Positions 1 through 64,000 of a stretch of DNA of 64,000 nt are shown here, piece after piece (position 1 is the first letter of the stretch; every line of letters starts with the position of its first letter). The notes below the pieces were generated by a model. The model saw nothing but the letters and a program-made list of their open reading frames with translations. It was not told the DNA's origin and did no database searches. Source of the stretch: Acidobacteriota bacterium (lineage in GTDB: Bacteria; Acidobacteriota; UBA890; WLXD01). The position numbers and the translations under genes are program-made. Location of the stretch: NCBI GenBank assembly GCA_965205505.1, contig CBDBHB010000009.1, positions 1,760,001 through 1,824,000 of the forward strand, given 5' to 3'.

Positions 1-16
1 CCTGGTACCCGGTTTC

Positions 17-1444
17 TTACCGGTCGACCTGACGGAGCCAGCGGGCGGCCAGAGAGCCCTGGCGGATGCCGGTAGCCGCGGTCTTGGTGAACGAAACTCC
101 CTCCAGCGCGTCGCCGGCGAGGAAGAGCGCCGGGAGCGAGCCCAAGGCTCGCTCGACACCCTCTTTGATCGCCAGGTGACCGATCTCGTATTGCGGGATC
201 GCATGGGGCCACTGGAAGACGCGGCTGAAGACGGGTGCAGCATCGATGCCGAGGGTCGAGCGGAGCTCCGATCGCGCCAGTGTCACTAACTCCTCCTCGT
301 GCAACTCGCCGATCGCCGGATCGAGGCGTCCGCCGAACATTGCCCTCACCAAGAAGCCTGTCTCGGGGCTACGACCAGGATAGATATGCGATTCCCAGAG
401 GCAGCCCAGCATGCGAATACCCTCGCCCCTCGCCACCAGCACACCGAAACCGGGCGGCAAACGACTCACCGCGGCCAGGTCGAAGCCAAGGCCGACGACG
501 GCGACTGGAGGCACCGGAACGCCTGCGAGCAGGCGTGAAGCCTCCGGCGCCAGATCGGTGAGCAGCCGGGCGGTGACCTGGATCGGGGTGGCCACGATCA
601 CCGCGTCGGCGTCCAGTGCCTCGCCGTGGCGTGTCTGCACTACGTAGCCGCCGCGGCCATCGCGCGACTCGCTCACGCCGGCCGGCTTCCGTTGCAGGCC
701 GCTTACCTGGGTCCCAGTGCGGATTTCGATGCGGGGATCCGCGGCGAGCGCCCGAGGCAGCTGCTGTAGGCCGCGGCGGAAGGAGCTCAGCTTGCGACTG
801 GGCACATCCGTCCTTTCGGACGTCTTGCTCTCCCCATGGCGGCGGAGGCGACGGGCGATGCCACCCCGGATGACCGAGCCGTGCTCGTTCTCGAGGCGGC
901 GCAGCTCCGGAAAGCAGGCGTCGAGCGAGAGTCGGCGGGCGTCACCGGCGAAGATCCCGAGCATGGCCGTGTGCACGACACGCTCGGCGATCTGGCGCCC
1001 GAAGCGGCGGCTGCAGAAATCGAACACGCTTTCCTGGCTGGCGCCATCCGCTCTGCGGATGAACGGTTCGCAGAGCGCGCGCAGTACCCCGCTGGGGCTT
1101 AGCAAGCCGCTACGCAACGGCTTGAAAAGGTTGGGACCGATCTCGTGCAGACGTCCGCCGCGGTAGATGAAGCGTCGCGCGGCAGCCTCGCGCGCCCTGA
1201 CCTGTTGCTGACCGATGCCGGCCGCGCGCACCAGCGCGACGACCGCGGGGTCGGTGTCCAGGTAGCCGCCCGGCCCCGCCTCGACGAGCCAATCGTCTTG
1301 CTCGAGCGATAGCGTGCGGCCGCCCACGACATCCTGTTTCTCGAGCACGGTGACCGCGAGGCCAGGGGCTTCCCTGGCTGCAGCAAAGGCGGCGGCAAGA
1401 CCTGAGATGCCTCCGCCGATCACCACCAAGCGCGGTGGCATCAC
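17..1444 (-). CDS. hemY: protoporphyrinogen/coproporphyrinogen oxidase (HemY type)
   Basis: N-terminal VVIGGGISGL FAD motif, EAGP, GIFAGD, C-terminal AIPQYEIGH; 475 aa. Confidence 0.9.
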   Translation of the reverse strand: MMPPRLVVIGGGISGLAAAFAAAREAPGLAVTVLEKQDVVGGRTLSLEQDDWLVEAGPGGYLDTDPAVVALVRAAGIGQQQVRAREAAARRFIYRGGRLHEIGPNLFKPLRSGLLSPSGVLRALCEPFIRRADGASQESVFDFCSRRFGRQIAERVVHTAMLGIFAGDARRLSLDACFPELRRLENEHGSVIRGGIARRLRRHGESKTSERTDVPSRKLSSFRRGLQQLPRALAADPRIEIRTGTQVSGLQRKPAGVSESRDGRGGYVVQTRHGEALDADAVIVATPIQVTARLLTDLAPEASRLLAGVPVPPVAVVGLGFDLAAVSRLPPGFGVLVARGEGIRMLGCLWESHIYPGRSPETGFLVRAMFGGRLDPAIGELHEEELVTLARSELRSTLGIDAAPVFSRVFQWPHAIPQYEIGHLAIKEGVERALGSLPALFLAGDALEGVSFTKTAATGIRQGSLAARWLRQVDR

Positions 1445-1500
1445 ACCGTCCGGCTGGAAACCGGCGCCTCCTGCTGTGCAAACTTCTGGCGCCAGTAGCG
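1441..1500 (-). pseudogene. orphan 3' end of an upstream heme gene, probably hemN-like
   Basis: RYWRQKFAQQEAPVSSRTV-stop overlaps the hemY start (GTGA coupling) and resembles the HemN C-terminus (..FSRTV); the rest of the gene is absent. Confidence 0.4.
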
Positions 1501-1624
1501 GGCAGGCTCAATGAGGGTCTTCGTAGGCGTTGTGAGCATGTCGTTCGACAGTACCTTCTTGCGTTCACCGAGCGGGTACAATATAACCATTGTGGTTACA
1601 ACCGATTCGGTTAGATAGATAGAG

Positions 1625-1978
1625 ATGAGCAAGAAAAGACGGACCGCGACCAGCGCCAGGCGGCGATCATTGAAGCGTCGTGAGTTCATGATGCTTCTCG
1701 TGTTGGCTCAGGGCATGCGCCACGGGTACGCGCTCAAGCAGGAGCTGCAGCGTCGAACTGATGGTGATCTCGATCTGGGGCCCGGCACGCTGTATCGCAC
1801 GATCCGTACGCTCGAAGAGGCCGAGCTCATCCGCGAATCGTCGGAGCGGCCCGAGGACGACGACCCGCGGCGTCGCTACTACGCGATCACCGCGCTCGGG
1901 CGCGATGTTGCTGCCGCCGAGGCGCGCCGCCTCGAGCAGCTGGTTGGCGAGGCGCGCGCCGAGCACCTCATTCCGTGA
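1625..1978 (+). CDS. PadR-family transcriptional regulator
   Basis: RHGYALKQE, LGPGTLYRTIRTL, RRRYYAIT.LGR. Confidence 0.9.
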   Translation: MSKKRRTATSARRRSLKRREFMMLLVLAQGMRHGYALKQELQRRTDGDLDLGPGTLYRTIRTLEEAELIRESSERPEDDDPRRRYYAITALGRDVAAAEARRLEQLVGEARAEHLIP

Positions 1979-2000
1979 TGGGCTAGCAGGCCGGCTAAAG

Positions 2001-2170
2001 ATGGAGCCGCCAGCAACTCCGACACGCCCACTGCGCGTCTATCGCGCCGTGCTCGTCGTTTATCCCGGCGCATTCCGCCGCCGGTACGCGGCGCAGATGG
2101 AGGCTGCCTTCATGGCTGATCTGCACGCCGCTCGCGCCGCCGGACGTTCGGTGCTCGGCTTTTGGCCGGC
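2001..2170 (+). pseudogene. 5' fragment of a PadR-associated ABC permease
   Basis: LRVYRAVLVVYPGAFRRRYAAQMEAAF is typical of N-termini of permeases that follow PadR; similarity stops after about 55 aa. Confidence 0.55.
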
Positions 2171-2261
2171 AATCCACAGAAGGTCCAGCGGTTCGCTCCC
2201 GACTGGGCGGCAGCGCTTCGCCGGATGCTCGATTTCAGCGCGGAGACTCTGATCCCAGGAC

Positions 2262-2501
2262 ATGGTCCGGTCGTCTCCGGCGCGGCTCTTGTCGCGGGCC
2301 GATACGCTCATTGCGGAAGATGACTTGCCTCTCGCCACACACTTGATCGAACTGGCCGTTGCCGCCGACCCCGAGGACAACGACCTGCATGGTTTGCGCG
2401 CCGCCATATATGAGAAGCGTGCTGTGGCGGAGTCGTCCCTGATGGCCAAAGGCATCTTCATGACCGCCCAGCGTGAATCCGAAGGCTGCGTCAAGGCTTG
2501 A
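2262..2501 (+). pseudogene. 3' fragment of an alkyl-sulfatase dimerization-domain protein
   Basis: LATHLIELAVAADP..RAAIYEKRA..ESSLMAKGIF; no N-terminal metallo-beta-lactamase part. Confidence 0.55.
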
Positions 2502-2672
2502 CGAGGCTCCCCGCTCCGCCCCCTTTCCACATCACGTATGCGATCATCTCGATCGCAATCAGCGCCGATCCGATCGGTACGATAGGCCCCTCGCGGGCAG
2601 GTCCGCCGTCGGCGCCAGCCTGCAGGAACCAAGCAGCGCCAAGCGTGCGGGCTGTTAAGGGGAGGCAACCTA

Positions 2673-3143
2673 TTGGATACGCTATTAGTTTTTGTTCTGC
2701 AGTTCGCCCTGAGCGTTCTTGTCTACGCTCTCATAGCGAAGTGGTATGTGACGCCATGGCTCGCGGAGACACCAACCCATCAGGCGCTGATGGTGCTGAT
2801 CCTTCCCCACGCGTTTCGGCATGTGGGGCTGGCGTTCTTGGTCCCAGGGTTGGTCGCCCAGCCCCTGCCGAGCTCTTTCGCCACCCCAGCTGCCTACGGG
2901 GACTTCGTCACCGGCCTGCTCGCACTGCTGTCACTGGTGGCTCTGCGAGGACGTTGGGGCCTGGCGCTCCCGTTGGTTTGGCTCTTCAACACTATCGGCA
3001 CGGTCGACCTTCTAAACGCACTCCGCCAAGCGGAGGCGGTACCGTACTTGCTGACCACTTGGTACATCCCGACATTTCTGGTCCCACTGCTGCTGGTGAC
3101 TCACTTCATGATCTTTACCCGCCTGATCAGACGCGGGACGTGA
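2673..3143 (+). CDS. hypothetical membrane protein
   Basis: GGAGG RBS, TTG start, several hydrophobic helices, PHAFRHVGL motif. Confidence 0.75.
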   Translation: MDTLLVFVLQFALSVLVYALIAKWYVTPWLAETPTHQALMVLILPHAFRHVGLAFLVPGLVAQPLPSSFATPAAYGDFVTGLLALLSLVALRGRWGLALPLVWLFNTIGTVDLLNALRQAEAVPYLLTTWYIPTFLVPLLLVTHFMIFTRLIRRGT

Positions 3144-3150
3144 GGGGTCG

Positions 3151-3555
3151 ATGAGAGCGATGTTCAATTTCCTACTGGCCATGCTGAGAATGCGCAAGCC
3201 TGCGGTGGCCTGGATCATGCTGCTGATGCTCGTCAACATGGTCATTCCTCTCTTCTACCTGGGGACTCCGGAAGGTAGGACAGTCTTGGGAGCCTTCGTG
3301 TTTGGGGCACTCCTTCAAGGGTGGATTTTCTCTGCGAAGGGTTTCGTTCGCCTGCTGGGGATTGGACACATCGTCTGGGTCCCGATGGTGGTCTGGCTGT
3401 GGGCACGGCTGGAGGTCGCCCCTGCCAGCGGTTTCTTCAGGTACTGGCTGCTCGCGACCATCGCGTTGGTGAGCCTGTCTCTCCTTATCGACGCCGTCGA
3501 CATCACGCGCTATCTGAGAGGTGAGCGGGACCCTTATGTCGAGATTCCGGCCTGA
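3151..3555 (+). CDS. hypothetical membrane protein
   Basis: about 4 TM segments, GFVRLLGIGH motif, closely follows the upstream gene. Confidence 0.75.
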   Translation: MRAMFNFLLAMLRMRKPAVAWIMLLMLVNMVIPLFYLGTPEGRTVLGAFVFGALLQGWIFSAKGFVRLLGIGHIVWVPMVVWLWARLEVAPASGFFRYWLLATIALVSLSLLIDAVDITRYLRGERDPYVEIPA

Positions 3556-3807
3556 CACCAAGATATCCCGCTCGGAATGATGCCCTGGACGAGGCGCAAT
3601 CAAGGTCCCGGGCTCATGGGCCACCGATCTACGGCGCGATCTTGGACGGCGCATACGCCAGGCACAGCCGCACTTCCGCGGCCTGAAGTAGGGTGCCCAC
3701 GGCGGCCCCGAGGACATGCTGTGACTAACGGGCAATGACTAAGCCACGCCGAGCACCCCTCGCTGGCAACACGCGAATCGTGGCTCAACGACCAAGGAAG
3801 CTGCACT

Positions 3808-4269
3808 ATGGCCAACATCACCGCTCTACTCGGCGAAGGCACCCAGGTAGAACTACAGGCTCGTGAATTTACCTGGCGGGGGGATGAGCCCGCCGCCGCT
3901 GGTGGCACGGACACCGGACCAACGCCCTACGAGATTCTGCTTGGCAGCCTGGCGGCATGTATTGCCATCACACTCAGGCTCTACGCGAACCACAAAGGGA
4001 TCGACCTCGTTGGGGTCGACGTCAGGCTCGAGTTCGATCGGGTGCATGCCGACGATTGCGCGGACTGCGACTCGCGGAAGGACGGCTGGATCGACCGCAT
4101 CCGAAGCCAGGTGACGATTCAAGGCACCTTCGACGATGCGCAGCGAACCCGGCTTGCGCAGGTGGCCGCGCGCTGCCCGGTGCACAAGACCCTGGCTAAC
4201 GGGGTAGAGATCGTCGATTCGGTAGCGTTCGAGGGCGCGCTGGAGCGAGGGGCAAGTTCTCTTGGTTGA
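3808..4269 (+). CDS. OsmC/YhfA-family protein
   Basis: DEP..GGTDTGPTPYEILLGSLAAC, RCPVHKTL. Confidence 0.9.
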   Translation: MANITALLGEGTQVELQAREFTWRGDEPAAAGGTDTGPTPYEILLGSLAACIAITLRLYANHKGIDLVGVDVRLEFDRVHADDCADCDSRKDGWIDRIRSQVTIQGTFDDAQRTRLAQVAARCPVHKTLANGVEIVDSVAFEGALERGASSLG

Positions 4270-4331
4270 GTTGACAGTGCGTGTCAGAGGGATCAACACA
4301 AATAGTCGGACCCAAGGAACAGGAGCGTATC

Positions 4332-5147
4332 GTGTCCAAAGAGAGTCTGAATGCCGTAGTGACCCAGAGGATCGAGATGTCACCCGAACTGGTTCTGTTC
4401 CGGGTGGCTCCGGATGGCTGGGAGTTGCCGTTGTTCGAGGCCGGACAGTTCGCTGTCCTTGGGCTGCCGGGGAAGTCGGCACGCATCATCTGGTCGGATC
4501 CGGAAGAGAAGCCGCCTGAACCAGAGCGGCTGATTCGTCGAGCCTATTCGCTTGCTTCTTCATCGGCGTCGAGCGAATACCTGGAGTTCTACATTATGAT
4601 CGTCCGTTCCGGACGGCTGACTCCCAGGTTGTTTTCGCTGGAGCAAAGAGATCGCGTTTGGCTGGGGCAGAAAATTGCCGGGATGTTCACCCTGGAGGAT
4701 GTGCCAGAGGACAAAAACATCGTGCTGATCTCCACTGGGACGGGATTGGCACCTTATGTCAGCATGCTGCGTAGCCATCTGGTTTGTGGAAGCCAGCAGC
4801 GCTTCGCGGTGCTTCACGGAGCTCGACACTCCTGGGACCTGGGATACCGGGCAGAGCTCAGCACCATGCACCGGCTCTGCGACAACTTTGACTACTTCCC
4901 TTTGGTCAGTCGTCCGGATGAAGAGCCGGTGCCGTGGCAGGGCGCGACGGGATACGTCCAGGACCTCTGGACCGGAGGGGTCCTTGAAGAGGCCTGGAAC
5001 AGCCGGCCGACACGAGCCGACGCTCACGTGTTCCTCTGCGGAAACCCACGAATGTGCGAGCAAATGGTCACACAGTTGAAGACAGAGGGATTTAGGGAGC
5101 ACACCCGTAAAGAGGCGGGCGAGATTCACGTCGAGCGCTATTGGTAG
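4332..5147 (+). CDS. fpr: ferredoxin/flavodoxin-NADP+ reductase
   Basis: RAYS, STGTGLAPY, FLCGNP, C-terminal ERYW; AGGAG RBS before the GTG at 4332. Confidence 0.85.
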   Translation: MSKESLNAVVTQRIEMSPELVLFRVAPDGWELPLFEAGQFAVLGLPGKSARIIWSDPEEKPPEPERLIRRAYSLASSSASSEYLEFYIMIVRSGRLTPRLFSLEQRDRVWLGQKIAGMFTLEDVPEDKNIVLISTGTGLAPYVSMLRSHLVCGSQQRFAVLHGARHSWDLGYRAELSTMHRLCDNFDYFPLVSRPDEEPVPWQGATGYVQDLWTGGVLEEAWNSRPTRADAHVFLCGNPRMCEQMVTQLKTEGFREHTRKEAGEIHVERYW

Positions 5148-5278
5148 AAAAACGTTGTTTTGCGCTGCGCAGGAGCCGCGATGTCTCAACCTAACGCCAA
5201 ATCGGCGAGAAACGCTCGATTCACGAACGTTGAGTCCTTTGTCCTGCGGGCATTTCCCGTCCAGCCAAGAGGCCTTAC

Positions 5279-6718
5279 ATGAGTGAGCACTTCCCGTTGA
5301 TGGTTCCGGGAGCGAGCCCTGATGAGCGTCCGCTCGACGTAGTGGCCCCCTACGACGGCAGCCACCTCGCGACAGCGGACACGGCGGGGAGCGAGGCCGT
5401 CACCAGCGCGCTGGCCACAGCGCACGGTCTGTTCCGGAACCGCGCCGCCTGGCTCACCCCGGCACGCCGGATCGAGGTCCTGCGCAAGGCGGCGACGCTC
5501 ATGCAGCAGCAGGCGGAGCATCTCGCGGTGGAGGCGGCGCGCGAGGGAGGTAAGCCGCTCGTCGATTCCCGCGTCGAGGTGCACCGCGCCGTCGACGGAG
5601 TGAACAACTGCGTCGAGGAGCTGCGGAGCAACGCTGGCCGCGAGATGCCGATGCGACTCAACGCCGCGTCGCTGGGCCGCCTGGCGTTCACTCGTCATGA
5701 GCCCATCGGAGTTGTGGTCGCCGTGAGCGCGTTCAACCACCCGCTCAACCTCATCGTGCATCAGGTGGGCCCCGCCGTGGCCGCCGGCTGCCCGGTTATC
5801 GTCAAGCCGGCCGAGGACACGCCTCTGTCCTGCTTCCGCTTCGTTGCGATCCTGCGCGAGGCGGGTCTGCCCGAGGAGTGGTGCCAGGCGTTGGTGGTGA
5901 ACGACCTGGATGTTGCGACCCAGCTCGTTACCGATGAACGGGTGGGGTTCTTCAGCTTCATCGGCAGCGCCCGCGTCGGCTGGATGCTGCGCTCCAAGCT
6001 CGCCCCGGGCACGAGGTGTGCGCTCGAGCACGGCGGTGCAGCGCCGGTCATCGTCGCCGCCGATGCGGATCTCGACGACGCGCTGCCGCTGCTTGCCAAG
6101 GGTGGGCTCTACCACGCCGGGCAGGTTTGCGTGTCGGTGCAACGGGTGTTCGTTCACCGGTCGATCGCACGTGACGTTGTCGATGGGCTGGTCGCGCTGG
6201 CGGAGCAACAGCGCGTCGGTGACCCCACGGTTGAGGAAACGGAGGTCGGCCCGTTGATCCGCCACCGCGAGGTCGATCGCATAGAGCGCTGGGTGCAGGC
6301 GGCGGTAGACGGCGGTGCCGAGCTGTGCACGGGCGGCCGCCGTCTGACCCGCTCCTGCTATGCGCCGACGATCTTGCTCGAGCCGCCGGCCGATTCCGAC
6401 GTCAGCACCCAGGAGATCTTCGGTCCCATCATCTGCGTGTACGCGTACGATGAGCTGGGCGAGGCCATCGAGCGCGCCAACTCGCTGCGCTTCGCATTTC
6501 AGGCGGCGGTATTCACGCACGACCTGGACACGGCGCTAAACGCATCCGCCCGCCTCGACGCGTCGGCGGTGATGGTGAACGATCACACGGCGTTTCGCGT
6601 CGACTGGATGCCCTTCGCCGGCCTGCGCGAGTCGGGCTTGGGTGTGGGAGGCATCCCCCATACCTTTCGCGACATGCAGATCGAGAAGCTGACCGTCATT
6701 CGCTCGCCGGAGCTCTAG
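5279..6718 (+). CDS. aldehyde dehydrogenase family protein
   Basis: AFNHPLNL, FIGS, LEHGG, GQVC, EIFGP, PFAG. Confidence 0.92.
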   Translation: MSEHFPLMVPGASPDERPLDVVAPYDGSHLATADTAGSEAVTSALATAHGLFRNRAAWLTPARRIEVLRKAATLMQQQAEHLAVEAAREGGKPLVDSRVEVHRAVDGVNNCVEELRSNAGREMPMRLNAASLGRLAFTRHEPIGVVVAVSAFNHPLNLIVHQVGPAVAAGCPVIVKPAEDTPLSCFRFVAILREAGLPEEWCQALVVNDLDVATQLVTDERVGFFSFIGSARVGWMLRSKLAPGTRCALEHGGAAPVIVAADADLDDALPLLAKGGLYHAGQVCVSVQRVFVHRSIARDVVDGLVALAEQQRVGDPTVEETEVGPLIRHREVDRIERWVQAAVDGGAELCTGGRRLTRSCYAPTILLEPPADSDVSTQEIFGPIICVYAYDELGEAIERANSLRFAFQAAVFTHDLDTALNASARLDASAVMVNDHTAFRVDWMPFAGLRESGLGVGGIPHTFRDMQIEKLTVIRSPEL

Positions 6719-6962
6719 ATGGCCCTGATGGCTTGGCAGGAAGCCACCGCTCCCTGAGAACGCGCTCTCCGGCTGCCGGACTCGTCAAGCGGAAAGCTCG
6801 GGCGGTTAGGTTGACAGTGCCCCCCGGGGGGCGCGCCGGGTAACCAAACCGCGATACGTGAACAAGTTACTGGTAGAAGCCGAGAGCCGGAGCCTAGCGA
6901 CCTCGCTCGGCCACCGTCTACCAGTGATCCCTTCGCCCTACGGCGACCGCAGGAGTTACGAC

Positions 6963-7604
6963 ATGAGAGTTCTATCCGCAACCGCGCTGACGCTTGCATT
7001 GATCCTTACGCTGCCGACGAGGGCGCCGGCAGCCGACCGCGACGAGTACCCGACCACGGGCGCTGCAGCGATGGCGTACTACGAAAGCGACGCCGATGGC
7101 TGGCTGGACGGACCGGTCGAGTACCTGATCCTGGACGAGGAGCGTGACGCGTGGAACGAATTGGTGGCAACGGACCAACGCGCCTCCTTCATTGCCCGCT
7201 TCTGGGAGCTTCGTGACAACGATCAGAACCTGTTCAGGGATGCGTTTTACGAGCGTGTTGCTTACGCCAACACCCACTACCGGGACACGCCGTGGCGCGG
7301 CTGGAGATCCGACCGCGGGCGCATCGCAGTGACGCTCGGGCTGCCCGATCGCGTGCGGCCCATTGGTTCTGGCACTGGGGTCGTCTGGACCTACTTCACG
7401 TTCGGTGCGCACGCTGAGGGCAAGGGTTTCAGCAGCGTCACCGGGAGGGTGGAGATCGCGTTCGTGTCGCGGCTTAGCAGACGCAACAACTACAGGATCT
7501 CCGGGCCACAGGGCACCGGGATCTACCCAGCCTACGTGCTGTATGCGCTCGACTGGAGTCGACAGGCTGCGGTCGGGGGGTCAAGCAGGCGGCCCGTCTC
7601 TTGA
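6963..7604 (+). CDS. GWxTD domain-containing exported protein
   Basis: signal peptide, FIARFW..RD, ERVAYAN, GWRSDRGRIAVTLGLPD. Confidence 0.8.
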   Translation: MRVLSATALTLALILTLPTRAPAADRDEYPTTGAAAMAYYESDADGWLDGPVEYLILDEERDAWNELVATDQRASFIARFWELRDNDQNLFRDAFYERVAYANTHYRDTPWRGWRSDRGRIAVTLGLPDRVRPIGSGTGVVWTYFTFGAHAEGKGFSSVTGRVEIAFVSRLSRRNNYRISGPQGTGIYPAYVLYALDWSRQAAVGGSSRRPVS

Positions 7605-7798
7605 GCTGATCAGAACCTGAAAGTTGAAGAGATGCTCGCGTGGTGGTCGTGCGAAAGGTGTAAAAAGCCGTGTGGCCCAATCGCGGACTGCTCGATCTTG
7701 CTGGGCCGAGATAGGGGCAAGCTCAAGGCGCGATGAGAATGGCGATCCTCGCCGATCGTCGACGAATCGCAACGCTGAGATTGCCCCTATCGTCCCAG

Positions 7799-8783
7799 TC
7801 AGGTAAGCACAACGATCTTTCCGCCAGCTGCGTTGTCTTCCATGCAGCGGTGCGCCCCCACGATGTCGTCGAGCTGAAAGACTCGTCCGATCCTAGGCGT
7901 CATCCGACCCCCCTCTACGTCGTTCACAACCGTCTGTAGGGGTGTGTCGATGAAGTCCTGGGCGCCGCCCGCATAAGTGGTCAGGCTCACCGTGGACGGA
8001 ATCGCGCCCATCGGACTGAATTGCTCGAGCTCCCAGGCGTTGCCGACCATGCCGGTCATGCACACGGAGCCGCAACGCGCAGCGCACCGCAGCGAGTCGA
8101 GTAGCGTGGTGGTTCCGACGAGCTCCAGCACCTTGTCCACACCGTCGGGGAAGACCCCGTGTACATCGTCGACGATCTCACCGCTGTCGATAAACACGTG
8201 ATCCGCGCCGTTGGCCTCCAGCATGGCTCGACGATCAGCTTTTCTGGTCGTCGCGGCGACGGTCGCGCCTTGCTGTCTGGCCAGCACCGCGGCGGCCAAG
8301 CCCACCGACGTGGTGCCACCGCGAATCAGCAAGCTCTGACCAGCTTGCAGCCGCAAGGCACTGTTAAGCGAGCCCCAGGCGGTCTGGATCATCTCCGGCA
8401 ATGCACCCAGCGTTTGCCAATCCAAGGTCGTGTCGATTGTTTGTACCTGCACGGCAGGCACGCAGGTGTACTCGGCGTAGCCGCCATCGAACTGCCGACC
8501 CATGCCTCCCATCGCGGTGGCCACGGTTTGCCCGGGTTCGAACTCGCCGCCCGGCGCTGTCCTCCACAATTCCCACCGCCTCAATGCCAAGCACACGGGG
8601 CAACGTCACCCCCGGTGAGTGACCCTGCCGGGTGAAAAGCTCGGAGCGGTTGAGCCCGAACGCTTTTACTCGGATGAGGACCCACCCGGGCGCTGGCTGA
8701 GGAACCGTCAGTTCCTCGACCACCAGCACCTCGGGCGCGCCTGGCTCGCGTAAGACCACTGCTTTCATTGTCTTCGTGGTCAT
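7799..8783 (-). pseudogene. zinc-binding ADH/quinone oxidoreductase family, frameshifted near 8555
   Basis: N-half in ORF 8364-8783 (VKAFGLNRSE..LGIEAVG) and C-half in ORF 7799-8596 (IRGGTTSVG); may be a sequencing indel. Confidence 0.8.
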
Positions 8784-8813
8784 GGTCCCGCCCTCATGCC
8801 GGGGCTGTACCGC

Positions 8814-9280
8814 TCAGTGCGGCGGGGTGGTGGTGGAGAAGCTGTAGCGCACGATCCGCCACTCGCCATCGGCGGCTTTGTGGAACACGAACAGCTCCTG
8901 ATTGGCTTCGGAGACTTTCTCACCCGTGGCGTTGATCGTGGTCGTGCCGGCGGAGTTGGTTCGTGCAAACGCCCAGTCATCGGCGACCACTTCGATGTCG
9001 ACGATCTTGAGCTCGACGTCGAGGTCGATAGCCTCGAAGACGGCTTCGTAGGTGGCTTCGATCGCGTCGATGCCAACCGCCGAGGGTTGTGCTGAGGCAT
9101 GAAGACACCGTCTTCGGCGTAGAGGTTCGCGATGCCGGCAACGTCGCCGGCATTGAGCAGATGCTCGTAGGCTTCCAGCACGGCATGGATGGTCTCTCGC
9201 TCCGAAACGGCGTATGCGCTCGACAGCGAGCCGAGAGCCAGGATGGTCGCTGCCATCGTTTGGATCAGTCGGTTTTTCAT
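8814..9280 (-). pseudogene. exported SnoaL/DUF4440 (YybH-like) protein, frameshifted near 9085
   Basis: signal peptide plus LYAEDGVFMP in one frame, DWAFARTNSAG..NQELFV in another. Confidence 0.75.
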
Positions 9281-9418
9281 GATCTCTGTTAACAGGAGCG
9301 TTGCAGAAGGGTACTGTCAAGTTGACTCGAATTCGGCGAGAAACGCTTGATCGATGCCCCCAAGTCCCTCGTCAGGCCCGCAGCCACGATAGTTTGCAGA
9401 GCAACAAGGGAGGGAGCG

Positions 9419-10054
9419 ATGGAACATCTGGATGTCGACAAGCTGCGGGAGGAGTTCAACGACACCAGCGCGTCAGTCAGGATCGTCGCCGTCTTTTCAC
9501 CCACATGACCAGTGTGCCAATACGGACAAGGTGTTGTCCGAAGAATCTTCGAGGAATTCAGTGTCGACAATCTGAAGGGTTTTGCTGTATGGCTCCCGAT
9601 GATGCGGAACGACAGCGTTGAGCGGGCCCGCGTCGAGGCGGCACCCTTCGAAGGCCTGCAGGTGGTCCATGCGTGGGACCCGGAGCGCCAGCTCGGTCGT
9701 TTGTTCACAAAGACCCTGAAACTTCGCTCCACGGTGTGGGATTTCTATTTTCTATACGCATCAGGAGCACGGTGGGAGGGAAGCGAGCCTCCCCAACCGG
9801 ATTTCTGGATGCATCAGCTTCCCTCGGCGTCCGGAGCGGATCGGGACCTTGTCCTGTACCCCACGAGATTCTCGCGGGAGTTGCTCGCGCTACTTGGCAG
9901 CGGAGTCGAGCCAAGCCATACGAGCCGTGACGACCTCGGCCTTGACCTCCACTGGGACGGTCTTCTGAATCTGACCAGGGAAAGGGGTGAATACACTCTC
10001 CGAGATGTCAGCGATGCCTTCGAGGACTCGAAGACCGAGAGGCGGCAGATATGA
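9419..10054 (+). CDS. probable selenoprotein, thioredoxin-like fold with a UxxC motif (Sec TGA 9506-9508)
   Basis: GGGAG RBS and ATG 9419; MEHLDVDKLREEFND..RIVAVFSPT-TGA-PVC continues in frame into ORF 9512-10054; SECIS-like hairpin follows. Confidence 0.8.
9523..9540 (+). promoter_or_regulatory. putative bacterial SECIS hairpin
   Basis: CGGACAA-GGTG-TTGTCCG, perfect 7-bp stem with a G-starting loop 21 nt after the TGA. Confidence 0.7.
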
Positions 10055-10124
10055 CCCGGACCTAGCAGAGTTCTTCAGCACTAGTAGCTAGGAGTTAGTG
10101 CAGCGGGAGCGTGGAGGGAGGCTC

Positions 10125-11489
10125 ATGTCGAAGGAAGAGTCGTTCGACTTGGTGGTAATCGGTGCAGGCACCGCGGGAAACGGAGTAGCCCGTGCATGCA
10201 GCAACGCGGGCTGGAAGGTGGCCAGCGTGGACTCGCTTCCCTACGGCGGCACGTGCGCCCTTCGCGGGTGTGATCCCAAGAAGATGATGGTGGGCGTCAC
10301 CGAGGCGCTGGATTGGGCGCGTCGAATGACGGGCCGGGGCCTTCGCTCGAGCGAGCTCGATATCGACTGGGCGGAAATGATTGCGTTCAAACGGACGTTT
10401 ACCGATGTCATGCCCGGACGCGTCGAGGGCGGACTCGAGAAGGCCGGCGTGGTGACCATGCACGGGGCCGCAGAATTCGCGTCGAGCAATGTGGTGCGCG
10501 TCGGTGACACGCAGGTTCGAGCGAGGCATTTTCACATTGCGACCGGCGCACGGCCGGCGCCGCTCGATATTTCCGGCGATGACCTCATCACGACGAGTAC
10601 CCAGTTTCTTGAACTAAAGGAGCTTCCGGCGCGTATCGCTTTCGTGGGCGGCGGCTTCATCTCCTTCGAGTTCGCCCACATTGCGAAGCGGGCGGGCGCC
10701 TCCCAGGTCACGATTCTGCACCGCGGGGAACGGGCGCTGAAGGGTTTCGACGCCGACCTTGTAGCCCACCTGGTGGCGCGCACGCGCGAGCTCGGAATGG
10801 AGGTTCGCCTGCAGACATGTGTCGACGCGGTTGCGCGCGCGGGTGATGCGCTCCGGGTCGAGGTGACCTCGCGGACTGGCAGTGACATCGTGGATTGCGA
10901 CGCCGTCGTTCACGTTGCCGGGCGAGTGCCGAACCTCGGCACGCTCAGGCTCGACCTGGCGGAAGTTGAGCACGGACCACGCGGCGTGCGGGTCAGCGAA
11001 TCCATGCGGAGCGTCTCGAATCCGGCTGTCTTTGCGGCGGGAGATTGTGCCGATACACCGGCACCCAACCTGACCCCGGTTTCGGTGTACGAGGCCCGCA
11101 TCGCGGCCAAGAACCTTCTTGCCGGAGCAGACGAACACCGGGTGGAGTATCCGCCGATCCCGAGCGTCGTTTTCACCGTGCCTCCGGTCGGGCGGGTCGG
11201 ATTGCTGGAGGAGGAGGCGCGCGGGCAGGGAATGGAGCTCGATGTGCACTTTCACAAGACCGACCACTGGTATTCGTCGGTGCGCGTGGCCGAGCCTTAC
11301 AGCGCCTACAAGACATTGGTCGACAAGACTACGGGGCGGATTGTAGGCGCCCACGTCATGGGCCCCGGGGCAGAGGAGCAACTGAATCTGTTCGCGTTGG
11401 CGATGAAGGCGGGTCTCACGGCCAACCATATCAAGGCGACCATGTTCGCCTATCCGAGTTACGCGTCCGACCTCGGTTCCATGGCGTAG
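10125..11489 (+). CDS. pyridine nucleotide-disulfide oxidoreductase (glutathione/mercuric reductase family)
   Basis: VVIGAGTAG, GGTCALRGCDPKK redox CxxxxC, AYPS near the C-terminus; no MerA C-terminal CC pair. Confidence 0.88.
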   Translation: MSKEESFDLVVIGAGTAGNGVARACSNAGWKVASVDSLPYGGTCALRGCDPKKMMVGVTEALDWARRMTGRGLRSSELDIDWAEMIAFKRTFTDVMPGRVEGGLEKAGVVTMHGAAEFASSNVVRVGDTQVRARHFHIATGARPAPLDISGDDLITTSTQFLELKELPARIAFVGGGFISFEFAHIAKRAGASQVTILHRGERALKGFDADLVAHLVARTRELGMEVRLQTCVDAVARAGDALRVEVTSRTGSDIVDCDAVVHVAGRVPNLGTLRLDLAEVEHGPRGVRVSESMRSVSNPAVFAAGDCADTPAPNLTPVSVYEARIAAKNLLAGADEHRVEYPPIPSVVFTVPPVGRVGLLEEEARGQGMELDVHFHKTDHWYSSVRVAEPYSAYKTLVDKTTGRIVGAHVMGPGAEEQLNLFALAMKAGLTANHIKATMFAYPSYASDLGSMA

Positions 11490-11513
11490 TACGCGACCGC
11501 ACGGGCCGAGCAG

Positions 11514-14500
11514 CTAGCCTTGGGGCCCGCGTTCGCGCAGCCCACGCTTCTGCCATAGGTAATAGACCGTCGGCACGACGACGAGCGTCAGAAGTACAGA
11601 CGTCAACAAGCCGCCGATCATCGGTGCGGCGATGCGTTTGGTCACGCTCGCACCCGTTCCCATGGTCGGCGCCCACATGATCGGTAGAAGGCCGAGCATG
11701 GTGGTGGCCACCGTCATCACCTTCGGGCGCACGCGCTGCACAGCACCTTCGACGACGACTGACAGTAGCTCGTCGGGACCGCACGGCTGGCCGGTGTTAC
11801 GGAGCAGCGCTTGCCGTCGATTCCACGCTTCGTCCATGTAGACGATCATCAGGACCCCGGTCTCCGCGGCGACCCCGGCGAGAGCGATCATGCCGACCCA
11901 GGCGGCGACGCTCAGGTTGTAACCCAGGGCCGAAAGCAGCCAGAAGCCCCCTACGAGCGAGAAGGGCACCGAGGAGAGGACGATCAACGTTCGCGCCAGC
12001 GACCGGAAGTGGAAGTAGAGCAGAAAGAAAACCAGCGCCAGGGTCAGCGGGATCATCACCGACAAGCGCTCGCGCACGCGCTCCAAGTACTCGTACTGCC
12101 CAGCCCATGTAATGAACGTGCCAGCGGGGATCTCCACGCGTTCCAGAAGATAGGGCCGCGCGCTCTCCACGAACTCGTCGATCGGAACGCCGCGCACGTC
12201 TACCGTGACCACGGCCACGAGGGCTCCGTTCTCGCTCTTTATCATCGGCGGCCCGGTGCGCATCTGGATGCGAGCCAGCTGGCCGATAGGCACCTGCGCA
12301 CCGGTCGGGGTCGGAACCAGGACACGACGCAACGCTGCGATGTCGTTGCGTAGATCGCGGGCGTAGCGGACATTTACTGAGTAGCGTTCGCGGCCTTCGA
12401 CCGTCGTGGTCACCGTCTTGCCGCCGATGGCGCTCTCGACGATCGACTCCACGTCGGCGATGGTCAGGCCGTAGCGGGCGATCACCTCTCGATCGATGTC
12501 GAAGTCGAGGAAGTATCCGCCGGTGACACGGTCGGCGAACGCAGAGGCCACTCCCGGGTAGCTGCCGAGCGTCTCCTCGATGGCGATGGCGGTGCGCTCG
12601 ATCTCCTGCAGGTCATCGCCGAAAACCTTCACTGCGAGATTGGAACGAATCCCGGTAGTCAGCATCTCGATGCGCGTCTGAATGGGCATCCACCAGATGT
12701 TGGGCATTCCCGGGAAGCGCAGGAGTGGATCAAGCTCGTCTTGGATCAATCGATCCCAGGTCATACTCGGTCGCCATTGTTCACGTGGCTTGAGCGTGAC
12801 GACGGTCTCGTTCATCGACAGTGGCGCCGGATCGGTGGCCGTTTCGGCGCGCCCCATCTTGCCAAACGCGTGCTCCACCTCGGGAACCTGCACCAGGATC
12901 CGGTCCATGGTCTGGACGACCTGGCGAGCCTCGGCGATCGACATGCCCGGGACCGCCGTCGGCATGTACAAGATGGTCCCCTCGTTCAAGGGCGGCATGA
13001 ACTCGGTGCCAAGCGACCGGTATACCGGAACGGTGGCGAGCACCATGAGCAGTGCCAACACCACGATGCTCTTGCGCCAGCGCAACGCTGCGACGACCAC
13101 GGGCTCGTAGATGGCGATGAGAAACCGGCTGATCGGATGATGGCTTTCCGAGCGCACACGTCCACGTAGCAACGAGACCATCAGGACAGGAGCGAGAGTC
13201 ACCGATAGCACAGCTGCGAAGAACATCGAGAACGTCTTGGTGTAGGCGAGGGGGCGAAACAGTCGGCCTTCCTGCGCCTCCAGTGCAAACACCGGGAGGA
13301 ACGAGACGGTGATTACGAGCAACGAGAAGAACAATGAGGGCCCGACCTCCTTGCACGCCGCGACGATCGTCTCGGTGCGCGATGGCCGGCTCTCAGCGGG
13401 CAGCTTCTCGGCACGCTCCACGTGCTTGTGACCGTTCTCGATCATGACGATCGCCGCATCCACCATGGCGCCCAGCGCCACGGCGATGCCACCCAGCGAC
13501 ATGATGTTGGCTGTCAGGCCCAGGTAGTACATGGGCACGAAGGCAATGAGCGAGGCGACCGGCAGTATGAGGATGGGAACGAGGGCGCTACGCACGTGCC
13601 ACAGGAACAACAGCACAACGGCGGCGACGATCAGCCCCTCTTCGAGGAGTGTGCTGCGCAGCAGCTCGACCGCCCGGTTGATCAGGTCGGAGCGATCGTA
13701 GGTCACCACCAGCTCGACGCCTTCTGGGAAGCCGGGCCTGACCTCATCGATGCGCTGCTTGACGGCCTCGATGACCTCGCTGGCGTTAGCGCCGTAGCGA
13801 GCAATGACGATCCCACCGACGACCTCCCCGCGACCGTCGAGCTCGGCGAGGCCGCGCCTGAGGTCACCTCCGAGGTGCACAGTCGCGATGTCTGACAGCC
13901 GTACGGGGGTTCCGTCGGCGTCGATGGCGACGGCGATCGCTTCGAGATCCTCAACCCGCCTTATGTAGCCACGCGCACGAACGAAGTACTCGAAGCCGGA
14001 GAACTCGATCACATTCCCGCCGACATCGTTGTTGCTCTCGCGGATCTTCCGGATGACGTCCCCGAGCGGGATTCCGTAGCCCAGCAGCTTGTTGGGATCG
14101 ATGTCCACCTGATACTGACGGACGAACCCGCCGACGGCCGCTACCTCCGCCACCCCGGGAACGCTCTCCAGCCAGTAACGCAGGTACCAGTCCTGGAACG
14201 ACCGCAGATCGGCAAGGTCGTTTCTTCCCGTCTCGTCCACCAGCGCGTACTCGAACACCCAACCGATGGCGGTCGCATCGGGTCCGAGTTGGGGAGTCAC
14301 CCCGTCAGGGAGCCGCCCGGTGACCGCGTTCATGTACTCAAGAACCCGTGAGCGAGCCCAGTACATGTCGGTACCGTCCTCGAAGATCGCGTAGACGAAG
14401 GAGTCACCGAACATCGATTGACCGCGCACGGTTCGGACCCGCGGTGCTGACAGCAGCGAGTTGACAACCGGATAGGTGATTTGGTCCTCGACGAGGTCCG

Positions 14501-14672
14501 GGCTGCGCCCCGGCCAGGACGTGTGAACGATCACCTGGACATCCGAGACGTCGGGGATGGCGTCGAGGGGTGTCTCACGGAGGGCCCACACTCCCCAGCC
14601 GCAAGCGAAGCCGACCAGGAGCATCGTCAGCAGGCGGTTGCGGACGCTAGCCTCGATGACGCGCTCGATCAT
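11514..14672 (-). CDS. cusA: CusA/CzcA heavy-metal RND efflux pump
   Basis: DAIPDVSDVQV, EDQITYP, GPDAT, IMSLGGIA, RVRPKVMT; true start MIERVIE at 14672. Confidence 0.93.
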   Translation of the reverse strand: MIERVIEASVRNRLLTMLLVGFACGWGVWALRETPLDAIPDVSDVQVIVHTSWPGRSPDLVEDQITYPVVNSLLSAPRVRTVRGQSMFGDSFVYAIFEDGTDMYWARSRVLEYMNAVTGRLPDGVTPQLGPDATAIGWVFEYALVDETGRNDLADLRSFQDWYLRYWLESVPGVAEVAAVGGFVRQYQVDIDPNKLLGYGIPLGDVIRKIRESNNDVGGNVIEFSGFEYFVRARGYIRRVEDLEAIAVAIDADGTPVRLSDIATVHLGGDLRRGLAELDGRGEVVGGIVIARYGANASEVIEAVKQRIDEVRPGFPEGVELVVTYDRSDLINRAVELLRSTLLEEGLIVAAVVLLFLWHVRSALVPILILPVASLIAFVPMYYLGLTANIMSLGGIAVALGAMVDAAIVMIENGHKHVERAEKLPAESRPSRTETIVAACKEVGPSLFFSLLVITVSFLPVFALEAQEGRLFRPLAYTKTFSMFFAAVLSVTLAPVLMVSLLRGRVRSESHHPISRFLIAIYEPVVVAALRWRKSIVVLALLMVLATVPVYRSLGTEFMPPLNEGTILYMPTAVPGMSIAEARQVVQTMDRILVQVPEVEHAFGKMGRAETATDPAPLSMNETVVTLKPREQWRPSMTWDRLIQDELDPLLRFPGMPNIWWMPIQTRIEMLTTGIRSNLAVKVFGDDLQEIERTAIAIEETLGSYPGVASAFADRVTGGYFLDFDIDREVIARYGLTIADVESIVESAIGGKTVTTTVEGRERYSVNVRYARDLRNDIAALRRVLVPTPTGAQVPIGQLARIQMRTGPPMIKSENGALVAVVTVDVRGVPIDEFVESARPYLLERVEIPAGTFITWAGQYEYLERVRERLSVMIPLTLALVFFLLYFHFRSLARTLIVLSSVPFSLVGGFWLLSALGYNLSVAAWVGMIALAGVAAETGVLMIVYMDEAWNRRQALLRNTGQPCGPDELLSVVVEGAVQRVRPKVMTVATTMLGLLPIMWAPTMGTGASVTKRIAAPMIGGLLTSVLLTLVVVPTVYYLWQKRGLRERGPQG

Positions 14673-16105
14673 TGCGCACCCTCGGCCTGTGCGATTGGAA
14701 GCGGCACGACGCCGCGGATCTTGCTCTCCGCGTCGACGAGGAAGTTGCCGGAAGTCACGACAGACTCGTTCTCGATGATACCGTCGCGAACGGGGACCAT
14801 CCCGCCGAGCGCCGGACCTGTCGCGATCTCGCGCGCTTGCAGCCGGCCGGCACCGAGGTCTACGAAGACCACTTGCCGCGTGCCGAGATCGATGACCGCC
14901 TCGCGCGGGATCGCGAGAACGGGCGCCGTACTCGCGTCCAGGACGACGTCCCCGTACATGCCGGGTCGCAGGGCCATATCCGGGTTGTCGAACGCCAGCC
15001 GCACCTGCACCGTGCGGGTCGCCCGGTCCAACGTCGGGTACACGTACTCGACGCGACCGCGCCAGACTCGATCGGCTCCATACGCGAGGTTCAGGGAGGC
15101 CCGCATGCCCTCGCGAACGAACGACACCTCGCTCTCGTAGACATCCGCCATTACCCAAACTCGGCTCAGGTCGGCGATTCGATATAGGCGCATGGAGGCG
15201 TCCACCCGCATGCCCTCGACCGCGTGCTTCTCGATCACGTAACCGCCGGCCGGGGACAGGATCGCCATCGAGTCGACAACCTTGCCGCCAGTGTCGAGTT
15301 GGTGGACCTGCTCGGGTGTGAGGCCGGCCAAGAGCAGCCTTCGGCTTGTCGTCTGCACAAGCGACTCAGCGCGCTGGACGAGCTCGTCCACCGGACTCGC
15401 TTTCACCCTCCGGGCGTTTTCCCGAGCCAGCAGGTACTCGCGCTGGGTGCTCACCAGGTCGGGGCTGTAAAGCTCCAGCAGCGGGTCACCCTGGCGGACT
15501 AGTTGTCCCGTCTCAGCTACATGGAGCTTCTCGATCCAGCCCGGCACCCGCAGGTTGACGTCGACGATACGATTCTCGTCGTATGTCACGTGACCGACCG
15601 TACGAAGCGAATGCCGCAGCGAGTGACGTTGCACCGGCGTCGTGGTCACGCCGATCGCCTGCTGCCAGGAGGTGTCGATCCTGAAGGTCGCCCGGCTAGC
15701 GGGCGTGTCACCCGCAGTGGCCGCCGGCGGGCGCATCCCCGGCATCGCGTCCATTCGCATGCCGGGTCGGTCGCCACTCCCGGCGGCCTCCGGCTCCATG
15801 CCCGGTTTATAGACCGGAACGAGATCCATGCTGCAGATCGGGCAGGTTCCGGGCTCCAGGTGACGGACGGACGGATGCATCGAGCATGTCCAGTAGTCGA
15901 TCAAGTCGTCGTGCTCGTGCTCAACGAGACGCCCGGCGCCGAGCCTGTCCGCTAGCCAGGCCTCGATGCCGGGTCCCAACACCGGCACATGAGCAACCAG
16001 GCGAATCGCTGCTGCGGGGTAGCGAGCTGCGGCTCCCGCAGCGAGTCCAACGACGATGGTGACGGCGGCGATCGCGATCCACCGCCGCCTTCCATGGCGA
16101 CTCAT
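14669..16105 (-). CDS. cusB: CusB-like RND periplasmic adaptor with a heavy-metal-binding domain
   Basis: WTCSMHP..CPICSMDL, Met-rich linker, GWIEKL, YSPDL, LRPGMY, NFLVDAES. Confidence 0.9.
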   Translation of the reverse strand: MSRHGRRRWIAIAAVTIVVGLAAGAAARYPAAAIRLVAHVPVLGPGIEAWLADRLGAGRLVEHEHDDLIDYWTCSMHPSVRHLEPGTCPICSMDLVPVYKPGMEPEAAGSGDRPGMRMDAMPGMRPPAATAGDTPASRATFRIDTSWQQAIGVTTTPVQRHSLRHSLRTVGHVTYDENRIVDVNLRVPGWIEKLHVAETGQLVRQGDPLLELYSPDLVSTQREYLLARENARRVKASPVDELVQRAESLVQTTSRRLLLAGLTPEQVHQLDTGGKVVDSMAILSPAGGYVIEKHAVEGMRVDASMRLYRIADLSRVWVMADVYESEVSFVREGMRASLNLAYGADRVWRGRVEYVYPTLDRATRTVQVRLAFDNPDMALRPGMYGDVVLDASTAPVLAIPREAVIDLGTRQVVFVDLGAGRLQAREIATGPALGGMVPVRDGIIENESVVTSGNFLVDAESKIRGVVPLPIAQAEGAQ

Positions 16106-17414
16106 CGAAGCACCTCCTCATCCGGCAGCCGGACAACTCCGAGTGCCTCGGCCAGGTCGGCGATGCCGATGCCAAGATCGGCCTCTGCACGAGCCAAGCC
16201 GAGTCGGTTCAACAGAAGATCGCGCTCGGCATCGATGACGCTCACGAAAGGAGCTTGGTCGGTTTCATAGGCACTCTGCGCGGCCGTCAAGGTGGGGGCA
16301 ATAGCGTCGTGCGGTAGAGCTCGCCTATGCGCTCACTGGCGGTCACTCTGTGCCACGCCGCTGCGATGTCCCGGCGCACTTCGTCGAAGCGCGCTTGACG
16401 TTCGGCGATCGCTGCCAGCTTCTGCGCGCGCGCTTGCGATACGGCCGCCGAGTAGCTGCGTTTGTTCACCCAAGGGAGCGTGACCGTCGCCAGGAGCGCG
16501 TAACGCTCGAAGCGGCCACCCATGCCGTCGTCGGCCGTCCACCACTCCGCCATGACCGTGAAGTCGGGCTTCGCCTCGTGTCGCTCGGACTCGACACGCG
16601 CCTGCTCGCGGCCAATCGCGGCGTCGGCGGCCGCCAGCGTGGGGTTACCTGCCGCCGACGCGAGCAAGTCGTCCAGCACGAGTCCGGCGCTGACCTCCTC
16701 TAGGTCGTGATCCGGGCGCCCAATCGGCGCGTTGGGCGGCCGATGCAACAGCGCATTGAGAACGGCGCGCGAGCTCTGCAGCTGCGCGTCGACGTTGGCG
16801 AGCTGGGCAAATAGTCCCGTCAGCTCCTGCAACACACGAAGAACGTTCGCCTGCGGTACTAATCCGGTGGCGTAGCGCTCCTCGGCGACCGACGACAATT
16901 CCCGCACCAGCGTCAGATGCTCGTGGTGAATCTCGCGTCCACGCTCGGCGAAATACAACGCGTGGTACGCACGACGTGCGGCTGCTGCGATACGGACGCC
17001 GGCCTCCTCGACCAGATGCTCTCGGCGTTCCGTTTCTCTCTCCGCAACCGCCACGCGGCGGTCAAGCGTGCCGGGGTAGGGTAGGTCCTGGGCGAGCTGA
17101 ATACGCAGCTGCCCCCCCAGTGCATCCAGCGAGGGAAACGGAACAGCGTAGAAACCCGTTCGCAGCCTCGGGTCCGGAAGTGCATCCACGTGGGTGGCTG
17201 CTTGCGCCGCCGCGATCAGACGTTGCCGTGTAGCTTCCAGGGTTGGATTGGCATCGATCGCCGCGGCGATGACCGTATCGAGATCAATCGGTGAGCGGGA
17301 CAGCGGATCGATGATCGCTTCGTTGGTTTCTCGAAGAAGATTGGATTGGGCGTTGGCGCTTGCTGGCAGCAGCGTAAGTAGCGCCAGACACGTGGCCAGA
17401 GTTGCGGTTCTCAT
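16102..17414 (-). CDS. TolC/CusC outer-membrane channel with a frameshift or short deletion near 16290
   Basis: signal peptide, LPDP, QDLPYPG, LYRTTLLP, then AAQSAYE..VIDAER in another frame. Confidence 0.8.
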
Positions 17415-17554
17415 GTGGATCCGGGGTTTTGAAGCGGCGGGAGTGTAGAGGCCGACACGCTGAATCGCCTGTCGGCGGGCCCGATGAGGGAGCCCTACCT
17501 GAGGCGATCTCTAGTAGCTGCGTCGGCGTTGAGTCGCCGGGTCAGATGTTCGGA

Positions 17555-17929
17555 TCAGAGCCTGAGAACCGTGAGGCGATCCGGAAGTAGCACCAGAGAG
17601 AGCCCGGGAGGTTCCCACTCCCACAGCTCTGGCGCTGCTTGTGTGCCGACTAGCGCCCGGGTGGGCAGCGACAACGTGTGGGGTGGCATCGGGGTGCCTA
17701 CCGGCCCCGGGAACACGCCGCTTTTTCCCGCCGACACGTCGCCAACTCTGGTGGTTGGTGGCCCGAAATCGCAGCATGACGCCCATAGCCCGGGGCATCG
17801 CGCGGGCGCCCCGCGATCGGAGGACTCGATCGTCTCGCAGTTATCCAACAGCGATGAAATCAGCGGCGTGGCGCTGATCGCCAGGAGCGCGACAACGAAA
17901 CAGGCGCGCAGAGTTCGGGTAGGTCGCAT
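17555..17929 (-). CDS. Cys-containing, Pro-rich small protein ahead of the efflux operon
   Basis: hydrophobic N-terminus, C..C..CC cluster, Pro-rich tail ending LTVLRL; same strand, 140 bp before tolC. Confidence 0.5.
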   Translation of the reverse strand: MRPTRTLRACFVVALLAISATPLISSLLDNCETIESSDRGAPARCPGLWASCCDFGPPTTRVGDVSAGKSGVFPGPVGTPMPPHTLSLPTRALVGTQAAPELWEWEPPGLSLVLLPDRLTVLRL

Positions 17930-18245
17930 CGGTTGGTGGCCGTCCCCTTGAGACAGGCGTCTGAGGCTTCTTCTTGAGCATACACGCGGGGCTCGGAACG
18001 GGCACCGCCTCGGCAACCTTCGCCCGGAGCCGAGCGTTGCGTCTTCAACTCGAGAGTGCCGTTCGACTAGCGGCCTGCTAGGGGATCGAGCTAGGGAGCG
18101 GGGTCTTGCTCGATGATCGGCTACGCTTACGCCCGCGATGAAGACGCCGTAGACTGGAAGCGACATCCAGGACCAGCACACGACTGGCAAAACGAGCCGC
18201 GCCCGGAACCTCGCCCGGATATCTTCTGACATGGACAACGCCTGA

Positions 18246-19517
18246 TTGCTCCCAACTGCGGCGGTCGTGCGCCAGGCCTCGGTCGTTCTGTCCGTCCTCG
18301 GATGTCTAGGCGCGGCGGCCTGCCAACAGCCGGCCCTGCTTCGGGTCGCCCTCTATCCATACGTGCCCGATGGCCGAGGGTTGTTTCAGGAGCTCGAAGC
18401 TGCCTTTGAGGCCTCTCACCCGGGCGTGAATCTGGAGTTGGTGGAGACCTTCCGTGAGCCGATTTCGGGAGAGCTCACGCCCCTGTCACGGTCGTACTAC
18501 AGCGGTGGACTACTGTCCGCTGAGGCCGACGTCTACGAGATCGATACCGTGCTCCTCGACGACATGGTTCATGCGGGGAAACTGACGGCGCTCGGCTCCG
18601 TCACAGATCGCTTCGTCGAGGGTGCCCTCGCGGCGAGTAGCGTGGATGGCTCGATCTGGGCGATCCCACACTGGGTGTGTGGCAACTTCCTCTACTACGC
18701 AGCTGACGATCACGAGATCAGAGAGGCGGCAACCTGGGACGCGCTCCTTGAGGTCCTGGACCACGGAGCAGGGGGGCTGCTCATAGATCTCAGCGCGTCT
18801 ACTTTGGGCGAGTGGTACATCACGGCGCTCGCTGCCGGTGGAGCCGGGCGGCAGGAGATCCTTCGCGATCTCGCCGCCCCGGCGCTCGACGAGGAGGTAG
18901 TGTCGCTTCTTGCTGAAACCCTGGATTCGTGCCCGGCTGGCTCTTGTCGAAGCGACACGTATCACGACCGCGTCGGGTACTACGCGCGGCGGTTCGCCCG
19001 AGGACAAGCTCGAGCCTATGTGGGCTATTCCGAGATGGTTCATTTCGCGCTGAGCGAGATCGCCAACGATTGCGGACTCGACGACGCCTGCTTGAGCGCG
19101 GAGTCGATCGCGGTTCGCGCACTCCCCCGTGCTCAGGGCGGAACCGCGGCAGTGGGGTGGGTGGACGGGCTCGCCGTGGCCGCCGATCTGCCGCGTGAGC
19201 GTGAGCGGCTGGCGCGGGAGTTCATCTCCTTTCTGACCTCGTGGGACGGCTACCACCTCGTCCTGGATGCGGAGTGGCCAGACGCTCCCCGCTACTTGAT
19301 GCCGGCGGTGCGTTTCTCGAGTGATGAGCTTGCTGCACTAGGCCCGTTGTATCCTGCCTTCTTCGGCGCCTATCAGGACCGATTGTTCCTAACCGGCGAC
19401 GGGATAGACGAAGTGCTTCGAGCGAAGGCTCAGCTGCTCGATTGTGCTCTTCCATCAGGCCGACTCTGCGACGACCTTGCGCAGGACGTCGACCTGCCGG
19501 GCGATCTCCGACGATGA
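18246..19517 (+). CDS. thiaminase I (thiamine pyridinylase)-like lipoprotein
   Basis: lipobox AAAC, LRVALYPYVPD, PHWVCGNFLYY (catalytic Cys), AYVGYSE (catalytic Glu). Confidence 0.72.
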   Translation: MLPTAAVVRQASVVLSVLGCLGAAACQQPALLRVALYPYVPDGRGLFQELEAAFEASHPGVNLELVETFREPISGELTPLSRSYYSGGLLSAEADVYEIDTVLLDDMVHAGKLTALGSVTDRFVEGALAASSVDGSIWAIPHWVCGNFLYYAADDHEIREAATWDALLEVLDHGAGGLLIDLSASTLGEWYITALAAGGAGRQEILRDLAAPALDEEVVSLLAETLDSCPAGSCRSDTYHDRVGYYARRFARGQARAYVGYSEMVHFALSEIANDCGLDDACLSAESIAVRALPRAQGGTAAVGWVDGLAVAADLPRERERLAREFISFLTSWDGYHLVLDAEWPDAPRYLMPAVRFSSDELAALGPLYPAFFGAYQDRLFLTGDGIDEVLRAKAQLLDCALPSGRLCDDLAQDVDLPGDLRR

Positions 19518-20837
19518 AGAGCCGCCGTGTGATCGGCGGCGTTCCGCCGCATCGCGCGGCGAGCCGACGCCAGACACCACCTCCCCGAGCCCGGGATGGA
19601 GAGCCTCGAGTTCGTCGCCGGACAAGCCGTCCAGCGTGCAGCCTCGGTCCTCGCAACGGCGGACCAACCGAGCGGTGATTCCGTGCGCGGTGCGGAACGG
19701 CAGGCCGCGGCGGGCGAGCTCGTCGGCCACCTCGGTTGCCAGACTGAAGTCGCCAACCAGATCGGCCTCGAAGCGCTCGCAGTCGATCGACAGAGTTCGC
19801 CACACCTCCGTCATCACGAGTACACAGTCGAGCGTTGTCTTGACGGCCGCGAACAGCGCCTCTCGATCTTGCTGCAAGTCGCGGTTGTAGGCGAAGGGCT
19901 GAGAACGAGGCAGGGCCAGCAGGGTAGTGCAGTTGCCGAGCACGGATGCTGACTTGCCGCGAACGAGCTCCGCGGCGTCGGGGTTGCGCTTTTGCGGCAT
20001 GATGCTCGATCCGGTGGAATAGGCATCGCTGAGACGAACGAACGCGAACTCGGCCGAGCTCCAGAGGACGAGTTCCGCGGCCATGCGCGAGAGGTTGCAG
20101 CACAGGATCGAACACGCTCCGGCGACCTCCTGAACGTGGTCCCGTGCGGCTACCGAATCCATGGCGTTTTCGGTTGGGGCACGAAAATCGAGGAGCTCGG
20201 CGGTGCGATGCCGATCGATAGGGAACGAAGTGCCCGCCATCGCACACGCCCCCAGAGGACACTCGTCGAATCGATGCGATGCATCGCGTACTCTGCCGAG
20301 GTCGCGTGACAACGGCCATGCATACGCCAGCAGATGGTGGCCGAAGAGGATCGGTTGCCCTCGTTGTAGGTGGGTGTATCCGGGCAAAACCGTGGAGCCG
20401 TCGCTTTCGACCCGGTCCAGGAGCACACGCAGCAGTTCGATCAGCGCACCATCGAGCAGTCGCAGACGCGTCTTGAGCCACAGGCGCAGGTCGGTGGCCA
20501 CCTGGTCGTTGCGCGATCGAGCCGTATGCAGTTTGCCTGCGACGTCACCAAGGAGCTCGGACAGGCGCGCCTCGACTGCCATGTGCACGTCCTCGAACTG
20601 CTCGCCTGGCACCCAGGCCCCCGACGCAAGGTCTTCGCGCAATCGTGCCAGCCCGTCGCACAGCGCCGTAGATTCCTGTTCCGAGATGATGCCGGTTTCG
20701 CCGAGCATTTGCGCGTGAGCGAGCGATCCCTGTATGTCCTCGTCGAGCATCTGCAGATCGATCTGCAGCGACGACGCAAAGCGCTGCATGAGCTCGTCGA
20801 CCCCCGCGTCGAAGCGGCCACGGAGTAGTGACATCAT
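19455..20837 (-). CDS. argH: argininosuccinate lyase
   Basis: [27 protein letters not shown]. Confidence 0.96.
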
Positions 20838-22039
20838 TCGCCCTCTGAGATGCGCCGCGCGCCCAGAGTGCGCAGCCGCAGTGCGCGCAGCCGGATGAAG
20901 CCGGTGGCATCGCTCTGGTCGTAAACGTCGTCGGCCTCGAAGGTTACCGTAGCCTTGTCGTAGAGCGTACGGGTAGCCGAGCGCCGCCCAACGATCGTGG
21001 CGGCGCCCTTGTACAGCTTCAGACGCCCGTCACCAGTCACGCGTTCCTGCACCGAGTCCATGAACTGTTGCAGGGCCTCGCGCTCGGGGCTGAACCAGAG
21101 GCCGTTGTATACCATCTCGGCGTAGCGCGGCACGAGCTCGTCGCGCAGGTGCTGCACCTCACGGTCGAGCGTAATCGACTCGACGGCGCGATGAGCGTGC
21201 ATGAGCAACGTCATGCCGGGAGTTTCGTAGACGCCACGGCTCTTCATACCCAGAAAGCGGTTTTCAACCATGTCCACGCGGCCGACGCCGTGGCGTCCAC
21301 CGATCTCGTTGGCGCGCTCCACCAGAGCTACCGGCGGAAGCTCCTCGGCGTTGATGGCGACGGGCACTCCCTCGTGGAACGAGATTTCGACGTATTCAGG
21401 CTCGTCCGGTGCGTTCTCGGGGTCGGTAGTCATGCGGAACATGCCGGGTGGCGACGCGGCCCACGGGTCCTCGAGCACGCCACCTTCGTAGGAAATGTGC
21501 ATGAGGTTGGCGTCCATCGAGTACTCAGGCCGGGGCGCCGCCGATAGATCGATCCCGTGTTCCCGAGCGTAGCTGATTAGGTCGGAGCGTCCTTTGAAGC
21601 TCCATTCGCGCCACGGGGCAATGACTTTGATGTCCGGCTTGAGCGCGTATGCCGCCATCTCGAAGCGGATCTGGTCGTTGCCCTTGCCGGTGGCGCCGTG
21701 CGCGATGGCCTCGGCGCCGTGCTTCTCGGCTGCGCGCACAAGGCCGCGGGCAATTACCGGCCGCGCCAACGCGGTACCCATGAGGTAGTACCACTCGTAG
21801 ACCGCGTTGGCGCGCAGCGCGGGGAAGATGCAATCGGTGACGAATTCCTCGCGCAGGTCGTCGATCTCGATCGCGCTCGCGCCTGTGCGCTTGGCGGCCA
21901 GGCGCGCATTGCTTACCTCTTCGCTACCCTGGCCGACATCCCCCGTATAGGCGATCACCTCGGCATCATACTTCTCCTGAATCCACCGCAGGATGACCGA
22001 CGTGTCGAGCCCTCCCGAGTACGCCAGCACGACTTTCAT
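20834..22039 (-). CDS. argG: argininosuccinate synthase
   Basis: [29 protein letters not shown]. Confidence 0.97.
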
Positions 22040-22040
22040 G

Positions 22041-22514
22041 TCAGGCCTCCAGTATCGATTCGAGTTTACGCGCGAGCCGGCTGCCGCCTCTGGCGGACCG
22101 GGTCACGATGAGCAGGGTGTCGTCGCCAGCTACGGTTCCGAGGACCTCGGGCAGGCGGCCGCGATCGCGGGTATCGTCGAGCGCCACACCAACGGCGTGG
22201 GCGCCGCCAGGAGGTGTGCGGATGACCACGATGTTGGCGGAGCTAGAGATCTCGTGGACGAATTGTCGGAATCGATCGTGAAGCTCGTCGGCTTGGACCG
22301 CGGTTGCGACCAGCCGGTAGATCGTGCTGGCGCCGTCGAGCGATTCCCGTACGGCTCCGATGGCAGAGAGATCGCGCGACACCGTTGCCTGGCTGACGGT
22401 GTGGCCGCGGATCCCCAGAAGGCGAAGGAACTCCTCTTGCGAGGAGATCTCCTGGCGCGCGATCAGGCGACGTAAGAGGAGACGGCGGTGGGCAGCGTTG
22501 GTGCGAGTCGGCAT
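22041..22514 (-). CDS. argR: arginine repressor
   Basis: [21 protein letters not shown]. Confidence 0.95.
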
Positions 22515-22525
22515 GGAGAATCATG

Positions 22526-22563
22526 GTTCTAAGAAAATTCACATATGCGCATATTACTGCAAG
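22526..22563 (-). promoter_or_regulatory. putative tandem ARG boxes / arg promoter
   Basis: AT-rich CTTGCAGTAATATGCGCA-ta-TGTGAATTTTCTTAGAAC directly upstream of argR, resembling TGnATnnnnATnCA. Confidence 0.5.
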
Positions 22564-22875
22564 ATCACGGCAACTGTCTCCGGGAGATCTCGCTCTTGCC
22601 AGTTGAAGTACTTGTGGGCGCCTCTTTATCTGCGGTGTCAGTTTCCGCCGTCCGCATAACGTACCTGCTAACACGGTACTGTCGAGTTAACCGGCAGCGT
22701 AGCAGGGGCGCTCGAGTCAATGCGGCGAGAGCGCTGGTGCATCACACGACCGTGCGAGAGGGGAGAGAGGCCAGTGAGCGAGTGCCCGATCCTGGACGCC
22801 ATCGGACGAGGTGGGTCGTTCGGAGGCTGCGCCGCGGCGGAAAGGCAGCGGAACAGCTTGAACGGCAACGCGATC

Positions 22876-23800
22876 ATGTCACGACCGGCAATGTACGCAT
22901 TGATGGCGCTGACCCTTGTTTGGCCGGGGGAGGCGAGCGCCCAGATCTTCTGGCCTGGGGCGCGAGCGGAGTTCATCTCCGGATTCGGCATCCGCACCGT
23001 GGCGAGCTTCCTGCAGGCCAACGACATGCTGAGCGGCAGGACGCAGGTCCCCGACCCTCTAGGGCGTAGGTTCAAAGCACAGACGGTCTCGATGGCCGTG
23101 GTCTACGGGTTGCACCGAAAGGTCAGCTTGATCGGCGTATTCCCGTTACTCGACTAAGGAGATGCGAATCGACAGCCCGACCGGCGCAGAGCGTCTTGGC
23201 GCCGGCCTGCGCTTCGGCGACGCGACCTTCCTGGTCAAGTGGCGCCTCCTGAAGAGGGATCGCGGCAGAGGAGGAGTCCAGCTGTCGTTTCAGGGTGGTG
23301 TCAAGACTCCGACGGGTCGCGACGACGCACCCGATTCATCGAACGGGCAGTTGTTGTCGCCGCCGCTTCAACGTGGGACTGGATCGTGGGACCCGACCGC
23401 CGATTTCATCACCAGCTACGTGACCCCTTCCGCCCGCTGGTTTTTCACTGCCAGTGTCGGTGCCTCGCTCAGCACGGAGGGCAACGATTTCAAGCCTGGC
23501 GACCGGTTCCGCTACGATGCGATGGTCAAGACACGGATCTCGTCATTGCGCTCCCGCGACCTCTTCTTGCTGCTGGAGCTCAACGGTCGTTGGCAGGGGC
23601 GCTGGCGCGCTGGCGACGAGGAAATCGACAGTTCCGGCGGAACCCTCCTGTACCTTTCCCCTGGAGTCCAGTACCTGCCGCGTCCCAACCTCGTCGTCGA
23701 GGCCGGCGTGCAGCTCCCCGCTGTTCGCTACCTCAACGGCACGCAGTTGGCGCCGAGTATCAACCTGCTATTCGGGCTGCGCTACATCATCCTTCCGTGA
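22876..23800 (+). CDS. outer-membrane beta-barrel transporter-like protein (MetA/phenol-degradation-like), +1 frameshift near 23155
   Basis: signal peptide; GD....KWR, GVKTPTG, QRGTGSWD, SGG..LYLSPGVQY, C-terminal FGLRY; removing one T in GACTAAGGAG joins both ORFs. Confidence 0.7.
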
Positions 23801-23832
23801 AGGACAGACGTCTCGATTCAAGGAGTGTCGAT

Positions 23833-24390
23833 ATGAGCTATCAAACCGAAAGTCGGAGTTTCCTTGCCGTCGGCGTCGTGCTGCTCTGCGCGATGCTCGT
23901 CGCCACGCCTGCCGCCGCCCAGGTCATCAAGGCGGAGGTCGGTGTCGACGGCATGACGTGAGGGCTGTGAGCCTACGGGATCAATCGATCCCTACAACGC
24001 CTGGAAGGCGTTGCCGACACGAAGGAAGACCTGGAGCGAAGGCTGATCACCGTGACCTTCGTGCCCGACGCGAAGTTCGATCCCTCGGAGCTCGAAGCGA
24101 GCGTGACCGCGATCGATTTCACGCCGACTGGCGTGACGGTTTGGCTGCGGGGTACTGCGGACACGAATGATCTGCCGGCGATCGCCACGAACCAGACGGC
24201 AGCGTGGCTAGTGAACGAGAGCAGTGGGCAGCGGTTCTTGCTCGTCGCCGCCGATGAGCCAGGCAGGGAGGCACTTGCAGCGTTCAAGGTCGCACCGCCC
24301 GGGTCGGTGACGCTCTACGGTCGAGCCACCCGAGCCGACGACAAGGCCCCGGTCAGCGTACAGGTAGAAGGGAGCAGCAGCGACGAATGA
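23833..24390 (+). CDS. probable exported HMA-domain selenoprotein with UxxU (TGA 23959-61 and 23968-70)
   Basis: AGGAG RBS, signal peptide ending PAAA, VGVDGMT-TGA-GL-TGA-AYGINRSLQRLEGV..ITVTF in one frame continuing to the stop at 24390; 185 aa. Confidence 0.85.
23977..24013 (+). promoter_or_regulatory. tandem hairpins, candidate SECIS element(s)
   Basis: GGGATC-AATC-GATCCC (23977-92) and CAACGCCT-GGA-AGGCGTTG (23995-24013). Confidence 0.55.
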
Positions 24391-25400
24391 GGCCTTCGCG
24401 CTCGGCGCGTTTGGTGATTGCTGCCGGGGTCCTGACGGGTTCCGTCGGCACGCTCGGCCAGGCGCTCGTCGGCACGCTCGAGCTCGAGGCCGAGTGGACA
24501 GAAGCCGGCCCCGAGGGTAGCTCCCTCGATCACCCCATGGGCATTGCTGTCGGCGCGTCGGGGCGGGTGATGGTCGCCGACGGTGCCTCGCGGATCGTCG
24601 TTTACGACGCCGACGGCACGCCGATCGACCAATGGCCGTTGCCCGCGGGAACGCGGCCGGTCGGCGTGGCGGAACGTCCCGACGGGACGATCTTGGTGAC
24701 CGACTACACCGGCGATCGCCTGCTACTGCTCGACCGCGACGGCGAGCTGCTCGAGGTATGGGGAGGACGAGGAACCGGTGCCGGTCAGTTCCAGGCTCCC
24801 AGCGGCGTGGCGGTCACGCCGACGGGTAACGTCGTCGTCGTGGAGTTCATGGGCCAGCGCGTCCAGGAGCTCGACGCCAAGGGCAATTTCATCCGCTTCA
24901 TCGACGGCGGCGACTCCGCTCGACTCTACGCTCAGAACCGCCCGTCGGTCCCCGGGATGGAGGAGACGAAGATGTCGATGACAGCCACACTGGGCGATCC
25001 CCACGACCTGTTCGTCTTCCCCAGCGACGCTGCCGTCGGCCCGGACGACACGCTCTATGTCAGCAACACCCACGCCTACGAGATCCTCGTGTTCGAGCCC
25101 GACCGCACCCTTCGCGAGGCCTGGGGACGCAAGGGAGCGGAGGCCGGCGAGTGGGAAGTTCCCGTAGGCCTCGCAACCGACGCGGAGGGCAATCTGTTCG
25201 TCGCCGACAGCGCCAACTTTCGAGTCCAGGGCCTCGACCCGGCCGGCCAAGTCTTTCTCGTGTCCCGGGCCGACGAGCGCTGGTACCGCAGCACGCGGCG
25301 CATCTACTCGCCCGCCGACATCGATGTCGATTCCGAAGGCCGCCTCTACGTCGCCGATTTCGCCGCCTCCCGGGTGCAGCGTTTCGCCAGAGGTTCCTGA
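24387..25400 (+). CDS. exported NHL-repeat beta-propeller protein
   Basis: repeats HPMGIAV, APSGVAV, VPVGLATD..GNLFVADSANFRVQ; ATGA-coupled to the HMA gene. Confidence 0.85.
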   Translation: MRPSRSARLVIAAGVLTGSVGTLGQALVGTLELEAEWTEAGPEGSSLDHPMGIAVGASGRVMVADGASRIVVYDADGTPIDQWPLPAGTRPVGVAERPDGTILVTDYTGDRLLLLDRDGELLEVWGGRGTGAGQFQAPSGVAVTPTGNVVVVEFMGQRVQELDAKGNFIRFIDGGDSARLYAQNRPSVPGMEETKMSMTATLGDPHDLFVFPSDAAVGPDDTLYVSNTHAYEILVFEPDRTLREAWGRKGAEAGEWEVPVGLATDAEGNLFVADSANFRVQGLDPAGQVFLVSRADERWYRSTRRIYSPADIDVDSEGRLYVADFAASRVQRFARGS

Positions 25401-25493
25401 CCCAGGTCATCGCCGTCGGCGACGGAATCCTCGGTGCCAGGCGAAGAAAACGAGGCTCTCAGACATCCAATCTGCACCGACAAGGAGGCCATC

Positions 25494-25994
25494 ATGAAAC
25501 CCTGGACCAAGGTCGTGCTACTGGCTTTCGTGGCGCTGGGTGTCGCCCGCTCCGTGGCCGCCGAAGTTCATGCGGTTGAAGTCACGCTGTTCCTGCCTTG
25601 CAACCGGGAGACCGCCCAGGAGGCGATCTCCGCCCTGCGAGATGTCGCCGGGGTCGAGGAGGTTCTCGCAGCCGAGGGTGATCTCCGCGTCCGGGTGATT
25701 ACCGGGGTCCACTTCGTCGATCACCCGCTCACCCTCGTGCAGGTGCTCTGGGACATGAAGCTCTACCCGAATCGCATCTACATCGAAGCCACTAGCGTGC
25801 GACTAGCGGCGTCGACCTCGGATTGGATCCGTTTAGTCGGCTCTGACCAGGTCTTCGCAGTGAAGGATATGGACCGGTTCGATTCTGTCGACGAGCCGGT
25901 GCGCTTCCGCGCCGAAGTGCTCGACTGGATCGAAGATCGCCCGGCACGGCCATCTGCGCCCTACACTCTCCGGGTTCTGGAGACAAAGTCGTAG
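25494..25994 (+). CDS. exported degenerate HMA-like protein (single Cys)
   Basis: AAGGAGG RBS, signal peptide, VEVTLFLPCNRE..ISALRDVAGVEEV. Confidence 0.6.
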   Translation: MKPWTKVVLLAFVALGVARSVAAEVHAVEVTLFLPCNRETAQEAISALRDVAGVEEVLAAEGDLRVRVITGVHFVDHPLTLVQVLWDMKLYPNRIYIEATSVRLAASTSDWIRLVGSDQVFAVKDMDRFDSVDEPVRFRAEVLDWIEDRPARPSAPYTLRVLETKS

Positions 25995-26143
25995 CGGATA
26001 CCGCTTGACCTGTATGGCGCCCCTGGTCGGTGAGCAGGGCGGCGAGGGCAGCGCCGAAGAAGGCTGATGGCGCCGCAGAGCATAGAATGTGGAACCATGG
26101 CGTTGTCGATTGCCCCACAGATCAACTCCCGGACCCACTCCCG

Positions 26144-26455
26144 ATGACCGTCCAAGATCTCGTCGCCCGCTTCCCCGAGATTCCGGCGGACCTACATCGG
26201 GAACCGCTGCTGGCGCAATTCGCCGACACCTTCGGCGATCTGCTCGCAGTCGCCATAGATCCGAGCGCCTGCGCCGCCGAGTACGGCGACCCCAACCACT
26301 ACTACCTGGGCTTGATCGGCCCGCTCAAGATCTACATGTACGGGCTATCGACCAAGGAGACGGCGTTGGAGCATCTGCGCGACATGCTGCAGCGTCGCTC
26401 TGCCGACTACGACGGCTTCGCCGCCAGCCTGATCGCCGAGCGCACGGCGAGGTAG
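26144..26455 (+). CDS. hypothetical protein
   Basis: high GC3 ORF MTVQDLVARFPEIP..PSAC..NHYYL. Confidence 0.6.
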   Translation: MTVQDLVARFPEIPADLHREPLLAQFADTFGDLLAVAIDPSACAAEYGDPNHYYLGLIGPLKIYMYGLSTKETALEHLRDMLQRRSADYDGFAASLIAERTAR

Positions 26456-26471
26456 GGGAGGCCACTAGGTC

Positions 26472-27284
26472 TCAGCGGAGTCGGCGACGAATCGCGACGC
26501 TGCCCTGTTCTACCAGTACGACGATCACCAGGATCACCAGCGTCAGGGTGGCTACCCGCGTGTATCGGAAGGAGCGGATGTAGAGCTGAATGTAGAAGCC
26601 GATGCCGCCCGCACCGACGAGGCCCAGGACCAGCGATTCGCGTAGGTTCAACTCGAAGCGGAACAGTGTGTCGCGAGCCAGATCGGGCGCTACCTGCGTG
26701 AGAACACCGTAGCGTACGCGCTGCAGCCAGTTGGCGCCGGCGGAGTCGAGCGCTTCGATGGGGCCCGGCCGGGCGCTCTCGAAGGCGTCGGCGTAGAACT
26801 TGGCCAGCATGCCGACGGAGTGCACGGCTACGGCGAGCACGCCGGGTACGGGTCCCAAGCCAAGCGCAGCAACGAACATCAGCGCCAGCAGCAGCAGTGG
26901 AATACCGCGCAGCATCGCCAGAACCCAGCGCACCGGCTGGTGGATCCACGCCGGCGTCAGGTTCGCCGCCGCTAACAACGCCGGCGGTATCGACAGAACG
27001 ATGGCCAAGAACGTCCCGAGCACGGCGATCTGGAGTGTCTCGGCCGTCGATCTCATCGCCACTTCGAGTGCCGATAGATCGGGTGGAGTCATGCGGTCCA
27101 AGAACTCGATCAGTGGCGCGAGGCTGCCGCCGAGGCGGCCGAGCTCGAAGCCAGTACCGTGCCACGCCCAAGCGACCACCACCGCCAGAGCAATTATCCC
27201 GGTGGAGCGACGGAGCGTCGTGCCCAGACCCTGTTCGGGTGGCGCAGGGGAAGCAGGACTGGCCGGGTGGGCCGCAGACCTCAT
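26472..27284 (-). CDS. phnE: phosphonate/phosphite-type ABC permease
   Basis: PPD, ETLQIA, GMLAKFYA, RFELNLRES..LGLVGAGGIG. Confidence 0.88.
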   Translation of the reverse strand: MRSAAHPASPASPAPPEQGLGTTLRRSTGIIALAVVVAWAWHGTGFELGRLGGSLAPLIEFLDRMTPPDLSALEVAMRSTAETLQIAVLGTFLAIVLSIPPALLAAANLTPAWIHQPVRWVLAMLRGIPLLLLALMFVAALGLGPVPGVLAVAVHSVGMLAKFYADAFESARPGPIEALDSAGANWLQRVRYGVLTQVAPDLARDTLFRFELNLRESLVLGLVGAGGIGFYIQLYIRSFRYTRVATLTLVILVIVVLVEQGSVAIRRRLR

Positions 27285-28072
27285 TGTGTAATCTCCGGCG
27301 CCGGCGGTGGCTGTTCAGATCCGTAGATCGAGGCGATGGCCGTGTCGTCCAGAGCCAACGCGGCGCCGTCCCAAACCACGCCGCCCGCTCGCAGCCCAAT
27401 TACCCGATCCGCGAAGCGCTTTGCCAGCGCTGGCAGGTGCAGGCTCATGACCAACGTCTTGCCGTGTCGCCGGGCGACCCCGACTAGCAACTCGACGATC
27501 TCCTCGGCGAGCACCGGATCGAGGCTCGACACCGGTTCGTCCGCGAGCACCAGCTCCGGCCGCTGCACAATGACGCGCGCAACACCGACCCGCTGCTGCT
27601 GACCGCCGCTCAAGGTATCGACGCGCTGTGTCGTCTGCGCGAGCAGATCGACCTCGGCAATGGCGTCCATGGCCAGACGTCGGTCGCTTTCGGGAAAGCG
27701 GCCAAGCAGCGCACCGAGGCCATGTTGGCGCCCGAGCGAACCCCAGAGGACGTTGTCGAACACGCTGGCGCGTTCGACAACGTTGAAACTCTGGAATACG
27801 AAGCCTACGCGCTGCCGTAGTACCCGGTCGCGCCGATCGGCGCCGCCGTCGGGCCCGAAGCGAGCTGGCGCGCCGAGCACCTCGAGCTCACCGCTCTGGG
27901 CGCGCACGTAGCCGTTGGCCAGTCGCAGAAGCGTCGTCTTGCCGGCGCCGCTGGGCCCGATGACGCAAACGATCTCCCCGGCGGCGACCTCCAGCGCGCG
28001 AACGTCGAGGACCGGCGGCCTGGAACCGTAGCGAACACGCAGATCGCGCAGGCGGAGTACCAAGTCAGACAC
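27281..28072 (-). CDS. phnC: phosphonate/phosphite-type ABC ATPase
   Basis: GPSGAGKT, LSGGQQQRVG, ADEPVSSLDP. Confidence 0.88.
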   Translation of the reverse strand: MSDLVLRLRDLRVRYGSRPPVLDVRALEVAAGEIVCVIGPSGAGKTTLLRLANGYVRAQSGELEVLGAPARFGPDGGADRRDRVLRQRVGFVFQSFNVVERASVFDNVLWGSLGRQHGLGALLGRFPESDRRLAMDAIAEVDLLAQTTQRVDTLSGGQQQRVGVARVIVQRPELVLADEPVSSLDPVLAEEIVELLVGVARRHGKTLVMSLHLPALAKRFADRVIGLRAGGVVWDGAALALDDTAIASIYGSEQPPPAPEITQ

Positions 28073-28959
28073 TAGTTCTGCAGATAGCCGTACTCGCGCG
28101 CCAGGGCCTCCACGCCCGCAAACGCGGCATGGTCGACCTCGACGTAGCCGTCGGGGCCGTACACGTACTGCAGCAGGTGCCGGTAATCGTCGTCGTTGAG
28201 CTTCAGCATGGCTCGCTTGAACGCCGCCACGACGCTCGGGTCGAGATCGCCCCGCGCGATGACGGCGTGCGAAGGGATGAGCTCCGATTCGGCGATCGAG
28301 GTCACCTCCAGTAACTGCTTGGGCGTTAACAGCAGCTCGGCGAACTGGCTGGCGCCGGCAGCGTCAACGTAGCCGTTCGCTACCGCCTGGATGGCCTGCT
28401 GGTAGCCGCCGGCGAAGTAGACCGAGCTGAAGAACGTCTGCGGGTCATCGCCGGGCGTCAGGAAGCCAGCTTCTGCGAACAGATCGAGCGGGTACAAATA
28501 GCCGGACTCCGAGATCGGATCGGCGAAGGCGATGCTCTGGCCACGCAAGTCGGCGAGATTGGTGATGCCGCTGTCGCGCCGCACGAACAGGCGCGCGCGA
28601 TACATCGGGCTGCCGCGATAGACCTCGGCGAGCACTACCTGGGCGCCGACGTGATGGTGCGCCAGGACGTAGGGCAGGGCACCCATGAACGAGATGTCGG
28701 CGGTGCCGTTGCGCAGCGCCTCAACCGCGGCAGCGTGGTCGAGCGTTACGTAACCGTCCACCTCCATTCCCATTTCCTCGGACAAGTAGCCGCCAATCAC
28801 CGAGATATCGTCGAGCAGTTTCTCGGGGTTTTCCTGTGGAATGAACGCCAGCGTCAACTTGTCCTGAGATATCGCCGACGCCTGGTCGGCCGGTTGCACC
28901 GCGCACAACGCCAGCGCGGTGGCTAGGATCGCCGTGGCATTCCGGAATCGTCGGTACAC
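28072..28959 (-). CDS. phnD: phosphate/phosphite/phosphonate ABC substrate-binding protein
   Basis: GAGGAGG RBS and GTG 28959, signal peptide, FIPQENPE, FADPISESGYLYP. Confidence 0.85.
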   Translation of the reverse strand: MYRRFRNATAILATALALCAVQPADQASAISQDKLTLAFIPQENPEKLLDDISVIGGYLSEEMGMEVDGYVTLDHAAAVEALRNGTADISFMGALPYVLAHHHVGAQVVLAEVYRGSPMYRARLFVRRDSGITNLADLRGQSIAFADPISESGYLYPLDLFAEAGFLTPGDDPQTFFSSVYFAGGYQQAIQAVANGYVDAAGASQFAELLLTPKQLLEVTSIAESELIPSHAVIARGDLDPSVVAAFKRAMLKLNDDDYRHLLQYVYGPDGYVEVDHAAFAGVEALAREYGYLQN

Positions 28960-28987
28960 AGTGTCCTCCTCGCCGCGTCGGTCGAGG

Positions 28988-30919
28988 TCAACGGAAATCG
29001 GGCTCGTAGGCGACTTCGAGTGCCTGGTATTCGGTCCACAGCTGCGCCGCCCGGCGCCAATCGTTGGCGTTGATTGACGCACGAATATCGTCGAGGCGGT
29101 CGGCGAGCTCGAAGACCTTGGGTGCATGTGCCAGATTCTCGAGCGCCGAGGCGTCGAGCCTCAAGTCGGCGGCTACGGTGCGCAGCATGAGGTCGGCGTG
29201 CTCGGCATCGTGCGCTGGAATGAGGGTAGACAGCGTCGAGGTAAACGTCGACAGCGCACCCCAGAACAACTGGAACAGCGTGTTGTCCTCGTCGAACACC
29301 TCGTACGGGTCCGCCCCTTCGCCCATCGTCTCGAGGTAGGTCGTCAAGTCGGACTGTTGGCTGTCGTCGAGGCCGAGGTCGAACTGATCGTCGAACCAAT
29401 CGACAACCTCGACGAGAGTCGCCACGGCGCCGTCGTGGAAGTACGGCGCGGTGTGCATCACGCCGATCAACGTCGGCGTGTCGAAGAACGTGTCCCGAGC
29501 GCCCGGACTCGACCGGTCGCCACTACCGATGTCGTGCCGCCGGCCGTCGAGGAAATTGTTGCTCGGCACGTGACAGGTGCTGCAGGCACGTCCGCCCATG
29601 CCGTCGAACGAGCGATTGAACAGTGCCTCACCGCGCCGGGCGGAGTCGGAAGCGGCGTCGTTGAGTCGGCCGTCGGGCTGTAGGTAAGGTGCCGGCAGCC
29701 AATCGAACTCGAGCATGTAGGCGACCAGAGCATCGAGCATCATCGGCGAGGGTTCCTCGCCGGCAAACTCGTTGACCACAACGTTTCGGGTGAAGTCACG
29801 GAGGCTCGCGAAACGGCCGTCGCGGCCATAGGGCGCCGTGAACCGGAGGCCGCGCAAGCTCGGGATGTCGAGCGCGTCGGCCCGGCGATCGTTGAAGCGC
29901 GGATTGAAGTAGTGCCCGTCGACGTCGACGTTTCCGGGGCGCGTGCTGATCCCTGGGATGAAGAACCGTTGGTTGATGTCGCTACGGTTGTGGCAGCGCG
30001 AGCACGAGAGGTCGAGGCTGAGCGCCGGCTCACCGAAGATCTGCGGCGAGTCGAAGAGCATGTCTCCGTAGGTCACCAGGAACAGATCCTTCTCGTCGGC
30101 GCCGCGCTCCTCGAAGTTCAGCACCAGGCGGGGCAGAGGATCTTGGTCGTTGAGGTCGGTGGCCGGTGGCAACCACGGCGCCACTCCGGCCCTCGACATG
30201 CGACCGACCGCCGGAACCGGGTCGAAGTGTGTCATGCTCGGCCCGCCGTCGCCCTCGTAGTTGGCGGTGAGGTAGGCCTCGACGGCCTCGACGGCGCTGG
30301 CGAAACGCTCCCTGTCGGCCGCCTGGACGCCGCGGCTCTCGACCCCTGCCGAGCCCACCGTTGTCGTCAGCTCGAGCCACGCGCGGCCCAGGTCTCGAGC
30401 ACCCTGCGAGTCGGTGGCACGCACGAATCGGTCGAATGCACGATACATCCGGCTGGCCTGATGCACCTCCTCGAGGGCTGCCCCTGGCGTGCCGAGATTT
30501 GCCAGCGCGCGCCGCAGATGCAACCGTACGAGTTGCGACACCGCGCGCGTGGCCGAAGCCGACAACGACTCGGCATCGGAGGCCGCAATGGCGTTGCGGA
30601 TCATTGCCGTGTGGTCGGTCCCGTCGAGCTCTGTGGCCAGCGCGATGGCGTCGTAGACCGAGTCGAGGTGCCAACCGTCTTCACGCACGCCCTCATATTC
30701 GGACCGGACGAGTGTCCAATCCACCGGCTGGAGCTTGAGGTAGAACAGGCTGCGCAGATACGCCGCCGGAACCGGGTGCCAGGGTTCCTCGCGGATGATG
30801 TGGGATCGGCCCGTCAACGGGAGCAGAAAGAGTGTTCCCAGAACGAGTGTCGCCAGCCGGGCGAGGCGACGGTGTCGACGGGTCGGGGCCAAGGTTGCCA
30901 CAGGGGTCCCGAAGTTCAT
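28988..30919 (-). CDS. exported di-heme cytochrome c peroxidase/MauG-like protein with a long N-terminal extension
   Basis: CSRCH and CSTCH heme motifs, PSLRGLRFTAPY.RDG, TPTL...HTAPYFHDG. Confidence 0.8.
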   Translation of the reverse strand: MNFGTPVATLAPTRRHRRLARLATLVLGTLFLLPLTGRSHIIREEPWHPVPAAYLRSLFYLKLQPVDWTLVRSEYEGVREDGWHLDSVYDAIALATELDGTDHTAMIRNAIAASDAESLSASATRAVSQLVRLHLRRALANLGTPGAALEEVHQASRMYRAFDRFVRATDSQGARDLGRAWLELTTTVGSAGVESRGVQAADRERFASAVEAVEAYLTANYEGDGGPSMTHFDPVPAVGRMSRAGVAPWLPPATDLNDQDPLPRLVLNFEERGADEKDLFLVTYGDMLFDSPQIFGEPALSLDLSCSRCHNRSDINQRFFIPGISTRPGNVDVDGHYFNPRFNDRRADALDIPSLRGLRFTAPYGRDGRFASLRDFTRNVVVNEFAGEEPSPMMLDALVAYMLEFDWLPAPYLQPDGRLNDAASDSARRGEALFNRSFDGMGGRACSTCHVPSNNFLDGRRHDIGSGDRSSPGARDTFFDTPTLIGVMHTAPYFHDGAVATLVEVVDWFDDQFDLGLDDSQQSDLTTYLETMGEGADPYEVFDEDNTLFQLFWGALSTFTSTLSTLIPAHDAEHADLMLRTVAADLRLDASALENLAHAPKVFELADRLDDIRASINANDWRRAAQLWTEYQALEVAYEPDFR

Positions 30920-31045
30920 CACTTCCTCGCTACCAGCGGATGGCGGTTCCAACGCCGACGAAGAAATCGTCGGCGCGATCATCGAGCCCTGGAGCGTCGT
31001 CGCTGCGAAAGTTAGGCAAGGCTAAAGATTGTAGTTTAGCCACAC

Positions 31046-32777
31046 CTAATTCACTTGGCTAGCCCGCTGCTGGCCTTTTCCCACAGTCGCTCGGCTGCCG
31101 CTAGGTCCGTTGCGGTGCAGCTTCCACCAGCCCTCGGCCTGTCGGTTGTCCCAGCTCTCCTCTGTCGGGATATCGCGCAGCGCGTCTCCAAACTGGCGCA
31201 TGCTTTGAAACGGTTCTTTCGGATCCTTGGCGAACGTCTGCAGGATGACCTCGTCGAACTGCTGCGGGATCGGTAACTCGGTGCGGGTTGAGGGGGGCTT
31301 CGGCTCGGTCTTGACGTGGTCGACCACCATCTCCATGGGCAACCGAGAGTCGAAGACGAGCTGTCCGGTGGCGAGCCAGTAGCCCACCGCGCCCAGGGCA
31401 TAGATGTCGGCACGGCGGTCGACATCCTTCTTGCCCAGCGCGACCTCGGGGGGCATATAGGCCGGGGTGCCCGAGGCCATCCCCTCTCCGGTGAGTTGGG
31501 TGCGCGCGTTTTCGGAGGTATCGACGTCCTTTACCAGCCCGAAATCGAGCACTTTCACGAAGTCGTAGTTAATCCCTTTGCGGGTGGCAAAGATGTTGGC
31601 TGGCTTCACGTCGCGGTGGATCAGCCCATGCTCGTGGGCATCGGCGAGGGAGTCGCAGGCCTGGGTGAGTAGATAGACGGTTCGTGCGATCGAAACCGGC
31701 CCGTGTTTCTCTACCAACGTGTCGAAATCGAGCCCATCGAGGTACTCCATGCGTAATAGAACGAACCATCGTCGGTGGTGCCGAAGTCGTAGAGCTCGAT
31801 CGTGTTCGGCGAGGTCAATGTGGCGGTGGCCTGCGCCTCTCGCTCGAAGCGCTTCATCGCCTGGTTGATCGCGGTCGTGCCCGACGAGCCTCCGCCGTTG
31901 CGCAGCATCTCGGGCCGGATCACCTTGATGGCCGCCGGGCGCGTCAACAGGTTGTGACGCGCCAGCCATACCTCACCCATGCCCCCTGGCCGAGCTTCTT
32001 CTCAAGGTGGTACTGGCTCGCGAAGCCGCGCTCGTAATCTGCCTGCCGCAACGAATCGATGATGTAGGTGCCGTAGACCGCGATCCCCACCGCGGCGGCC
32101 ATGGCGAGCGCGCCGCTCGAGACTTTCTCGAAGTCGGCCTGCTGCGCCGCGGCCGCTGCCACCTCGGGATGCGCGCGGATCATCCACCAGCCGAAGGCGA
32201 ACGGCCACGCAGCCATCGGCAGCGTATGCGCCAGCGTCCGCTTCCAACTCGCCGGCATGAACATGGCGTAGGCCACGATGATGAGCGCCATGTGCAGGCA
32301 GAGCCGGAACCAGTGGAGCATCGTCATGGCGGCCGCTTCCCCGGCGATGGGCAACCGTGCTCCCTCGAGGACGAGGTTGTAATTCTGGAATGTCATCGCG
32401 AGCACGGCGCCGGTGAAAAACCACCACTCGATAAGGCGCAGCGGGCCGAGCGGCGCCTCTTCCCGAATATAGAGGTAGGCGGTGGCCGCCCCGACCGTAA
32501 GCCACACAAAAAGCGGCGGCAGCAGCGAAAAGTCCACGGCGAAGAAGACGTGGCGGGCCAGCCCGAAGCCCGACACCACGACGATCAGAGTGCCGAATGC
32601 CCGCAGCCGGTTTTGCAGCGCATAGGCCAGCCGGGCTTTGAGCTGACTATCCTTCCTCCCCCCCATGCCGAAATGGCGGCAGAAGTTGTGCTGGCAATCG
32701 CTATCGCCGGGGAGGGAGCTGTCGCCCCGCGGGTCGGTACGCATCGATTCGGGCGTAGTTCGCATCACGGCTGACAT
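31046..32777 (-). pseudogene. membrane-anchored Ser/Thr protein kinase with two frameshifts (about 31980 and 31755)
   Basis: TM N-terminus; LGQG/MGEV, AAIK, HRDVKPAN, DFG, GTPAYMPPE spread over three frames. Confidence 0.85.
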
Positions 32778-32984
32778 TGGAGGGTCGTGAGGGTTCGTTT
32801 CCGATCATGTTACCCGGAACTCGTAGGGCACCTGTGCCGTCATCGACTCGGCCGAATACATGGTGTAGCTCAACAGCGGGTGGGCTGCCCACCCTCTGGG
32901 GCATGTCGATCAGGACGGCGACGCGATCGATATCTACGCTATCCTCCATCCGCCTCGAATCTCCACGACACTCAGGGTCGACCG

Positions 32985-34960
32985 ATGCGCCGTTCGCTGA
33001 CCGCTCTCTTGTGCGCCGCTTGTTTGCTCAGCGTCTCCGCCCCGGTGGTCCGGCCCCAGGAGACGGCGGAGCGTTTCCAGTGGCCGTCGTTTCGCGGCCC
33101 CTCGGCCTCGGGAGTCGCCGACGGTCAGAATCCGCCGACGGCGTGGGATCCGCAGACCGGACACAACGTCTTGTGGAGCACCCCGATCCCGGGGCTCGGG
33201 CACTCGAGCCCGATCGTCTGGGGAGACCGGATCTATCTGACAACGGCGGTCAGCGATGATCCCGATTCGATCTTTCGTACGGTACCGACGGTCGCCAGGA
33301 TCGCAGGTCCGACCGATCGCGCAACACTTGGTATGTCTACGCAATCGATCGACGCGGCGGCGAGGTGGTCTGGGTGCGCCAGGCGAGCAGCGGCAGCCCG
33401 AGCGTGCAGCGCCACCCCAAGAATAGCTACGCATCCGCAACCCCGGCGACCGATGGAGAGCACGTCGTGGTCTTGGTGGCTACCGGTGGCTTGTTTTGTT
33501 ACGACTTCGAAGGCGAGCAGCTGTGGAATGTCGATCTCGGACCTCTGGATTCGGGCGCCTCCTACGACACCGCCTATCAGTGGGGCGCCGCCAGCTCACC
33601 GATCATCTGGCAAGACCTGGTGATCGTGCAGGCGGATCAGCAGGAGGGCTCGTTCATCGCCGCCTTCGATATCGGCACCGGTGAAGAGGCCTGGCGGACG
33701 CCGCGCGACCTCATCTCATCGTTCTCGACGCCGACGATCCATGTCGGCACGGAGCGCACCGAGCTCGTGACCAACGGCGCCGGCACGATGCACGGATACG
33801 ACCCGGCGAGCGGCGAGGAACTTTGGAGGATGTCGGGCAGTTCTTTCAACACAACGCCGACGCCGGTCAGCGATCGAGGTCTCATCTACGTGACCAGCGG
33901 TTATCGCACGCGGCCGATCTTCGCCATCCGTGTGGGCGCCTCCCGCGACATATCGCTCGCCGACGGCGAGCGATCGAACCCGCACGTCGCCTGGAGCGCA
34001 CCACGCGATGGGCCCTACATCACCTCGCCGCTCGTCTACCGCGGCTACCTGTACGTGGTCTCGGCCAACGGCGTGTTGACGGTCTTTCAGGCGACCACAG
34101 GTGAGCGTGCCTACAAGCGGCGCATCGGCGACACGGGCGGCGCCTACAGCGCCTCGCCCATCGCCGCCGACGGTCGCATCTACCTGACCAGCGAGGACGG
34201 CGACATCTTCGTCGTCAGGGCCGGGCCCGAGTATGAGCTGCTGGCAACCAACCGCATGGGCGAGGTCTGCCTGGCGACGCCGGCGATCTCCGAAGGGCAG
34301 ATGTTCATCCGCACGACGGACCATCTTCTTGCTGTGACAGACGGCATCGCGCCCGAGGTTGCGGTGGCGGAGGGATCCTCGTCGACCCCGTTCCCCGCCG
34401 CGTTGGCGGCCGGGCTCACGCTACCCTTTGATTCCTTCGAAGATGGGGATCTGTTGGCGCACACCGGTGTTCGTTGGCAAACGTTCACCAACGGGGTATC
34501 CGCGGCAGCGCTGCGGCTCGTCGATGGCGGCGCCGCGGCAACCTCGAGCTCTGCCAGGCTCGACGGCGAGCTGGCGCTCGGTGCGGCGCGCGGGCCGCTC
34601 GCCCAGATGTACCTCCCGTTCGATCGTGGGGCGGTGCCGATCAACCTCGAGAACCTCGGCGGCGTTCGCTTTTATGCCCGCGGCAGTAGCTCCTTCGAAC
34701 TGACTTTCGGCTGCGCTGGCGGCGAGTTCGGCAAGGAGATCCCGGCGGCCGAGGAGTGGCGGCTAGTAGAGCTCGTCGCCAGCGAGTTGACGCTGGTGCC
34801 CGAACCGGCGACGCCGGTCGATTGGAGCGGCACCGATTGCCGCGGGCTATACTTCTCCCGCCGAGGCGACGCGAATCTCGGTGAATTCTGGTTCGAGGTC
34901 GACGAGATCACGTTCTACGGTGTCGACGCCTGGGAGTTACGGGACGGATCGTCGCCTTGA
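32985..34960 (+). CDS. PQQ/BamB-like beta-propeller protein with a C-terminal CIA30/CBM-like domain, frameshift near 33285
   Basis: [35 protein letters not shown]; C-terminal [16 protein letters not shown]. Confidence 0.78.
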
Positions 34961-34997
34961 ATGGCGGTTTCGACCGTGATCATCGTGGCACGGGTGG

Positions 34998-36101
34998 TCA
35001 GCAGCAGCCGAGATAGAGCGTGTTCGGCGCATCCGATCGGCCGGCCACAATGTCGGCAACGCCGTCGCCGTTGACGTCACCGATCGCCACCCCGTACATG
35101 GCGCCCTGGGCGTTGCCGAAGCGGGTCAATGTGAACCCGTCACCTGATCCGTCGTTGGTCAGGATGGCGCTCGGAGCCCCGGCGTTGCCGACCACGACAT
35201 CCTCGTCGCCGTCTCCGTCCAGGTCGGCCACAGCCAGCGAGAACACGACGTCGCCGCGGTCACCGATCGCCCTGGATTCCTCGAATGAGGCGTCGCCGCG
35301 GTTGATGTACAGTCGCGCCCCGCCCTCGACTTCATCACCCACGACGATGTCGAGGAGGCCGTCGCCGTCGATATCGCCGAGGGCCACCGCGCGGGTCGCG
35401 GAGCGCCTCGGGCCGACAGCGTGGCGCTCGTCGAAGCCACCGGCGCCGTCATTGACGAACAGGTAGCTTTGGCCCCCATCACGATGGGGTACGAACAGGT
35501 CGACGGACCCGTCACCGGTCAGATCACCGGCCGCTATCGTGGTGGCCGACTCGCCCGACAGCACATCGCAGGCGGGAAAGGCGCCGGTGCCGTCGTTGAA
35601 GCAAACGTAGTTGGCGCTGAGATTATCGGGCCCGCCGCGGTTGGCAACGATGATCTCGGGGCGCTCGTCGCCGTTCAAGTCGGCCACCGTGACGTTGCGC
35701 GTCGGCCACTCAGGATCGCCGAAGGTCCCGGCCAGGCTGAAATGGCCCTCGCCGTCGTTGAAGTAGACGCGCTTGTCGTCGGGGCGATCGTTGCCGACCA
35801 CCAGGTCGAGGTCGGCATCGCCGTCGAGGTCGGCGAGGGCCGCCGTGTAGGTCCGATCCGCCGATCCGCCGACCTCGTGGCGCTGCTCGAACCCACCGGC
35901 GCCGTCGTTGAGCAAGACGAAGTCGACCAGGGGCCAATGGCGTCCCTTGGCGAGGACGATATCGAGGTCGCCGTCGCCGTCGAGGTCGCCGAGGCTGGCG
36001 TTGGCGCTGGTCTCGGCGGTTTCCTCGAGCGCCACGCTTCGCAAGCTCTGACCGTTCGAGGCCAAAACAGCGAGCAGCAATCCGAAGACAGCTGAGTTCA
36101 T
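34998..36101 (-). CDS. FG-GAP/VCBS repeat protein
   Basis: seven GD(L/I/V)DGDGDxD-type repeats after a signal peptide. Confidence 0.88.
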   Translation of the reverse strand: MNSAVFGLLLAVLASNGQSLRSVALEETAETSANASLGDLDGDGDLDIVLAKGRHWPLVDFVLLNDGAGGFEQRHEVGGSADRTYTAALADLDGDADLDLVVGNDRPDDKRVYFNDGEGHFSLAGTFGDPEWPTRNVTVADLNGDERPEIIVANRGGPDNLSANYVCFNDGTGAFPACDVLSGESATTIAAGDLTGDGSVDLFVPHRDGGQSYLFVNDGAGGFDERHAVGPRRSATRAVALGDIDGDGLLDIVVGDEVEGGARLYINRGDASFEESRAIGDRGDVVFSLAVADLDGDGDEDVVVGNAGAPSAILTNDGSGDGFTLTRFGNAQGAMYGVAIGDVNGDGVADIVAGRSDAPNTLYLGCC

Positions 36102-36266
36102 CGCCCGTCCCTCCTGGCGCGTCCGACTTCCGTTCACCGGTTATCTCACGCCGAACTCTGCCAGCAGCTCCGTTGAGTTGACAATGCTCCCGGAACTCTT
36201 TGCAATATCACGGGACGATACTGCATTATCATGAAACGATATTGAATTTCATCGAGCTTGAGGCCC

Positions 36267-36353
36267 GGCCACTTCGCCCTCGAGGAGGACGGGACAGTCA
36301 TTGCCTCGCTCATGCGCGACTTCCTGGCCCGCCATCTCGAGGCCACCGACTGA
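36267..36353 (+). pseudogene. orphan 3' end of an alpha/beta hydrolase
   Basis: GHFALEEDGTVIASLMRDFLARH-stop with no upstream coding part. Confidence 0.55.
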
Positions 36354-36392
36354 AACGAGAACACACCCCCTGCCCACGGTTGCGGCTCTTGC

Positions 36393-38009
36393 TCAATACT
36401 TGAGAGTCTCGCCTGGCAGCGGTGGGGTGTGACGGGGCAGACGGCGCGCTGCGGTACGCTGCTCGAACGCGTAGCCGAGTGCCAACAGACGCGGCTCGCT
36501 GAACGCGCGGCCCATGAATGACAGCGTCACCGGTAGCCCGGAAGTCGTGAAGCCCGCGGGGACGGCGAGAGCGGGAAAGCCCGCCAAGCTCGCGATGTTG
36601 GTGGGAGTGCTGCTCATAGTCGCGGTGAGCGCACTCCCGCCGACCAGCTGGGGCGGTGGATCGGCGTCGATCCGGGTGGGTCTGGTAGGAGATGTGGGGT
36701 AGACGATCGCGTCCAGCTCATCGACCTCGAATAGCCCGGCCACCATATCCCGAATCAGCGGCAAGCCATGGTTGCGTACGGCGAGATAGTCATAGTCGTT
36801 CAACGTGCCGGCTTCCGTTTCCCTTTTGAGCAGATGCCAGCGCGACGCGTTGGGAACATACCCCTCCGGTGACGGTGACCTGAGCATGGTCGACCGCCGA
36901 TACAGCTCTTCCACGGTCTTGGGATACTCCTCGTCCAGGGTTGCGAGATATTCGCCCATTTGCGGTTTGAACTCGGGAAGGCGCACCGTCCAATAAAGTT
37001 CCTCCCGGGAACGCAGGAGCCACTCCGGAAACTCCACCTCCACGATGGTCGCACCGGCCGCGCGCATCGCCTCCAGCGAGACTTCGACGACCCAATCCAC
37101 GTCCCCATCCTGTCCGAGGAACTGACGGGCAACCCCGATGCGAGCGCCGTCGAGAGCGTCGGCGTCGAGGTAGGCCGTGTAGTCACTCTCGACCCTGCCG
37201 GCGACCCCGGCGGTCGCTTCGTCGGCGGGGTCGACTCCGGCCAGTATGCCGAGGGAGACCGCCACATCGTAGACGTGGCGAGCCATGGGGCCAGCCATGT
37301 CGAAAGACAGGCCGAGCGGAATGATGCCGTCCCGGCTGAGGAGACCGTACGTCGGCCTCAGACCCACGATGCCGTTGGCAGACGCCGGGGCGCGGACGGA
37401 GCCACCCGTGTCGGTCCCCAGGCCGAGAGGCGCGTAAACGGCGGCGATGCCGGCTCCCGTGCCAATGGATGACCCCGAAGGTGACCGTTCGACGTCGTGT
37501 GGGTTCCGTGTCACTCCCCCGATGGAGCTCAAGGAGTCGCCCGAGGCGAACTCGCTCATGGTCGTCTTCGCCAGGATGACCGCCCCGGCGTCGCGCAGCT
37601 TCCGCACGAGAAACGCGTCATCGGGAGGCAGCGATCCGGCCAGCACGAACGACCCGCCAGTGGTCGGCATGTCATGCGTATCGAAGTTGTCCTTCAGGAG
37701 GACGGGAATGCCGTGCAGCGGTGACCGCGGTCCACTCGTCGCCCTCTCAGCATCGAGGGCTCGGGCTTCCGCCAACGCGCTCTGATTCAATGCCATCACC
37801 GCGTTCAGCTCGGGACCGGCATCGTCGAAAGCCGCGATACGTGCCAAGCTGAGCTCGATGAGCCTCTCGGACGTGAGCTTGCCGGAATCGAAGGCGGCGT
37901 TGATGGCCGTCGTGAGCTCGAATGTCCCTTCCCGGGGCTCTTGTGAGGCCTCGGAGACGCCCAACGAGAGCGCCATGGCGATGGGCGGTATCAGGTAACG
38001 ATGTCGCAT
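36393..38009 (-). CDS. exported amidase-signature family protein
   Basis: LHGIPVLLKDN, SGSS.G, GTDTGGSVRAP. Confidence 0.92.
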   Translation of the reverse strand: MRHRYLIPPIAMALSLGVSEASQEPREGTFELTTAINAAFDSGKLTSERLIELSLARIAAFDDAGPELNAVMALNQSALAEARALDAERATSGPRSPLHGIPVLLKDNFDTHDMPTTGGSFVLAGSLPPDDAFLVRKLRDAGAVILAKTTMSEFASGDSLSSIGGVTRNPHDVERSPSGSSIGTGAGIAAVYAPLGLGTDTGGSVRAPASANGIVGLRPTYGLLSRDGIIPLGLSFDMAGPMARHVYDVAVSLGILAGVDPADEATAGVAGRVESDYTAYLDADALDGARIGVARQFLGQDGDVDWVVEVSLEAMRAAGATIVEVEFPEWLLRSREELYWTVRLPEFKPQMGEYLATLDEEYPKTVEELYRRSTMLRSPSPEGYVPNASRWHLLKRETEAGTLNDYDYLAVRNHGLPLIRDMVAGLFEVDELDAIVYPTSPTRPTRIDADPPPQLVGGSALTATMSSTPTNIASLAGFPALAVPAGFTTSGLPVTLSFMGRAFSEPRLLALGYAFEQRTAARRLPRHTPPLPGETLKY

Positions 38010-38081
38010 GGTGGCCCCTTCGACGGTGAGAGCATGATCGTGTCGCGGCCGGTCAGGGTGCGGCGCCCTATCTGTCCCGGC

Positions 38082-38846
38082 TCAGGTGTAGCCCAGCGTA
38101 GCGGACAGCAGTGCCGCGGCGTCGCGGACGGCGGCGCCTGCACGGCTCCGCGCCTTGCCGTTGAGCCGCCCGGACGGTCCGCCAATCGATATGGCCGCTA
38201 ACGGACGCCCACCCGCATCGACGATCGCGGCGCCCACCGCAGTGAAGCCCAGCTCGAGTTCGTCGACGGCAGTAGCGTAGCCACGCTTTTTCGCCAGCTT
38301 CAGGTGCTCGTCAAGCCGCCGCTTGCTCGTCACCGTCTTGGAGGTCAGCCGCGACAACCGACCCGAGAGCAGCTCGGCGCGCTCGTCAGGCTCCAACGCC
38401 GCCAGCAACGCCTTGCCCGTGGAGGTGGCGTGGAGTGGCGCCGACAAGCCCACCTCATGACTCACGCCGACGAGTTGGCGCGCGACTACCTGGTCTACGA
38501 CCAAGACGCTACCGTTCGACAAGACATGGAGGGTGGCGGTCTCGCCACTGTCGGCCGCGAGGCTCTGTAGATGAGAGTGGGCGAGGGTGCGTAGCTGATC
38601 GGAGCGGCCAGCCCGCATTGCGAGTTGGATTATCCCAGGTCCGAGCCGGTAGGCGCCGCCCGGCTCCCGCGTCACCAGATCTTCACTTGCCAGCGCCGCG
38701 AGGAGGCGATACGTGGTCGTGCGAGCGAGGCCGACTTCGTTGGTCAGTGTGGCAAGATCCTCGTCGCCATGCTCGCTGAGCGCCTTGAGTAAGCGCACGG
38801 CGCGGAGAACTGACTGGGTGCCCGCGGGCGCCGGCCGCGAGCTCAG
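38082..38846 (-). CDS. IclR-family regulator (start uncertain)
   Basis: QSVLRAVRLL, TTYRLL, HATSTGKALLA, GYA..DE..G. Confidence 0.88.
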   Translation of the reverse strand: MSSRPAPAGTQSVLRAVRLLKALSEHGDEDLATLTNEVGLARTTTYRLLAALASEDLVTREPGGAYRLGPGIIQLAMRAGRSDQLRTLAHSHLQSLAADSGETATLHVLSNGSVLVVDQVVARQLVGVSHEVGLSAPLHATSTGKALLAALEPDERAELLSGRLSRLTSKTVTSKRRLDEHLKLAKKRGYATAVDELELGFTAVGAAIVDAGGRPLAAISIGGPSGRLNGKARSRAGAAVRDAAALLSATLGYT

Positions 38847-38910
38847 ACGGTTGAGTCCAGCGCGACGATCCGGAGAGGTGCCGTGGCCTTCATGTACAGG
38901 CCGCCGCCGG

Positions 38911-40485
38911 CTAGCCAAGGTGCCCGCTCTTCCAGTCCGCGCCGATTCGCGCCGCGGCGTTCTTGCCGGGGATTCCGGTGATGCCGCCGCCTGGGTGGCA
39001 GCCGGGGCCACCCAGGTACAGACCGTGCACTGGGGTACGGTGGTCGTACCAGCCGGCGATGGGCCGCATGTACAGAAGCTGATCCATCGACATCTCGCCA
39101 TGATACGGATGCCCACCCGGGATACCGAGCTTGCCCTCCAGGTCGGCCGGCGTGGTGACGTCGACATGCTGGACCGAGGAGGCGAAGCCTGGCGCATGGC
39201 TATCGATCGCGTCGATCACCGACTTGGCGAGGTCGTCGCGCTTCGATTCCCAGCCCGAGTCGCTGAACACACGCGGAACGTATTGAACCCAAGCGTGCAT
39301 GACGTGCATTCCTGCCGGCGCCAGGGTCGAATCGGTAAGGCTGGGCACCGTGATGTCCACAATCGGTCGCTCCGGCAGGCGGCCGTATTTCATTGCGTCG
39401 AACGACTTCTCCAGATATGCGAGGCTGTCGCCGATCTGCACGCGCCCGGCCCAGGCCGAGTCATCGAGACCGGCTACCTGCGGCAAAGTATCGGCAGCGA
39501 TGCGCACAGCCGCGACAGTGCCGCGCATGCGTATGTTCTGTGCGGCGGCGACGTGGTCTGGGTCGAGCCATCCGGTGTCGAGCAACCCCGTCAGCGTGGT
39601 CCGCGGGTCGATCGCCGACATTATGGCCTGACAGGGGATCTCCTCGCCGTCGTCGAGAACCACTCCGACGGCCCGATCGTCGTCAACTCTAACTCGAGCC
39701 ACCCGCGCCGCGCTCCGCAACTCGGCGCCGGCCGCTCTCGCCGCCGAGGCGAGCGCGTCGGCGAGCCCGCCGCTGCCGCCCACCGCGAAGGTCGGTGCCC
39801 CGAAGAGCGGTCCACCCCAGGCAGGACGATGATAAAGAAGCGTGTAGCCGCCGCCCGGCGACCAAGGGCCGAGCCACGATGCCGCCAGCCCACGCCAAGC
39901 CACAGCGGCCCGCAAGCGTTCGTCGTCGAAGCGTTCCTCGACGATGTCGCGAAGCGACATCGTCAGAAGACGCATGGCCTGCGGCATATCGCGCCGGCCG
40001 AGACGGCGCATACGCCACCCCAGGGTCAGGAGCTCGAACACGGCGCCGACCCCGGCGGCTTCGATTTCGGGCAATGCGCCACCCATGACTGGCTCCAGGG
40101 CACGGGCTATGCGCGACAACAGCCCTTCGAACTCCTGATAGGCGCGCTGATCGGTCTCCGAAAGTTGCGACGATGCTCCGTCGCCGGCCAGCTGGAGGGG
40201 CTCTGACGCGCCGAGGATTGTCGTGTGCGCCGCGCCTGAAACCGTGCGCAGGCCGTGCTTCTTCAAATCGAGCTCCGACACCACCGACGGATGCAACATG
40301 TCGACCGTGGGGAACAGCATCGGCGCTCGTATCCCAGGGGCGAACTCCACGCTTGCCGCGGTGCCGCCGAATGTCTCCTGCGCCTCCAGAACAACGACCC
40401 GACGCCCGGCCCGCGCCAGATAGGCGGCGGCGGCGAGCCCGTTGTGGCCACCGCCGATCACAACCACGTCGTGGAAATCAGTCAT
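38911..40485 (-). CDS. phytoene-dehydrogenase-like (PYROXD2-type) FAD oxidoreductase
   Basis: IGGGHNGL, HGEM..DQ..RP, HPGGGITGIPG. Confidence 0.85.
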   Translation of the reverse strand: MTDFHDVVVIGGGHNGLAAAAYLARAGRRVVVLEAQETFGGTAASVEFAPGIRAPMLFPTVDMLHPSVVSELDLKKHGLRTVSGAAHTTILGASEPLQLAGDGASSQLSETDQRAYQEFEGLLSRIARALEPVMGGALPEIEAAGVGAVFELLTLGWRMRRLGRRDMPQAMRLLTMSLRDIVEERFDDERLRAAVAWRGLAASWLGPWSPGGGYTLLYHRPAWGGPLFGAPTFAVGGSGGLADALASAARAAGAELRSAARVARVRVDDDRAVGVVLDDGEEIPCQAIMSAIDPRTTLTGLLDTGWLDPDHVAAAQNIRMRGTVAAVRIAADTLPQVAGLDDSAWAGRVQIGDSLAYLEKSFDAMKYGRLPERPIVDITVPSLTDSTLAPAGMHVMHAWVQYVPRVFSDSGWESKRDDLAKSVIDAIDSHAPGFASSVQHVDVTTPADLEGKLGIPGGHPYHGEMSMDQLLYMRPIAGWYDHRTPVHGLYLGGPGCHPGGGITGIPGKNAAARIGADWKSGHLG

Positions 40486-40489
40486 GCGC

Positions 40490-42082
40490 TCAGGCCGTGT
40501 CCGCGATAATTCGTTGGGCGGCGAGCTGCCCGGGCGCGCCCATTATCCCGCCACCCGGATGACAGCCCGAGCCGCACATGTAGAAGCGCTTCAGGGGAGT
40601 GGTGAAGTCGGCGTATCCCGGCACCGGGCGCAGGAAGAACAGTTGTTCGAGCGTCAGCTCGCCGTGGAAGATGTTCCCCTGGGTGAGGCCCATCTGCTGC
40701 TCCATGTCCCAGGGCGATAGCACCTGCCGGTGCAGAATGATGTCCTTGATGTTGGGCGCAAACTCGGCCAGCGTGTCGATGACCGCGTCGCCGAACACTT
40801 CGCGGTTGTCCTCCCAGTTGCCTTCGGCGAGCTCGTAGGGAGCGTAGGCACAGAAGATCGACATGACGTGCTTGCCGGTCGGGGCCATCGTCGGATCGAT
40901 CAGCGACGGGATGACGATATCCATGTACGGGTTACGGGAGTGGCGCCCGTACTTGGCGTCGTCGTAGGCGCGCTCCAGGTGCTCGATATCGGGGCTGATC
41001 GAGATCGCCCCCGAGAGATAGGGAATACGTTGGTCAGCGGAAAGATGGCGCAGGCATGTCAGGTCGGGCAAAGCATCGAGCGACAGGTTCACCTTTCCCG
41101 AAGAGCCACGAATCTTGTAGCGGTCGATGTCGGTGCGGAAGTCCTCGGGAAGATGCTCCGGCTCGATGAGCTTCTGGAACGTGCGCTTCGGGTCGAGGCT
41201 CGACACCAGCACCTTGGCGTGGATCTCCTCGCCGCCCTCCAGCACCACGCCGGTGACACGGCCGTTCTTGACCAACACGCGTTCCACGCCGGCCTCGGTG
41301 CGAATCTCGGCGCCGTGTGCGCGCGCCGCCGACGCGATCGATTCCGACACCGCGCCCATGCCGCCGCGAGGCAATCCCCAGGCGCGGAACTCGCCGTCGA
41401 TCTCGCCCATGTAGTGATGCAGCATGACGTAGGCGGAGCCCGGCGAACGGGGGCCTAGGAAGGTTCCGATAATGCCGCTCGACGCCAGGGTGCCAAGCAG
41501 TGCCGGCGTCTCGAACCACTGTTCGACGAAGTCCGCCGAGCTCATCGTCATCAGTTTGGCGAGATCGTAGAGATAATCGGAGCGCTTGCCGAACGTGCGG
41601 GCGATCTCCGCCAGCTTCGCCAACGTTGCCGGCGCCAACGACGTGGGGTCGGGCGGCGTCATCGACAACATCGGCCGAACTGCCTTGCCGAGGTGATACA
41701 TGAGGTTGGCGAAATGCTCATAGGCTTCGGCGTCGCGGGCGGAGTGGCGCATCAACTCCATTCGCGTCTCCGCGGCATCGTGCCAGCGCATCAGGTGATC
41801 GCCGTTGCGCATCGGCGTCAGCGTGCCGTCCAGCGGCAGCAGCTCGAAGCCGTACTTGGGTAGCTCCAGGTCAGCGATGATCTGGGGTCGCAGCAAGCTC
41901 ACTACATACGAGCAGACGGTGTACTTGAACCCCGGGTAAATCTCCTCGGTCACCCCCGCGCCGCCGACGAGATGACGGCGTTCGAGCACCAGCACGCGCC
42001 GACCGGCGCGCCCCAGATAGGCAGCACAGGTGAGGCCGTTGTGGCCACCTCCGATGACAATGGCGTCGTAGGACTGACTCAT
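40490..42082 (-). CDS. phytoene-dehydrogenase-like (PYROXD2-type) FAD oxidoreductase
   Basis: IGGGHNGL, CSYVVSLL, GNIFHGEL, HPGGGIMGAPG. Confidence 0.88.
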   Translation of the reverse strand: MSQSYDAIVIGGGHNGLTCAAYLGRAGRRVLVLERRHLVGGAGVTEEIYPGFKYTVCSYVVSLLRPQIIADLELPKYGFELLPLDGTLTPMRNGDHLMRWHDAAETRMELMRHSARDAEAYEHFANLMYHLGKAVRPMLSMTPPDPTSLAPATLAKLAEIARTFGKRSDYLYDLAKLMTMSSADFVEQWFETPALLGTLASSGIIGTFLGPRSPGSAYVMLHHYMGEIDGEFRAWGLPRGGMGAVSESIASAARAHGAEIRTEAGVERVLVKNGRVTGVVLEGGEEIHAKVLVSSLDPKRTFQKLIEPEHLPEDFRTDIDRYKIRGSSGKVNLSLDALPDLTCLRHLSADQRIPYLSGAISISPDIEHLERAYDDAKYGRHSRNPYMDIVIPSLIDPTMAPTGKHVMSIFCAYAPYELAEGNWEDNREVFGDAVIDTLAEFAPNIKDIILHRQVLSPWDMEQQMGLTQGNIFHGELTLEQLFFLRPVPGYADFTTPLKRFYMCGSGCHPGGGIMGAPGQLAAQRIIADTA

Positions 42083-42170
42083 CGTGTCAACAAGCTGCTA
42101 GTCGATCCGGAATCATTCCGGGTCAAAGTTCGCGAGGGTGGACGTGGGTTGAAGACATCATCACGGGGCC

Positions 42171-43361
42171 TCAGGCGCGCATGCGTGCCGGGCGGAAGAA
42201 GCCCTTGTCGACCACCGTCGCAGCGACGCGGCAGCGCCGGTACTGCACGGTTATCTCCATCTCGACGCGGCTACCAATCTTCGCAAGATCAGCGTCGAGG
42301 GTGGCCAGCGCGATGTACTTCTTCAGCAACTTCGACCATACCTTACTAGTCGCTCTGCCGACCTGTCGGCCCTCGTCCGAGTACACCGGTACCGGCTCAC
42401 GACACACCGTCATCGGCAGCTCGGGCATGAGGTCGGCCGCCATGAAGGCTTCCTCGAGCGGCTGCCACTCGATCTGGAGGCCGACGACGCAGCACCGTGG
42501 CCCAGCCTGCTTGGCTGCCCGCAGCGCCTTGCGTCCGACGAAGTTCCCGCTGTCGAGCTGGACCGCCCATCCGAGCCCGAGCTCGTAGGGTGTCACCAGG
42601 TCATCATCGGTGTGTGCGAACTCAGAGCTTACGTAGTCGACGCTGATGAGGATCAACCCGGCTTCGACGCGCGCGATGTCCATCGCCACCAGGCCACAGG
42701 GCGTGATCTGCCATGGCGCGCCGACCTCCATGAGGCGATCCCACACTGACACGGCTTCGTCGGCCGGGATCCAGATCTCGTAGCCGAGGTCTCCCGTGAA
42801 GCCGGTGCGTGAAACCGCAACGCCGACGCCGGCGATCAATGCGCGGGTACAGCGGAAGAACTGGAGGTTGCCGATCGCGCCATCGGTAGCCGCGTCGAGC
42901 ACGTCGCGAGAGTGCGGCCCCTGGAGCGACAGCATGGCGACCTCAGCAGAACGATCGGTTACCTCGACCTGATATCCGACCGCATTGCGCTGAATCCACT
43001 CCAACGCTGGTTCGGCCGCATAGAGCTCGAAGCGATCTTCCTCGTAGCGAAACACCGTGCCTTCCTGGCGCACCATCCCGCTGGGATCACACCACGGCGT
43101 GTAGATCACCTGTCCGACGCTCATTCTGGCCGCGTCGTGGGTCACGATCCGGTCCATCAGCGACGCGGCACCAGCGCCGGTGACCGCATACTTGTAGAGC
43201 GGCGACAGATCGATCAACGCTGCCGAGTTACGGATCGACGCGTACTCCGGCTGCACGAAGTCGTTGTACGAGCTGACGCTCAGGTAGCCGGACCACTGCA
43301 TCCAGTCGTAGCTGTGACAGAGCGGCTCGGTGCGGGGATGAAACGGTGTACCGATAGCCAT
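42171..43361 (-). CDS. GcvT-like aminomethyltransferase family protein
   Basis: DLSPLYK, LQGP.S, SRTGFTGDLGYEIW, ARVEAG. Confidence 0.88.
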   Translation of the reverse strand: MAIGTPFHPRTEPLCHSYDWMQWSGYLSVSSYNDFVQPEYASIRNSAALIDLSPLYKYAVTGAGAASLMDRIVTHDAARMSVGQVIYTPWCDPSGMVRQEGTVFRYEEDRFELYAAEPALEWIQRNAVGYQVEVTDRSAEVAMLSLQGPHSRDVLDAATDGAIGNLQFFRCTRALIAGVGVAVSRTGFTGDLGYEIWIPADEAVSVWDRLMEVGAPWQITPCGLVAMDIARVEAGLILISVDYVSSEFAHTDDDLVTPYELGLGWAVQLDSGNFVGRKALRAAKQAGPRCCVVGLQIEWQPLEEAFMAADLMPELPMTVCREPVPVYSDEGRQVGRATSKVWSKLLKKYIALATLDADLAKIGSRVEMEITVQYRRCRVAATVVDKGFFRPARMRA

Positions 43362-43699
43362 AATGAGCGCAGGCCTTCCAGTCAGAGGTTCAAATGCTAT
43401 GCCGCCGGCCTGGGAAGACGGGTTGCCGAGGAGGCGCGTCTCAAGTGTCACCCACGAACAAGTCGCTGTCGAACCCGCGCTCGACCGAGCCACTCAGCCT
43501 CGGCACGTGGCAGGATAATCTATCCGTGCGAGCATCGCCGACCAAGGCGTGCAGGAGAGATCCACACCTTGGTCATTGAACTCTGCGTGCTGCGGCTTGA
43601 CGTTGGCGTCAGCATCGATCAGGCGCGCCGTCTCGCCGGACCCGCATGGCGCTCCTTCCTGTTGGTGTACTCTTCCCGCCGTTTCTCCTAAGATACGGG

Positions 43700-43746
43700 C
43701 GTTGACCACATTGTGAATATTTTGGCTACTATGTGGAACAGTAGCA
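43700..43746. promoter_or_regulatory. divergent promoter with IclR-like palindromes
   Basis: CCACATTGTGAA and ACTATGTGGAAC overlapping TTGACC..TACTAT between the gcvT-like and OCD genes. Confidence 0.4.
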
Positions 43747-43884
43747 CGAACGGTGGCGCGATTCCGGAGTGAACCGAGTCGCCTAGACAAGACGTGGTAC
43801 CAACCGGAGGTTAGGTCAGTGTCTGTAGGCAACATCGATGCGGCGCGTTCCGCTGCCGTGGCAGCCAAGGAGCAGCGGCAGCCG

Positions 43885-44862
43885 ATGCTCCTGCTAACGG
43901 AACGGGAGGTTCGTGACAGCGTCGATATGGCGCTCGCCATTGATGTTGTCGAGGGAGCGTTCAAGGCGCTGGAGCGCGACGAGGTCACACTGCCGCCGCC
44001 GATCGGCCTCGACATAGCTGCGGTCGACGCCGAGATTCATGTGAAAGGGGCGCACGTTCACGGTGCCGATCACTTTGTCTTCAAGATCGCATGCGGCTTC
44101 TACCGCAATCCGCAGATCGGGTTGCCCATGGCCAGTGGGCTGGTGCTCGCCTTCGACGCCAACAACGGTCGGCCTGCTGCTCTGCTGTTCGACAATGGCC
44201 ACCTCAGCGACATACGAACCGGTGCCGCCGGGGCAGTCGCAGCGCGGTATCTGGCGCCGCAGCAGGTTCGCCGCGTCGCCGTAATCGGTGCCGGCATTCA
44301 GGCACGCATGCAGCTTCGCGCGCTGGCCCAGGTACGCTCGATTCCCAGCGTGGCCATATGGAACAGGCACCCGGAGCGAGCGCAGCAATGCGCCACCGAG
44401 ATGACCGACGAGCTCGGCCTCGACATTCAAGTCGTTGACCGGATCGAAGACGCGGTTCAGGGCGCGAATGTGGTGCTTACGGTGACCGTCGCCCACGAGC
44501 CCTTGGTGCGCGCCGAGTGGATCGAGCCGGGTACGCACATCACCGCCGTCGGGTCCGATGGGCCGGAAAAGCAGGAGCTCGACGTCGAGCTGCTGCATCG
44601 TGCCGATCTCGTGGTCGCGGACCGGTTGTGCCAGTGCCTCGAGCTCGGCGAGATTCACCACGCCGTCGATGCTGGCCGATTGCGGCCTGAAGACTGCATC
44701 GAGCTCGGAGCCATTGTGGTGGGCAAGGCCCTGGGGCGTGAAACAGAGGAGCAGATCACGGTTGCGGATCTGACCGGCTTGGGCGTGCAAGACGCGGTTA
44801 TCGCCAGCGCGACATTGGCCGCCGCTCGTGAGAAGGGCTTCGGGACACCCATCCAGTCCTGA
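43885..44862 (+). CDS. ornithine cyclodeaminase/mu-crystallin family (EutC-like)
   Basis: HVKGA, RTGAAGA, IGAGIQA, DLTGLGVQD. Confidence 0.9.
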   Translation: MLLLTEREVRDSVDMALAIDVVEGAFKALERDEVTLPPPIGLDIAAVDAEIHVKGAHVHGADHFVFKIACGFYRNPQIGLPMASGLVLAFDANNGRPAALLFDNGHLSDIRTGAAGAVAARYLAPQQVRRVAVIGAGIQARMQLRALAQVRSIPSVAIWNRHPERAQQCATEMTDELGLDIQVVDRIEDAVQGANVVLTVTVAHEPLVRAEWIEPGTHITAVGSDGPEKQELDVELLHRADLVVADRLCQCLELGEIHHAVDAGRLRPEDCIELGAIVVGKALGRETEEQITVADLTGLGVQDAVIASATLAAAREKGFGTPIQS

Positions 44863-44979
44863 CCCCAGGCAAGCAGCCGATCGGTGCACCGTAGCAGCTG
44901 CTGCAACACGGCACGGTCAACCTAGTCGCCCGAGCCTTCCGGTTGGTTGGCAATGCTCCAGTAAAGGAGAGATTCAAAG

Positions 44980-45735
44980 ATGGCCGGAGTTGAAGGAAGA
45001 GTGGCGTTGGTTACCGGCGCGGGCCGCGGCATCGGCAAGGCCACCACGGAGATTCTCACCGCGCGTGGGGCGCGCGTCATGGCGATCGCACGTTCAGAAG
45101 CGGAGCTGGTGGCTCTGGGCGTCGAGTACACCCTCGCTGATTTGGGCACGGTGGAGGGCTGCACGCTTGCCGTTGAAGAGACTACGGCAAGGCTCGGGCC
45201 GGTCGACATATTCGTGTGCAACCACGGAATCGGCTCAGCTCACGAGGTGGTGCTCTGGGAGCAGGACCCCGATGTCTGGTACGAATCCATGCGGATCAAT
45301 CTGGACGGGCCGTTCCATCTGTCCAGATTGTTGCTGCATGGCATGGTGAAACGGGGATACGGGCGCATGGTTTTCACCAGTTCGACTGCAGCCAACCTGG
45401 CCGAGCCAGCGGGCAGCGCCTACAACTGTTCCAAGACAGGTTTGCTGGGGCTGATGGGATCGGTTGCACAGGACGGCGGCGCCTTTGGTGTGACCTCGAA
45501 CGCCGTGCTGCCGGGCTGGGTCCGGACGGAGATGGCCGAGCGCTCAGCCAAGGCGGAAGCACTCGCCCGCGGTGTTTCACCGCAAGACATCTGGAAAGAG
45601 CGGGAGGCGATGTATCTGCCGGGCCGTGTGGTGAAGCCTGCGGAGGTGGCCGAGATGATCGCCTTCCTGGCTTCCGAGGAATCCAGCGGGGTCAGCGGCC
45701 AGGCGATCACTGTCGCCCTCGGGAACCCTTGGTAG
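44980..45735 (+). CDS. SDR oxidoreductase
   Basis: TGAGRGIG, YNCSK, PGWVRT. Confidence 0.92.
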   Translation: MAGVEGRVALVTGAGRGIGKATTEILTARGARVMAIARSEAELVALGVEYTLADLGTVEGCTLAVEETTARLGPVDIFVCNHGIGSAHEVVLWEQDPDVWYESMRINLDGPFHLSRLLLHGMVKRGYGRMVFTSSTAANLAEPAGSAYNCSKTGLLGLMGSVAQDGGAFGVTSNAVLPGWVRTEMAERSAKAEALARGVSPQDIWKEREAMYLPGRVVKPAEVAEMIAFLASEESSGVSGQAITVALGNPW

Positions 45736-45788
45736 GAAGATCTTTTCCAGGTCCGACGACGGCCGAAAGCCCGCCAGGAGACCACCGG

Positions 45789-46147
45789 ATGAGAACTGTC
45801 GGTGTGTGGCGCACCTTCTGCGCCTCGATCGCGTTGATGAGCGCGATGCCGGCTTCGGTGGCTCAGGCGCAATCTCCTCCCATCGTGATCCGGGCAGAGA
45901 AGCTGTCCACGGTGGTGAACCCGCGCTTAACGCGGCGTGGGTTTTCCGAAACGGTGCCACCGAGACCGAAGCATTGAGGATGGTGACGCTCTATGCCGCC
46001 GAGATGATCGGCGTGGCCGACCTGGTGGGCAGCCTGGAGGTCGGAAAGGATGCCGATTTCATGGTCCTCGAGGGCCACCCCTTCGATTATCGCGCGTTGC
46101 CCCAGATGGTCTTCATCGATGGGAGGCTGGTCGTCGATGCGCGCTGA
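45789..46147 (+). pseudogene. internally deleted amidohydrolase
   Basis: signal peptide plus IVIRA joined directly to C-terminal GSLEVGKDAD..FIDG. Confidence 0.7.
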
Positions 46148-46227
46148 CGTGAAGTAATCGTCGAAGGCCCGGGCATCGTGTGACCGACGTAAACAACCGA
46201 TTCATCCGCATCGAGGAGTTTCAACAA

Positions 46228-46865
46228 ATGAAAAAGTCACTCGTCATTTGTATAGCGCTGTTCCTGTGCGCCGGATCGGCCCTGGTCCAGGAGCCCGTCG
46301 ATCTCGACATGATCAACAAGATCCGGGACAAGGGCTTTAACCGGTCCCAGGTGATGGAAAAGCTTGCGCGTGCTGGCGGACGAAATCGGGCCGCGGCTGA
46401 CCGCAAGCCCGGGCATGCGGGCAGCCAGCAAATGGTCGGTTGACCAGTCACCGAGCCCCTCGTCAAAGCGGCCGATTACGACTTGTTGTCAGCCTATTTC
46501 AACCTCGACAACGGGTCCGGTAGGATCCGCGGAGTTTACGCTGAGGGTAACGCCGCCGCCCGAGCGATCGTTGAAGACTGGCTCGAGCCGTTTCATGATC
46601 TGGGCGCGACCCATGTCACGCTCAATAGAACCACCGGCACCGATCACGAGTCCTTCCAGCAGGTCGGCCTACCGGGCTTTCAGTTCATCCAGGACGCACT
46701 GGATTACGATACCCGCCTGCATCACAGCCAGCTCGATCTGTCTGACCATGTTTATGAAGACAACCTCAAGCAGGCGAGCGTCATCATGGCGAGCTTCCTG
46801 TATCACGCCGCATGCGTGACGAACGCATGCCCAGGAAGCCTGAGCCGGTGCCGTTCGCGAAGTAG
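46228..46865 (+). pseudogene. internally deleted M28-family peptidase
   Basis: N-terminal IGPRLTASP joined to YFNLDNG.GRIRG, TDH, HH; central part missing; frameshifts. Confidence 0.75.
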
Positions 46866-46935
46866 CATCCCCGGATGTGCACCGGACGGCCGCGAATCGG
46901 TCGGATTTATCGAGGGAGTCAGGTGGTTGCGGCGG

Positions 46936-48297
46936 TCAACTTGCCTGCTTGGTGCCGTGCCATGATCCACGAGCCATGGCTCGAATGGCGTACACGATGA
47001 CCGAGGCGCCGATAAGCCCGGCGATGCTGATGGCTTCTTCGGCCGGCACTTGCAGGAGCAGCCAGCCGACGATGAGGCAGCTCAACAGCGGAATGAGCGG
47101 TCCGAATGGCAGTCGGAACTCGCCGGCTTTGGGCAGCCCGTCACGCTGGCGCAAGCGCAGCACGGCAAGGCTTACGCCGAGGTCGATGAGCAGCAGCGAC
47201 CCGGTGGCGAACACGGCCAGATACCTGAACGTGCCACTCAAGGCGAACGCGCACACGACAATTGCGAAGAAGGCCACGGCCAAATGCGGCGTCTTGTACT
47301 TCGGATGTACCTTCGACAGGAACCTCGGTAGGTTGCCATCGAGCGATGTTGCGAAGATCACCCGTGGGGCGCCCAGCATGTCCCCGCTGATGGCGCCGTA
47401 TATCGAAATGACAACCCCCGCCATCAGCATCGTGCCGCCCCAGCCGCCGAACACTTCGACCGCAACCGCCACCAGCGGCGCTTCAGTTTGGTTTGCAAGC
47501 TCCGGCCCGAGCACGCCCTGAGCCACCGTTTGTAACCCAATGTAAAGCACAAGAAGACCGCCGATCCCGATCAATAGCCCCATCGGCACGGTCTTCGATG
47601 GGTTCTTGATTTCTCCACTGGCGTTCAGAGCGCATTCCGCCCCGCTGAAGGCAAAAAACAGCATGATCGCGCCGGCTCCGATTTCTCCAACGGAAGGCCA
47701 TTCGGGGATCACAAGATGCTCCAAGTTGATGGCGAACAGCCCGGCGACCAACAGCAGTAGCAGCGGGACCAACTTGGCCAGCGTGTTGAACACGTACAGT
47801 CGCACACCCGCCACGACGCCCCTGATGTTCACGACGGCCATGAAGGTGAACAAGGCGATGATGAACACCGCACGAGCGATGCTGTTGCCAAGAATCGGAA
47901 ACGCGATGGTCATTACTTCAACCATGGCGACGGTGATTGCTGCATCCGCCAGAGCCGAGTAGCCGAACCAGAACAGTATCGACGCGATGAATCCGGCAAA
48001 CGGTCCGAACGCCACTTCGACATAGGCGTAGGAGCCGCCACTGCAGGTTATGCGGCTGCCGACTTCCGCGAAACACAGGAAGACCAACCCCACGGCGACC
48101 GAACAGACGAGGTAGGCAACAATCGCCGCAGACCCCAGCTCTGCTGCGATGCGGCCCGGCAGGACGAAGATCCCACCGCCGACCACCATGTTCACGACGC
48201 TGAGGCCAAGTGCGCCGGCTCCGATGACGCGCAGCAGCCCCTCACCTTGCGCCCTTCCAGGGCCGGCCGCTTTCGGCAATGCGCCGTCTCTTCTCAT
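46936..48297 (-). CDS. APC-family amino acid permease
   Basis: VGGGIF, GGSY, FAFSG.E, EIKNP; about 12 TM segments. Confidence 0.92.
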
Positions 48298-48349
48298 CGG
48301 AGCTCGTACAGGACCCGATCGATCAACCAGAGATGCTCACGCAGCGGGC

Positions 48350-49327
48350 CTACGCAATGATTCGCTTGAACACTTCCAGGTCGATATTTCGTCCACAGGC
48401 CACTGCGACCACCTTCTTGCCCTTGAAGCGCTCTTTGTGCTTGAGGAGACCGCCAACCGCCAGGGCCCCCGAACCTTCGACCACCAATCGATGCTGCTCG
48501 AACAGAAGGCGGATGGAGTCTTCGATCTCTGCTTCGGTCAGCAGCATGATCTCATCCACATATCGCTGACACAGATCCAGCGTGATGCTGTCTAGATCCA
48601 CGCCGCCGGCGCAGGTGTCCGCCAGCGTTCGGAAGGTCTCCATCTCGACCATCTTGTTGGCTCGCATGGACTCATACATCACGGGGGAGTTCTCCGGCGA
48701 GACGCCGAAGGCCTCTATTGCGGGGTTGTGGGACTTGAGCCAGCCCGCTGACCCGGTCAGCAATCCCCCACCACCGCAGGCGAAGAGGGCGGCATCCAGG
48801 TCAGGAAGCTGTTGGGAGATCTCGTACCCGCAGGTTCCCTGTCCGCCGACCACGATGGGATCGTTGTACGGCGACACGTAGACCTTGCCGTCGTCTTCTG
48901 CAACGCGCCGGGACTCCTTCTCCGCGTCCCAAGCTCGTTCGCCGTGGATGACCAGGTCCAGGCCGTGGGACCGCAACAGCTCCAGACGTGATGGCTCGAG
49001 ATCCTCGCCCACGTAGATGGTGGCGCGGCGTCCTCGGATCCTCATGGCCTCGGCAACGGCCAAGGCGTAGTTGCCTGTCGAGGCCGAGACCACCCCACGG
49101 TCCAGTTCCTTTTCCGTTAGCGAGAGGATCTTGTTGATCGCGCCGCGGAACTTGAACGAGGAGGTTCTCTGCATCGAGTCCAGCTTGAGCCAGACATCGC
49201 CCTCGATCGCCTTGCTGAGGTACAAGGAGTACTCCAGAGGTGTGGGCGAGAGGTGGTCCTGGCACCTCTCGATGGCCTCCAGGACCAACTGGGGTACATC
49301 CAGCTGCTGTTGAACTTCGATAGTCAT
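48350..49327 (-). CDS. threonine/serine dehydratase (PLP fold II)
   Basis: SFKFRGA, STGNY, GQGT, GGGGL. Confidence 0.9.
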   Translation of the reverse strand: MTIEVQQQLDVPQLVLEAIERCQDHLSPTPLEYSLYLSKAIEGDVWLKLDSMQRTSSFKFRGAINKILSLTEKELDRGVVSASTGNYALAVAEAMRIRGRRATIYVGEDLEPSRLELLRSHGLDLVIHGERAWDAEKESRRVAEDDGKVYVSPYNDPIVVGGQGTCGYEISQQLPDLDAALFACGGGGLLTGSAGWLKSHNPAIEAFGVSPENSPVMYESMRANKMVEMETFRTLADTCAGGVDLDSITLDLCQRYVDEIMLLTEAEIEDSIRLLFEQHRLVVEGSGALAVGGLLKHKERFKGKKVVAVACGRNIDLEVFKRIIA

Positions 49328-49739
49328 GATCGTGACCTCGCTCGCGGTTGATCGCCCCGGCGAGCAGCGTTGACGTGAAGAGTGGCGTTGGCTCAGTGGG
49401 CGAGATCGTTCTCGGTCAGATTAGCTAGTGAGATGTAGGTGGAGGGTTGAATCCCTGAACCACGAACACATGGTTGGGCGTGTCTCGCGCCCAACTCAAG
49501 AAGATAAAGTCTCCACTGACTCGATCGAAGTCCGCACCCCACGCGCGTGGTGCCTGGCTGAGGAACTCGCGCCGGGTTCCGATTACAGGGTCTCCCTCTG
49601 AGTTTGCATCATAGACCGCGAGCTGCTCAGCCTCAGGGGCAACGAAATCCGGGCCCACCTGCACGCAATTTGCAAGACGCGTCGTTGACTCGACGGTACC
49701 CTCGGAGCAGCTCTTGTCTTCGCGGAGTCGGCCTCGTGG

Positions 49740-50933
49740 TCAGTCGTCGAGCAAGAGCTCGTGAGCCCGAGCACTGACGCGAACCACGTCCTGCACTGCT
49801 CCTTCGTCCATCAAGACGGCTTGCTCCGCGAGGTTCACCGTGGGGCACACATGCTTCGGCACCAGGTGCAAGGGCGTGCCGCGCGCCGGGCGCGCGCCGC
49901 TCGTCACGTGGAGCGGCAGGTGCTCTTCACTCGGCGGTTGCGCAACAAGGTGGTGATGCCCAATGACGAAGGCGCAGGGATCACCATCTTCCGCGGCGAT
50001 CGACTTCACTCCCGCGTCGCAGGTGACGAGCGCCGCGCTCGGGTGGCTGACCACGCGCGTGAACAGGGTGGCTGCGGGCGTGAGGGCGAGCTCGGGATTC
50101 GCCTGTTCGCCGTTCAAGTCGTGAAAGACGACCGTGCCCGGCGACATGCGGTGGCGTGTCTCCCCGAGCTCCGCGAAGCGCTCGAAGGCCAGGGCGTGTA
50201 GAAACGTCGGCGTGCCGCTGGTGATGATCTCGGGCACCGAATGTCCCGCAGACTCGAGCGCAGAGACAAGCTCGAGCAGTCTGTCGTAGCACTCGAAAGC
50301 TGCGCGCCTGCGATCCGCGCTGGCAAGATCGTACAGGTGCCCGTCGTAGAGGTGCACGCCGCGGAAGCGATCGCCTGCAGCCCGCGCGACGGCCAGGATC
50401 TCTTCGGCGTCGGCCATCGGTATGCCGGTGCGGTTCATGCCGGGGTTGACGTCGACGAACACGGACAGCTGTGGCGCAATCTCCGCGATGCGGCCCGGCT
50501 CCTCGCAAAGTACCGACAGACGCGTCTCGGGGTGTTGTTCGGCGATGCGGCCGAGGCGCACGAGGGCCGGGCCGACGAGCGGATAGGCGAGCAGGCAGTC
50601 GCCATCTTCGATGCCCTCTTGCCTGAAAGCGTCCGCCAGGAGCGCCGCCTCGCGGGTGGTCGCGCACTTGAAGTTGCGTACACCCATGCGCGCCACCTCC
50701 GCAAAGACCTGGGGGATCTTGGTGGTCTTGACATGTGGGCGCCAGCGATTGGCATCGCCGCCAGCGCAGTCGATCACGCGACGCAGGTTGTCGCGCACCT
50801 TGTCGAGGTGTACGACCAGCGCGGGGCTGAGCACGCGCCGAGCGAAGTCGTCCGGCAGGGCGTAATCGGACTCGTGGAGCGTTTCGAAACGGGTGGCAAC
50901 GCGCTGGACCGCAGGCTCCACACCGCTGCCCAT
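49740..50933 (-). CDS. D-threonine aldolase/DSD1-type PLP enzyme
   Basis: RPHVKTTK, GMNRTG, YDGH, SEEH, HVCPTVN. Confidence 0.85.
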   Translation of the reverse strand: MGSGVEPAVQRVATRFETLHESDYALPDDFARRVLSPALVVHLDKVRDNLRRVIDCAGGDANRWRPHVKTTKIPQVFAEVARMGVRNFKCATTREAALLADAFRQEGIEDGDCLLAYPLVGPALVRLGRIAEQHPETRLSVLCEEPGRIAEIAPQLSVFVDVNPGMNRTGIPMADAEEILAVARAAGDRFRGVHLYDGHLYDLASADRRRAAFECYDRLLELVSALESAGHSVPEIITSGTPTFLHALAFERFAELGETRHRMSPGTVVFHDLNGEQANPELALTPAATLFTRVVSHPSAALVTCDAGVKSIAAEDGDPCAFVIGHHHLVAQPPSEEHLPLHVTSGARPARGTPLHLVPKHVCPTVNLAEQAVLMDEGAVQDVVRVSARAHELLLDD

Positions 50934-50935
50934 GG

Positions 50936-51832
50936 CTACTCGACGACCGGATTCGTGAGGATGCCGAGTCCTTCGATCTCGACCTCCATCACATCGCCCG
51001 CGCGAAGGTAGACGGGAGGCTTGCGCGCGAAGCCAACGCCGGCGGGCGTGCCGGTGGCGATGACATCGCCGGGCTCTAGCGTTGTGAACGCGGAGAGACT
51101 CGAGATGAGCTCAGGCACCTGGAAGATCAGCTGGTCCGTGCTCGAGTTCTGCAGCGTCTCGCCGTTCAAGCGGAACTGGATCTGGAGGGAGTGCGGATCC
51201 GCAATCTCGTCGCGCGTAACGATGGTTTCGCCCGTCGGGCAGAACGTATCGTAGGACTTTCCACGCTGCCACTGTCCGTCGGCGAACTGGAAGTCGCGTG
51301 CGCTGACGTCATTGATATTCGTGTAGCCCAACACGTAGTTCATGGCGTCAGTCGTCGAAACGCGGGACGCGCGGCGACCGATCACGACACCGAATTCAGC
51401 CTCGTAGTCGACCTCGACGCTTCCAGAGGGGATGCGCACGTCGGCACCCGGGCCAACGACGCAGCTCGAGAACTTGGAGAACACGAGCGGGCTTGTGGGG
51501 ATGTCCATGCCGCTCTCTTCAGCGTGATCCCGGTAGTTCAGGCCGATGCAGATGACTTTGGACGGACGCGGGACCGGCGCGAGCAACTGAACGGAATGGC
51601 GCGCGATCAAGGCGCCCTGCGAGCGCAACGCAGCGGCGTTGGAATCGGCGCTGGCGACTAGCGCGATAACGGCAGCGTGAGCTGCGCTCGTTGTGTCGAA
51701 CCAGTCGAGGTAGCACTCAGGTCGCAGCAGGTCTGCGACTTCGCCCGATGCATCGAGAACTTCGTCGCCAACGAGGGCGCCGAATCGGGGAGTGTCGCCG
51801 CTAGCGGAGCGGAGGAAGCTGACGAGTCTCAA
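50936..51832 (-). CDS. fumarylacetoacetate hydrolase family protein
   Basis: CIGLNY, DYEAE, NDVSARD, TGTPAGVG. Confidence 0.92.
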   Translation of the reverse strand: MRLVSFLRSASGDTPRFGALVGDEVLDASGEVADLLRPECYLDWFDTTSAAHAAVIALVASADSNAAALRSQGALIARHSVQLLAPVPRPSKVICIGLNYRDHAEESGMDIPTSPLVFSKFSSCVVGPGADVRIPSGSVEVDYEAEFGVVIGRRASRVSTTDAMNYVLGYTNINDVSARDFQFADGQWQRGKSYDTFCPTGETIVTRDEIADPHSLQIQFRLNGETLQNSSTDQLIFQVPELISSLSAFTTLEPGDVIATGTPAGVGFARKPPVYLRAGDVMEVEIEGLGILTNPVVE

Positions 51833-51935
51833 GGGAGGTCCGTTCGGAGGAGTAGGGCGTGAAGCGCTCGCGGTGCGTGGACACCGACAACGAGGGTCAG
51901 TGCGATGTGCGCGGTTCGGGAGGGGCCTGTGGTCA

Positions 51936-52688
51936 TTAGATCACCAGTTCGGTGCGCAGGCTACGCACGTCCATTTCGAATTCGATGCCGATCACCGGCG
52001 GCCGGGTGTGATGCAGTCGAACAGCATGGCGACGTGCCGGGCCGAGTCGCTTCCAGAGAAGCTCGTTCAGTAGCAGGTCGACCGGGTGACAGGTATAGAC
52101 ATCCACCGCGTTGACCGATGCCCATGTGCCACCGAGTCCGGTCAGCCGTTCTTCCATAGCGTCCATGACGTGCGCTGCTTTCTCGAGCATGGCACGGGGA
52201 TCGACTTGACCCCGGCGGACAATGGCTGCCTCGTCGAGGCTGCCTTCCCGCAACTCTCCGGCGCCGGCGACCACCAGCGTCGCGGGCCGATCGGCCGCAG
52301 CCTCGACGGTGTAGGAAAAGGCGTGCAGCGTCACGTTACTCGGAGGGTCCTCGACCGGCGCGACATTGGTGCGGGCGACGGGATTCGCACCGTCAACGTA
52401 GAGATCCCAGGACGCGAGCACCTCACAGTATTCCCGGTTGAAGTCGATGAACCCCTGCATTGTGAAGGGTGCGGGTGACCGAAGCTCCATGCCGCAGAGG
52501 GCGTGGCGGTCTCTTGCCATTTCCCGCAGCTGCGTTTCGACGCGGTCAAAACCCGTCCGCCAGGGCAAGGGCTCGGCCAGCGTGGCACGCACGATCTCCC
52601 ACCCGTCGTCCGCGACGACACCGCACGAGTAGGGGGCAATGCCCTTGAGGAATCTGTAGTGCCCTTCGGGTTTGTGTATGAGCATCAT
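51936..52688 (-). CDS. CnbZ-like (aminomuconate deaminase family) protein
   Basis: YRF..GI.PYS.GV, ELRSPAPFT..GF..FN, NPVARTNV, HAFSY. Confidence 0.7.
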   Translation of the reverse strand: MMLIHKPEGHYRFLKGIAPYSCGVVADDGWEIVRATLAEPLPWRTGFDRVETQLREMARDRHALCGMELRSPAPFTMQGFIDFNREYCEVLASWDLYVDGANPVARTNVAPVEDPPSNVTLHAFSYTVEAAADRPATLVVAGAGELREGSLDEAAIVRRGQVDPRAMLEKAAHVMDAMEERLTGLGGTWASVNAVDVYTCHPVDLLLNELLWKRLGPARRHAVRLHHTRPPVIGIEFEMDVRSLRTELVI

Positions 52689-52827
52689 GAATTACGAATC
52701 GTCACCGGACCACCGCCCAACTTGCCGTAACCAGGCCCGCCACACTTCCACCACGGGAGGGCCGACGCCGGAGGTGGCCAGTCCCGCGGCCACCCAGCAA
52801 TATGCAACGAACCTCTGTTACAGGAAA

Positions 52828-53217
52828 CTAGAGGCGCTTCTTGGTCTCGGGAACCACTGTCGTGCCTATGGCCCGACACACGAGGACAGGGTCCTTCAGC
52901 ACATCCGCGGCCGAATCGTTCACATCCGGCCGAATGCCGATGACCTTGTAGGCTTCGAATTCACAACGTCGCGACGTGTTACCGATCTTGATGATGCGGC
53001 CCTTGGCCTCGATAAAGTCGCCGCTGTAGACAGGGGCCAGAAACTCCACTTCATCGTAGCTGCGAAACAGGCCCTCATCGCCGTCCTGTTGGATGGCGAG
53101 CTCGGTGATCAAATCGCCGAAGAGCTCGAGCACCTTGGCGCCGGCTACCAGGGTTCCACCGTAGTGGGCATCGCGGGCTGACATGCGCACGCGCAACACT
53201 GCCTCTTTCGGCATCAT
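52828..53217 (-). CDS. kal: 3-aminobutyryl-CoA/beta-alanyl-CoA ammonia-lyase-like hotdog protein
   Basis: RVRMS..DAHYGG.LV.G, DGDEGLF..Y..VEFLAPV..GDFIE, GNTSR. Confidence 0.8.
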
Positions 53218-55301
53218 TCCTCTCCTTTTTCGTCCTTGGTGACGGCCAGGGCGTCCACAGCCACGGCGCGGCCGCCCGTGATGATGACCGGATTGGCCTC
53301 AATTTCGAGCAGCCGATCCGCAAGATCAAATCCGATCCACGAGAAGCGATCCACCGCTCCAGCCAGCGCACGCAGCTCCGACTTCGACAGATTGGCTGAA
53401 GCTTGAGCCGACGCCTCGGCAGCGGCGTCCTTGGCCTCGCCCTGGCGGAGCGGAAGCATGCGGAACTTCGAAACACCCGAAACGTTGCCGCCGCCGGGCC
53501 GTACAGTTATCGCCGGTCCGTAGACGGGATCCACGGTTACGCCGACCAAGAACTCCGTCCCTGCCGGGAGCTGTTCCTGAACAAGCAGACTGCCGCCGAT
53601 GCCGAGCTCCCGTGCGCGATCCAGCACTTCTTGGGCGGCCACCTCGACTTCCGCCGGTGACTCGAGCCGCAGCTTTACGAGACCCTCGCGCGCCTTGTGC
53701 GACACCTGGGCACAGACGAGCTTCACCACCACACGGCCGCCGATCTGCTCGGCGCGATCCGCCGCCTGCTCGGCAGTATCCGTGACGAGCTCGCGGGGCC
53801 GCTCGATGTCGTACGCGGCAAAGATCCGGGCGCTGGCTGTCTCATCGAGCACGCCCTGGGGGATCGAGATGTCGGGCCTATCGACGCTGCGCTTGGAGGT
53901 GGGTCGCTGCTGTCGAGAAATGCTGATCAGGCCAGCAATCGCGATGGCCGACGCGGCGTGGCCTTGCAGCACGGTGACACCATGTTCAGCTAGCAGCGTC
54001 GCCGTGCGTGGAGGATACGAGAACGGGGTTGCGAGCACGGAGATGACAGGCTTGCCACTCGAACGCTGTACCTCCGCCGCGTGCTTCAGGATCACGTTGA
54101 GCAGGGAGCCGTCCGGATCGCGGCGACTGGGCGCGACGTCGATTACGACCATACCCACCGCCGGGTCAGCCGCCAACGCGTCGATCGTGCCGCAGTAGAT
54201 CGCGCTGTCGAAGACCGCCTGGCCGGTTACGTCGAGCGGATTCCGGGGCTCGGTGAAGTCTGGCAGGATCTCCCGCAGCGCGGCGGTTGTTTCCCGGCTG
54301 AATTCACCGAGAGTGACCTCGGCATCGTCGAGTGCATCGGCGAAGAGTGTGCAGTTCCCGCCGGACTGCATGGCGACGGCGACGGTGCCACGAATGCGTG
54401 CTGGGGAGCTCTCGAGCAGGAGGGCGGTCTCGAAGAGTGCGATGGGGTCGTGAACCACCACGGCGCCGCGTCGACGCAGGAAGGCGTCGCGCAGTGTCGT
54501 ATCGTCCAGAAGCTCTCCGGTGTGCGCAATCATCGACCGACGCGCGGCTTCAGCCGCCACGCGTGGGCAGCACACCACAACGTGCTTGCCCGCCTGCGCC
54601 ATGGCGTCGAGACCTCTCTCCAGACGGGATACGTTGCGGACCGTCTCGACGTAACACGCGACGACGGAGGTGGCCTCGTCGGTTGCGGCCCAGTGGAGCA
54701 TGTCTCCAATGTCGAGGGTGGCCTCCACGCCGACCCCGGTGACGAGTCGCAGGCCGACACGGCGATCGCCTGCCATGTGCGCGAATGTCCATGCCGTGGT
54801 GCCGCTCTGGGAGAACATCGAGATCGACCCGACGCTGCAGCTCGGAGGCATCTCGGCCCCGTAGCTCGCGACACGATCGCGATAGTTGATGAAGCCCTCG
54901 ACGTTGGGTCCCAGCACGGCGACGTTGCTCGCCTTGGCGACGGCGACGAGCGCCTCCTGGATCTCGGCGCCTTCGCTTCCAGCGTCTCGGAAGCCGCTGG
55001 AGACCACCATTGCCGCCGGGATACCGGCCGCGCCACACGCCGCTACGGCGTCGACGGCCGCGCTGGCGGGGATCGCTATAATCGCCAGGTCGACTTCGTG
55101 GCGAATCTCCGCGAGGCTCTTGTAGGCATCCCGGTCCCAAACGCTCGGCCGTCTCGGGTTGACCGGAAAAATCTCGCCCCGGAATCCGAAGCTCTGGAGA
55201 TTGTTGTAGATCTCGAGCGTCCAGGAGCTGGCACGATCGCTCGCGCCGACGATCGCAATCGTCCGGGGATTCAACAGTACATCAAGCTGGGTCGTGTTCA
55301 C
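53214..55301 (-). CDS. ADP-forming acyl-CoA synthetase (acetate-CoA ligase family)
   Basis: IAIVGAS, GPN, SQSG, AHTG phospho-His, NPLD, ATP-grasp with EANP. Confidence 0.88.
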
Positions 55302-55512
55302 GGGGTGAGTTTCTCTGCGTTGGACTTGGCTGACGCGCTATCGGCGAAACTGCCCGCCGTCGAAGGAGTCGAGCAACGATCGAGAATCGGCTGGCCAGCG
55401 GCGCGCAATCCCACATGTGGTGGCGGAACCGCGGTGGCCTCCTAGATCCTGCAAATCGACGCCGAGATTGCTTGGCCTCAGCTGCTAAGAACCGACTTAT
55501 TTGACAGTACCC

Positions 55513-56118
55513 TCAGAGCAGTTCGACGACGATTTCAGTTGGTCCACCGGGCGCATTGATCGCCCAACCAGGCCCCTCCAGGTCGTAAGGGCACGAGGAG
55601 ACGGCACAGATGAGCTCCATGCGGGCCTTGAGCACGACGTAGCCGCCGGGCTTGACCACGGGCGCAACCGGCGTATTGAACATGAATCCGTTCTCCACCG
55701 TCGTGTTGGTGAAGAGGTTCACCGCGAGGGGGGTCATGGTGATCTCGTGGCCAACTTCACGCATGGCGATCTCGAGGTTTTCGGCGCAGCTCCTGTGATG
55801 ACCCTCGACGCCGAACTGCTTGTACCGGATAGCGTCGCAGGGGGCGATGATCAGGTCATGGATGCCATCGGCTCCGTCCTCGACAAAATCGAGCATCGGC
55901 TGCCGGAGGCGACTGAGGAAAGTGTCGCCGACTCGTGGGTGCAGCGAGCGTGTCGGCATCCAGGTGTGCGGCGGCGACAACCACTCGCTGATGTCGTCGG
56001 CGCGGAAGGCGAAGAGGTCGGCGGACTGCTGCCCCTTGGGGGTGATGATGCGCAGGTGCTGGCCCTCGGTGACGTGAAACGCGCGGCCCTCCCCGGCTGG
56101 AACAACCAGTGTTTCCAT
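55513..56118 (-). CDS. DUF1989 urea-carboxylase-associated family protein
   Basis: GQQSADL, HDL...C, C..N, NLF, SSCP. Confidence 0.85.
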   Translation of the reverse strand: METLVVPAGEGRAFHVTEGQHLRIITPKGQQSADLFAFRADDISEWLSPPHTWMPTRSLHPRVGDTFLSRLRQPMLDFVEDGADGIHDLIIAPCDAIRYKQFGVEGHHRSCAENLEIAMREVGHEITMTPLAVNLFTNTTVENGFMFNTPVAPVVKPGGYVVLKARMELICAVSSCPYDLEGPGWAINAPGGPTEIVVELL

Positions 56119-56402
56119 GTGCTTGAATCTCTCTTTCGCCGTGATGTCCAGACGATCGTCGAGACTAACAACTGCTACCGGTCTCCATGTGGTTGCATCA
56201 GTCTGCGTTTGGCGCCGCCGCGAGCCGCTATCTTGACACCGTTTCCCAAGCGACGTCGTCATGGTCGGTGTAGCCACAGCGCTTTCGGTGGGTGGTCCTG
56301 GCGCCATCTTCTGGATGTGGGTGATGGCGCTGTTACGCGCCGCCCAACCTGGCGCAGTCTTGTCGCGCGTTTTGATCGAAGACGTTTGAAAGGAAGTGTC
56401 CA

Positions 56403-57863
56403 ATGTCTATTCGAATTGCTTCGCTGTTGATCGTTCCTGTGTCTGTTTTGTTCTGTTCCTGTAGCTCTGAAAGAGACGCAGCATCGACCGAAACGGCGAC
56501 GACCGAAGCACAAGCGCAGGAAGAGGACGACCTGAAGGAATGGAATCATCGGATTCGTCGGGACAAATTCGACATCGTCCTGCCTGAAGTCATGCGGAAG
56601 AACGATGTCGACATGTGGATTCACGTGATGAGAGAGGCCATTCCGGATCCCTTCGGTGCGGAAGACTTGGGGAGTACCTCCGGTGTTTTCATCTTCACGG
56701 ACCGTGGCGGCGACCGGATCGAACGGGCGGTTCTCGGACGTCGCTGGGGAGCTTCGCATGCCGGAGAAACATGGAGGGTGACTTGGGAGACTGAGTCGGT
56801 CGAGGAATCGGGAGCCTACGACATACTCCACGATCCGGTTCTGGTGAAGCAGCCGCCGGGAGGGCCGGAGACGGAATATGACTATCGATTCCAGGGCCTC
56901 GGAGAATTCGTCCAAGCACGCGATCCCGAACGCATTGCTCTCAATTTCAAGTTCGACCTGGGGCCCTATCCCACCACGACACGAGCACAAGACGGCCTCT
57001 CGTATACGGACTACCTGCTATTGGCCGCGGAGCTCGGCGAAAAATACGCCAGCCGGATCGTCTCGTCTGAATTCGTGATGATGGAGTACATAGCCACACC
57101 GGTGCCAAGCGAGATCGAGTTGCTCAAGAAGCTGCGCGCGGCCGAGGTTGAGCGTGTAAAGAGCACCTTTGAGGAGATCGTGCCGGGCGTAACAAGGAAT
57201 CGCGACGTGGGGTTGACCGTTTTTCGCCGTAGAGGCACGGGAGTCTCACAAAGGGGACGGACTCCAGGTCACCAGGATGTTGCGATCCAGGGAGGCGACA
57301 TCGTTGCCGCCCCGAGCCAGGGAATGTATGCCTATGTGCTGCGTGAAGGAGAGACGGAACCGCCTCCAGAGATCAAGGAAGTCTGGGCAGAGTACCGAAG
57401 AATCGATCAGATCCTGGCAGAGAACATCAAGGTGGGCCTTACCCCTCGTGAAATAGTCAAGAACTACACGGCGATACTCGAAGAGGAAGGGATAATTCTC
57501 AGGGACGAGCAGTTGCATTTGTTCACCCCAAGGAACGAGTTTTCCGCTTATACCGCAGGCTTTGAGCCTCACAAGACCCACCTCAATATCGACTGTCATG
57601 GCATGGGGAAAGGAGCGCGCGCCAGGACCTTCGAGAACTATTTTGGCCCGAGGATTGGCTCTAACGGTCCCGAATGGATGTGGGACATACCGCTCCCACC
57701 CAATCACCACTTCGTTCTGGAGTACTTCATCTATATGCCGTGGGCTTCCAGCGAACACGAAGACCAATATTTACTCTGGTGGGATCATGAGCAGGCGATT
57801 GCCACCGAAAGTGGAGTCGAATACTTGTCTCCGCCACAAGAGGAGCTCTATCTCATCGAATAG
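56403..57863 (+). CDS. M24 (Xaa-Pro peptidase-like) lipoprotein
   Basis: lipobox-like FCSC, LPEVMRKN.VDMWI, HGMG, late E..HE. Confidence 0.65.
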   Translation: MSIRIASLLIVPVSVLFCSCSSERDAASTETATTEAQAQEEDDLKEWNHRIRRDKFDIVLPEVMRKNDVDMWIHVMREAIPDPFGAEDLGSTSGVFIFTDRGGDRIERAVLGRRWGASHAGETWRVTWETESVEESGAYDILHDPVLVKQPPGGPETEYDYRFQGLGEFVQARDPERIALNFKFDLGPYPTTTRAQDGLSYTDYLLLAAELGEKYASRIVSSEFVMMEYIATPVPSEIELLKKLRAAEVERVKSTFEEIVPGVTRNRDVGLTVFRRRGTGVSQRGRTPGHQDVAIQGGDIVAAPSQGMYAYVLREGETEPPPEIKEVWAEYRRIDQILAENIKVGLTPREIVKNYTAILEEEGIILRDEQLHLFTPRNEFSAYTAGFEPHKTHLNIDCHGMGKGARARTFENYFGPRIGSNGPEWMWDIPLPPNHHFVLEYFIYMPWASSEHEDQYLLWWDHEQAIATESGVEYLSPPQEELYLIE

Positions 57864-57959
57864 AGGCGAGACGGTCAGGAGATCCTCTTCAACGCCCACC
57901 GCCATCGACTCGCTCGACCTCACCAATACTGTTGGTGAGGGACGTGGTTGCGTCTGCCA

Positions 57960-58115
57960 ACTATTAGCTACGAACGCTTCTGGGGCGAGCCTCCAGGCTT
58001 TTGTATCCTTTCACGTGACGATTACCACTTGATGCTCGGTCAAGTCGAAGACCCCAAATTTATCGTTCCACACTACGAAGCGGTACGAAAAATGTGGAAC
58101 ATATATTTCTGGGTG
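57960..58115 (+). pseudogene. VOC/glyoxalase fragment
   Basis: FWGEPPGFCILSRD..LML..IYFWV, truncated before the IS. Confidence 0.5.
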
Positions 58116-58141
58116 ACCTTCCAACTGGCCCCAACTCACCG

Positions 58142-59412
58142 TGACCTGCCCGCCAATAATCGGGCCAGTTTGAGAGTTAGGAATTGAGGCTCTCAGGAAG
58201 GCTCGGGAAGGGGGAGAAATGGCCCGGAAGCGATACACGGTAGAGCAGATCATCGCCAAGCTCAGGGAGGCAGAGATCGAGCTGGCGCAAGGAGCCAAGA
58301 CGCCGGAAGCGTGCCGGAAGCTGGGCATCAGCGAGAACACGTAGTACCGGTGGCGTAAGGAGTACGGCGGGCTGAGGGTGGATCAGGCACGGCGACTCAA
58401 GGAGCTGGAGCGCGAGAACGGGCGGCTCAAGAAGCTGCTGGCGGAAACGATGCTCGACAACGCCATCCTCAAAGAGGTGTCGTCGGGAAACTTCTGAGCC
58501 CGGCGCGCCGGAGCCGGGCAGTGCGACACGCACAGCAGTCGCAGGGGGTGTCGGAGAGGCGAGCCTGCCGAGTGCTGGGCCAGGTGCGCTCGACGCAGCA
58601 ATATCGGCCCAAGGCGCCTGGAGACGAAACACCGCTGGTGAAGCGAATGACCGAACTGGCGACGCAGTACGGACGCTACGGGTACCGTCGGATCACGGCT
58701 CTGATGGAACGCGAAGGGTGGCGGGTGAACCACAAGAGGATCGAACGGTTATGGCGTCGTGAAGGACTGAAGGTACCGAAAAAGCAGCCCAAGCGCGGAC
58801 GCTTGTGGCTCAACGATGGATCGTGCGTGCGGCTGAGGCCGGAAAGGAAAGATCACGTGTGGGCCTATGACTTCGTGCACGAACGAACTCACGACGGGCG
58901 AGCGGTTCGTCTGCTGACGATCGTGGATGAGTACACCAGGGAGTGCTTGGCCATCGATGTGGCGCGCAGGCTCAACTCCGAGAACGTGTTGGATCGACTC
59001 GCTGAGCTGTTCGTGAACCGTGGTGTTTCCGACCACATCCGCTCCGACAACGGACCGGAGTTCACTTCTCGGGTAGTGCGTGGCTGGCTCGAGCGGGTCG
59101 GTGTGAAGACGTTGTTCATCGAGCCCGGCTCGCCGTGGGAAAATGGCTATGTGGAGAGCTTCAACGGCAAGCTACGCGACGAGCTGCTGAACGGGGAGAT
59201 CTTCTACACGCTCAAGGAGGCGCAGAGCTTGGTGCAAGCCTGGCGCCGCAAATACAACCAGGTGCGGCCACACAGCTCGTTGGGCTATCGGCCGCCTGCA
59301 CCGAAAGCGACGTTGTTGCAGCCGGCTACGCTCCGCTCCGCCGGCTGCAACAACCTCTTGCCAGCACCGATTCTATGAGTTACGAAGTGGCCTCAACACT
59401 TGGGGCAGGTCA
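58142..59412 (+). mobile_element. IS3-family insertion sequence (IS407-like)
   Basis: terminal IRs TGACCTGCCC.. / ..GGGCAGGTCA; orfA 58219-58497 and orfB in the -1 frame with a GGGAAAC slippery site at 58485. Confidence 0.93.
58219..59378 (+). pseudogene. IS3 transposase OrfAB with a premature TAG in orfA
   Basis: SENT-TAG-YRWRKEYGG at 58342; DDE motifs WAYDF, SDNGPEF, ESFNG. Confidence 0.85.
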
Positions 59413-60108
59413 GATCATGCGAGCCGTCGCGAACGTGCTTGGCGCGGCTATCGAGCGACAGCAAGTCGACGAGCAGGTTCGGGAGAGGCGAACGCTGTTG
59501 TCGAATGTGCTGAACAGTGCCGCAGATGCGATCGTCTCGTTCGACGAGGAGTGGCGAGTCATGATCTTCAACGTCGAAGCTCAGAGGATCTTCGGCTACG
59601 AGGCCGACGAGATTCTGGGGCGATCTCTCGACCTACTCCTTCCGATCAACCCAAGCACAGCGCCCCGTGAGCTCTCGCGCGCTGAAGGGGACGCAACCGA
59701 GCCCGCCCTCGCGATGGGGGTTCTCAACTGCGTGTGTGTGGACGTCGTAAGGACGACAGCACGTTTCCGGTACAGGTCGGGGTTTCGAAAACGGTGGTGA
59801 GCGGTCGCCCGATCTTCACGGCGGTGGTGCACGAAGTTGCCGAGCGCGAAGGGCTGGCAAAGCAGCTACCTGTTGCGCAGAAACTCGACGCTGTCAGACA
59901 ACAGGCCGGGGACATTGCCCATGGTCTCAACAACCTGCTTACCGGCATTGCCGGCTTTGCCGACCTCGCGCAGGAGGCTGTCGGCCCGCAACATCCTGCG
60001 TTCGAGGACATCGCGGAGGTCATCAGGTCGGCAGAAAAAGCAGCGGCACTGACCCGAGAGCTAGTCGCGCTCGGCGGCCTGCAAGTGCTGCAGCGGGTGC
60101 AGAAGTAG
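59413..60108 (+). pseudogene. GAF/PAS/HisKA sensor kinase fragment
   Basis: DAIV..FN..AQRIFGY, IAH..NNLL; frameshifted and truncated. Confidence 0.7.
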
Positions 60109-60189
60109 GCGACACATCCGCTTTCTGGCGGGACGCTGAGGGGCGGCGATAAGCTCAAAGCCCAACGGCGCGACGTGAGATGAGCCCAT

Positions 60190-60700
60190 TCATCCGGCGC
60201 GGGGTGGGTCACTGTCTAGGCAACCGCGGACGGCGCGTGCCAGGTCTGCCTTCATGAAGGGTTTACGGAGGACCGGAACCTGCATCTTCTCTACGCTGGG
60301 ATCATCCGTCACGCGGCTCGGGAAGCCCGACATGAGAAGCACCTTCACGTTACGCATCTTTGACTGCGCGATCGAGATGGTTTCGGCGCCGTCAAGAGCG
60401 CCAGGCATGATCATGTCGCTCAGGACGAGGTCGATCCGCCCTTGTGAGTCGATCAGCTCGATCGCCTTCTCGGCCAACACTCGGTCGCTGATATCTTGGA
60501 TGAAACCCACGGGGCGGCCGTATGAGCCGTCTTCCGCCGGGATCGCCACCTCCACTTCGCGCACTTGGAGCATTGGCCCGTTCACCGGAAGGAACCGGTA
60601 CTCGATGACCGCTTCAGATTCCCGGTTCAGGAGGAGGAAGTCCCAAAAACGATGGTAGCGCTCACGGTCGTCGGGATGGACGAACTCCAGATCGGCTTCT
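60190..60700 (-). pseudogene. PAS fragment joined to a receiver-domain fragment
   Basis: GFIQDISDR followed by DLVLSDMIMPG..SGF..KPF. Confidence 0.6.
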
Positions 60701-60879
60701 AGCAGGCCGTGGTGAAAGTGTGGTGGGTCTGGTTACGGGGGCATCGCCTGTGTCAGGCCGCCTTGCATCTGGCCCCAAATCGCCGTAACCCTTCGGGCAA
60801 CAGGGGATTGCGCGCGTATGCTGCGTCGTTCCTCGTCAACGATGGGGTTACCATCGCCTCCTCCTCTCTCCTTGCCTCC

Positions 60880-61131
60880 ACTTCGCAAGACCCTGTCGCC
60901 AAACCCACCACACTTTCACCACGGCCTGCTAGAGACGTCACCCGCCGCATGTACTCTTCGACCGAGAGGCCGTGGAGTCTGGCCAGCTCTGGAGAACAGT
61001 AGAGCAACTTGTCCTCGACCAGGTCCCATTCCCAGTGACCCAACCTGGCGAGATGCTCGGTCTGTTCCGAGAGGTGCCGAGCTTTCCGGAGGTCGTCCAC
61101 GGAAACTCGGGTTCGATCGTCTGAGGACATG
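60880..61131 (-). pseudogene. PAS-domain fragment
   Basis: ARLGHWEWDL..SPELARLHGL. Confidence 0.5.
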
Positions 61132-61399
61132 AAGCTCCGCGCTCGATGAATTCTCACGAAGCGAAAAAGTTCTCGTCCCTGCCAATAACGTCGGCTGCTC
61201 CGCAATGGGAGGCTAATCTGCCGGCCGACTCGGGACAAGCGAACTCGGCTCGGCTCGGCTCGGCCTGGACTAGCCCGGAGAGTTTGCCGGCGTCCGTCTC
61301 ACCGGTGCCGGCGAGAACCCGGCCAATTGGCTTGGGATCGGCGGGGAAGGGAAGGAACAAGCGGGACGCGCCGCGAGTGGGGCAGTGGGCGTCGGGTGT

Positions 61400-62386
61400 T
61401 CAGTTGCCTTCCACGAAGCTTCTCAAGCTATTCAATAAGTTGTCCTCTACGTCGATTTCATCACAGTCAAGTCTTTGTGATCTGATCTTGTCGCCGCGCT
61501 CCCCTGGAATCAGGACTTCCTCGACTCCTTCAAGTCTCTTTGCCTGCTTTATTGCCTCAGTCATTTTGGTGGTTTCTTCGATAAAGCGCTGCATTCCAAT
61601 CATGGCGTCAGGGTTAATCGCTATTACAACGTTCCCATCGTTGTCGCTCTTGTTTAGAAAATCACCACCCACTAGGGCACCGCCTATGATCTGAACCATC
61701 AAGGCAAGCCCGGCGCCCTTGAATCCCTTATCAAACGGTCTTATCGCTCCTTTCATTATTTCAGCAGGGTTTGTTGTTTCATTTCCATCCTTGTCATAGC
61801 CAAGCCCTTCGGCTACTTGGACTCCTTGTGTTTTTGCCTCCACGAGGCCGAAAAAGGAGATACCTGATGATGACATGTCTAAAACAATCGGTTCGTGTTC
61901 AGTAGGAACACCCCAGGCTATTGGATTGGTACAAAACAAAGGCTCATAAGAGCCACTAGGAGGTACCATCGCATAAGGGTAGCTGGACATGGTAATACCA
62001 ACCAAACCTGCGTCCGCAATCCTGCGTGACCAGTAACCGATGGCGCCAGAGGACCCATCACCCGTATGTGTCCCTACTATTGCTATACCCATGTCCTTAG
62101 CTTTGGCTATGACCATGGTTACGGCTAGTTCCATGGCAATGGCCTCCATGGAATAGTTAGCATTGATTATTGCAGTAGCTGGAGTTTCAGTTTCTATAGT
62201 TGGGGGTTGTGCCTTGTCATGTCTTGGCATTCCGTCGCCAATCAACTTGACGATGCCTTGATCATTACCTCGCAGTTGGGCATACATAAGCATCTCTAAG
62301 ATTACGTGGGTATCGGCTTCTGAGTAGCCGTACTTGAGGATTGCCCGTTTGGACAGGTCTCTTAGTTCTTTGATTGAAAGCTTCAC
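61400..62386 (-). CDS. Ldh_2 (malate/L-lactate dehydrogenase-like) oxidoreductase, low GC
   Basis: AQLRG..QG, TNPI, LDMS, GFKG.GL, IPGER; GTG start after AGGAG. Confidence 0.85.
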   Translation of the reverse strand: MKLSIKELRDLSKRAILKYGYSEADTHVILEMLMYAQLRGNDQGIVKLIGDGMPRHDKAQPPTIETETPATAIINANYSMEAIAMELAVTMVIAKAKDMGIAIVGTHTGDGSSGAIGYWSRRIADAGLVGITMSSYPYAMVPPSGSYEPLFCTNPIAWGVPTEHEPIVLDMSSSGISFFGLVEAKTQGVQVAEGLGYDKDGNETTNPAEIMKGAIRPFDKGFKGAGLALMVQIIGGALVGGDFLNKSDNDGNVVIAINPDAMIGMQRFIEETTKMTEAIKQAKRLEGVEEVLIPGERGDKIRSQRLDCDEIDVEDNLLNSLRSFVEGN

Positions 62387-62928
62387 AATCGTCTCCTGCT
62401 CGTGCTCCTGATCATAAGTACGGTGACGTTTGCAGGAGCGAGATGCGGGCGAGATCAAGGAAGGGTGAGGAAGGCGATGCCTTAGCCATCCTCGAGGAGC
62501 CCTGACGCCGAGATCGCCCGCATATCGCTCCTGCCCTCCGGGTGGCCGCGGGACCGGCCACCTTGGGCGTCGCGGCGCCTCGACGATACACCCAGCATCG
62601 CCCTCGTCGCCGCTCCTACAATTCGCCGCGGTCGCGCGCGCCACAAACGTCACCGTACTTATGATCAGGAGCACTGTGTTAGCGGTTGCTGTAATCCTCA
62701 ATTGCTCCTGCGCGCCATGGATCGGCTCCCGCAACCCCTCACCAGCGAGAAGGTCCAGCCTTGGGTGCGCCTCGGAGCCGCTCCAACCGACAGCCAGTAG
62801 GCGGGCAGCCAATGACCGCCTGGCTGGGCTACCTTACTTCAACGACGTACTGCACTAGGATGCCTTCGAGGAGTTCGAGCAGGTAGAGCTCGGTTCAGCG
62901 ACAAGAAGGGGGGGAATTCAGGGATCGC

Positions 62929-63965
62929 ATGGACGGGAGGGTGACCGAGGGAACGATCGCCGAGCAAGCGCGCGTCGAGAAGAGCAAGCTCAAGAAGGTC
63001 ATGGGGCCCCGCGACCTGGGCTTGGGCTTCCTCACCTGGGTCAACTACGGCTCGGCAACCGAATTCTCGCCGAGCACCGTGACCCCCACCTTCGGTGGAC
63101 TCTCCGACCTCATCCTGCTCGCGGCGGTTGCCTACGCGTTTGCTGGCCTCGAGGCGGCATCGGTGATGAGCGAAGAGGTGCAGGACCCCAGGCGCAACGT
63201 CCCCCGAGCGCTCGCCATCGCCGGTGTGATGGTGCTCGGCGTATATATCCTCATTTCCTGGACGATGATGACGGTGCTCCCGGCAGATCAGATCACGGGT
63301 CTGACGGGGCTGACCGACACCGCTCGAGTCGCCGGAACGAGGCTGGTCGGCGCCACGATGGGCGGCGTATTGGGCTCGCTGGTAGCACTCTGCCTCTGCC
63401 TCGCGGCGTTCGGAACGGTCAGCGCCTGGATGGCGACCTGCGCGCGGGTACCGTTCGCCGCCGGGCTCGACGGCTACCTACCGGCCGCCTTCGGAACCCT
63501 GCACCCGAAGTACGCTACCCCGCACGTGTCGGTGATCACGCTCGGCCTCGCCACGGCGGGGTTGATCATCCTCGGTAGCATGGGAGGCACCGCGCAGCAG
63601 ATCTATCGCATTTTCGTCAGCCTCGAGATCGTCACCTACTTCATCCCCCCTACATGTACATGTTCGCGGCGCTGCTCGTCATGCAGCGGCACCCGGTAGC
63701 GGAAGGTGTCCAGCGCGCGCCGTTCGCGCCCTATGGCGCCTACTTCGCCGGCGGTACGGGCTTTGTGGTAACCGCTGCGTCGCTGATCTTCGCCCTCATC
63801 CCGAGCGAGAGCGTCGCTGACCCGACGTTCTTCTACATCACCGTCTTCGGAACGCTGGCGGTGTTGACGATCGTCGGGGTGGGCTTGTACGTCAACGGCA
63901 AGTCGCGGCGGCAGCGTCTGGAGGCAGCTGCCCGGATCCAAGGGAGTAGCCGCCACGCGAGGTAA
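62929..63965 (+). pseudogene. APC amino acid permease with an internal deletion and a frameshift near 63650
   Basis: LKKVMG.RDL joined to mid-protein AFAGLE..EEV.DP; HPKY.TP. Confidence 0.75.
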
Positions 63966-64000
63966 CCGGTCCACCGCGACTACCTTCTTCCCGTCGCTAG

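Follow-up and report, generated by a model that had tools for sequence, protein, structure and literature searches.

A probable exported HMA-domain protein with two selenocysteine ligands, encoded across paired in-frame TGA codons in an Acidobacteriota genome

An initial annotation of a 64,000-nt stretch of an Acidobacteriota genome (assembly GCA_965205505.1, contig CBDBHB010000009.1, positions 1,760,001 to 1,824,000; hereafter the window) had proposed that one reading frame at 23833-24390 runs through two TGA codons and encodes an exported HMA-domain protein with selenocysteine (Sec, U) at both metal-ligand positions. Is this one intact gene, and if so, how are its TGA codons read? All features below lie on the plus strand and are numbered from the first letter of the window. 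The signals described in the annotation were all confirmed on the sequence: a Shine-Dalgarno-like AAGGAG, read directly at 23820-23825, stands 7 nt 5' of an ATG at 23833, and GGAG-type sites likewise precede the ATGs of the orthologues. Later in frame come the codons GAC GGC ATG ACG TGA GGG CTG TGA GCC TAC, with the first TGA at 23959-23961 (U43, first metal-ligand position) and the second at 23968-23970 (U46, second metal-ligand position), giving an HMA ligand loop of G-M-T-U-G-L-U (U43-G-L-U46). Beyond both codons the frame stays open to a TGA stop at 24388-24390, which overlaps the ATG of the next ORF (24387-24389) in an ATGA coupling; the full coding sequence, 23833-24390, would specify a 185-aa double-Sec HMA protein. 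By inspection, residues 1-29 (23833-23919) form a predicted Sec-type (export) signal peptide cleaved after A-A-A, before Q; the N-terminus is hydrophobic in all 39 aligned family members, and the AF2 model has a helix at residues 7-21 of this region, with lower pLDDT. We rejected the idea that TGA is a sense codon throughout this genome, since TGA ends the HMA gene itself (24388-24390) as well as neighbouring ORFs (table 11).

The TGA pair is conserved. Identically placed TGA-x-x-TGA was found in 31 distinct orthologous sequences, from 13 Acidobacteriota genomes and 18 metagenome contigs, which are 43-84% identical, contain no further stops, and show the motif as UGLU, UPLU, USLU, UALU or UNFU. 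A search of 41 relatives yielded four genomes with two in-frame TGAs (45-83% identity by BLAST), and one of 401 genomes of the phylum yielded a match with two TGAs in 20, the TGA positions being checked in 13 of these 20; a TGA-specific pattern was found in 23 metagenome contigs. TGA-bearing members were thus surveyed in a single phylum sample and with a single exact DNA pattern. Orthologues are 185-187 aa long and 84% and 43-44% identical in alignments (83% and 45% by BLAST). In alignments with Cys-type homologues, the TGAs occupy the two invariant Cys columns, just where the annotation had placed them; the Cys-type sisters carry CPFC and similar motifs, and the whole architecture is common to both types. 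CxxC and single-Sec UxxC HMA homologues, for which the annotation had also suggested a search, exist alongside UxxU. Genome contigs were in addition scanned with the family alignment, which confirmed 243 relatives from many phyla, of which 80 were kept; all were Cys-type because the Cys positions had been back-translated as TGY. A regex scan of the whole genome for HMA-type TGA motifs gave 17 raw matches, among which only the window gene was HMA-like. Logan contigs from three other studies (X4, X5, and X8) showed no difference at either TGA codon, and as they agree and the arrangement recurs in 31 sequences, the TGA pair is not a chance occurrence. No RNA datasets were found among the 24 sequencing runs listed. 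Relaxed selection downstream of the TGAs, which the annotation had named as evidence against itself, was not seen: judged from omega 3' of the second TGA in the four closer pairs (0.26, 0.31, 0.30, and 0.23; dS 0.29-1.18), the frame is under purifying selection, and three distant, near-saturated pairs gave 0.45-0.67.

With U read as C, the Pfam HMA model (PF00403) matched residues 38-93 with a score of 38.4 bits (cut-off 24.8, E 1.7e-9), and the AF2 model of the whole 185-aa protein reached a pLDDT of 90.2 and a pTM of 0.81. Pfam, AF2, and Foldseek together place an HMA domain of ferredoxin-like beta-alpha-beta-beta-alpha-beta fold at residues 30-106 (23920-24150), with pLDDT of 95-98 over blocks 31-110. 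Its modelled elements are E30-39, H44-55, E60-66, E71-76, H84-92, and E97-106; U43 and U46 fall at the loop/helix start, which puts the ligand pair at the beta1-alpha1 junction, as the HMA fold requires. Foldseek matches include CopZ (6ff2, TMt 0.90), MerP (1osd, 0.78), and ATP7B (6a71, 0.81-0.82), and all structural neighbours in the Foldseek table are metal-binding HMA domains or proteins containing one. Residues 107-185 (24151-24387) form a C-terminal domain with beta-beta-alpha-beta-beta secondary structure in the AF2 model (10-residue block means of 78-96); Foldseek with the whole model, where matches were dominated by the HMA domain, gave no fold class for it. This domain is kept in the Cys-type members, whose H-x-G-H-P motif is missing from the window protein and lost throughout the Sec-type clade.

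Two hairpins are predicted in the RNA that follows the TGA pair. Hairpin 1 (23977-23992) has a 6-bp stem, GGGAUC/GAUCCC, and a loop, AAUC (-8.4 kcal/mol), which starts 21 nt past UGA1 and 12 nt past UGA2. Hairpin 2 (23995-24013), which is SECIS-like, has a 7-bp stem, CAACGCC/GGCGUUG, and a loop, UGGAA (-10.5 kcal/mol), with G at loop position 2, starting 31 nt past UGA2 and 40 nt past UGA1. This pair of hairpins is predicted in every one of the 31 Sec-type sequences, with a mean of -20.4 kcal/mol over 43 nt, whereas the same region of 11 CxxC genes has a mean of -8.6 and no common fold. Over both hairpins, 92.9% of cells are paired versus 30-48% in slid controls, six pairs show two-sided changes, and the covariation score was reached by none of 500 shuffles. 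For hairpin 1 alone, 86.3% of cells are paired and four of the six pairs show two-sided changes; its loop is without G in the window's clade and its register is shifted by one in deeper clades. For hairpin 2, 98.5% of cells are paired, with CG<->GC exchanges in three rows and AU<->GC exchanges in four, and three of its seven pairs never vary; as the hairpins sit in conserved coding sequence, part of their invariance may reflect protein constraint. A further candidate hairpin around UGA2, GGGCU-GUG-AGCCU, was rejected for want of conservation, since a base of its stem differs in L116/L019.

The bSECIS consensus, as given in the legend to Fig. 2 of PMC13188914, calls for a loop of 3-9 nt, a stem of at least 4 bp, G at loop position 1-2, a distance of 16-37 nt from the UGA, and an MFE of -7.5 or lower. 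Hairpin 2 agrees with it on every point for UGA2. For UGA1, hairpin 1 fits in spacing, stem, and energy but has no G in its AAUC loop, and hairpin 2, at 40 nt, lies beyond the range, which leaves this codon with no hairpin that fits the consensus in full. Each hairpin is, however, within the 16-37 nt range of one UGA only, which supports an arrangement that we put forward tentatively, judging it possible but short of an even chance: that the two are tandem SECIS elements, hairpin 1 serving UGA1 and hairpin 2 serving UGA2, in a family of exported diselenolate metal carriers that has not been catalogued. The conservation and covariation of both hairpins over the 31 UxxU sequences, and their absence from CxxC genes, also speak for it; the missing loop G of hairpin 1 in the window's clade speaks against it. 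A further point in its favour is that six single-Sec (UxxC) HMA relatives each have one common hairpin (5-7 bp, loop CGUGA/C), the loop of which starts 17 nt past the UGA as read from the sequences; the MFE fold drew this hairpin in two to three of the six. No description of tandem bacterial SECIS elements was found in the literature, supplementary tables lying outside that search.

The genome encodes the Sec machinery. All four of selA, selB, selC, and selD, which the annotation had singled out for a search, were found: tRNA-Sec (anticodon tca) scored 68.2 bits, SelA 432 bits, twice, and SelD 322.8 bits, and SelB is present. A SelA match already occurs in 309 of the 401 phylum genomes, so its co-occurrence with the family is uninformative as a test; 2 of the 20 UxxU genomes are without a strong SelA match (none in G101, E 1.4e-8 in G317), and both carry tRNA-Sec and SelB. 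The annotation's reading of both TGAs as probable Sec codons is supported by the conservation of the pair, omega, the Sec machinery, and the hairpins, and remains a prediction from these data.

The HMA gene is the middle member of a three-gene module. The gene upstream of it, at 22720-23800, encodes a beta-barrel of the outer membrane that belongs to the Phenol_MetA_deg family (Pfam PF13557; 23162-23800 scored 39.8 bits); downstream, at 24387-25400 and joined to the HMA gene by the ATGA overlap, is a 337-aa NHL-repeat beta-propeller (Pfam NHL, 94.3 bits) with its own N-terminal hydrophobic leader. The barrel/HMA/NHL module is kept around both Sec-type and Cys-type HMA genes. In the window a single inserted base at about 23155 breaks the barrel gene in two, with TAA at 23155-23157 and a restart ATG at 23162; the extra T is missing from orthologues L112, L113, L144, and L158, where the barrel is in one frame, and from the X4, X5, and X8 contigs, and is present in X1. 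As its barrel gene is frameshifted, the module may be impaired in the window's strain. The other neighbours in the window are argG/argH and an ABC transporter. In L156 the genes lying back to back with the module encode a MerR regulator, a zf_CopZ protein, an HMA lipoprotein of the UxxC type, and a MerT-like protein; MerR/MerT-like neighbours of this type were not found in the window.

Could the TGAs nevertheless be true stops, leaving a dead or split gene that yields a 42-aa leader and/or a 112-aa protein from GTG 24052? Public protein sets hold only the short piece: as the annotation had foreseen in saying that gene callers would split or miss the gene, 9 of 11 matches are C-terminal fragments of 104-112 aa (also P0008, P0013, and P0039), and a frameshift does exist in the upstream gene of the window. 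(P0166, another of the public matches, is 177 aa long with MerR Pfam domains and 40% identity.) However, the two pieces jointly form one HMA fold modelled with high pLDDT, and the 112-aa piece would begin mid-domain; moreover, the TGA pair is kept on both ligand positions across divergent sequences without other stops, omega in the closer pairs is low, and conserved hairpins occur only in TGA-bearing genes. We therefore regard a dead or split gene as extremely improbable; most likely, 23833-24390 is one working gene whose product is an exported protein of two domains, and gene callers truncate it. Within an intact gene, one or both UGAs might instead be read as Cys or another residue, perhaps by a tRNA-Sec-like Cys tRNA (tRNA-ReC/SelC*) that uses SelB and these hairpins, and the mature protein would then be CxxC, UxxC, or CxxU. 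Genes resembling tRNA-ReC occur in about 56% of the genomes with UXXU hydrogenases, for which Cys reading has been raised as a possibility (PMC13582414), and the missing consensus loop G of hairpin 1 in the window's clade might mean that UGA1 is decoded unlike UGA2. Against this, the 55 tRNAs that ARAGORN predicted include a single tRNA-SeC(tca) and a single tRNA-Cys(gca), the latter of ordinary type and 74 nt long, but no further Sec-like tRNA with a long arm, and the only other match to pass the Rfam tRNA-Sec cut-off was a tRNA-Ser; as the genome is 96% complete, such a tRNA may have been missed. We take this reading to be improbable, if less so than a dead gene. ARAGORN also called a 75-nt tRNA with an odd 'agca' anticodon in this genome.

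What would a double-Sec protein do? We think it probable that the locus encodes an exported two-domain GMT-Sec-GL-Sec protein whose UGAs are recoded via the hairpins and whose diselenolate holds a soft metal, working with the barrel and the NHL protein. Both UGAs would be recoded as Sec by the SelA/SelB/SelD/tRNA-Sec of the genome, directed by the structured RNA directly 3' (23977-23992 and 23995-24013); export and signal-peptide cleavage would then leave a diselenolate site, or a diselenide when oxidised, outside the cytoplasm, which could bind a soft, thiophilic ion such as Cu(I), Hg(II), Ag(I), or Au(I), probably in cooperation with the co-conserved outer-membrane barrel and NHL beta-propeller. 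The annotation's periplasmic chaperone for Hg, Cu, Ag, or Au is likewise an inference. In an extracytoplasmic setting a diselenide would be expected to form very readily, and this makes a simple chaperone model harder to sustain. Alternatively, the protein might be a real double selenoprotein with a redox rather than a metal-carrying role, an extracytoplasmic diselenide/diselenol couple that reduces or scavenges oxidants or handles Se, Te, or S species for the NHL propeller. The loss of H-x-G-H-P from the Sec-type C-terminal domain hints at a functional shift, and the prokaryotic UxxC/CxxU selenoproteins catalogued in PMC13188914 and PMC9312934 are mostly redox proteins. The fold and motif, on the other hand, are those of a metal-binding HMA domain, not of a thioredoxin-like protein, all listed structural neighbours are metal-binding HMA domains or contain one, and relatives adjoin MerR, CopZ-like, and MerT-like genes, which leaves a redox role unlikely, although the most serious competitor to metal binding.

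The UxxU HMA type itself is already known; the family in the window is not yet among listed selenoproteins. NF041115 ('UxxU_metal_bind'), given in PMC9312934 and PMC13188914 as 'putative mercuric reductase, UxxU, 2 Sec', shares an HMA-type domain in which both ligand Cys are replaced by Sec, in each case by prediction only, and with this entry catalogued a UxxU HMA selenoprotein is not unprecedented. Its model, however, covers 74 positions and a single domain, whereas the window protein, at 185 aa, adds a leader and a further domain of about 80 aa, and the barrel/NHL gene context further sets the latter apart; the window protein scored 33.8 bits against this model and six other family members 31.5-49.8, below the cut-off of 95, which no protein reached among the 401 genomes of the phylum sample. 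A 'MerP' selenoprotein with two sequences is listed in a GOS table (PMC2398784). MerP (TIGR02052), the periplasmic Hg(II)-binding protein of mer operons, is likewise an exported HMA protein with a GMTCxxC-type loop; the window protein scored 34.0 bits (cut-off 92.55) and, unlike MerP, has an extra C-terminal domain and Sec predicted at both ligands, and merT, merA, and merR were not found in the window. CopZ/Atx1 chaperones and the N-terminal HMA domains of P1B ATPases have the same fold and ligand positions but are cytoplasmic, single-domain or pump-fused, and carry Cys or one Sec; the CopZ models NF033795, NF033794, and NF047957 gave 32.9, 26.4, and 26.6 bits, below cut-offs of 85-95. The P1B group includes a catalogued UxxC 'cation-transporting ATPase' selenoprotein. 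The UXXU-type Group 4 [NiFeSe] hydrogenases, which occur in Acidobacteriota among other phyla, also have two UGAs, two codons apart, at metal-ligand positions, and for these it has been suggested that a single SECIS 3' of the pair may be enough for the two (PMC13582414); they are unrelated proteins, and the window gene instead has two separate conserved hairpins after its UGAs. Closest are the Cys-type members (P0004, P0005, and 80 CP[FY]C-type tree rows), with the same length, signal peptide, domains, and barrel/NHL neighbours, which differ in having CPFC rather than U-x-L-U, in keeping H-x-G-H-P, and in lacking conserved downstream hairpins. We found no literature description of an exported two-domain UxxU family, the candidate tables of PMC1976440 and later selenoproteome surveys lying outside that search.

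These results add a well-supported selenoprotein family that current annotation has missed, public protein sets holding only headless fragments of it, and that is spread over 20 of 401 sampled Acidobacteriota species and 23 metagenome contigs. It would put a metal site of two Sec residues in an extracytoplasmic setting, in which its chemistry should depart furthest from that of the Cys version: a very low pKa, very easy diselenide formation, and high soft-metal affinity are expected, and natural Cys-type sisters are available for comparison. The gene is also a small natural system for studying how two UGAs two codons apart are decoded in bacteria, a question that appeared in print in 2026, and its two separable hairpins can be mutated singly. 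If the tandem SECIS arrangement is true, two SelB-Sec-tRNA complexes could be pre-loaded on one mRNA, and the paired hairpins would be a natural bacterial solution to the decoding of adjacent Sec codons.

The gene has a Shine-Dalgarno-like AAGGAG (23820-25, plus strand) ahead of its ATG at 23833 and encodes 185 aa on the plus strand up to a TGA stop at 24388-90, with further in-frame TGAs at 23959-61 and 23968-70 corresponding to the first and second ligand positions of an HMA domain. The initial annotation's description was borne out here: AAGGAG, ATG, and a hydrophobic leader precede GAC GGC ATG ACG TGA GGG CTG TGA GCC TAC, and the frame stays open past both TGAs to the stop, which overlaps the ATG of the next open reading frame (24387-25400, plus strand). 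With U read as C, the product matched Pfam HMA at 38.4 bits (cut-off, 24.8), and the placement of both TGAs on the two metal ligands, also claimed at the outset, agrees with distant homologues, which read C-P-F-C there.

A protein search allowing read-through identified an orthologue in three of 41 related genomes (83%, 66%, and 45% identity), each with exactly two in-frame TGAs at identical positions on translation (GMT-U-GL-U-AYG or GMY-U-GL-U-AYG); more distant homologues in genomes G020 and G014 had none in the same search. The distant C-P-F-C homologues are built alike throughout, with a leader, an HMA domain, and a C-terminal domain of ~80 aa. Three relatives match public contigs labelled Acidobacteriota at 100% identity, which places the window's genome in this phylum. 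When 401 genomes from the phylum were searched with a profile, 83 matches in 64 genomes were listed, and among these listed matches 20 (in 20 genomes) contained two TGAs, 12 contained one, and 51 contained none. Both Cys positions were TGA in all 13 of the 20 two-TGA genomes whose loci were checked, with the motif variants UGLU, UPLU, USLU, UALU, and UNFU. An exact TGA-specific DNA pattern was matched by 23 metagenome contigs; once duplicates and contig L141, which the motif filter did not return, had been removed, there were 31 distinct Sec-type sequences (13 genomic and 18 metagenomic). A homologue search with U read as C, as initially proposed, recovered CxxC, UxxC, and UxxU forms; no CxxU form was present among the family rows examined. 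A further two-domain branch (loci L132 and L133, from genomes G124 and G371) reads G-M-D-U-A-V-C and has one CGUGN-loop hairpin 17 nt past the UGA, meaning that the two-domain family itself holds CxxC, UxxC, and UxxU forms. In genome G398, a two-domain UxxU frame (L126:1552-3222) continues without a stop into a region of ~400 aa with a weak BNR-repeat match (30.9 bits, just under the cut-off), possibly a naturally occurring fusion between the carrier and a beta-propeller-like domain.

The initial annotation had named relaxed selection downstream, together with the lack of any homologue with TGA at these positions, as evidence against its reading; instead, the frame after the second UGA is under purifying selection, with omega of 0.26, 0.31, 0.30, and 0.23 in four closer pairs (range, 0.23-0.31; dS, 0.29-1.18) and of 0.45-0.67 in three distant pairs, where dS is near saturation. 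The whole stretch is covered by Logan contigs of four runs, each from a different study (X1, X4, X5, and X8); the X1 contig is identical to the window and may be its source, and the X4, X5, and X8 contigs differ at 2-4 positions, none of them in either TGA, so that both codons are retained in these assembled read data. A quickly built tree covered 118 complete rows of the family (85 CxxC, 28 UxxU, and 5 UxxC), after exclusion of ORFs that were incomplete, of tails shorter than 60 or longer than 200 aa, and of 9 duplicates. In it, 27 of the 28 UxxU rows cluster separately from a block of 80 CxxC (CP[FY]C-type) rows, and the window sequence belongs to a 19-row UGLU clade with SH-aLRT of 100%. 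The well-supported branches of this tree are compatible with a single origin.

The TGAs are followed by two hairpins on the plus strand, one at 23977-92 (stem GGGAUC/GAUCCC, loop AAUC, -8.4 kcal/mol) and one at 23995-24013 (stem CAACGCC/GGCGUUG, loop UGGAA, -10.5 kcal/mol). This two-hairpin fold was obtained for all 31 Sec-type sequences, with a mean of -20.4 kcal/mol per 43 nt; 11 CxxC homologues averaged -8.6 kcal/mol (three UxxC rows excluded) and had no fold common to them. In an ungapped alignment of 31 rows (A2; 28 distinct), hairpin 2 was paired in 98.5% of cells, with pair changes of CG<->GC in 3 rows, AU<->GC in 4, and AU<->GU in 12, and 3 of its 7 pairs invariant. In the window's register, 86.3% of hairpin 1 cells were paired, and 4 of its 6 pairs showed two-sided changes; in deeper clades a hairpin persists there, its register offset by one base. 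Together, 92.9% of cells were paired in A2 versus 30-48% with slid partners. None of 500 shuffles reached the covariation score, but sets of relatives can exceed shuffles even where no structure exists, and this stretch also encodes conserved protein; most weight therefore falls on the slid controls and on the difference from Cys-type genes. Many extra short contigs of X8 stack on 23964-24038 only, which is therefore the gene's most conserved DNA among relatives.

The bacterial SECIS consensus given in the Fig. 2 legend of PMC13188914 has a 3-9 nt loop with G at position 1-2 and a stem of at least 4 bp, lies 16-37 nt from the UGA, and has an MFE of -7.5 or lower. Hairpin 2 fits it fully for the second UGA (31 nt) and is 40 nt from the first. 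Hairpin 1 fits for the first UGA in spacing (21 nt), stem, and energy; its loop has no G in the window's clade, and 9 of 10 deeper-clade sequences, in folds read by eye, have G at loop position 1-2. One conserved hairpin was also read by eye in each of the six single-Sec (UxxC) HMA relatives; its stem has 5-7 bp and its loop, CGUGA or CGUGC, starts 17 nt past the UGA, although MFE folds of 66-nt windows drew it in only two to three of the six.

The search for selA, selB, selC, and selD suggested in the initial annotation found all four in the window's genome (96% complete, 9 contigs): tRNA-Sec (68.2 bits, anticodon tca), SelA (432.4 bits, matched twice), SelB, and SelD (322.8 bits). The two SelA matches share a contig (G000:C6:10616-11695, plus, and C6:191418-192497, minus), face opposite ways, and score identically; they are either a large inverted duplication or a repeat in the assembly. 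Since SelA occurs in as many as 309 of the 401 phylum genomes, its co-occurrence with UxxU says little; a strong match was found in 18 of the 20 genomes with a two-TGA match, and the other two, G101 (none) and G317 (weak only), each carry a tRNA-Sec (76.2 and 71.5 bits) as well as SelB. UGA might instead be read as Cys through a tRNA-Sec-like Cys tRNA, the tRNA-ReC route raised in PMC13582414. The tRNA set argues against this, as the 55 tRNAs that ARAGORN identified in this 96% complete genome include a single SeC, an ordinary Cys(gca), and no further Sec-like tRNA. At G000:C9:617574-617648, ARAGORN also reported a tRNA of 75 nt whose anticodon is called with four bases, "agca" (tRNA-???).

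In the window, the HMA gene lies between an outer-membrane barrel (Phenol_MetA_deg) and an NHL beta-propeller, and this trio recurs in varying order, in genomes as well as metagenome contigs, around genes of the Sec type and of the Cys type. The barrel gene (22720-23800) is broken at 23155 by one extra T (CGACTAAGG versus CGAC-AAGG in four orthologues), giving a TAA and a +1 shift; the base is present only in X1, probably the source, and absent from the X4, X5, and X8 contigs, and the frameshift is thus strain-private or a source-specific error. In contig L156, the trio is divergent from a soft-metal island (2706-4452) encoding a MerR-family regulator, a zf_CopZ/BFD-like protein, an HMA lipoprotein with U-G-G-C (a predicted single-Sec MerP-like selenoprotein, with one hairpin 17 nt past its UGA), and a MerT-like membrane protein (27.2 bits, below the cut-off of 32.9). 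The first table-11 start codon of the MerT-like gene comes after its first CC-bearing hydrophobic stretch. The UxxC gene is also nearby in L155 and L115; no part of the island is present in the window, where argG/argH lie upstream of the trio and genes for ABC transport and a di-haem peroxidase, unrelated to it, lie downstream. The latter include a 664-aa protein (28988-30982, minus strand) with di-haem cytochrome c peroxidase/RoxA-like domains, unrelated to the HMA gene and adjoining a phosphonate-type binding protein and an ABC ATPase.

An AlphaFold2 model from a 39-row alignment (pLDDT, 90.2; pTM, 0.81) starts with a leader helix, continues with a beta-alpha-beta-beta-alpha-beta HMA fold in which U43 and U46 lie where beta1 meets alpha1, and ends in a beta-beta-alpha-beta-beta domain. 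Foldseek matched the model to CopZ (6ff2, TMt 0.90), MerP (1osd, 0.78), and ATP7B and CCS domains and returned no match for the C-terminal domain. Near the end of that domain, most CPFC members aligned in A3 have an H-x-G-H-P motif, absent from the Sec-type clade, which could be a second metal site.

Published selenoprotein lists include a putative mercuric reductase (UxxU, 2 Sec), UxxC cation-transporting ATPases, MerT-type, and other metal-related types (PMC9312934 and PMC13188914), and a MerP selenoprotein appears in the GOS survey table (PMC2398784); Sec in HMA domains, even two Sec, is therefore already known. The window protein is not, however, a member of NF041115 (UxxU_metal_bind, the catalogued HMA-type protein with two Sec), scoring 33.8 bits against a cut-off of 95, no better than with MerP or CopZ models; six other members of its family score 31.5-49.8 bits, and no NCBIfam model (release of June 2026) matches the window protein at its cut-off. 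Gene callers do split or miss the gene, as had been anticipated: 9 of 11 matches in a collection of 5.8 billion proteins are fragments of 104-112 aa that span the part of the protein following the TGAs (61%) and have either no name or the label "hypothetical protein." Most likely, this is a genuine double-selenocysteine, two-domain HMA protein, predicted to be exported, that represents an uncatalogued family, and its two separable conserved hairpins make the decoding of adjacent UGAs directly testable.
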